From Tubiluchus corallicola (lineage: Eukaryota > Animalia > Priapulida): a stretch of 64,000 bases of DNA. Below the pieces are notes generated by a model. It was not told the DNA's origin and did no database searches. It saw nothing but the letters and a program-made list of their open reading frames with translations. Position 1 is the first letter of the stretch. Each line of letters begins with the position of its first letter. This document shows positions 1 to 64,000 of the stretch, piece after piece. The position numbers and the translations under genes are program-made. The DNA is taken from contig JAQGDQ010002379.1 of the NCBI GenBank assembly GCA_030141605.1, forward strand, positions 1 to 64,000, given 5' to 3'.

Positions 1-159
1 AAACTGCGCACAGTCTATACAGTAGAGTAATGCAAAGCTCAAATTGTCTTATAAAGGCATTGAATAACAGTGACGCATTTTACACTTCAGACATAAGAGA
101 CCAGTGGAGGAAAGTGTTAGGTAGAAATTATGAGTGACGATTCAGGCTGGACGTGTGAT

Positions 160-219
<60 letters not shown>

Positions 220-414
220 ACTGTTATTTTATCTATTTATGCATTAATTTGCACGTGTTGAGAGGGGGTGTTATAATTATTGTGGGTTATGTATTCAATG
301 ACCCTAGTTCGAAATAAAGAATGAAATCAAATCAGATACGACGGATGCGACGGATAGGTGGCTCAGGATAACTGTGTACTATTATGACGCAATCTCAGAT
401 ACAGCAGTGCTGTG

Positions 415-487
415 TCGAGTAAGTAGCTCACTCAGAAGAGCATGTGCCATTAAAGCACAAGTCTTGAGTTCGAATTCTAGATGACTC
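415..487 (+). mobile_element. degenerate tRNA-derived SINE head
   Basis: A-box-like gtagctcactc and B-box gagttcgaattc. No intact cloverleaf. Confidence 0.35.
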
Positions 488-807
488 ATAATTTCTCAGT
501 GTCACAATAAAATTTATATGTAAAATATTTAATTTCTGCAATTGTTTGTGAATTTGTCTCCTAAGACACACAGATGAGTTTTATGGGACCTTTCAAACGA
601 ACAAACATAGAAAAATCAATTCCGTGATTGAAAATAAAATGAACAGAATCACTACTAGTGCAGGCCCATTGGAACAAGAAAAATCTGGCATTACATACAC
701 ACTGAAACTTGTGTCAGCAAACCTGCATCAGCATCAGCAAAAGTTTAATAATCAATGCAAAATGCCATAAAATTAAATAACTCACAAAAATATGAAACTG
801 ACATTAC

Positions 808-1955
808 CGTCAACATCCATATCCTCTTCCTCATCAGATGGGAGGGTGCAAACGACCAGATCGACTAAGCGCTCTTTGTTTGTTAACTGCGCAGCTTTTT
901 CAGCCTCCCTGGCCCCTCTACGCCAATTGAAATCGCTGCTGAAGAACTTGCCTCCCTTTTGCGCGCCTCTTGAATCGAGCCCAGTGAATCTACGTACATA
1001 CCTGGAATAGGAGGAACAAACAATAAACTATTCAACCTGCCTTACTGGGCTGTAATGATACACCTACTTGCCTCCCTTTTGTGCACCTCTTGAATCGAGC
1101 CCAGTGAATCTATGTACATACCTGGAATAGGAGGAACAAACAATAAACTATTCAACCTGCCTTACTGGGCTGTAATGATACACCTACTTGCCTCCCTTTT
1201 GCGCGCCTCTTGAGTCGAGCCCAGTGAATCTACGTACATACCTAGAGAATAGGAGGAACGAACAGTAAACAATTCAACCTGCCTTAACGGGTTGTAATGA
1301 TACACCTAGGGCACAATATGATACACGTTATGATATTTGTATGATACTAACCTTACAAAATGATACCAATGATACCAGACACACCCGAGTTAAAAACTCG
1401 TAATGAAAGATGTTACGATGCATCAATATATCGTTAAAAGCTTACTGCTATTGCTGATTTTTACTTGATGGAAGACCTACGCCCAGGGGCGGCTGAGCCA
1501 CGGGAGTAAGCCCACTTGCCTTTTCCAAGCGGGCAGTGCGGGAGCAGAACTTTGCCTTTCTGACGGAAAAATGTGTGGTTATCCACGATTACCCCGAAGA
1601 GTTTACAGGAACATAGGAAGAATATGTGACGGCAGAAGGCATTTGGGGTGTCTTAGATACGCCCTTATATATATGTCTTGTCATCATAACCTTGGTCACA
1701 GATATATGGGTAGACAAAATGTGCCCTTTTCGTAAATGCTGCCCCCGCACCTGTAATTTGCTACCTGAGCCCGTACCTAGGCCTAATAGTTCGGCCAATA
1801 GGACACACAATTATGTTCCACACAATTATAGGATAACGCATAACCAATAAGATTTCATCTGCAATGGTTCTTCTTGATTTCTATAAGTAACCAATTACAA
1901 CAATGTGTCACACACACACACGCATGCACGCACACACACGCACGCACGCATGCAG

Positions 1956-1986
<31 letters not shown>

Positions 1987-3194
1987 CACACACACACGAA
2001 ATAGCCACGTAACTCCGCTGAAGATTAACAAATTAGTGAAATGCTCACTTGGAAGACACCCACCCTCTGGTGGGTGGTTGGTCAAAAAACTGAACATGAA
2101 TCATAGAAGTTGGCTCTGTTTGATAATGAATGTTTCTGGTTGGATGGTTGTATACAAGACTCGGCCACCATGGATAACCTTCCATCTTTGCCCACACTAA
2201 ATCACCAGGCTGAAGTTCATCACCTATAATGCAATTTAAATGCACAGTAGGAAAATTTAAATCAAAAATGAGAATATTTACAAAAATTCTCAAAATTCCC
2301 CGAGGAGCATTTAAAACGTTCACTAGGTTTTCAAGACAAGAGGCAGTGTCACAAATTAAAGCTTTTGCACAATTTTTTTGCCGCGCTTTACAAAGATTTG
2401 CTCAACTAAAATCTTAAAAAGTTAGCAGCAATCAGTGTTGGAAGTACTTCGAGAATTAATCTTTGACTTACTCATGACTTGACATTGCTTCATTTTTTTG
2501 CTTCTTATGTTGGTTTCAGTTCTTGATTTATATGTAATTATTAGTTTTGTTTTTGATGAGTTTAAATTTTCCGTTTTGTTTGCTAATTTAAATTTTGTCT
2601 CTTCTCATTGCAAAATTTATTTACTGTTTCTAAATTTAAACTCATTTGAACTTGTTGCCTCATTTATTCTATTTTATTAAGTTGCTGATTATTTTCATTT
2701 GTACACACCTTACTTGACAGGTCACTTAATTTTCTTCACTTTGGATAGGGGTGCTTGACTTGGTGACCCTTGGTCTTTTCGCCACCCCGCCTCTTTTCCG
2801 TCTTTATTTTAGTTTTTAGCTTTTGTTTATGTTTATTTTGTAACATTCAGAGACAAATAATTAATAATACTTTTAATTAAAAAACTGTTACAGCAGTATA
2901 CCACATATTAGCTGTTCATTCCCAATGCTTTCATAATTATCAAACACTGGCTGTTTTTTACAGGAGCTGACTTTATGTTATAACAAAAATACCCAGTTCT
3001 TGTTGAACATCTGCTTCAGTCTCATTAGCAGTGCCCGACTTTTCTGAACTCCGGTTGCACTTCGACGAAGACTTGGGTTCCTCTGCAACTTTTTTAATCT
3101 TTGAACTGCTATTAGCTTTCTTTGCAGAAGCAGCAGAATTTGCTGGGGTAGGAGACTTCGTGAAATAGTTAAAAAGCGTATTTCCCTGAGGCAT
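808..3194 (-). CDS. MSH6: DNA mismatch repair protein MSH6, N-terminal exons (gene probably continues beyond the left edge of the window)
   Basis: Three GT-AG exons with consistent phases. 3194-2993: [15 protein letters not shown], a PIP-box like the vertebrate MSH6 N-terminus. 2223-2049: PWWP domain [22 protein letters not shown]...[15 protein letters not shown]. 1001-808: [21 protein letters not shown]...[17 protein letters not shown]. An acceptor at 3216-3217 implies an upstream non-coding exon (candidate donor near 5022). Confidence 0.93.
946..1307. repeat. 3 x 120-bp tandem duplication of the MSH6 intron/exon-3 boundary
   Basis: Units start at 946, 1066 and 1186 (acttgcctcccttttg...gatacacct). 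Each contains the acceptor and the first 54 nt of the exon. Confidence 0.95.
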
Positions 3195-4099
3195 GTTCGT
3201 CTTCAAGGATCGAATCTGAAAAGATGAATATTATCACAAGTTTTCTGAAATAGGTAGAATATTTTTCAATATAAAACTTTTGTTGTTAAAAACATTTAAC
3301 ACGGAATGTAATTGTAATTGGATAATTTGTATCATTTATACTGTTTTTATTTGTATATTTTTCTTATTTCTTTTTGTTATTTGCAGCATCACCGTTAATT
3401 TTTAATATGACTAATCTACTTATAAGAAAGGGCAGGAGACTAGATGACCCTATGGTCCTTCCCTGCCCTGCTCCATGATTATAATTACTTGATATTTAAA
3501 AAACTTTTGATGTTAAACTAATTGGAGAAAATAAATGTTCTATGTTTATGTAATAGTGATGGGCGATTTTGAAATTTCCTAATTTGATTACAATTTTGTT
3601 CTTGTAATTCGATATCACGATTGTAATTTTCCAGTGTTTTAGCCATATTTTTCAAACATTGTGGCACTGAAATATATCCTATAAACTTTTTCATATCTTT
3701 TACCGCTGTCTGCCATTTTCGTACTCCTAAACTATTTTTATAGACCTGTACATTCATTAACTATTCTATTACTATGTCACTACACAAGTCATGTAGAAAC
3801 AAATAAGGATCCCCAGTTTGCGACACTGTGACTGCAATTCTGCGCATTGTGGGAGGTGAGAAGAACGAAAAAATGCAATAATTCAGTTTATTCGAGCTAA
3901 AACCCTGCCTTTCAGTAAGCGTGTAATGTGTACATTTTGTTCTCGATTAACTGAATTACTGCACATCGATTTATACTTGGTTGTAATAACAATTTATCTA
4001 TTAATCGTCCATCACTAAATTGTAATACTAATTTGATGATTTTAATAAGTGCATAATCAAAACTCTTATTAGACCACACATAGAATACGTTAATGTTGC

Positions 4100-4520
4100 T
4101 TGGAGAAGTTCATAGGAGATGCTTAAGTCATAGAAAATGTTCAACAAAGGGCTACCAAGCTGGTTCCATCATTCAGTGACAGACTACAGAAGTAGAAACT
4201 ACTACTATTAAAAAGACTAAGAAAATTAAGCATTCAATCTTTACAAAATAGACGTCAACGAAGTGACATGATTCAGGTTTTTCCAATTATCAATAAAATC
4301 GATGTTTTGTATGAGTCATCCTTCTTTTCTTGAGGAATTCAGCAATTACCAGAGGTCATCCTTGTAAATTCTACAAACCCAGAGCCAGACTGTTTGTAAG
4401 AAGTACTCCTTCAGCAATCGAGTACTCAACTATTGGAATGGTTTAAGCAGCAAAACTATAGCATCTAAGCCAATAAATGAATTCAAAAGAAAGTTAGAAC
4501 AAGGGTGGAATCTGAAAAAT
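4100..4520 (+). mobile_element. CR1-group LINE 3' fragment (degenerate)
   Basis: Frameshifted translation gives TRGH..KFYKPRARL..KYSFSNRVLNYWNGL...EFKRKLE, typical of a CR1 ORF2 C-terminus. Confidence 0.65.
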
Positions 4521-5159
4521 TCCTTATACCGTACACTAAATGCCAGCAAAGAACAGGCATTACAGGTGATCCATGGATCTACTTCTAGCCTTAACATTAG
4601 ATATGGATAACTGTTTCAACTTTTTTATTTCTTTCTGTACTTTTTGCAGACACATCGAATTTCGGTTAATTTCTCTCAAGATAAGTATCTAAAGCAGTGA
4701 CGGTAAGCAAATATTTGTGTTCAAATAAATATTCTAACTTTTTTTCATTCGGTTTGATCCAAGTTAAGTTTTTTTTAATTATTCGGTTCGAATTCCCTGA
4801 CTAGCATTACAAGAGCTTGTAATACTATTAGTACATTTATAGTATACACTAAAATTAGCAAGTGCTTGTAGAAATGCCGCACGTTCAAGTTTTCCTGTGC
4901 ATTTACGTGCACAAAAGGGAGTTAAGATATATATCGGCTGCTAGAGCATAGCTGAGCCTATCGGTATAGTTTCCAAAGTTGAGATGTTTGCTCGCTGCAT
5001 AATTGTTATGTATGACAACTCACCTACCAATCTCTAAGTCTCATGTACAATGATATGAGCTTAATCTGGAGTTTACAAGTTGACCAGAATCAGAACAGAA
5101 GTTCACGACTGTAACAAATATTAAGTTTGTTTAAAGTTTCTTTTCTTATAAAGTAACAA

Positions 5160-5260
5160 TCGATGAATCTACTAAACGCGCTATGTTTGTGGCGGGAACT
5201 TTCCGGAAGTACAGCAGCAGGGTAACGGATGTTGATACACTCGAAACACGTGATCTTTCG
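5160..5260. promoter_or_regulatory. probable bidirectional promoter of MSH6 and PSTPIP1-like
   Basis: E2F-type site TGGCGGGAA (5190-5198) next to ETS/GABPA-type TTCCGGAAGT (5201-5210), and CACGTG near 5248. It lies between the divergent 5' ends of the two genes. Confidence 0.55.
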
Positions 5261-5377
5261 CTATTTACAAAGTTCACTTGCGGATGCAGAAGTGTGATCA
5301 ACTTTTCAAATTTACCATTAGATAAGAATAATTTTAGGTTTGTCATATGAATGCCTGGTATACCATAACAAGAGGCT

Positions 5378-6613
5378 ATGAAAGAATTTCGAGATTGTTT
5401 TTGGGTGAGTTTTATACTCTGTTTTGTAAACCTGTTTATGTTACTGCTGCTTTGGTACTTGTACTGGTAGTTATAAATAAATAACAACTTATACTAGTCT
5501 ACTGCTTTTCTACTTTTTACGTATTATTAATTATAGCAGTTATACTGCTTATAGTCTGCTAGTATAGTGACGCAGTGAGTTAGGTTTTATAGTGGGTTAC
5601 TTTGGTAGTCATTTCTATTCAAAAGTTTTTCCTAGTACAAAAGCAGCGGACTAGAAATGAAAACTGCATAGTGAACTGGTGTGCTGTTTTGGTCTGTTTT
5701 GTAGGTATTTGTAATTTTGCACAGCCTACTGCTTTCTTTTCTTGTAGTGATGCATAATAAAAGAAATAGAAATATCCCCAAGCTCTGCAAGGTAGGGACG
5801 CCATACCCTACTCCGGATGCAACATGTGGTGGAGTACCTTAGCACAACAAAAACTTTGATTCTCAGGATGTAGTTGTTGTATTACTTTCAAACCAACACT
5901 GTAAATTAGACTAATTAGATTAAATTAAACTAGATTGCACTCATTGCCAATAAGTGACTGGCGTAATGTGAAGCGTAATGTAGTACGTGATACGTACGGT
6001 TAGTTATATCGCAAAATGATTGATTTGAAATGTTCTGTAACAAATTTCAGGAAGCTGATTTTTGCAGTACACTAGGTTTTGATACTGTATTAAAAAGAGC
6101 AAAAGATGGTTACCAAGTGGGAAAAGATTTTCTGGAATTTGTAAAGCAAAGGTAGGCAACTAAAATAGCCAGCTTTTGTTCACATTTGATATCCTGCAAT
6201 GAATGAATCACCGCTTTATCCTAGCAGTGCTTTATAACCATAACATGTAATACTCTAATTCTAATTCTAATTCTATTTAATATGTTCACTTGAGTTTGCC
6301 ACTATTTTCAATTAATACATTATGAACAAGTATGTTACACTCTTACCCTTAAGTATCTCCACTAATGTTGCTTAATAGTCTATGTTACTAAATCCAACAG
6401 TAAGGTATATAAGTAAATGGATCCCCTAAACACTGGGGCAATATCATATCAGTTAACTTAACAATAATTTTCTAAATGTGATATTATGATCTAGAGTAAT
6501 TCTATCTCTAAATAGGCCTGTATCCGAAGATATTGAATAAATCCTTTAGGATTATAATCATACATTCTATGTTTACAAAGAGGAGTTTACCCACATGTAG
6601 GTAGGTGTGAGGT

Positions 6614-6673
<60 letters not shown>

Positions 6674-9600
6674 TGTGCATGCTTGCGTGAGTGCATGCCT
6701 GTGTGCTTAGCATTGTCTGTGTGGTTATGTAGAATTCTACGTTTAACTGTGTATAAATACTAACTAGTTTTAATTATATCAGTTTATTGTTCAGTCATCC
6801 ATCTTATTAATAGTCGGCTCACTAGTAAATATGGCTGACTTGATAACTTGCGTTCATTCGCCACCCTGTCACTTATGTATAGTAATAAAAATTAATATTA
6901 TTATATTATATTTTGTTTCCATTCTTTTGACATTGTACTAATATTTTTTTACTAACAGGTGAAAAGTAAGCGAATTCTAATTCTAATTCTATTAGCTTTT
7001 TAAATGTGAATGTATAAACTACGACTGCCCTGTTAAAGTAAATATCAAACTTTGATAATGTACGCTATGCACTGAAAACTACAGAGGAGGAAATATGACT
7101 TCGCACTCCCATGCTATGCAAACATAAAACGAGTACCTATTAGTAGTTTCATGGCAAATATTTCCAAGTTTGTCAAGTGGTAGAATTACAAGTTGAAACA
7201 AACAGAATGTACGCATATCACTGCAATGCATTACACAGCATGTGCTGCTACTGTACTTTCAGAAATTTTTTGCCCACAACGAATTTGTTTGAAGGTTTGG
7301 GCTGCACTTCTGTCGGATGCATTTTAGTTTTGTTTTATGCTTTTTCATCCTTCCGGTATTCTTTTTTTCGTAACATTTGGCATAAACTTCTAGTGGTTAA
7401 TATTTCGCTTTGTTTTTCTATCTTTCAGGGCACAGCTAGAAGAAGCTTACAGCAAGGCACTTGTGAAACTAGCCAAGTGCTCTCTTGGTCAAAATGAATT
7501 TGGGTAAACAGTTAATTAATCCTCTTGTTAATTAGTTTCAGTCTTGGTAGAGATTGTCTGCATTTTGCTCAGTCAATAGGGCTAAACTCTAAATTAAAAA
7601 AAGACTGCTTCACTGTTTATAACTGGAACCCAGAGCTGCGCCGTTTCAGCTGAGCTCCAGCCGGTTTATTTCTACAGTGACCTAGCCGATAAGAAACCCA
7701 GCTTTAGTCGCGTCAGCTGCACGGTGATGGGAGTCGAGCTAGCCGACATTTTTGCTGGCTGAAAAGGGTTTCGCTCTTGCAGCAATCACGTGACATTGTA
7801 AATCACTGGTTGAAATGTGGCAAACATATTGGGGATTTGCGGTCAGATTGTGCACGTGCTGGCCGAAAGACTAAACTTTAGAAATTTTTTAACGAGAAAG
7901 CTGGTCAATTCGAAATTACATACACAAATAGACAACGTTAGTCGCACGTATGGGATCATTTTGGTGTTTTGGTATACATTCGATAGTAACCAAGATAAGC
8001 CTCGTCAAGAGTTGGATTTAAATTATAATTATTTGCAATAAATCCATTGCTTTTTTATGATAATAAAAAATTGATCTCTAATGCATTATTTGAATTTGTA
8101 TATCAGTTCTTTCTATGTATAAGCACCACGGATTATTTTAAAAATTTAGCTCATAATTTAACAGTTAAAGGACAAGAAAAGGTACCTGAAGTGGTTTCAG
8201 AAAAATCGCCTTAAAAAGTTATATTACTTTATAGCAATTTTATCCATGTATCGTACTCGTGTTGAAAGGATTTTCTATTTGTTTCCATTTTACATCTCCC
8301 TCAATATTGTTTCGAAGTCGCAATTACATAACGTCACTATGCAAACGTAAATCAGGGGAAGAAAAGGCCATGTTAAATTATTTCCCAAAAACTTTCTATG
8401 CAAATCTGTATTACTTACCTTTTTGCTTACCCACTGGAAGGATTTATGTAACTAGAAAAGAGATTATTATTTATTTAAAATGTTTTCACCAATTGGTAAA
8501 ATGTTACTGAATCACTCTCCAGGGTGCACCACTCACTAACAAAAAACGTATTTTTCATCTTATTAAAAAGATACAGTAATTTAAAATTTTACTCAATTAG
8601 TGACGTGTGCGCTACGAATGCTGTGATTATTTTTTCAAAGTTTATACATTGTTATCTAAACTTGTTTCAAACGACTTATCGTCAAAATGGCTGTGTCTAA
8701 CGGTCATCACGGGAGTTTAAGTTCACAGGTTTTATACAGAGTGACTGCCACGTCTTGTATGCCAAAAGGCAGTATGTAAGTGGTATAAAATTTCAAGAGG
8801 AATTTTAAAGCTTAATGTTCATGGAGGGTTTTCTTGTGTTTTAACTAATAATTTATCATTTGTTAGTAGTTAACAAGAATTCGTAGCTTAAACCGGCTGA
8901 TTTTTTCTGCTGATGTAGTAGCAACTGTTTCAACCTTAGCCAAGCTAGCTAATTTATTGTGTGAGTCAACTGATGTAGTAGCAACTGATTCAACCTCAGC
9001 CAAGCTAGCTGATTTACCGTGTGAGTCAGCTGATGTAGTAGCAACTGACTCAGCCTCAGCCAAGCTAGCTGACTTACTGTGTGAGTCAGCTGATGTAGTA
9101 GCAACTGACTCAGCCTAAGCCAAGCTAGCTGATTTATTGTGTGAGTCAGCTGATGTAGTAGCAACTGATTCAGCCTCAGCCAAGCTAGCTGATTTACTGT
9201 GTGAGTCAGCTGATGTAGTAGCAACTGGCACATCTTCAACCTTTACTTATAATGATAATATCCCTCGGTACTAATTATCCATATCCTGAACAGTTGAAGT
9301 TCTTAAAGTTGAGTGAAAACACAGTCATAAAAGCGCCTAGTAATTACCGTACGTCTATTTTATCTGACGTTAATTTTTTTGATGAAAATTTTCCGTATAA
9401 TTTTTATAATTATACTGTTATTACAGTAGATGAATTTCATCTTCTGCTTGTTGAATTAGCTAAACTGTGTGTTTTTTCCAGTACGCTTCGCATGGGACTT
9501 GATTCATTAAGAACAGAAACAGAAAATATCGGTTACGCTCATAATGAGGTTGCTGTCAAGTATTATGAAGAACATGCCAAAATTTCTGTGTTTCTAGAAG

Positions 9601-12600
9601 ATCAGAGAAACAAGAGAAAGCAGGTTAAATCTTTTGTATTTAGATTCTTTTAAATATATAGAGTTATTTCCAGTCCGAAAGAAGTATGTATTAAGTTTAT
9701 ACATTTATGGAACTTACTACCCATTGAATTAAAACAAATAGAATCTCTCCACCACTTTAAAAAGAAATTAAAAGAATATCAATATAACAGGTTTCAACTT
9801 CCACATTGTGCATCTGATACTAATTACACAGACTCAACTTTCATCTACCCCCGCCCCTGACTCCATAAAATGATTAAAAATAAAACATTTTTAAGAAATT
9901 ATGTAATGTAATACGTGTTATGTTAGTTTTGTAATGTCAAATGTATAAATAGTGTAAATGTAATGAGTGAAATTTATGTAATGTAAAGCATGTTTCTGTT
10001 AATTGTGTCATGTCAAATGTATATGTAGTGTAAAATATGTCATGTAAAATTTAATGTACTTTTGTAATATTGTTTTATAAAAATATTTTAGTATGGTGTT
10101 TGTAAATATGTTCATTTGTATATAATTAGGCCTTAGTTTTGCACTTTGTTTTTTTTAAATATGCATTGGACGCATTTGTCTTGAACAGTGTTGTTATTTT
10201 AACATTACGCTGATCCTTACTCAATTTTATTATAATAAAGAATTAATATATATATATATAAGTGTGTTGACACAATTAATGTTTTACTTTGAACTTGTCA
10301 TAAACAGATAGCTGTTAATGATCTAACAATCGTGTTTGGTTTTAATTCAAGATAACCTCTTCTCTTCTTGCTATATTAATTGTTGTCTATAACTGAGTAA
10401 TTGTTCATTGGTACTGGTCTTACCGCAGGTTGAAGAAACCGTGAAAAAGTATCAAACAGCGAAAAAGAATCACCATAAGAAAACAATGGATGTAAGTAGG
10501 TACAGCACAGTGGTGAATTAATGTACATTTTTACTTCGTGTTGTTGAATCATCTGGTTGTTATCATCATGGTAAAAGGGACTATAGCGAAATTTACGGAA
10601 CAATACCAGAAGCAGAAAATATTTGTGATTAATTTATAGAGACTGACTTTTGACATGGCTTCATAGTTCAAAGATGGCAGCTGAAACATTGCTTAGGAAA
10701 AATAAACTATTTAACCTTTGTTGTGCACTTTTTCTTATTACCTCATCTTTAGGCTGTTGAATTGTTCTTACTCTAGTTTCTAATTAAACTATTAATCTTC
10801 CTTGAAAATAACTATTTGGTCTGATATGCTACCTTTTAGTTTTTAAATTATTCATTTAGTTGAAGAAATCGTATGAAAACAAGTGCAGGGAAGCTGATGC
10901 AGCAGAGCTGGACTATGAAGTGAAGAAAGACATCATGCCACAAAAAGACAAGGAAAAGGTTTGAATGTAAAATACCTGTAAAGAAATGATTAGGCTTGTT
11001 TGTGTTTTTGTTTTTGTTTACTTCTTGCAATGCACGATACATTTGTTTATACAAGTCTAACTTTGTTTAATTCACGTATAAGCTCTGCATGTTATGGTTT
11101 ACTCACACTCTTATAGTCTCATGGTGCTTGACTCTTTTCAGTTTTGTTAATAATAATATATTAACCATTTGCATGAATTCGTTTCAGTTGTTCCAGAAAA
11201 AGGACAAGCTGATTACTGCTGCCAGTTTGGCAGGTGGGAAAACTAGTTCATTTTTGTTACAATTGTTGCTGTCGCTTAAAAAAGAGTTTATACTCAGTGT
11301 CCAAAAATTTGAAAATGCCCAATTTTTCTAATAAACATCTGTTAGAATGTTTAGTCTAATCCTGGGGTGTGCAAATTATCTGACTAGCCAGGCCACATTA
11401 AACTTTCCCGCAATTCCTGCGGGCCACAGGCAGCTTGATTAGGGAGCCAAGTACAGAAAGGCCTAATAACGAATTTTTTTGCATCCGACCTGCGCACATC
11501 ATTACAACTACACTCAAGAAACTATTTTAGAAGTTGTTAAAATTTATATTACAAACCATATATTTCTACTTTCAGGACAGATAGTGGTAATTTCATTACA
11601 ATGCATATTAGTAATGTATATCACACAGTCTGTGTAGTACAGTGACATTAAGCTACAACCATCTTGTAAGGGTTAATGGCATCCGATCTAGTAGAAAAAA
11701 CTACCCGCACTATCTTTGGGATCGTGGCACAGACTTCACCTGGATACACTCAATTAATCGCCCAGGCCGCACTTTCATTAGGTTGACAAATCTCTTGCAT
11801 TTCCATTGCATTTGTGGCTGTTTAAAATTCATTTCATTTATTTCTTATAGCATTCACACTCTACGTAAGCTTGCACTTAAAAATAAAATAAAACTCGCAG
11901 TGTAATTGTTGAGAAATTTCTGAGCTGAAAATGTTTTTTTGTTTTTTATATCATGATAGAGTAACATGAGACCTGGTGCTAATTTTCTATCTAATGTAAT
12001 TGACAGTTTGTTATTGTTATTTTAGATAAGGCATATCAAGATGCAGTCACGGTACTTGAACAAACAAGAATTCACTGGGAAGAAGAAACAGAAATAGCTC
12101 TTGAGGTACGTCCTCCTCTCCTATTATTACCAGATATAGAATCACCTAGCATCAGTTTAATTCAGCGTTAAAGTTGTTATATAGGTTTTACACGTCATAT
12201 GTAGACACAGGAAAGTTCAAATGTGACTTAGGTAAGTCAAATGTAGAAATAGGAGTTTTGAATATGTTTTGGTAACTCAAATGTGACTTAGGTAAGTCAA
12301 ATGTAGATGCATTACTTTGAATAAATAGGTAATTAGCTCATTTGAGTGCAAATTGCAAAAAGATAAACCAAAGATAGTCGTCACCTCTTTCATAACTTTG
12401 AAAAATGTGTTTTTTATCCCTTCCCAAAGAACAGTGAATCACTAATTAGTTTTTTAAGTAATGCATTAGCACCGCATTAATGAATTAGTTTCTCTCAAAA
12501 AACATTGTTTATTTTAAGAATGTATTGTTTTCTCTAACAGTTCCAATGGTATGTAAAGTTTACAGAATATTAGTGAACTATTAGTAGACCTATAAAGTTC

Positions 12601-15600
12601 TTATTTTCACAGCAATTATTAAATTAAGATTAAAGGATATTAAATTTAACATCCTTAAACTTTACCACCTATCCACATTTGAGATACAAATGTCACATTT
12701 GACTTGACATGTGTCTACATTTGACTTACAAAAAACGCTTAAGATTTCTTGAAAACCATTGTTAACACATTTGAATTACCTAAATCTACATTTGAGTTAA
12801 CGCAGGTCTACATTTGACATGTAAAACCTATAGCTGCTGTTTATCTTTTAATGTTTGACTGTTTACGTGCTGTGTGCATTTTTGTGTTTGCACAATGATC
12901 GGGTCGATTACAATATTGTTTACATCACAGTCAGAGAGTTTTTCTCTCCAACCTTAGCAAATTGCTATGTAGTCACAGAAAACACTGTCCACAGAGGTTA
13001 ATACCACTGAATGCTTTATTAACATAATCAGTATGTCCAACATAACATAAATGTTCAACAGCTCCCATAAGTGGATTAACCTGACTGTTCAGAGCACAGG
13101 TATGTAATAACAGACAGGTGACTAGCAGGTAACAAACAGAAAAGCTGGCTAAAACCAAAAGCTTTACATTTCCGTCACAGATGGCGCCTCGTGCCCGATA
13201 AGTAAGATTAACAGAAAACAAAAAAAACTAAGCCTGCTGCATGCTATATCAGTTTTTTGTTGCTTGACATAGGAAAAATTTTCAGATTAAAGAATTGTAA
13301 ACCAGTTTTCAACTGTGTATATGTAAGCAAGATCTGTTATCGTTAGGTTTATTTATTAGATCCTGAAGTTTGTAGTGTGAGATACATTGAAATCTGATAT
13401 TTTTTTATAATTTCTATCTGCTTACACTTATCCTGGACCTCTAAATCAGGGGTGTGCAAATTGCGGCCCGCCGAGAGAATTTGTGCGGCCCGTGAAGAGA
13501 TTTTTCATCCTAATAAAAGTGCGGCCCGGGCGATTAATTGAGTGTATCCAGCTGAAGTCCGTGCCACGATCCAAAAGATAGTGCAGGTAGTTTTTTCTAC
13601 TAGATCGGATGCCATTAACGCTTACAAGATGGTTGTAGCTTAATGTCACTGTACTACACAGACTGTGTGATACACATTACTAATATGCATTGTAATGAAA
13701 TTACCACTATCTGTCCTGAAAGTAGAAATATGTGGCTCCTTGATCAAACTGCCTGTGGCCCGCAGGAATTGCGGGAAAGTTTAGTGTGGCCCAGCTAGTC
13801 AGATAATTTGCACACCCCTGCTCTAAATGCTAGTACAGCGAGCATATGATGCAGTTATGAAGCGCAGATATGTGATATCACATTGTACAGAGCATTTTTC
13901 TAGTGCCTAGGAAAATTAGGGTTCAAACTCAGGCAAAGAAGGCTATTATTCGAAATGTTGGAGATAAATTCAAAAAGGATTATTTGAGCAGTGTGCCAGC
14001 TTTTGTTGCTGATTTATCTCAGCGAAAAAGTTTTTTTTTACTTTTTGAGTTCCTCTATAGTGAATAACTGTATAGAGCTGTTCATTTCGCTCTGTTCTTG
14101 TTCTCGTTCATGTAATACAAAACTTTGCCATTTACTCGTTGTGAGGTAAACAGTGCACACTTGAATCTTCACAAAAATTTGGATTCCATAACAAATGCAA
14201 ACGTGTATTTATAATCTATTAACAACACGGTTAGCTTATTACCATTATTTCTCAACCAGTAGGAAGGGATGATGTAGAATACTTGTGCATTATTGATCAT
14301 CAGTGATTGGATGTATTAACTTTTGACATTGACATTTCACGCAGTTTCAAAATTGGGCAAAATGTTTTTGTTGTTGTTTTGTGGCATGGTGTAGGTGGTA
14401 TGGTCTGGTGTGTTTTTTTTATATTGTGACATCGCAATAAAGCACTTGCAGGAAAATTGTTGAGCTACTTAAAGGAACCGACAAAAGAGCATCATCCAAA
14501 ACATACCATGTTACTAAAGTTTGCACTTTTACAAGTTTTGCAAGTAAAATGTACATCCATGTGAACAAACACGTGTGGCAAGATAGCAGCCCAATGCTTC
14601 TCATTCCAGACTAACTGAATGTCATTCAAGTTGAAAGAATGGTTGGTCATGTTTTCTGAGGACCTGGTGGACATCGGCTGTGCAAGTACAAGGAAAGAAC
14701 CAGACCCTAACTTATTGATATTTTTATTGTAGACGCTGCAGACGATCGAGTCTGAAAGGATTCAGTTCTTGAGAAATTGCTGCTGGGTTCATGTGAATAT
14801 CAGCTCTGCTAACTGCGTAAGAGTTGACGAGGTAACAGACTCGTAATTAGCAAAACTATTTTGCGTGAAATTGATTTACTAAATGCATTAGCCAAGTTTT
14901 ACTTTTAACTGAACAAGTCATTTAGATCAGACATTATGATAGCAGTTGTGTCAGCTATACCAGGTCATTTTTCCTAATAATGTGGTAGAATTGCTAGTTA
15001 GAGATGGGTGAATATGCGAGATTGTTCAATTGATGGCCCAGGTTTGTGACATTTTCTAGAGGAGAGCAATGGCATTAGCTCTTTTTAGTAACTGTGGAAA
15101 CGGCTATGCAGATGCCCTGCTAGGGTAGATACGTGCTCCTTTAATGAAACTGTTTAGTGATTTTGTCCATGCATGTATTGTTTTGATAGATTTTTATAGC
15201 CTTTGTTGTACTCTTTGGTCTAGTTTTAGTCTTGTACCTTAAAGTAATTTAAAAATTTATGAGAACTGCAATAGAACTTGAGGGAGTGTTTCGTTTTTAC
15301 ATAATCCTGAGTATAATAATTTTTTGAAATAGTTTTATACTCAAATAAAATCTGTCTATCTATCTGACTGCATAAATGAGAACCTGTTCATATTTAGTTA
15401 TTTATCCTACACAGAATAATGGGCACAGGCAAAATACAAACGAAAATTAAGTTATATAATTATTATTTTTTATTTTGCGAAATATAAGATGGTAATACTA
15501 TGTAAACTACATGAAGATGCCATGTCTGTGACATTTATAGTCAATATCTAGGCTTATTGTGTGAGATTGTATCAAAGGTTCATATTTTTAGCATGCAAAT

Positions 15601-18600
15601 TCTTTTCAGTAAGCAGAAATATGGAATGCTGACAATCAGGTACCTCGATTAGTTCTCGCTTTCTGTTTCCATCTCTCCATAACAATACTCTGTTAATGTT
15701 ACTGACTATAAACCCACACTAACAATTTCCCATTAAGTTGACATAATAATAATCTGCATAATTGGGGATTTAATTATGCACAGTAACTAACGGTTAGTTT
15801 AGTGAAGCTTCGTCGGTTGGAGTCACATTCGGTTGAGGGGTATCAAATTGACCGATGCCCGGATTCTTTGAATTTTCGTAGATCTCGTTGTGGTCGTAGA
15901 GATTACAAAGCTGTTCTTTGGGATACAGTAACAGTAAGGCGGTTACCTCAAGTGTGACAACTCATCTGTGCTGTTTAGTAAAAGACCACCGATGACACAT
16001 ACAAAAGTTTAGTTGTGTCTGGTGTTTATGTACACCCCGTTTAATGCTCACCCGTGCATTAGTAACAAATGAATGTGCTGATGAGCATTTAGCAGGTTGC
16101 ATAAGTCCCTCTCTTTTAACAGCTGACATTAATTTAACTTGTATTAACTAGTCGAGGTGTCCTGTCACTTTCAGGCGTTTATATCCTTTCTTGTTAAGAC
16201 AAACAACTGGGGGCAGCACAGCAATTGATAAATGTAGTTTTCATGATAAACGCCAATGAAATTACTAACCAGGCATGGCACAGCTTAACTTTGTGGCCAA
16301 GCACACACAGTATAAACTGAGTCATTTCCCTCCCCTCCGCAGAGTCTACTACAGCTATTTTGATCGTTTATCATGCGGAGTGCTGGTTTTCATATTGTGC
16401 CACTTGTAGCTGGGGTAAACGAGATTGTTGTGAAGTGCGGAAACTTTGTTTAATCCCGTAAAATTTTTCGGGATTCAGGAAAGTCACTATTAAATGTGAT
16501 CCCGATCAGCGAGGCTTCACTTTATCTAATTAGAAAGCATGCAGATTTGTCTTAATCACAGTGGTTATCGTCAATTCCAGAACAAGTAATCTAAAACAAA
16601 TTAGGACAAATACCCACTACGGAGCGAACTCTGTAATCAAACAAGCAATTCTACTTTAGAATTCTCTACCATTACAGGTTAAACAAATCAAGTCCCTATC
16701 AGCATTTAAAACAAAATTAAAATCACTAATATTCACCAGATATGAAATACCATCACACCAGTACGACAACATACACACTCATTCAGAATTCATATATCCA
16801 CATCCATATTAATTAAATCATATTTTTTTCATTTTTTGTGCATAGTTGTAAATACGTTTGATTTTATTCGTCATTACTGCACAGTAGTTTAGATTGCACT
16901 GACGCATTTGCCTTCAGCAGTGTAAGTTTTTATTAACTAACACTGATTGATTATCTCTGTAAAGTTTTTATCAGTGATTATCAATGTATTTTAATGGTAA
17001 ATAAAGATTATATATATATATATATATATATATGGTTATGTTAAGCAATGTCACACATACTAACAGGTAGCACTGTGTGAATGAAGCATTTGCATATTAA
17101 CCACATAAATACATTAATTCTTACTTAAACATACTAATTTGTAGTAATTGCAGTCTGTGATAACACTTTAACACAACTGCCCATAAGTCGGCATAGTTAA
17201 AACTGCGTTATTATGCTTCAAAGTAGAATGATCGAAAAATTTGATCAAATATCAGTTTTTCATATTTCATAAAAACAAATGCCAAATATATTGCACTTTT
17301 ACGTTCTAGCATCAAATTAATAAGAAAGTGTTCAAACAATACTAAAAATTTAATTTTATAACACCTTACGTACTTTTCTGTCTAAAAAGTAGTACTGCAA
17401 TTGTAAAAATTTTGTGTTTTCAAACTCCAGTACTAGCTCCTTGAAGCTGACATTTTGCTTCGGGTTTTTTCTGTTGTAAAGCCCTGATTTTCAGCGGAAA
17501 ACCCATGTATTATATTTAAACACGACATCAATGTGTTCTTGCAAAGTCCGTAGCAACCAACATTTGTACGGTTGCTAAGTGTTTTCCAGAAATGCGACAA
17601 AAAACAATGGCTGACTTTAATAGCGATTTTCTCAAGATTATGTTTTCCAGTGTGTAGCCTGCACCTCAACTTCAACGTGGATTATCTCAGCTTAGAAATA
17701 ACATAGAGCAATGAACTTGGTACCAAAATAATCCTCATGCAATGGAGATTCAGAAAATGTGAATAACTAGAAAAGCTTATTTGCCAACTTATGGACGATT
17801 TCACTATGCAAGCACATATGTAATTCTCATTGAGTAAATGTACAGCCTGAGCAATGAGCATTAGTGTTAAATACCTCTATTTAGTTTAAAATGTTGTTAA
17901 ATTCAATTTAGCATTATCGTCTTTCATATTATAGTACTATGGCCAGCACTGTAGTACTATATCTCCATTATAAATGTCCAGGTTAAATACTCATTGATCA
18001 ACATATAATTCTGCAGTCTTTTCCATAGTTATAAAGGCAAGTCTGATTTTATGTCAATGCAATTTTACCCAGTGGTGCAACAATGCATAAAATAACTTCT
18101 CGTAAATCAATAAGAATACGATATACTGTGGCACTTCATCTGTATGTAAATGAGTTTAGAGCATGCTTAAATTAAGTCTTTGTTAAAAATGTAGCTATGT
18201 TTTTTGCAGAGGTGGCAGAAAGTGCAGGCGACTATTTCTTTAGTCCTGTGGCCTATTTTACCGCTAAGGTCATTATTTTTAAAGCAGAGGAAGCTCTATT
18301 ACTGCACGTTGACTGACCAAATCTTGTCCCGTTTGCCTACTTACACGATTCAGCTTACATAGTCTACATTTTTACAGTTGCATGAAGAGGTTAGAAAGAT
18401 TTTAGAAAAATGCGATCCTGACCAGGATGTTCAGTTGTTTATTAACCAACATCAAACTGGGAAGATTAGACCCAGTAAGTATCTTCAACTAACTCCTTAG
18501 GTGCATGAAAAATGAATGTTGTCTATTAGATCAGACAGATGTCGGAAGGGAGCTGTTTTTGCAGGCCTGACTGATATCAGTTCATTAATTTGTTAATCAC

Positions 18601-20932
18601 AAACTGTTTGTTGACATTAGTAACCTCAATTCGATCATACAGGTGCATCTGGTTGCAAAAATTGACCAGATCTGTCTGAAATTCTGCAGTGTGATTGTGT
18701 GTCAGTAAGCCTTTTCATAGTTTCGTTGTGCGTACGTGCAGTTGGTGTAGATCAGAGGTTAAGTGTACCACAGCATCAAGTCTTAACTGCAACCGTCACA
18801 TGAACTGTGGGTAAAGCAAAGCCGTCTGCCGCTCAGTTCAGTAACTCCAGTTGTTTTACATAGACTTAGGTTGTGAATAGAGTGATTTATTAGCAGGATT
18901 TTCCTTTGAAACAAGAAAAAATGATCCAGGTAAAGTTCTAGCTGCTGTTAAAACTATTACTATTATAACAGCATGGGCTGTGAGATGTTGTCTGGTTCAC
19001 TTAACCTTTGACCTTTTCACGATCGTCAGCGATCACTGGCACTATGAAAAGGATTATTCTTAATTGTTTTACTGCCAGTATATTAACCTTAACTGTGATT
19101 AGGTTGATGTGTGGGCAAAGTTACATGCTAATCAGTTAAATGTATGGCCACATGTCTAGACTACCATATTTAATGCCTAGGTAACACTAGGTAGCTTAGT
19201 TAATGCTCATTTTCTCTTGAAATGGGTATTCAGTGTAGAACATATGATATTAAAGGCTTATTTTATCATTTTGCTACTTTGTTAGTTTGTAGACTTTATG
19301 GTACACGAAAGCTCTTCATAAATAAAGCAAAAAAATTGTCTCAAAGCTTTGCATCATGTACGCATTGTCTTAATGTATGCAGTACTTGTATTAGTAGTAA
19401 CACTGTATGTAAATCTAAACTCCCGTGATGACCGTTAGGCGCAGACATTTTAATGGTAACTCGTTTGAAACAAGTTTAGATAACACTGTGCAAAGTTTTA
19501 AAAAAATAAGCAGAGCAGACGTAGCCTGCTCTTCACTAAATAAACAGAAATTTAAATTACTCTATGTTGTCAAGATCAATAATGTTGTGTGTTTTTTTCG
19601 TTAACCAGTGATGCACACTGGGATAGTGAGACAGTGATGTTTTACCAGTTGGTACGAGTATTTTAAATTACCAATTATTTTCTTTTCCAGTTACATTAGG
19701 CTTTCAAACATATATGTGTAATGCTAAGTAATATAATTTTGCATGGAAAGTTCTTTGAGATATACTCTAAATTTCCCTTTCTCCCCTGAATTCATAGTTA
19801 TATTGTAAGTGCAAAATGCTTACTTCTTCAATATTTGTCTGCACTTGTGAAGCAGCTTAATTAAAAGCAAAACAGTTCCTCCCAATTGTGCTTACAATTC
19901 TTAATTTATGAGTTTTTTTAAACAGGTAAAATTGAATATCATAACTATTACGACAGAACGGGTAGCGGACAACGTGACAACACACAATCCAGTTTTACTT
20001 CGTACTCTTCAATCGGCAATGACAACTTCGGTGGGAACGTCTACGAAAGCGCTTATACTTCAGTAGGTCAAGAACTATCAAGACGTATAAATGGGAAGTT
20101 TCGTATCCTGCGCGACTACACTGCAATGGTTAGTAACGTTATCGTCATTTATGTGAAAATTCTATGGTAGATGCTAACTGCTGATTGTGCATTGTCATTT
20201 TATAGTGGACAATAGTGATGTTGACAATAACAATACATATTGTCGTGTTGATGGTTATTGATTATCGTATCGATACAAATAATTTGTTTTTATACTTATC
20301 GTATCGAATTCGGAGAGCATTAGTGCTTATTGGTTATCGCTGTATCGGTTACCTTTATAAAATCACTTCATTTTGCTCCACTCATTCATTGGAAACACGT
20401 AAAAATTAACAGCAGAATTATTTATAATGTTGTTCGAATAATTTTCTTGCATTTTTTGCAATAGCGTCTGTCTTCAGTCGGTTTAAAAACGCGCGGATGC
20501 CAAGTGGCACATTTTTGGAAGCATTTTCCCAGTTATGTACAAACAGTGCAGCTCCAAGAAATAAATATGTTATGTAGTAATAGATTTATGCGTAATATAT
20601 TTATCTATCGTGGCTCACTTGTTAATATAATTATATGAATAAACATAGAAGACAACTTTGTCATAGATTACATGCATCTATACAGTAACCAGACGGTTTA
20701 GTCTAGTGGTAATGCGTCTGCTTTCCATCTGGCAGGTCGTGAGTTCGAACCAGCGGCCGGGTCATACCAAAGACTTTAAAAATGGTACCTGCTTTGCCCT
20801 GCCAGATATTTAGGGTAAAAGTGGGGTAATAATAGTCTCTGTTATGTAGTTGTAGTTTGTTATTTACAGTTGGCGATAATAGCTCTTTGAGCTAATGTTA
20901 ATTATTGACCCAAAAACTGACTTTAAATAAAG

Positions 20933-21016
<84 letters not shown>

Positions 21017-22355
21017 ATCCAGTAACAGCCTGCAAAAATAGGACGTTCCAGTACACTGAAACAGCTTTCCCAATAACTAACCATATGTTCAGTAATCGTT
21101 ATTGTTGGAAAAAATCATGATATCGTATCATTATAGTATCGCCAAATTTGAATCGTTTAACATCATTAGTGGCAACTTAATAAAATTGTTTTGTTTGTGT
21201 TGACATTGTAAATCTAGGGGAGATTTTAGAACAGGTGTACTAAGTGAGAACTTTTACACATTGCTGTCAGTGTAAACTTGAGGATCATTGCCGAAAAATG
21301 TCAATATGCAGATATCATTGTTTCTCATGTCTAATGCTATGTTTACATCGTCTTTCTTTCTATGCTATGCTTCGTAAATGTTTTTAGTTCTGCCTCTCAA
21401 TTTAATTCTTACTATATTATCATTGCAATAATTTTAGACAATGTACAACTTTTTATAACGTTGAAATAAACTTATAATAATGTACTGAATTATTTTATCA
21501 GGAAATTTGACATCAATTCTGTACTTTTTAACCCTTTCAGTCCCACATTATTTTCTTAGTAAGAAAAAAATTTTTGGCTTGGTACTTTTGTTCAGTATGT
21601 CCATCTTCTTTACATATAATAATTATTTTTTCTACCTGTGCCAAAGTGCTAAATATAGCCTGTATCCCACGGGATACATTGGGATTCAATGGAAACATAA
21701 AATGTGCTTCATTTTGCAACTGTTGATAATTTTTTAAAGTATTTAAGACATTTAGTATGCATGCTATGCTGATGTGTACAAAGTCGTCTCTAAAGTACTG
21801 TACCTTATGCTATGTAGATTTTCTAGTTTGCCGTTTTATCACCATTTTTCGTCTATTGTTATTGGCTTAAATCAAAATAAGTATTAACAGATCAAATAAC
21901 TCTCAGTTTTAAAATTTTATTAATTTTAAAGGCAGAAAATATTCTCGTATCCCACGTGATACAACGGGTATGAAAGGGTTAATCTATCTTGTACCAGCCT
22001 TTAAGACTAAGGTACATCTTTTGTTTATATCTTTATATAGTGCTTGTAAGTTTATGTTTTGTTTGTGTGATACGGTGTACAATTTGTGTACGTGTGTGTA
22101 ATTCCCGCTTTTGGACTAAAAGTCCAGTGGCTGGAATGTATGTATTTCTTTTATTTATAACAAATAAAATGATACTATTCTATCAACATCTGATGTTTTG
22201 TTACATTTTTACAGAATAGTAAAGAGTTAACGGTGACAGCTGGTGAACAAGTTGAAATCATCTCCCAGCCGGATGGCAGCTGGTTTAAAGTTCGTACGCT
22301 GCGTGGAGGTCAGACGGGCCTGGTGCCTTGCGCGTGCATTGACAATGCTGTATGA
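5378..22355 (+). CDS. PSTPIP1: PSTPIP1-like F-BAR + SH3 adaptor protein, complete 12-exon CDS
   Basis: GT-AG exons with consistent phases: 5378-5404 (MKEFRDCFW), 6051-6151, 7429-7503, 9482-9623, 10429-10491, 10860-10958 (LKKSYENKCREADAAE), 11188-11233, 12026-12105, 14733-14831 (ERIQFLRNCCWVHVN), 18378-18474, 19926-20128 (IEYHNYYD...FRILRDYTA), 22215-22355 (SH3: ELTVTAGEQVEII...WFKV...GLVP, TGA). Motif order follows vertebrate PSTPIP1. Confidence 0.92.
8910..9227. repeat. 60-bp intronic minisatellite, ~5 copies
   Basis: Unit ctgatgtagtagcaactgactcagcctcagccaagctagctgatttactgtgtgagtcag repeats with 60-bp periodicity. Confidence 0.93.
11362..11795. mobile_element. hAT-family MITE, copy 1 (one end truncated, inverted relative to the 13447-13820 copy)
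   Basis: Starts ctggggtgtgcaaatt. The body is the reverse complement of the 13447-13820 element (both give the spurious ORF MTLSYNHLV..GIRSSRKNY), with ~110 bp of extra internal sequence. Confidence 0.8.
12182..12830. mobile_element. MITE with ~50-bp imperfect TIRs and TA TSD
   Basis: ta|taggttttacacgtcatatgtagac ... gtctacatttgacatgtaaaaccta|ta, with internal subterminal repeats (tcaaatgtagat/gac). Confidence 0.75.
13447..13820. mobile_element. hAT (Charlie-like) MITE, complete
   Basis: TIRs caggggtgtgcaaatt / aatttgcacacccctg. Perfect 8-bp TSD ctctaaat (13439-13446 and 13821-13828). Confidence 0.92.
20690..20810 (+). mobile_element. tRNA-derived SINE (head plus conserved core, MetaSINE-like)
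   Basis: A box tagtctagtgg and B box gagttcgaacc, followed by ccgggtcataccaaagactttaaaaatggtacctg, a core seen in widespread invertebrate SINEs. The subfamily name is from memory. Confidence 0.65.
20932..21014. repeat. (TAT)n microsatellite
   Basis: Direct reading. Confidence 0.97.
21532..21978. mobile_element. piggyBac-like MITE
   Basis: ttaa|ccctttca ... tgaaaggg|ttaa: CCC/GGG termini with TTAA duplication. Internal repeats gtatcccacg. Confidence 0.75.
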
Positions 22356-23283
22356 GTTTGCACTGAGCGTCAATCTGAGCTTCTACCTGCATTGACAATG
22401 CTGTATGAGTTTGCACTGAGCATCAATCTGAACTTCTACCTGCATTGACAATGCTGTATGAGTTTGCACTGAGCATCAATCTGAACTTCTACCTGCATTG
22501 ACAATGCTGTATGAGTTTGCACTGAGCATCAATCTGAACTTCTACCTGCATTGACAATGCTGTATGAGTTTGCATCGAGCGTCGGTCTGAGCTTCTACCT
22601 GCATTGGCAATGCTGTATGAGTTTGCACTGAGCATCAGTCTGAGCTTCTACCTGCATTGGCAATGCTGTATGAGTTTGCATCGAGCGTCGGTCTGAGCTT
22701 CTACTTGCATTGGCAATGCTGTATGAGTTTGCATCGAGCGTCGGTCTGAGCTTCTACCTGCATTGACAATGCTGTATGAGTTTGCATCGAGCGTCGGTCT
22801 GAGCTTCTACCTGCATTGGCAATGCTGTATGAGTTTGCACTGAGCGTCAGTCTGAGCTTCTACCTGCATTGACAATGCTGTATGAGTTTGCATCGAGCGT
22901 CGGTCTGAGCTTCTACCTGCATTGGCAATGCTGTATGAGTTTGCATCGAGCGTCGGTCTGAGCTTCTACTTGCATTGGCAATGCTGTATGAGTTTGCATC
23001 GAGCGTCGGTCTGAGCTTCTACCTGCATTGGCAATGCTGTATGAGTTTGCACTGAGCATCAGTCTGAGCTTCTACCTGCATTGACAATGCTGTATGAGTT
23101 TGCATCGAGCGTCGGTCTGAGCTTCTACCTGCATTGGCAATGCTGTATGAGTTTGCACTGAGCGTCAGTCTGAGCTTCTACCTGCATTGACAATGCTGTA
23201 TGAGTTTGCATCGAGCGTCGGTCTGAGCTTCTACCTGCATTGGCAATGCTGTATGAGTTTGCACTGAGCATCAATCTGAACTT
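22335..23283. repeat. 53-bp minisatellite, ~18 copies, starting inside the last codons of PSTPIP1-like
   Basis: Unit tgcattgacaatgctgtatgagtttgcactgagcgtcaatctgagcttctacc. The first unit contains the final codons CIDNAV and the TGA. Confidence 0.95.
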
Positions 23284-24293
23284 GTGCCTCCATTGTTAAC
23301 TTGTGTGAGTTTGTGCACAACCCGAGAGTCTTTTTTATATTTAACATTTCATTTAATACAAAACACACTGTAAAGAACAACAGACTTAAAACTACAGTAA
23401 ATAATTACGAATACCAAATTAACTGTATCAATGCAATTAACTATTACATTAATGTTATACAGTATTCGGTGCATAATAAAACAACGGATAATAAAACCAT
23501 TTATGCACAGTCAAAAAATGGAAACTATTGTTAAGAAAATTTGGTTAATGTTACCAGAGCGACATTTAAAAAGGCCACATTTTTAGTAATAGGGACAAAA
23601 GCTGTAGCAAGTGAGAAATTAAAATGTTTCTGGCATGTTGCGTATTTTTGAAGATACACGGTTTAAGTGCCGTTTTCTAGATTCACCTCTATTTAATCAA
23701 AGTCAAGCTGAAAGTTAAGTCGACTGTTTCGTGCTAACTGTTCCGCATGTATAGCTGCTAAGTAACTGAATCATTGTTGTACGCTTCGTCTTGAGCCATT
23801 CTGTAAGACAAACGAGTGAGCTGACTGCCCCATGTTTAACTGTCATGATATTAACTAGTGTGAAGCGTTTACGTGCTGTCAGATATGCATAAATGATGTG
23901 TTTATTACCATAAAGATCTACGAGTAACATGGGACATGGGTAACCTTTTAGTACAACATTCTACATCTATGACTATATGTTACATCTCACTTTTTCACAA
24001 AGCGATACAATCCTATTGACCTCAAAACAGAATTTAAAATGTCAACTTCCAAGTCTACTACATTAAGTACGAAAGTGTATGAATTACAATACTTCACCAA
24101 AGCTTCTTCCACAGTTTCACTACATTCAACTGCTGAATAATCTTAGATTAGCATAGGGCATAAAATAGATGGTACTTTCTAATTTACAATTCAATAGTAG
24201 CTATGATATGGTATGCAAAAGTACAATTCCAGCAATACAATGGAATGAACTTAATTTTCATTTAACTATAACTGTCAGAAGTACTCAAACAAA

Positions 24294-26520
24294 TCACATG
24301 CTTTCTTTTTTACACTTCACAATTCCCATGTGAGTGTTGTGCACTTGACACAACATGTTTCTTCTCATGCTTGGCGGGACTACAATACGTTGACCTTTGT
24401 AGACCATACCATCATACACAGCAAGATTATCTCTGCCTTTCCAAAAAGGTCTAACTGAATGTGGAACTTCTTTACAAGTGTCTGGCCAACCATTTAATAT
24501 AATTTTGTACAACTCGTATAATTCATTTGCTGTTGTCTCCTGAAACTGTTTGTATCTGTCTGGTGCCACTGATATGTGCTGTACCATATTAACATACACA
24601 GTTTCTATTTCTGGAGCTACATCTGATAAGTTAGCACGACTTAGCATATCACCTATCACTACTTCTTTGCCTGGTTTGTACATCATTTTAATATCATACG
24701 GCTGTAATTTAAGTAGCATAGATTGTAGTCTCATAGGTGCTGATGATAATGGCTTGCAAAAAATAGTTTGTAATGGTTTATGATCATTTTCTACACTGAT
24801 CTCTGTACCAAAAATGTAGTAATGAAATTTGCTACAACAATGCACAATGGACAGCATTTCTTTCTCAATCTGTGCATATCTTTGTTCTCCTTCACTCATC
24901 GTTCTAGATGTGTAGGCCACAGGTTGACCGTCTTGCAGCAAAACACCAACTGCATAACTACTTGCATCACATTGGATCACATGCTGCTTGTTGGGATCGT
25001 ACAGTGCCAACACTGGAGATTTACATGCCAGATCTTTGAGTTTCTGGAAACTTTCCATTTGAGGTTTGTCCCAGTGAAACAGAGTTTTGTCTCTAATTAG
25101 TTCCCTTAGTCGTGCATTTATTTCACTTAGTTTAGGAATAAATTTTCCTAGATACTGCATAAAACCTAGAAATCGTCGTACATCTTCCTTGCATGTGGGT
25201 GCAGGCATTTCTTGTACTGCTCTAACTTTACCTGGATCTGCTTTTATTCCTGTAGCACCAACCACATGACCGTCATACTTAACTTCAGCTTTTCTATACT
25301 GGCATATATCAAAATTTAATTTTAGATTCCATTCCATTGCTCGATTCACTAGTTTTTTCATAGTTTGGTCATGATGTTCATTGTCTGTACCAGCTACTAT
25401 GACATCATCCATGATTGCACGTGCTCCATCAATATCTTCAACCATTTTATCCATAATTCTTTGATAAATTTCCGGTGCTGACTTAATACCAAAAGGAAGC
25501 TTCAACCATCTATATCTTCCTAATGGTGTATTCATTGTGGTCAAAAGACTGGATTCATAATCCAAAGGAATTTGGAGATAGCCCGACTTTGCATCCACAG
25601 CAGAGAATACTTTTGCATCGGGCATTGAAGATACTACTTCCTCTACAGTAGGAATTGGGTAATTTTCCCTTTGAATGGCTTTATTCAGTTCTGAAGGATT
25701 AAGACAAATGTGAACTTTGCCATTCTTCACCACTGCTTGCATGGAACTTACCCAGTCAGTTGGCTGTGTGACTTTGGCAATATGTCCTTCTTTTTCCATT
25801 TCCTTCAGTTTTTCTTTAATTTTTGGCAGTAAGTGTGCAGAATATCTCCTTGGACCATGCACAACAGGTTTACAATTAGGATCTATCTTTAGTGAATAAG
25901 TACCTGGTAAAGTTCCAGTAGTTTTTGTTAGTTCAGGAAACTTTTCTTGCATGCCTTGTTGCTTAGGGTACACTTCTTGCACCTTTTTAATGCGTTCTAT
26001 TAGTCCCAACTTAGCACTAGCTTTACCTGAGAAAATAGGTGTTTGGTTCATTTCAACCACATAGTACTTAATATCTACTTGCTTTTTCTTGTAACTTGTA
26101 GCCAGTTTTACACACCCTATCACATCAATTTTATATCCAGTATATGATTGAAACTTTTTATTAGTCTTAACTAGATTGTTGCGACAAGTCATAGTTTTTA
26201 CTAATTTCCATGGCAAAAGACACTGTGCTGCACCAGTATCTATTTGGACTTGCACTTTATGGTTTGCTATTGTCACTGTTGCATACCAATCTTCGGTGTT
26301 TCCATCTGCACTATTAACAGTTTTAATCATTTCGAAAACATCTCCATTTGCATCACTATCTGATGAGACTATGTCTTCGACAATATTTATGCCGTTGTTT
26401 CTACATTTGCTTGCAAAATGACCTTTCTTTTTGCATTTGCTGCAAGTCTGATGAACAGCAGGGCATTGTGATTTACAGTGTATTCCATAACCACATCGAT
26501 GGCACTCTTTCTTACTAGGC
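24294..26520 (-). pseudogene. Gypsy zinc knuckle - protease - RT - RNase H, truncated at the start of integrase
   Basis: CHRCG..H..CPA...CSKCKKKGHFASKC; protease IDTGA; RT LPFGIKSAPEIYQ...IMDDVIV; RNase H CDASSYAVG...YAQIEKEMLSI...NDHKPL. The frame ends just after the integrase H-x-x-H-M-G motif, with no DDE core. Confidence 0.9.
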
Positions 26521-27222
26521 CAACTGTTGTTGGTCATGAATTTTAGTTTTAGGATGAAATTTGGATTTCTTAGTGTAGGTAGATCTTGATTTAGATTTCT
26601 GTTTGGGACGCACAGTGTGAATTTTACTATCTTCATCACACCTTGCATCGATAGCTTTCATACTATCTTGTGCTATTTCATAATTTTGTCCTATGCCAAT
26701 GGCCATATCTAGGGTGAGTTCGTCTCCTTTATCAAGACATTTTTCTTGTACTATAGATTCTTTGCACCTCAACACAATGGCATCACGTAACATTCTTTCT
26801 TATAGTACACCAAAACCACAGTTTTTAACTATAATTCTTAGTGATGTAACGAAATCATCAAATCTTTCATTCTGTTCTTGCTTTCTATGTGCAAACGCTG
26901 CTGTCACTCTTATTTCATTTCTTTTTGGAGCTATGTACGCGTCAAATTTAGCATAGACACCTTCGAGTGTGTGGTTTTCTGCGGGAATTTGGTTACCGCC
27001 TTCCACTCTTGCTGGTGCAAAATTAAATGTGCAATAGACTTCTCTACCTTTATCTCCGATATACGTCATAAGGTAGTTGACCTTTTCAATCTCTGTCTTC
27101 TGAGACAGTGGTCCGTTAAACGTGAAGCTACAATGCTGTTTAAACCTTTTCCACTCTTTATCCAAATTTTGTGCTCGCCAGTTCATGGACGGTTTATCGT
27201 GGTCGCCCATCTTCAAGCTCAC
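26515..27222 (-). pseudogene. Gypsy gag (in-frame stop at 26800-26802, frameshift near 26520)
   Basis: NLDKEWKRFKQH...YLMTYIGDKGREVY...FAHRKQEQNERFDDFVTSLR..KNCGFG*ERMLRDAIV..., a Mag-type gag signature. Confidence 0.85.
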
Positions 27223-28812
27223 ATAAAGGTTTTTATTTTTAACGTAGGCTTTGTTTCACCTTTTTTTTTAAATTTCCACTTCTGACACCATGTCAGATAT
27301 GCATAAATGATGTGTTTATTATCATAAAGATCTACGAGTAACATGGGTAGCCTTTTAGTACAAGATTCTACATCTATGACTATATGTTACATCTCCCTTT
27401 TTCACAAAGCGATACAATCCTATTGACCTCAAAACGGAATTTAGAATGTCAACTTCTAAGTCTACTACATTAAATACGAAAGTGTATGAATTACAGTACT
27501 TAAGCAAAGCTTCTTCCACAGTTTCACTACATCCCACTTCTGACACCATGTCAGATATGAATAAATGAATAAATGATGTGTTTATTACCATAAAGATCTA
27601 CGTGTAACATGAGTAACTTTTTAGTACAACATTCTACATCTATGACTATATGTTACACGTACTGTACATTGCCAAATAAACACTTTTGCAACAGGCCGCC
27701 GCATAGTAAAACTGCCATTTATTAAACCACTTACTACTGGTTCTATTAAGCGTAACTACTGTAATTAATTGCATTGATACAGTTAATTGTTAAATAATGC
27801 ATATTACATTATTAACTATAAATATTTCGGTTACCAACCCAAGTATCCTGTGTGAGTTCATGGATGAATTCAAAATGTGTGTGTAGTCATCTCACCATTG
27901 CCGCTCTAAGTTTCATATAAACAGGCTTGTTTCAGAAGAAAAAGTTCAGTAGAAATGTGGTGATATGCTGGAATAAGCTGTTCAAATTATGATGAAATGC
28001 AGCAGAGTTTTGTCATTTAGTAAATGACTGTATTGCAATGACTGCTGAAAGTGTATGCTGTTAGCTTTAGTCATGAAAGGAAACGAATGCTTTGAATATT
28101 ATTATTCAAAATGAACCTAAAACTCTGCATTATGACATCATAATGATGTAAAAATATTATTACATTAGTATAATTCCTTTTCGTACAGTGTAACTCGATT
28201 TTTGAACATTTAGCTATACCAGTATATGCATATCAGTGTTTATGCTGCACTGTTTCTTTTGAGACACCCTGTGTTATTCATAACCGGTGCAAGTTTGTGC
28301 TAATATCGGTAATCCTTTGTAATCTTAGTGCGTGCACATGCTTTTCACAATTTATGTTACTTAACTCTTTACGATTTTTTGCGCACTTTTATACTTTAGC
28401 CTCGTTGATTGGGAAAAAGCCTCATGATTGGCCTTTGCTCTTCTCATCAGGCTGTAATAAGTTAAAGAGATTTATGTCTTTTAATCCTTTCCAAGAAATT
28501 GTTATGTGACTAAATGGGTTACTGATTTGACTCAAGCATTTGCATGCACTTGTAGCTTTATTTATATACGTATTGTTTGACGAAGATATTGAGGATTGTT
28601 AAATATATTGAGCAGGGTATTTTATGTTAAATTATAATAGTGAAAAGTGGTATTTCTGTGATAAGTGACAATGGTAAAGGTATGACCAAATGCGTACATA
28701 AAGTGTGATGATGTATATATATATGCAACAGTTTGTATTCAAATGTGCAAGAAGTTTCATGTGTATGTAATGCACAATTAATGGTCTGGATTCACCTGAA
28801 AGTGATCGCTAT

Positions 28813-28908
28813 TATATCATATCATATTATATCATATCATATCATATCATATCATATCATATTATATCATATCATATCATATCATATTATATCATATCAT
28901 ATCATATT
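28813..28908. repeat. (ATATC)n pentanucleotide repeat
   Basis: Direct reading. Confidence 0.95.
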
Positions 28909-28919
28909 CATTTGGTCTT

Positions 28920-29450
28920 AGATGTTAGGCATCTGTGCCTGTTGACCGTTCATAACAGTCAGCACATTTAAAAATTTCGAGGTGGCACAGCCTCAGATCT
29001 GTATCGGTAGTTCAGTCATATATTGCCTAGTTTGTTTTTAAAAGAGATTGCGGAGTTTTCAAAGACAACATTCTCGGGGAGGTTGTTCCAACGATCTACA
29101 ACCCTCAAGCTGAAGAAGTTGTGTCGTGTAGCAGTGCGACTATACATTTTCTTTAATTTGAATGAATGTCCCCTAGCTCTGGTCTGATAATCTCTTTACA
29201 GCATGCATACTGTACATTCCATGTGTAAACTTGTAAACTATCATATCATCTCCGACCTGAGGTGTACCCCATGCTAAGCACCTCTAAAACCTTCAGACAC
29301 TCCTCATAAGGCTGTTTCTTTTGCTCTGGGACCACCCTGGTTGTTCCATGAAGAAATCCCTTAACCTCTGCCAAGTCTTTAACAAACATGGCCGTTCATG
29401 CTCTTATACCATACTCAAGGTGTGATTGAGTATTGATCATAAAGATAGGA
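28920..29450 (-). mobile_element. CR1-group LINE 3' fragment
   Basis: Minus-strand translation includes RARGHSFKLKK...RHNFFSLRVVDRWNNLPENVV. Confidence 0.75.
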
Positions 29451-29799
29451 ATTAGCCCCTGCTGCCTACGTTTTCGTGAGTTTTCAAGTTTCTGGTGACC
29501 ACTTTTGAATGACGTAAATTGACAGCTGGCTCTTTGGGTCAATTGGCATCCCAGGGGGTGATTCTGTGGTCACTACAGAACCTGTGCCCAGTAACAGTAC
29601 TTTCATTTAAGTGTTTTCACAGACAGAAGAAGCGTATCTGCTATTCGGCATGTAGTTGCAATTCGTTCACTGAAATGTGCTGCGTGGTCCTGTTATTAGT
29701 TCAAATAAACAATTCAGCTCATAATAATTGAACATTTTACAATAATAAATGACCTTGAACATCAACAATATGGGACATCTTAAAATGTTATACGTATTT

Positions 29800-30300
29800 C
29801 CTCTCTTCCGCCTATTTCCCTCTTCCATTAAAATCACTGTTAGGCTGCACAGCACTGCATATAGCCCTATGTAGGCATGAATTTAGTCCCAGATGACCCG
29901 TATGCATGCGTTTTATCGTCTCTGGTTGTATCTTTACGCCATTCCTGGACCTCGAAGTATAATTCCATCCTGTACAGCAAGCTGACATCTGTACGAAAAG
30001 TACGTGCAATTTGCTGTCGGTAAGCATGACTTTTGATTTGGCCAGCCAGTATTTTGTCACTTCTATCATTTCAGAATCTTTTGCTGAAGCTTCTCTAATT
30101 TGCATCAACCAGTCATCTTTCATGGGCTTGTCTGTCAAATTGTTCACTGACACAATTTCGCATGTGGGCTTTGCCCGTGGTGCGCTTGATAATCATGTAA
30201 GGAATTTGACCTCTAGGCAAGTGCTCAAACTCCACATGGTAGTCTTGTGGATTTTTTGGATTTTTTAACTTCAAAAGGGCCCTTACAGATATGATTGTTG
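29800..30300 (-). mobile_element. highly decayed second Gypsy pol remnant (RNase H/integrase junction)
   Basis: DDWLMQIREASAKDSEM...KRMHTGHLGLNSCLHRA, homologous to the HxxHxG integrase N-terminus. Multiple frameshifts. Confidence 0.6.
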
Positions 30301-31307
30301 ATACAAAAATATAAAAGTATCATATGTCTAATGACTTCCAGTACAATGCAGAATGGATATGTGTATACACGATATTGCTGAGTACATATATATATATACA
30401 TAAGTTAAGTACTTTATTACAAACAGCTGTAAATGAGATACTTCTAGAACAATACACGAAAATTACATATTTCAGATCGTTATTTGCAAAGATTATATGG
30501 CTGCTTAATTGAGTTTATAATTCATAGGTCAGAGTCTCGGGTTCGGACTGATTAATTTTTCTGTATTGATACTACTGCTGCTACTTGACGAAGCTAACAG
30601 TCTAGGTTCCCTATGCTTGCCAGTGCATCTTGCATTACCATGCTTCACCTCTGCATATTTAGCTACACCTGTTTCACTCCACTTATTATGTCTTCCTTTC
30701 TTTCTTGTACTGATCTGCTTCTGCTCCTAATCTTTCCAAGAGGTCCTGCCTCTGCATTCTCACATCTCTCTCATCTTGGTTTACCTTGTCGTGCTTTCCC
30801 TAAGTCCGTCTTTCCTGATTGACTCACGCTCCTTCTTAGTGTGTGTGGTCTCTTTTCTCGTTCTTCCATTCACCTGCTCTTGCTTCATTTTATTTTTCTG
30901 CTATGCATTCTCTTTCCCTCGATCACTCTTTTCAGAAGAGGAATTTTAGTAAGATGCTCTTTATAAAACTGCTCAGAACACTCCGAGGGCCCTCTGCACG
31001 TTTGCGGGTGTCCATACACAAAAATGTATAAGTATGTATACTGGTAATGCAATTTTGGCTTATCTTGGTCATGGAAAATCAATATTTGGTCAGGGAAATT
31101 TATTTTAAAATTCTGTGGTAACCCCAAATTCTTCAAAAGTTTAAATTTTAGAAGAACTGTAGATTCCTAGCACTTGTCTTCAACGTCTAAAGGAATTCTT
31201 CGAAGCTCCAGAACACCACTTGGCATCAATATGTTCAACTGGGATTCAGATATTTAGCTTAGACTTACATTACTAATGAAAAACTTCTGTTTTAAATATT
31301 GTATTAA

Positions 31308-33466
<2,159 letters not shown>

Positions 33467-36224
33467 TTTTGAAATTAAAATACTTAGGTAAATCTTTTGG
33501 AAAGTAAGAGTGGTGCGACGTTTGAAAAGCGTGTATCTCACTCACTAAGTTTACTTGAAACTGTTACATCATAAGAGAGTTGTTGCCGTGGTTTCAGTGA
33601 CATCATTCGGGTGACGTCACTCGCTTTGTTTTGGGGTTGATTATTGAATAATTGAACACTAATACCAATTACATGTAGTTTATTGCTAGTTTGCGGGCCA
33701 TCATTTTTTATACATATTGCCCAAACAAGGATCATTGCCCAAAATATGCTACTGTTACTAAGTGTTACAGTTAAAAAGTGAAATTATGAACATATCTAGA
33801 AAAATAAATACTTGTACGTAATTTGCTAGTTTTATCTGCAAGTATCTATAACATTCTAAGTACATGTTGAGAATTAATACAATAAAAGACATTTAAAAAT
33901 CTTGAAAAATGCTTTTAAAACATGTGTTTTTATAATTACTTGTGCAAACTGACAACAGTTTGCCTTTCACGCAGATTGCAGACTGCTCAAAACGATTAAT
34001 GTCACCCAAGATGTTTTGTTGTACTGCTGTGACACTCTAGGGCTTAACTGTTTTTTAGCTGGACTTGTCTGACAATCCGCCAATCAGAACGAGCACGTGA
34101 GCTAATCTGTATGCACAGTGGGTCGGCCTTGAACTTTATTTCTCTCCAATCAGATAAGCGGAAATTCGCAAGTTGACAAAGTGAGTTTACTAGTATGTAT
34201 AATTTAACTGGGTGGAGCTTTCTGTGTTTCAGTCACAACAATTGCAATGAACAATGCATTGTTAAAATCATTAAAATTTTATCGTAAAGCGGGACTTTTT
34301 CCAGTATGCAAAAAAAGCTACATAGTAAATGCCCCACGAGTGCAAAATTAAAGTTTACCTTGAAATTCAGTCCAATGGAATGGTCCAACTGCTTGAAATG
34401 CCATTCTAATGGTACTCTTGCTACCATCATAACATCTTCTAATGTCTATAACAGAAAACAAATAACGTTTGTGGTGCTACTGGTTTATTCCATGGCTACA
34501 AGTGCTAAGATATAATATGTTGTGCAAAAAAGTGTGCACATGGCACAGACAAACACACTGATCATTGTCCCAAAACTGAAAGCAAAAACAATCTTTCAGT
34601 GTCATTTAATGATCATTAAAAATTAATAGTAGGGATATAAACCAAGGAAAAATTATACTGGTAACGTATCAAATGCTTCGAAACAGGCAACACATCTGTG
34701 GAAGTTGTAACTGTATATATTTTGGTGCTGCCATGTATTGACTAATCACTTTACATTTTACTAGCCAAACTCACCCCTAGTATAATTGTTCGGTCCAGTG
34801 AATATGCATACCACACCCCCAACAATATTTGTGAAGCCAAGTCAACACCAAAGATTCAGATGACCTTTCTCTTCCAGTCTATTGCATACATATAGCAAGT
34901 ATGACCTGAATACATCCAATAGTCTTGAAGGTTTATGTTCATATGTGTGGAAGAAAGAAAAAAGGGTGAAAAGGATGGTAGAATGATGCTTATTTCTAAG
35001 CCCTCTTATTTCTAATGCATATACTACTGCCTGGGAAGAGTAATAACACAAACATTGTACCTGCAACTCATAATATTAGCAGGGCCATATCAACACTTTG
35101 CGAGCCTTAACCAGCTGGCAGCTCAAAACACTGCAGTACCGCTCCCCTCCCCCGAATATCGTTCAGAAGTATATGGTTGAACGTGTCATACGTCCAACAC
35201 AAGGCAGAACGCAATATCCGTGTAGTTCTATAAGGAGTTGAGTTCACTACTGAAATGCTGATTAGTACGTGCTGCCTTTCAAAACAAAACTCCAAAAATA
35301 CACAAAGAACCTTTGATATGATCAGTTTTCTTTTCACATTTCGAATATCAACCCAGGACTCTTTATAATTCGAGTATTAACCCAAGACAACAATTTAGAC
35401 AAGGAGTACCTTCCAAAATATAATAAAGTAAAGTTTAAAGTAATAGGTACTATGTAATACATTGACCCAGGAATTTATTCATTGGTAAACTAGTAAGGCT
35501 TTCGTGAGAGCGGCCAAGCATGACATTAAACTGGTGCAGTTCAGTTACGGTTTTGTGTTACCGAATCCTGAACCGAAATGATCTGGTCTCTCTATTCAAT
35601 CGTAAAGTTACTGATGAGCAAATTGACCACCAGTCCTTTGGGCAGAATGGCTTCCTAATCAAATGAATTTTAGTCATTTCAGAGCCATCACGCAATAACT
35701 CTTCTTCCATTTGAGTTTTTGGAGGCGGAAGAAGCGTGCGTGCTGCTCTGAATCAAACTGAAGTGGTGATACTTGCCGCATTGTTCTTTGTGTTGCAAAA
35801 TGTTGTGCATTCAAAAACCTGTGCTTCATTTCCCGTCCTGTAGTACGATACTAAACTAATACCGCCGCTTTCATAGTGCAATAATAAGTTAATGCAACCG
35901 CTTGACTAGTGTTGCGATGAAATTTCCACAGAGGTATAGCTTCCAAAAATTGTCACTTCTAATTTTCACGAACAGCGACCAAAAATGTGAATACGCATGG
36001 CGTATGTGAACCAGTCAATACGCATGACGCATTACGCTCACATGGAATCCTTAGCTTAAGATTATTTTAGTAGTGTTTGGCCACTTATTGTGGAAATGTG
36101 TCTATCCGTTACAGGGCAAAACACAACAATAAAATGAAAAACGTAACAGCGTGCACTGTTAGTCAATATGAAAACGGTCTAATCACACATTCGCTGGACA
36201 AACCGCTATTTGCATAGCTGATAT

Positions 36225-36838
36225 CACGCCACTCAAAGGGTTTTAGTGTAAAACGGCACGCCACTCAAAGGGTTTTAGTGTAAAACGGCACGCCACTCAA
36301 AGGGTTTTAGTGTAAAACGGCACGCCACTCAAAAGGGTTTTAGTGTAAAACGGCACGCCACTCAAAGGGTTTTAGTGTAAAACGGCACGCCACTCAAAGG
36401 GTTTTAGTGTAAAATGGCACGCCACTCAAAAGGGTTTTAGTGTAAAACGGCACGCCACTCAAAGGGTTTTAGTGTAAAACGGCACGCTACTCAAAGGGTT
36501 TTAGTGTAAAACGGCACGCCACTCAAAGGGTTTTAGTGTAAAATGGCACGCCACTCAAAAGGGTTTTAGTGTAAAACGGCACGCCACTCAAAGGGTTTTA
36601 GTGTAAAACGGCACGCCACTCAAAGGGTTTTAGTGTAAAACGGCACGCCACTCAAAGGGTTTTAGTGTAAAACGGCACGCCACTCAAAAGGGTTTTAGTG
36701 TAAAATGGCACGCCACTCAAAAGGGTTTTAGTGTAAAACGGCACGCTACTCAAAGGGTTTTAGTGTAAAATGGCACGCCACTCAAAAGGGTTTTAGTGTA
36801 AAACGGCACGCTACTCAAAGGGTTTTAGTGTAAAACGG
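36225..36838. repeat. 32/33-bp minisatellite, ~19 copies
   Basis: Unit cacgccactcaaagggttttagtgtaaaacgg, head-to-tail with no spacers. Confidence 0.95.
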
Positions 36839-37087
36839 TGTCAAAACCTTAACTATTTGCAGGCAGGTTTCAAAACAGTTTGATGATGAAAGCGTTTTCG
36901 TGAAAATTTGTCAATTTGCTGTTTACATGAAAATGGCATTTATTGAAGTTCTTAAAGTTGTTATATGTTTTATGCATAAAAATCTTTATTTTGTTACTTG
37001 CTGTGGTGTTGTATGTCATGCGACCTAACCTTAGGACCCAAATTGTTATAATATGAAATTATATACTATATATGGTGGTGTTGGTGG

Positions 37088-37107
37088 TGGTGGTAATGGT
37101 GGTACAT

Positions 37108-37168
<61 letters not shown>

Positions 37169-37231
37169 CAGTAGCAGTAGCAGTAGCAGTAGCAGTAGCA
37201 GTAGCAGTAGCAGCAGCAGCAGCAGCAGCAG
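37088..37231. repeat. compound (TAG)n/(CAGTAG)n/(CAG)n microsatellite
   Basis: Direct reading. Confidence 0.95.
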
Positions 37232-37683
37232 TGGTAGTCTAACTCGTTTTTTATATGTTACTAGGCAGAGACCTATATAATATTATTTCTCTGTTCCCTA
37301 CGTGACTAAGCTAATCGTTGAACACATTAGCTTTAGCAATTACGGTGATGCCCTACATGAATCCACTGCGCATGCAGGCTGCACACATTTGCATCGAGAT
37401 TATTTAACTGCGTGCTCATCTTTCTTAATAAAAGTGACATAGAGACGTTACATTTTCCTGTTCCCATCGTTGTTACACTTTGACGAAACCAATTAAATGT
37501 GTCACGTGATGTTTACCTACTTTGAATGCAACTGACCGTCATTATATTTTGACGTCTAAGTGACTGAGAATCAACAACGGACAAGATGGATGGAACTTGA
37601 TGAAAAAACAAGAAGGCTGTCATGATTTGCAACAACTGTTCTAGTTCGTGTCACGTAATTATCGGTAAGTGACATTGTGGAAC

Positions 37684-37919
37684 GGTGCGTTCAGATGTTG
37701 AGACTTCTCTCGCAACTTGTTGTGCAACTTCTCTCCGAGGGTAAAGTGGCAGGGGTAAAGTGTGAACGGCTTGTGAACAAGTAGCCAGAGAAGTTGCCAA
37801 ACCGTTCAGACGTGCAACAAGTTGCCAGAAACGTTGCCAAGCCGTTCACACGTTGCAATTTTACCCCCAGAGAGAAGTTGCACAACAAGTTGCGAGAAGT
37901 CTCTACGTCGGAATGCGCC
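37684..37919. mobile_element. small foldback MITE with ~60-bp imperfect TIRs
   Basis: ggtgcgttcagatgttgagacttctctcgcaacttgttgtgcaacttctctc pairs with gagagaagttgcacaacaagttgcgagaagtctctacgtcggaatgcgcc. TSD not resolved. Confidence 0.7.
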
Positions 37920-38804
37920 ATAAGTAACCTAGTATTTAGCCTCGCATTATAAAATTACGAAATCTTATGTCGCCTAGTAAAGCAAAGTAAAAATAAAACA
38001 AAGCAAAGTTAAATAAATTTGAGAAAACTCTCAAAGTCTGGATAAGGCAGACAAAGGCGAAATTGCAAAATGGAACTTGATACTAACAAGTGAAAGAATA
38101 ATGTTCAAGTAATGGATATTAGCCAGTTTCTAAAGTTAAGGGAAGCAAGCACATAAAAAAAGACACTGTGACAGGGGGGCGTAGCCAGGTTCTAAGGGGA
38201 GCAAGCGCATAAATAGGCGTGATGACACATACCAAACAATTTTCAACGCATTGATTAGATATTTTAATTTTGTGTTTAAAATCAAAACACGAGAAAAGTA
38301 CAGTTTTAAAGGAACTACATAATTGTTATTTTGTATTTAAATTTAAAACGCAATAAAAAGTGTTACAGTGTGATCATAAATCTGAAAACATAATAAAGAA
38401 AATGAAAACAAAATGAATCAGCCGTCTTTGACAAATGAGTTGCGTAAATGCATGCTTAATTCAAAAACCTGGTATACAGGTTTGTCAAATAGAGTAATGA
38501 TTCTAGAAAATTCTTCCAAGGTCATAGATTAAAAAATAATAAAGGAAATATTCCACTTTTATTGCACTAAACTAAAGAGTTAAGAAATTGCTGAAAATGT
38601 GCCTATTCTGTAAACAGATGCTTCGGTGGTGCAGTTGCTATCATAATGCTGAGCTGCATGGCACACTTCGTTTTTAGCTGCACGTGTTCTAGCATCATTA
38701 GATAAGAAAACTGTTAGAAATCAGCCAACAAGCAGCAATTATTGATGACCTTGAAAAGGGTAAATGATTGGAGATAGAAGGCTTAGTACAATATCTGTTG
38801 CTTT

Positions 38805-40187
38805 TCACATGAACTTCTTGTAAGCAAGCTCGCTAATAAGTGTAAACAATGCTACACCGATTCCAGATACCATCCCCCAAAAAACTACATTAAGTTGCTC
38901 CACATTAATTGATAACGTGCCTACATGCTGAACAGGTGGGTCTAAGCATTTTTCCGAAGGTTGCAGTAATTGTTGTAGCAGTTTGTCCACAAGACCGTGG
39001 TCTTTTAATGTAGCAAGAGCAGAATTTAGGGCTTCTGTGTAGTTACTTTTCTTTGGTACAACTAATGCTAATGGTGACGATAATTTCAAAAACGGGGAAA
39101 CAGAAAATCTGCATTTTCCATGTAATTCATAATCCTTAATTAAGAACAACTTTGCATAAGTCTCTTCTTCGAAGAAGGTGTATTTTTCAGTAGCTGTCAG
39201 CTCTAATGCTGTTTCTTCCTTGTCAGCAGGTACATTAGGATCCGCTTTCATTCTCTGCCACAGTTTTCTAAATTCTGGTCTGTTTTTCATTTGCATGGTG
39301 GGGCCATACTGACCTACTGTAACAGGGATTATGTCACTGTCTATCAACTCTTGCAATGTAGAGAATGGATAAACTTGCTTGCTTACAAATAATTTACTAA
39401 CCAGTGTGCACGTGTACATGGCTGTGATGATGCAAGCAAAAATCCACCACCATCCGATGAGCATCCTAGCGGATAAACATTCTGGTAAATATGTTCCACC
39501 TTGTTGGAGGTACGACGATAGTGTGAACCGAGTAAAGTACGCCTTACTTTCATTGTTTATCACTGGTTTTTCCAGTTTTCTTTGGCAGTTGCTCCATTTT
39601 ATAATCTCTTCCTCGCTGTGTGGCAGGTTTTTGCTGTAGTCAATATAGTAAAGTATTGTACCCACTACTATGCCATATAATACCAGAAGCAGCCACACGA
39701 GTGTGGTGAATGGGTCTATTATATTGAAACCTTGTAATTGATGTCTTTTTGTGATAAACACATGAGAATTATAAACAAGTGGGTGAAGAAACGTCATGCT
39801 TTTTGCTCTTTCTGGTAACATTGTGGATAATCCCAAAAACAAGTCGAATTCTCCTGTATCAATTACATTTTTTAGAGTTTGCAAATGTTTGATGTATGTC
39901 ACCTTGTACGTAAAGTTTGCTGCTTGGCTGAGCATCCGAAGCAGTTGATCTAGATATGGATTCATCGGATCGTCACTCCATGCTCCCACTCGAAGCATCT
40001 CTCCGTGGAGTAAAAAACCCTGTGTTCTGGGGTTTTTGCCATAAAACGCATTTAAATTGTACTGGTTATACGAGCTGTTGCAATTTTCAGTCCTTGTTTT
40101 AGTTTTACACAACGTTCCTTTGATGCAAAAACATTCAAGGAAATAAAAAACAATGGCGCACGTTTTGAGAAATGATGCAAATGTCAT
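38805..40187 (-). CDS. intronless divergent ionotropic receptor (IR / variant iGluR), ~460 aa
   Basis: ATG at 40187 with a signal-peptide-like start. S1 lobe (FDLFLG...ERAKSMTFLHP), M1 (PFTTLVWLL), pore loop (YLQQG), M3-type SARMLIGWWWIFACIITAMYTCTLVS, S2 lobe, M4 (QLNVVFWGMVSGIGVALF..E). No amino-terminal domain. Confidence 0.88.
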   Translation of the reverse strand: MTFASFLKTCAIVFYFLECFCIKGTLCKTKTRTENCNSSYNQYNLNAFYGKNPRTQGFLLHGEMLRVGAWSDDPMNPYLDQLLRMLSQAANFTYKVTYIKHLQTLKNVIDTGEFDLFLGLSTMLPERAKSMTFLHPLVYNSHVFITKRHQLQGFNIIDPFTTLVWLLLVLYGIVVGTILYYIDYSKNLPHSEEEIIKWSNCQRKLEKPVINNESKAYFTRFTLSSYLQQGGTYLPECLSARMLIGWWWIFACIITAMYTCTLVSKLFVSKQVYPFSTLQELIDSDIIPVTVGQYGPTMQMKNRPEFRKLWQRMKADPNVPADKEETALELTATEKYTFFEEETYAKLFLIKDYELHGKCRFSVSPFLKLSSPLALVVPKKSNYTEALNSALATLKDHGLVDKLLQQLLQPSEKCLDPPVQHVGTLSINVEQLNVVFWGMVSGIGVALFTLISELAYKKFM

Positions 40188-40743
40188 TTTTGCTCTGGAA
40201 GTTTGAATAATAAACTTTAGCTGATTCACATTATACAGTCATAATACGCCTATCCAGGGAGGATGACGATGAAAATGTTTTCAGCTGACCACTTTTATAC
40301 CACAATGCCAATGTGTTACATGTACTTTGTCATATATTTGCATTAATCACAATAGTGTGTGCACTAATTCACCAGGTGTGAATCTACATGTTAGTTTTGT
40401 CTGCCACATCTTTCTGGTGTTTAATTAGACTTCTCGTCCTGTTGCCACCTGTGTTAATATTACCACCTAGCTAATGTTACCTCAACACCTAAAATAATAA
40501 CGTATTGAAAAGCAGAATTCTGCAGAACTTACACCGAAAACGTTATTGGCTGTGCATTTGTTTGCTAGGTATCAAAAGATTTGGCTTTTGCATGCGGCAC
40601 TGGAGCTAGCGGATGCGGAAACTGCACAAGAGCAAATATACTACACTTAACCCTGAACGCGAGATGCAAACTGTACATTAAAAACGAAAAGTAACATGTG
40701 ATTAGTGTCTGCTATGTTGATCAAGTCCAGCTTGAGAATGAAG

Positions 40744-41013
40744 GATTAGATTGGATTAGACTAGATTAGATTAGATTAGATTAGATTGGATTGGATTGGA
40801 TTGGATTGGATTGGATTAGATTAGATTAGATTAGATTAGATTAGATTAGATTAGAATAGATTAGATTAGATTAGATTAGATTAGATTAGATTAGATTAGA
40901 TTAGATTAGATTAGATTAGATTAGATTAGATTAGATTAGATTAGATTAGATTAGATTAGATTAGATTAGATTAGATTAGATTAGACTAGACTAGACTAGA
41001 CTAGACTGGATTA
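40744..41013. repeat. (GATTA)n pentanucleotide repeat
   Basis: Direct reading, with GATTG/GACTA variants. Confidence 0.96.
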
Positions 41014-41107
41014 GAAAGAACAAAAATGCAAAAGTGTAGAACAAAGTAGAATAATAAAGATTAGAACAAAATGCAATAAGAGAGGAAATGGGAGGGGAAG
41101 AGAGGAG

Positions 41108-41693
41108 TTGAATCAGATTTTGTATCATTTATGTCTGCATCCATTAATAAACGAAGCCGCTCACTTTTCAGCAGAGTCAAAATCATGCTTAGATCTTATC
41201 ATTACAAATATTCCCAACTGGTTTGCTGGGACGTTTGTACAGACAGCGACTGCCGATGCATACAGACACTGTCCTATATTGAGCCATGTGAAATTTATAT
41301 ATATATATATATATATTAAGTAAAAAGGTATGTGAGGAAAGTTTAGAAGTATGAAAATGTTGATACTTCATATTTTTCAAATCAATTATCAAGTGTAATC
41401 TGGATGCTTTAATAACTCTCAATGTAAACCAAACATTCAAGTTAATTATAGATGCATTTACAAACTGTGTTGTGGATCTATCCCAAATCAAACAGTAATG
41501 ATTCATCGCGGAAACGATCCTTGGATGAATCCCAACATAAGAACACAAAAGCATCATATAATAAATATAAGGAAAGCTCCTAACACTCCACATTGGGATC
41601 AAAATTGTAAGAAATGTCAGGTTAGGATGTGGAATTAACAGACGCAGAATCATCTTTTTACGGATTTTCAAAATTACAGCTCGGACGACGGCA
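41108..41693 (+). mobile_element. decayed LINE ORF2 fragment (end of endonuclease and linker) directly abutting the palindrome
   Basis: LHPLINEAAHFSAESKSCLDLIITN... (APE endonuclease end) and NDPWMNPNIR (linker PW motif), frameshifted. Confidence 0.6.
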
Positions 41694-42658
41694 AGTAGTA
41701 TAGATGTTTTGCCTCTGGCCGATTTCCCCACCCCCCCCTTTGGCTGCCCGGGGGGGTGGGGAAAAACACCCCTAAAAAAGTGCGAAAATCCGCGAAAACC
41801 CCTAAAAAAGTGTGAAAACCCGTGTGAAAGTGCGCACGTGACCGAAATCGACGAAAAAGCGCGAAAAACAAAGAAAAACGAAGAAAAGGCGTGTGAAACG
41901 AGGTAAAAATTTTGCAGTTTTTTCCTCCCGCATGGCTTCATTTGGATCGAATGACCTTGAACTCTAGGTCACGTGACCAAAGTTCATTGACCCCTGGATG
42001 GCTTCTTTTTTTGACACCCCATTTTAAACCGCGCAAAACCGCGCGAAAGCATGTGAAAGTGTGTGAAAGTGTGTGAAAGCGCGTGAAAGTGTGTGAAAGT
42101 GCGCGAAAGCGTGTGAAAGTGTGTGAAACGAGGTAAAAAGCGCCTCAAACGAAGAAAAAAGGGAGAAGTGGAGTTCCCGCCGAGGACTAATTAGTGCTAA
42201 TTGGCGCTAATTGGCGAGCCCCTGCCACCCCTCCGCCGCGTGCAAACGTCCGTCCCGGGGGTCGGGGACACCCCCCCCCTACAACCCACCCCTCCGTCAC
42301 GTGGAATCGTCCATTGCAGGCAATGAGGGAAATCTTCCCCCCCCCCCACTCGCGCAGTGCCGGCCCTTTTCCGCGACCACTTCTCTCTCTCGGGTGCCCT
42401 CCCTTTTCCGCGACCACTTCTCTCGCGGGTTTAGATGTGTGTGTGTGTGTGTGTGTGTGGAGATTTATTTCAAACGCCAAAGTTCGATAAATGCATTTTC
42501 ACAAATCTTTTTTATTGATGGATTACAAAAAATTTTTTTACATTTTTTATGCAAAATACATACGTGCTAAAACTAGATTATTATTATTATGGTGACATGA
42601 TAGTTCTACATTTTACGTTTTTTCGCAAATTACACAAATTACGCAAATTACAGTAAAA

Positions 42659-43249
42659 CTACACTAATGACGACGAGTGAGTACATGGATTGTCGTCGTC
42701 GTCGTCGATGTGATACAGACAAACGTTATTGTTGTTAAAAACGAATTCGTTAAATTTGTGGAAAACGCGAGAGAAATCCTCGACCTTTGTCCCGCCCATC
42801 ATTATTATGCTTCCGGTGTGAAAAATGTTCAGAGTAATTTGCTCGCATTTGCAAGTTAGTTTGGGAAATAGTTCCACTTCGTAAAACACTTCTCTAAATG
42901 AATGCGTCGAAGGACGAACGAGTTCTTCGTACAGTGCACCCAGTTTCAATCTGCAGCGAATTTTGGCTCTGGCGGTGATGGTGCGAATTGCGATCCCGTC
43001 GGCGGGCGTCAGTCCGAGACCTTTCGAGAGTTCTTCGATCGCATTGCGTAGTACTTTTTCCTCCGAAAAACCGTTGGCCACCACGGAGCCGGAGGCAAAA
43101 ATCATCAGCGTCCCGCCCAGTCGCTTTAGCAGAACCATTTGCGGTTTTCTTTCGTAGCGTCTTCCGCCCGTTCTCCGCCGGAGTTTGTTCAGATCGAAGC
43201 GCTGCGAGAACGAAGCCGTGGCGACGATGTTGACCGTTTGGACTGACAC
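42659..43249 (-). CDS. divergent TATA-binding protein (TBP)-like ORF, left-arm copy (no ATG; GTG at 43249 or spliced start)
   Basis: Two TBP repeats: VNIVATASFSQRFDL...LMIFASGSVVANG and ...LKLGALY...FYEVELFPKL...LNIFHTGSIIMMGGTKVEDF..F. Confidence 0.85.
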   Translation of the reverse strand: MSVQTVNIVATASFSQRFDLNKLRRRTGGRRYERKPQMVLLKRLGGTLMIFASGSVVANGFSEEKVLRNAIEELSKGLGLTPADGIAIRTITARAKIRCRLKLGALYEELVRPSTHSFREVFYEVELFPKLTCKCEQITLNIFHTGSIIMMGGTKVEDFSRVFHKFNEFVFNNNNVCLYHIDDDDDNPCTHSSSLV

Positions 43250-43701
43250 GTTAGAACGTAGTTGGCAATTGTTTCGGACGCCCGAACCGCTCTGCCTTGT
43301 CCGTTGCTCTGCCAACGTATGGCGGGCGGCGGGTGCTCGCTTTCCAGATCCTCTACGCGTATGACCACGCGATTTTTGGGGAGATGTTTTTTGACGAAAT
43401 CGTACATCTCTGCTCCCTTGACGTAGGTGATCCCGCCTCTGGTGGTCTGTCGTAGAATGTTTTCCAATTCTGCGTACTCGATCATTCCCTCCTCCCACGA
43501 GATGCCGTGTATGTGTCTGATTAGGTAGTTGTAGGTGGATCGCTTGTGCTGGGGAACACGATTCCAGGGGTGGGGCGGTTTGAAGGTGTAGTTGTGATAT
43601 ATGCCGGTCTCTATTTCGCGAATTACCAAATTTTTGACCAGGTATTCTTCTTTTCCGCACTGGAAGGCATCTACGGTGAGAACTATGCTCGATTCAGACA
43701 T
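43189..43701 (-). CDS. DEDD-type 3'-5' exonuclease-like protein of the Polinton/adintovirus accessory type, left-arm copy (170 aa)
   Basis: Motifs VDAFQ...LVKNL...FKPPHPW...YLIRHIHGISWEEG...Y..L..IL...YVKG, matching my recollection of this family. Not verified by search. Confidence 0.65.
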   Translation of the reverse strand: MSESSIVLTVDAFQCGKEEYLVKNLVIREIETGIYHNYTFKPPHPWNRVPQHKRSTYNYLIRHIHGISWEEGMIEYAELENILRQTTRGGITYVKGAEMYDFVKKHLPKNRVVIRVEDLESEHPPPAIRWQSNGQGRAVRASETIANYVLTCQSKRSTSSPRLRSRSASI

Positions 43702-43924
43702 CTGTGACGATGGGGGGTCCTTCTACGCCGTCGGCAACGAGTTTTCCTTCGATGACGATTTGCTTGTGATTGTTCACAAATTCCAGAGACTTGATTTTTT
43801 CGAAGGTGTATTTTTTTATGACCTTGTTGGGGGCACTCTTGCGTGCGTTGGCGCGCTTGCCGCCCCGCGTCCCCGCTTGTTGTTGTTGCTTGCGAGGAAC
43901 GGTGGTTAGAGGTTGTTTGAAATC
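43694..43924 (-). CDS. small basic ORF/exon downstream of a strong splice acceptor (function unknown)
   Basis: Acceptor ttcttcttctcttgcag|G at 43924. The frame DFKQPLTTVPRK...KKYTFEKIKSLEFVNNHKQIVIEGKLV...TDV* overlaps the exonuclease ATG (ATGTCTGA). An alternative Arg-rich frame is also open. Confidence 0.4.
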   Translation of the reverse strand, partial: DFKQPLTTVPRKQQQQAGTRGGKRANARKSAPNKVIKKYTFEKIKSLEFVNNHKQIVIEGKLVADGVEGPPIVTDV

Positions 43925-43975
43925 CTGCAAGAGAAGAAGAACAATAGTTATAGTATTGTTGTTCGCTAACGACAA

Positions 43976-44233
43976 CTAGGCATTTTTGATGAGCCATTCT
44001 TTCAGATTTCTAGGTTTTTTGGGGGCAGTGGGGGTGAGCACCATCGGCGGCGATGGAGGGGGCGTCGCGGAAATTACGAGTTTGTCTTCTTCTTTATCAT
44101 CATCTTTCTCCTCTTCCTCCTCCTCCTCTCGAAAGATGTCCATTCGTGTCCCTCTCTCGCGTCTGCTTTTACACGGAGGGGCGGAGGTGCCGACGTCCGT
44201 GTCTGGCAGACTTCTTTCCGTCCAGTTTGTCCA
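43976..44233 (-). CDS. 5'-truncated acidic/Pro-rich ORF in the palindrome spacer
   Basis: ...RMDIFREEEEEEEKDDDKEEDKLVISATPPPSPPMVLTPTAPKKPRNLKEWLIKNA*, cut at the arm junction 44233/44234. Confidence 0.4.
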   Translation of the reverse strand, partial: WTNWTERSLPDTDVGTSAPPCKSRRERGTRMDIFREEEEEEEKDDDKEEDKLVISATPPPSPPMVLTPTAPKKPRNLKEWLIKNA

Positions 44234-44432
44234 GTTCCTCGCAAGCAACAACAACAAGCGGGGACGCGGGGCGGCAAGCGCGCCAACGCACGCAAGAGTG
44301 CCCCCAACAAGGTCATAAAAAAATACACCTTCGAAAAAATCAAGTCTCTGGAATTTGTGAACAATCACAAGCAAATCGTCATCGAAGGAAAACTCGTTGC
44401 CGACGGCGTAGAAGGACCCCCCATCGTCACAG

Positions 44433-44945
44433 ATGTCTGAATCGAGCATAGTTCTCACCGTAGATGCCTTCCAGTGCGGAAAAGAAGAATACCTGGTCAA
44501 AAATTTGGTAATTCGCGAAATAGAGACCGGCATATATCACAACTACACCTTCAAACCGCCCCACCCCTGGAATCGTGTTCCCCAGCACAAGCGATCCACC
44601 TACAACTACCTAATCAGACACATACACGGCATCTCGTGGGAGGAGGGAATGATCGAGTACGCAGAATTGGAAAACATTCTACGACAGACCACCAGAGGCA
44701 GGATCACCTACGTCAAGGGAGCAGAGATGTACGATTTCGTCAAAAAACATCTCCCCAAAAATCGCGTGGTCATACGCGTAGAGGATCTGGAAAGCGACCA
44801 CCCGCCGCCCGCCATACGTTGGCAGAGCAACGGACGAGGCAGAGCGGTTCGGGCGTCCGAAACGATTGCCAACTATGTTCTAACGTGTCAGTCCAAACGG
44901 TCAACATCGTCGCCACGGCTTCGTTCTCGCAGCGCTTCGATCTGA
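44433..44945 (+). CDS. DEDD-type exonuclease-like protein, right-arm copy (170 aa)
   Basis: Same ORF as 43189-43701 with 3 amino-acid differences (G/R, E/D, Q/R). Confidence 0.65.
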   Translation: MSESSIVLTVDAFQCGKEEYLVKNLVIREIETGIYHNYTFKPPHPWNRVPQHKRSTYNYLIRHIHGISWEEGMIEYAELENILRQTTRGRITYVKGAEMYDFVKKHLPKNRVVIRVEDLESDHPPPAIRWQSNGRGRAVRASETIANYVLTCQSKRSTSSPRLRSRSASI

Positions 44946-45475
44946 ACGAACTCCGGCGGAGAACGGGCGGAAGACGCTACGAAAGAAAACCGCAAATGCT
45001 TCTGCTAAAGCGACTGGGCGGGACGCTGATGATTTTTGCCTCCGGCTCCGTGGTGGCCAACGGTTTTTCGGAGGAAAAAGTACTACGCAATGCGATCGAA
45101 GAACTCTCGAAAGGTCTCGGACTGACGCCCGCCGACGGGATCGCAATTCGCACCATCACCGCCAGAGCCAAAATTCGCTGCAGATTGAAACTGGGTGCAC
45201 TGTACGAAGAACTCGTTCGTCCTTCGACGCATTCTTTTAGAGAAGTGTTTTACGAAGTGGAACTATTTCCCAAACTAACTTGCAAATGCGAGCAAATTAC
45301 TCTGAACATTTTTCACACCGGAAGCATAATAATGATGGGCGGGACAAAGGTCGAGGATTTCTCTCACGTTTTCCGCAAATTTAACGAATTCGTTTTTAAC
45401 AACAATAACGTTTGTCTGTATCACATCGACGACGACGACGACAATCCATGTACTCGCTCGTCGTCATTAGTGTAG
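44885..45475 (+). CDS. divergent TBP-like ORF, right-arm copy (no ATG; GTG at 44885)
   Basis: Same bipartite TBP fold as the left copy, with 5 amino-acid differences in the core. AATAAA signals follow at ~45624 and ~45671. Confidence 0.85.
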   Translation: MSVQTVNIVATASFSQRFDLNELRRRTGGRRYERKPQMLLLKRLGGTLMIFASGSVVANGFSEEKVLRNAIEELSKGLGLTPADGIAIRTITARAKIRCRLKLGALYEELVRPSTHSFREVFYEVELFPKLTCKCEQITLNIFHTGSIIMMGGTKVEDFSHVFRKFNEFVFNNNNVCLYHIDDDDDNPCTRSSSLV

Positions 45476-46891
45476 TTTTACTGTAATTTGCATAATTTGT
45501 GTAATTTGCGAAAAAAACGTAAAATGTAGAACTATCACGTCACCATAATAATAATAATAATCTAGTTTTAGCACGTATGTATTTTGCATAAAAAAATGTA
45601 AAAAAAATTTTTTGTAATCCATCAATAAAAAAGATTTGTGAAAATGCATTTATCGAACTTTGGCGTTTGAAATAAATCTCCACACACACACACACACACA
45701 CACATCTAAACCCGCGAGAGAAGTGGTCGCGGAAAAGGGAGGGCACCCGAGAGAGAGAAGTGGTCGCGGAAAAGGGCCGGCACTGCGCGAGTGGGGGGGG
45801 GGAAGATTTCCCTCATTGCCTGCAATGGACGATTCCACGTGACGGAGGGGTGGGTTGCAGGGGGGGTGTCCCCGACCCCCGGGACGGACGTTTGCACGCG
45901 GCGGAGGGGTGGCAGGGGCTCGCCAATTAGCGCCAATTAGCACTAATTAGTCCTCGGCGGGAACTCCACTTCTCCCTTTTTCTTCGTTTGAGGCGCTTTT
46001 TACCTCGTTTCACACACTTTCACACGCTTTCGCGCACTTTCACACACTTTCACGCGCTTTCACACACTTTCACATGCTTTCGCGCGGTTTTGCGCGGTTT
46101 AAAATGGGGTGTCAAAAAAAGAAGCCATCCAGGGGTCAATGAACTTTGGTCACGTGACCTAGAGTTCAAGGTCATTCGATCCAAATGAAGCCATGCGGGA
46201 GGGAAAAACTGCAAAATTTTTACCTCGTTTCACACGCCTTTTCTTCGTTTTTCTTTGTTTTTCGCGCTTTTTCGTCGATTTCGGTCACGTGCGCACTTTC
46301 ACACGGGTTTTCACACTTTTTTAGGGGTTTTCGCGGATTTTCGCACTTTTTTAGGGGTGTTTTTCCCCACCCCCCCGGGCAGCCAAAGGGGGGGTGGGGA
46401 AATCGGCCAGAGGCAAAACATCTATACTACTGAGGCCGAAATACCTGGGAAAGTTAAAGTTGTCCAAAAGTCCTGTAAGACCTTCACGACCTGGTAGAAC
46501 CAGTACTTGACAATAATTATTGAAATTATCTCTTTTACTGCATTTGTCACAGACTGGCAATGTTTAAAGCATGTGACGCAAATTGTGGCCTTCAACTATA
46601 GGTGACAGTAGGAAATTGTAATAAAACCCATCGACCTGTTTTTGTGACTTGATTATAGCTTTTTAATATAAGGCTTAGTTCTAAAAATCCTAACGTTGAT
46701 TGGGATAATATGTACAAAACATCCAGGTTACAGAATTCTTGAGATTCGAACACCAAACTATCACTGTCCGTTTGTTTTGGATTTTTTTTTGTAAAAAATA
46801 AACCAAAACAGGTACACCAGGGGAAAGTAATTTTTGTTATTATAATGGTTATTCTCGCGGTGATTTCCAAATAGTTGTTTTCTTTTTATAG

Positions 46892-60994
<14,103 letters not shown>

Positions 60995-61787
60995 ACAGAT
61001 TAATTTTTGATGTAAACTGTCTGTGATGAGATATGTAAATAAATTTTATTGTTCAGTAAAACAGTAGCTTTTAATTGGCTTTTTTCCTTTTTAACTTATT
61101 GTTCAAACTAGCGATATTATAATCAATATTGCACATGCAAAAGCATTAAAAGAACCTTTCTAAGATGATTAGCACTATTGGCACTAATTGGGAACTCTTC
61201 GCTCTCCGTTTACTAAATGTAGTGTTCGGCTAACTTCGTTTATTTTTAGATACAAATTGTCTCAAACAAGGCCATTAGCTACTCAGGGAAAGAGTTACAA
61301 TAGGAGTGGAAATATGAGTACATTTCCAGAACAAAAGTATTCTTGTAAGTTGAAAGGGAAACAATTTTATAGCAGGAGGTTTCACTGATAACTTGTGCAT
61401 ACACAGTCCATTTGAAGAGTTCCACTATTACCTGGTATAGACTGGAAAGCGAAGTTGACAAAGCACGCAGAAAAATATTATCATTGGTAGAGCATTCCAA
61501 GCTAACGGATATTCTTGAAAACTTTAGATTTCCTTGGAAATCAAATCTCACAGTTTTCCGTCATCTGCAGAAGCTGTATTCCTCATATCTGTATAACCTC
61601 AAAGGCCTGTCTCCAAGAGGTGGATCTCGTGGGACTCATCGATACTTATAGCCCCTTTTTGCCCTTCATTCCAATGCAGAAATCGAAGTTTTAACAATGA
61701 GGAGATCATCCTTGTCAATGGCGGTTCCGATCTTTTAGAACTGGCGACCATTTCAAATACACTTGTGGGAAAATCACCAGTGTTATG

Positions 61788-61838
<51 letters not shown>

Positions 61839-63191
61839 ATGCGTGTGTCCAAAATCTTTCAACCAAGAGCTGTGTGTGTGCGTGCGTACGTGCGTGCGTG
61901 TGTATGTCCAAAATCTTTCAACCAAGAGCCGTTGAATTTAACAAAATTCACTAACTGGAATAGTCAATAGAGTGATATAATTCACAAGTACTGCTGAGAT
62001 GAACTAATAGATCATGCGACTACAATACTGCAAAACTATCCGCTTGTTACAGAATAATTTTTTCGAAAGCTCACAATGACTTGGTCAAACCTAACATTAA
62101 AATTTCGTCTTCTGTCTGGATCCTCAGGACTTTTTCTTCTGTCTTTTTGAATTGTCTTTCACAAAGCCAGTTCAGTCAAATTCTGTAGATGTTTCATGAA
62201 ATCGCGCGTTTGTGTTTGAAGCAACCCTTCCCTATTCAGAATATGCTGGCCGACAGTATGGCTTCAAACAGTTCCATAAGATCAGAGAGTTATTCAACGT
62301 GTTGGGTTTTGCAAGGTTACACGTGTATGATACAGATTTCTTGTGACGTATCAGCACGACGAATAGGCCACCAATACCAGGTAAGAATTAAACATTTTGT
62401 AAATTAATTTCTCCCAATTTTCATTTACAGAATTTTGTAGTTTGTAAATTTTTGGAAAATTTGTTGATCGTGTTCACACTTATAAAAAAAGTTTTCATGA
62501 AATTATATATTCATTGCATTATAGCTACTGTAGTCTCAGTGTATTTCAAGAAATTAAGATTACGTGTATTTTAGAAGTGAACTAAGTTTTACACCTAAAT
62601 GTTAGTGGATTCTCACCTAGCATTAACGATAACCTACCATTTCTCTAGTTAACGTGCATTGTAGAACAACTTTAAAAAACGTTTTTTATTTGCCATCTGA
62701 CAAAAACGTTTTTAGTGTGCATGTCACGTTTAATTTTAGGTTATTGAGGCAAACATCACTTAGACTAGTACAGCAGTTTTTATTCGTTAATTTATAAAAG
62801 AGGTATATTTAAACTTTAGTCAATTATATTCAAAACATTAACGCAGTTACGTACTTAAGGCCTAAACTAATTGTAAGAGAGAAATTTTTAGACGATGCCA
62901 CTGCATACATAAACCATAGGGAATACAGTAATATCAAATTTAATTATCGTCTTTTTATTCAGATTTTCAATTTAGAATAAACACTTGGCACTCACGACCA
63001 AGTGGTCACTAAGCTAACTGTGTTAAACCAATGACACACGGCCGCCAAAACACACAAACCCGCCGACGTCGGCCATGATAACTCTCCTTAACAGGGCTGT
63101 CTCTCCCATTAATGCAAACCAGGCAGTTGCGCAGGGCACCAAATTTTGGTTGGCGTCAAATTCTGGAAGTAATTATTTCATTTTGAAGTTT

Positions 63192-63830
63192 AGCTTAAGT
63201 AATAACATAGCGTATGTGTAATAACATAGCTTAAGTAATAACATTGTGTATGTGTAATAACATAGCTTAAGTAATAAAATTGTGTATGTGTAATACCATA
63301 GCTTAAGTAATAACATTGTGTATGTGTAACATAGATTAAGTAATAGCATTGTGTATGTGTAGTAATATAGCTTAAGTAATAACATTGTGTATGTGTAATA
63401 ACATAGCTTAAGTAATAACATTGTGTATGTGTAATAATATAGCTTAAGTAATAACATTGTGTATGTGTAATAACATAGCTTAAGTAATAACATTGTGTAT
63501 GTGTAATAATATAGCTTAAGTAATAACATAGCGTATGTGTAATAACATAGCTTAAGTAATAACATTGTGTATGTGTAATAATATAGCTTAAGTAATAACA
63601 TAGCGTATGTGTAATAACATAGCTTAAGTAATAACATTGTGTATGTGTAATAATATAGTTTAAGTAATAACATTGTGTATGTGTAATAATATAGCTTAAG
63701 TAATAACATTGTGTATGTGTAATAACATAGATTAAGTAATAACATTGTGTATGTGTAATAACATAGATTAAGTAATAACATTGTGTATGTGTAATAACAT
63801 AGCTTAAGTAACAACATAGCGTATGTGTAA
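63192..63830. repeat. 36-bp minisatellite, ~18 copies
   Basis: Unit cttaagtaataacattgtgtatgtgtaataacatag. Confidence 0.95.
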
Positions 63831-64000
63831 TTCTTTAAGTGCGCAACACTAATCAAACGAAACGAACCATAATCTTTCTGTCGAAATGGATAATTCATCG
63901 ATGCTAGGAAGTTAATTCCTACAGCAAAACACTTTCTAGTTTAGTTTTATTTGTATTTCTAAGATTACATCATTCCACTCAGACATTTCTTGCGCGTGAT

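Follow-up and report, generated by a model that had tools for sequence, protein, structure and literature searches.

The locus raises the question of whether a 4.7-kb palindrome, found in the 64,000-nucleotide stretch of Tubiluchus corallicola DNA analysed here (hereafter the window), is a mobile replicon in its own right or the remnant of a single event that copied one end of a larger element onto itself.

Structure and ageing of the palindrome

The palindrome is real. When the left arm (2207 nt) was globally aligned with the reverse-complemented right arm (2198 nt), we counted 2177 matches, 15 substitutions and 21 gap columns, in good agreement with the two inverted arms of about 2.2 kb and the 333-bp spacer described in the first-pass annotation. 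Its other structural observations also held: AGTAGT and ACTACT stand at the two ends, the ORF listing gave duplicated reading frames pointing outward, and the element is rich in GC (0.49) and CpG (observed/expected 1.27) within an AT-rich host (0.36 and 0.68, respectively, for the remaining window). The terminal motifs of Polintons have been defined as (AG)3 or (AGT)2 (PMC8097293), and the presence of (AGT)2 supports the earlier assignment of the ends to the Polinton type. The features are as follows (coordinates in the window, strand where one applies, description).

41320-41675: left flank, a high-copy host repeat as judged from contig depth
41694-43900: left arm, one end of a high-copy Polinton-type family
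41694-41699, plus strand: (AGT)2 terminal motif
42659-43249, minus strand: divergent TBP gene, left copy, open frame
43189-43701, minus strand: 170-aa ORF, left copy, beside the left TBP gene
43694-43924, minus strand: small basic ORF, of which the right arm keeps only the tail (44234-44440)
43892-43900, plus strand: first half of a 9-nt inverted microhomology, GCGAGGAAC
43901-44233: spacer (loop), parental sequence extending the left arm
43976-44233, minus strand: 3' part of an acidic ORF, truncated by the junction
44234-44242, plus strand: second half of the microhomology
44234-46431: right arm, inverted copy of the left arm
44433-44945, plus strand: 170-aa ORF, right copy, unnamed eukaryotic family
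44885-45475, plus strand: divergent TBP gene, right copy, open frame
45624-45629, plus strand: first plus-strand AATAAA after the TBP stop, with its minus-strand mirror at 42516
46426-46431, plus strand: (ACT)2 terminal motif

The left arm consists of about 800 bp of non-coding sequence followed by the terminal run of minus-strand genes, while the right arm begins inside a gene and lacks the upstream part of that run. Among the 15 substitutions between the arms, 12 are transitions and 10 fall at CpG (rough p 0.005 for the CpG share), and therefore both arms have aged in place. They are decaying, since 8 of the 11 coding differences are non-synonymous. The inner 466 bp of the arms are identical (p about 0.03-0.04). 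For comparison with the parent family we used the assembled contigs of four runs (X1 to X4) from two studies. X3 contig 22 (42643-43395) carries the right arm's letter at 7 of 10 arm differences and the left arm's at the other 3 (symmetry p 0.34), and at 43148, 43558 and 43674 both arms share letters unlike those of the X3 contigs.

Genes within the arms and the spacer

Each arm holds an intact divergent gene for a TATA-binding protein (TBP) of the PF00352 family, which the first-pass annotation had missed. The Pfam match covers two stretches (E 4e-22; 78 bits against a cut-off of 22.9), the AlphaFold model is of high confidence (pLDDT 94, pTM 0.86), and the top Foldseek matches of this model are TBPs, with a TM score of 0.84 to 3oc3_C, a two-repeat saddle fold. 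The identity to solved eukaryotic TBPs is 21-26%. Three of the four phenylalanine positions that we take to kink the DNA by intercalation are aligned, as is the YExELF motif, presumably the stirrup. In place of the first phenylalanine stands another residue, within a P-x-M motif common to a 16-row group of unnamed mini-TBPs; a quick tree (118 rows, each 140-400 aa long) recovered this group with an SH-aLRT of 94, unstarred, and the 10 TBP clusters looked up all lack a name. In the right copy the first in-frame ATG lies at 44996 and no ATG precedes the domain, and translation may start at GTG 44885 or behind a splice acceptor at 44890-44891. No TATA[AT]A is present on either strand of the element. 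In an intact parent this TBP, judging from its fold, would likely act as a promoter-binding factor of the element itself. The Fig. 5 legend of Starrett 2021 (PMC8502044) includes the label 'TBP' for MELD viruses with adintovirus-like PolB; the present protein adds a further, very divergent member to this Polinton accessory family, on which the literature searched offers little beyond that label.

The 170-aa ORF scored 0.96 to unnamed clusters and 0.86 to PF13017 (Maelstrom), so that a Maelstrom- or 3'-5' exonuclease-like function may be taken as a lead only; it gave no Pfam match, no PHROG and no homologue among 29 candidates, and its model (pLDDT 37.5) is unusable. No locus was found in IMG/VR for either this ORF or the TBP. 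The small basic ORF is preceded by a polypyrimidine/AG tract (43925-43955) that resembles a splice acceptor. The acidic ORF of the window carries a short replacement at about 44198-44204 relative to all aligned contigs of the four runs, and these runs therefore do not represent this copy.

Genes for pPolB, integrase, ATPase and capsid are absent from the element among all ORFs of at least 50 aa, and Pfam analysis of its five ORF copies identified TBP only. A parent with pPolB, integrase or capsid was not recovered in the collection scans, the matches being empty or due to chance. In the terminal-motif scans a 20-mer matched three metagenome loci and a 16-mer matched 58 viral loci, over at most 21 nt and with no tblastn match to the TBP or the 170-aa ORF; the three metagenome matches are situated inside a Rab-like gene.

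Junction, flanks and origin

The spacer prolongs the gene run of the left arm, as proposed earlier, because an X3 contig (record 23, 43523-43940) runs unbroken through 43900. At its other end the first-pass annotation had placed an abrupt cut at 44233, and this position needs correction. X3 record 20 matches 44205-44242 with no other letters and then diverges, X1 record 1 also supports the match up to 44242, and loose ends follow this position in three X1, one X3 and five X4 contigs. The high-copy parent family thus continues beyond 44242, as seen in the contigs of the two studies and as expected from the earlier proposal of a parent extending past the spacer. Because the family contigs match the window through 44242, the break sits within the 9-nt inverted microhomology: read as its inverted complement, 44234-44242 is identical to 43892-43900, a coincidence with a probability of about 4e-6 at a fixed junction. 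This microhomology fits a fold-back or template switch and lends support to the template-switch origin suggested at first pass. The junction is bridged by none of the 29 contig pieces among the matches listed (of 260), all five X3 contigs included; for the second study the count is 0 of 5. Since contigs drop rare forms, this lack of bridging argues against a major class of such junctions rather than against a few copies. No read or contig was seen that spans the junction or both flanks.

No target-site duplication (TSD) of 4-8 bp was detected at offsets 0-3 around the element. The adjoining hexamers, ACGGCA and GAGGCC, agree at three of six letters (chance 0.17), and loss of a TSD through decay has a p of 6e-6. 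Polinton insertions made by integrase bear a TSD of 5-8 bp, usually 6 bp (PMC10748475, PMC8097293). As decay does not explain the missing TSD, an extra step is needed. The two flanks are dissimilar and do not mirror each other, and the inverted copy reaches exactly to the element terminus; a plain chromosomal fold-back by breakage-fusion-bridge was rejected for these reasons. The left flank may be a LINE fragment, judging from its motif, while a LINE homology search with it gave no match. The element stands 1.5 kb upstream of a host receptor gene.

For the following origin we put the chances at about even: one end of a high-copy family, likely Polinton/Maverick, was duplicated in inverted orientation in what was likely a single event, and the product is now probably a dead and ageing insertion. 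A strand with a break or stall about 2.55 kb from the terminus would have turned back on itself at the 9-nt inverted match and copied itself outward to the element terminus, with a single molecule probably serving as template. That copying halted there suggests a template that was linear (protein-primed) or was re-cut at the terminus, and fixation may have followed a TSD-free route such as break repair, or one-ended or alternative transposition losing one flank. Inverted duplications are known to arise when a strand folds back and primes at short inverted repeats (PMC10622511), and adeno-associated virus (AAV) produces snapback defective genomes (PMC8235507). The letters common to both arms at the three positions given above are expected from one template or one subfamily.

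The microhomology and the CpG decay are equally expected from two joined insertions, and this speaks against preferring the fold-back on their account. Two insertions of one subfamily, with like ends outward, may have been joined by microhomology-mediated deletion, or by alternative transposition between sister chromatids as in the composite insertions of maize Ac, which consist of inverted repeats of one fractured end (10.1101/2020.01.07.897926); we consider this origin possible though on the unlikely side. Each flank would then belong to a different insertion event; this directly accounts for the missing TSD and the unrelated flanks, the family is high-copy, and in C. elegans several Polintons have been described at one locus with rearrangements between them (10.1101/2024.01.15.575659). 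It requires, however, two close and opposite copies of the same minority subtype, as the letters shared by the arms differ from most of the family depth, and the identical inner 466 bp better suit local copying. A distinctly unlikely origin is ordinary internal deletion from a parent with gene-bearing terminal inverted repeats (TIRs) longer than 2.55 kb, in which the 9-nt sequence was a direct repeat between the TIRs. Full-length butterfly Polintons with gene-duplicating TIRs of about 2 kb have been described in a preprint (10.1101/2025.02.07.637071), but deletion in place would have retained the TSD, the unbroken X3 record makes a TIR border at 43900 unlikely, and vertebrate Maverick TIRs span 46-1447 bp (PMC8097293). 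Contig depth along the left arm, which is no copy number, has no clear two-fold change to indicate a parental TIR, and branch points at 41812 (X2, X3) and 42548 (X3), leads only, hint at a shorter one.

The proposal of the first-pass annotation, a non-autonomous, defective-interfering-like mini-Polinton replicated and re-inserted by helpers, appears very improbable in spite of its two intact (AGT)2 ends. The absence of a TSD, the decay of the arms and the X3 contig left unsplit at 43900 are against it, together with the failure of the listed contigs of both studies to bridge the junction, which is modest evidence. A unique junction between unrelated flanks, which that annotation had itself set against its proposal, was found in part: the flanks are unrelated, and no bridging was seen among the listed contigs. 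An assembly artefact, arising from a chimeric fold-back read or from a wrong join across a collapsed repeat, would agree with the lack of a spanning read and of this copy in the four runs; yet the arms differ by CpG-biased transitions on both sides, the duplication halts precisely at the terminus, the flanks do not mirror each other, and a 9-nt inverted match of the parent lies at the join, which leaves this explanation hardly credible.

Nothing seen to date suggests that the duplication has spread as a family, and its present-day effect is likely none, or a hairpin RNA if a transcript crosses it. The locus is built like a killer locus, in which one element end, together with partial genes, is present as an inverted duplication. 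On either strand no AATAAA or ATTAAA occurs until about 1.4 kb into the second arm, and a 400-bp perfect stem was found in the portion of the element that was folded. By analogy with Mu killer acting on MuDR, one could imagine a natural animal 'Polinton killer' whose hairpin siRNAs or piRNAs are directed against the TBP gene of the high-copy family, with the 9-nt junction as a copy-back fossil; we regard this as a long shot. If it were true, a crossing transcript would form a dsRNA stem of about 1.4 kb, TBP gene included, before a poly(A) signal, and the targeted TBP would be the factor that switches on the whole family. If transcribed, the locus would be a ready hairpin against a high-copy endogenous virus family, by a silencing route so far shown for maize transposons.

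Comparison with known systems

Taken alone, a single decaying copy that lacks a TSD is a modest element. Its parental 9-nt inverted match shows how one Polinton end can be copied onto the other, and fold-back at such a match would explain the origin of gene-bearing 2-kb Polinton TIRs. With its 333-nt loop the form is 'copy-back' (panhandle), the term for a foldback genome with a loop, and not 'snap-back', the name given at first pass: both termini derive from one end, and parental sequence lies between them.

Work on Polinton replication has been largely in silico (PMC10748475). With Polintons, Mavericks and adintoviruses (PMC8097293, PMC10748475, PMC8502044) the element shares the (AGT)2//(ACT)2 ends, compact overlapping ORFs, richness in GC and CpG relative to the host and many near-identical copies. 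It differs in its size of 4.7 kb, against the 13-25 kb given there for Polintons, in the lack of core genes and TSD, and in inverted arms of 2.2 kb, longer than the usual TIRs of 0.1-1.5 kb. The encoded TBP resembles the PF00352 family and viral TBPs in its two-repeat saddle, three of four phenylalanines and YExELF stirrup, and differs from eukaryotic TBPs in the replaced first phenylalanine and the lack of an N-terminal extension. The butterfly Polintons (10.1101/2025.02.07.637071) likewise have inverted ends of about 2 kb with two copies per gene, and include a 'mael'-associated group with which the 170-aa ORF may be compared, as a lead only; they are full-length elements whose TIRs carry hexon and adenain, whereas here accessory genes are inverted and the core is gone. 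In AAV snapback genomes (PMC8235507) one end is likewise copied onto itself to give two identical termini; those are extrachromosomal and packaged, while the present element is chromosomal, ageing and known from sequence alone.

The nearest architecture known to us appears to be that of maize Mu killer (PMC3440606) and the Ac composite insertions or Ac killers (10.1101/2020.01.07.897926), although palindromic or non-autonomous Polintons described previously may have been missed. As described in these sources, both termini of such a single locus come from the same parental end, and partial gene copies are duplicated in inverted arms of 1.3-2.5 kb or more each. The maize loci derive from cut-and-paste plant transposons with siRNA silencing shown, in contrast to the Polinton-type parent, animal host and sequence-level description of the present case. 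Unlike them, the element has genes that point outward and end within the arms, and a junction that can be read as a 9-nt microhomology.

Layout and age of the inverted duplication

Alignment of the left arm (41694-43900) to the reverse-complemented right arm (44234-46431) yielded 2177 matches with 15 substitutions and 21 gap columns; the loop between the arms measures 333 nt. The element ends in AGTAGT at one side and ACTACT at the other, which is the commonest end motif among vertebrate Mavericks (PMC8097293). Its GC content is 0.49 and its CpG o/e 1.27; the remaining window has 0.36 and 0.68. The inverted arms, the termini and the GC- and CpG-rich composition in an AT-rich host, all noted in the first-pass annotation, are thus confirmed. 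The element is a genuine and likely one-off inverted duplication of a Polinton-type end; its 9-nt fold-back junction can still be read, and it holds two copies of a divergent TBP gene.

Features of the window
11556-13735: 2.2-kb element with 241-bp TIRs (95%)
24294-27255, minus: LTR retrotransposon with gag-like and pol frames (protease, RT, RNase H)
38805-40238, minus: ligand-gated ion channel gene, single frame (PF00060, PF00497)
42659-43249, minus, and 44885-45475, plus: TBP gene, left and right copies
43189-43701, minus, and 44433-44945, plus: 170-aa ORF, left and right copies
57804-58178, plus: exon-like frame with PH domain (PF22697, just below cut-off)

The content marks the window as animal DNA, including microsatellites, the LTR retrotransposon and the ligand-gated channel gene, whose product we take to be like an ionotropic chemoreceptor and whose start lies about 1.5 kb from the element. 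The 2.2-kb element lacks any ORF of 120 aa, and an exact TSD of at least 4 bp was not found near the called ends; it is likely a non-autonomous DNA transposon.

Of the 15 substitutions between the arms, 12 are transitions, and CpG sites account for 10 (rough p 0.005). Amino acids are changed by 8 of the 11 coding differences (5/6 in the TBP core from 44885, 3/5 in the 170-aa ORF), and no stop is introduced. A contig piece from the second study (X3 record 22, 42643-43395) spans ten arm differences and carries the right-arm letter at 7 and the left-arm letter at 3, so both arms hold private changes; the arms are genuine and aged. A fold-back chimeric read is a very unlikely source, since it would not yield private changes on both arms and would also mirror the flank, yet the left and right flanks show no similarity to each other.

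The TBP gene and its neighbours

The outermost ORF in each arm encodes a TBP (Pfam PF00352, E 4.3e-22 and 6.8e-22, two stretches), and the 32 PDB sequences matched are named TBP or TBP fusions save the top one, which has a locus name only. The AlphaFold model from a 24-row alignment (pLDDT 94, pTM 0.86) has TM 0.84 to a solved TBP, and its top viral structural matches are giant-virus TBPs. The protein is distant from cellular TBPs. Among 156 candidates there is a single relative at 59%, and 2 of 118 representatives reach E 1e-10 or better. A quick tree placed it in a 16-row group of 145-204-aa proteins (SH-aLRT 94, unstarred), which share P-x-M at the position of the first DNA-kinking phenylalanine of cellular TBPs; alignment with cellular TBPs is kept at the other three phenylalanines and at the YExELF stirrup. 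Since no in-frame ATG occurs until about 37 codons into the domain, we infer that translation starts after splicing or at GTG.

The 170-aa ORF scored 0.96 to unnamed Atlas clusters, most of them eukaryotic, and 0.86 to Maelstrom, a likeness to be taken as a lead only; Polintons linked to 'mael' are described in 10.1101/2025.02.07.637071. The combination of TBP, this ORF and the end motif makes a Polinton parent likely; pPolB, integrase and capsid were not seen in the element ORFs. The three terminal ORFs overlap, and an AG resembling a splice acceptor was noted by eye directly before each (43925-43955, minus; 44431-44432 and 44890-44891, plus), which may mean that the three share one leader and are reached by alternative 3' splicing.

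Parent family, junction and origin

The family was compared using contigs only, from four runs (X1-X4) of two studies. They cover left arm and loop in 30/30 bins, mostly at 95-100% identity, agree with the window up to 44242 and then depart into other sequence. X3 record 20 (44205-44242) shows no other letter before diverging, X1 record 1 likewise agrees through 44242, and loose ends behind 44242 were found in three contigs of X1, one of X3 and five of X4. This agreement assigns 44234-44242 to the parent, and those nine letters form an exact inverted complement of 43892-43900. At a fixed junction such a match of 9 nt would arise by chance with a probability of about 4e-6, while 9-nt inverted pairs are in themselves common in the element end (33 in 2.5 kb). 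The spacer indeed continues the left arm, as had been proposed, X3 record 23 running unbroken across 43900, but the cut proposed at 44233 has to be abandoned, since family agreement reaches 44242.

A 3' end near 44242 that paired with 43892-43900 and copied outward would produce exactly the observed layout, by fold-back priming or, in a viral setting, by copy-back; PMC10622511 and PMC8235507, respectively, give precedents. In the window copy a short private replacement occupies 44198-44211, with letters at 44198-44204 absent from every contig compared; the window's letters there fold as a 5-bp mini-hairpin (44201-44205 with 44207-44211), 30 nt from the main junction, and possibly record a second small template switch. 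Family contigs also branch in the left arm at 41812 (X2, X3) and 42548 (X3); these branch points may mark where the parent's TIRs end internally, or they may belong to other derivatives.

At 43148, 43558 and 43674 both arms carry the same letter, differing from the X3 contigs and from most depth in the other runs. Over their innermost 466 bp the arms do not differ at all (p 0.03-0.04). Both observations lean to one template, and we give origin from one template by fold-back or copy-back an even chance. They lean against two insertions joined by a deletion, or alternative transposition, a rather unlikely origin that is nevertheless favoured by the missing TSD and has precedents in a C. elegans locus that holds several Polintons (10.1101/2024.01.15.575659) and in Ac composite insertions (10.1101/2020.01.07.897926). 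A third route, deletion within a parent with TIRs exceeding 2.55 kb, appears improbable; its precedent is the gene-bearing TIRs of about 2 kb reported for butterfly Polintons in 10.1101/2025.02.07.637071.

No TSD of 4-8 bp was found at offsets 0-3 of the element ends. The flanking hexamers ACGGCA and GAGGCC agree at 3 letters, as chance yields in 17% of cases; for a true TSD that had decayed only as far as the arms have diverged, p is 6e-6. None of the 29 pieces listed, of 260 aligned, bridges 44233 to 44243, nor does any of the five contigs of the complete X3 set. Contigs drop rare forms, and since the 44198-44204 letters are absent these runs do not show the window's own copy; the junction is not a major form of the family in the four runs, and the contigs support no more than that. 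With the TSD absent, no listed piece bridging and X3 record 23 unsplit at 43900, the spreading, defective-interfering-like replicon of the first-pass annotation is not supported; its Polinton-type end with a fold-back junction is retained, given the 9-nt match. Next to the element, 41320-41693 is a high-copy host repeat from which a few contigs leave at 41672-41675; the 18 GC- and CpG-rich letters between this exit and the element are possibly filler or a truncated target.

Comparison with known systems

Among the titles listed in literature searches none describes a fold-back Polinton, and in the papers searched TBP was tied to this group only in figure legends of Starrett et al. (PMC8502044 and its preprint). 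A transcript entering from either side would first meet AATAAA/ATTAAA at 45624 (plus) or 42516 (minus), about 1.4 kb into the second arm, and with no earlier poly(A) signal a long hairpin RNA covering the TBP gene is predicted to be feasible. That the element acts as a hairpin 'Polinton killer' is, by analogy, a doubtful proposal of low probability. The nearest architecture is Mu killer of maize, in which, as here, both TIRs come from one end. According to PMC3440606, Mu killer includes about 1.3 kb of the adjacent gene in its inverted duplication and silences its family; antisense transcripts were found from inside the locus, and the read-through model is disputed.
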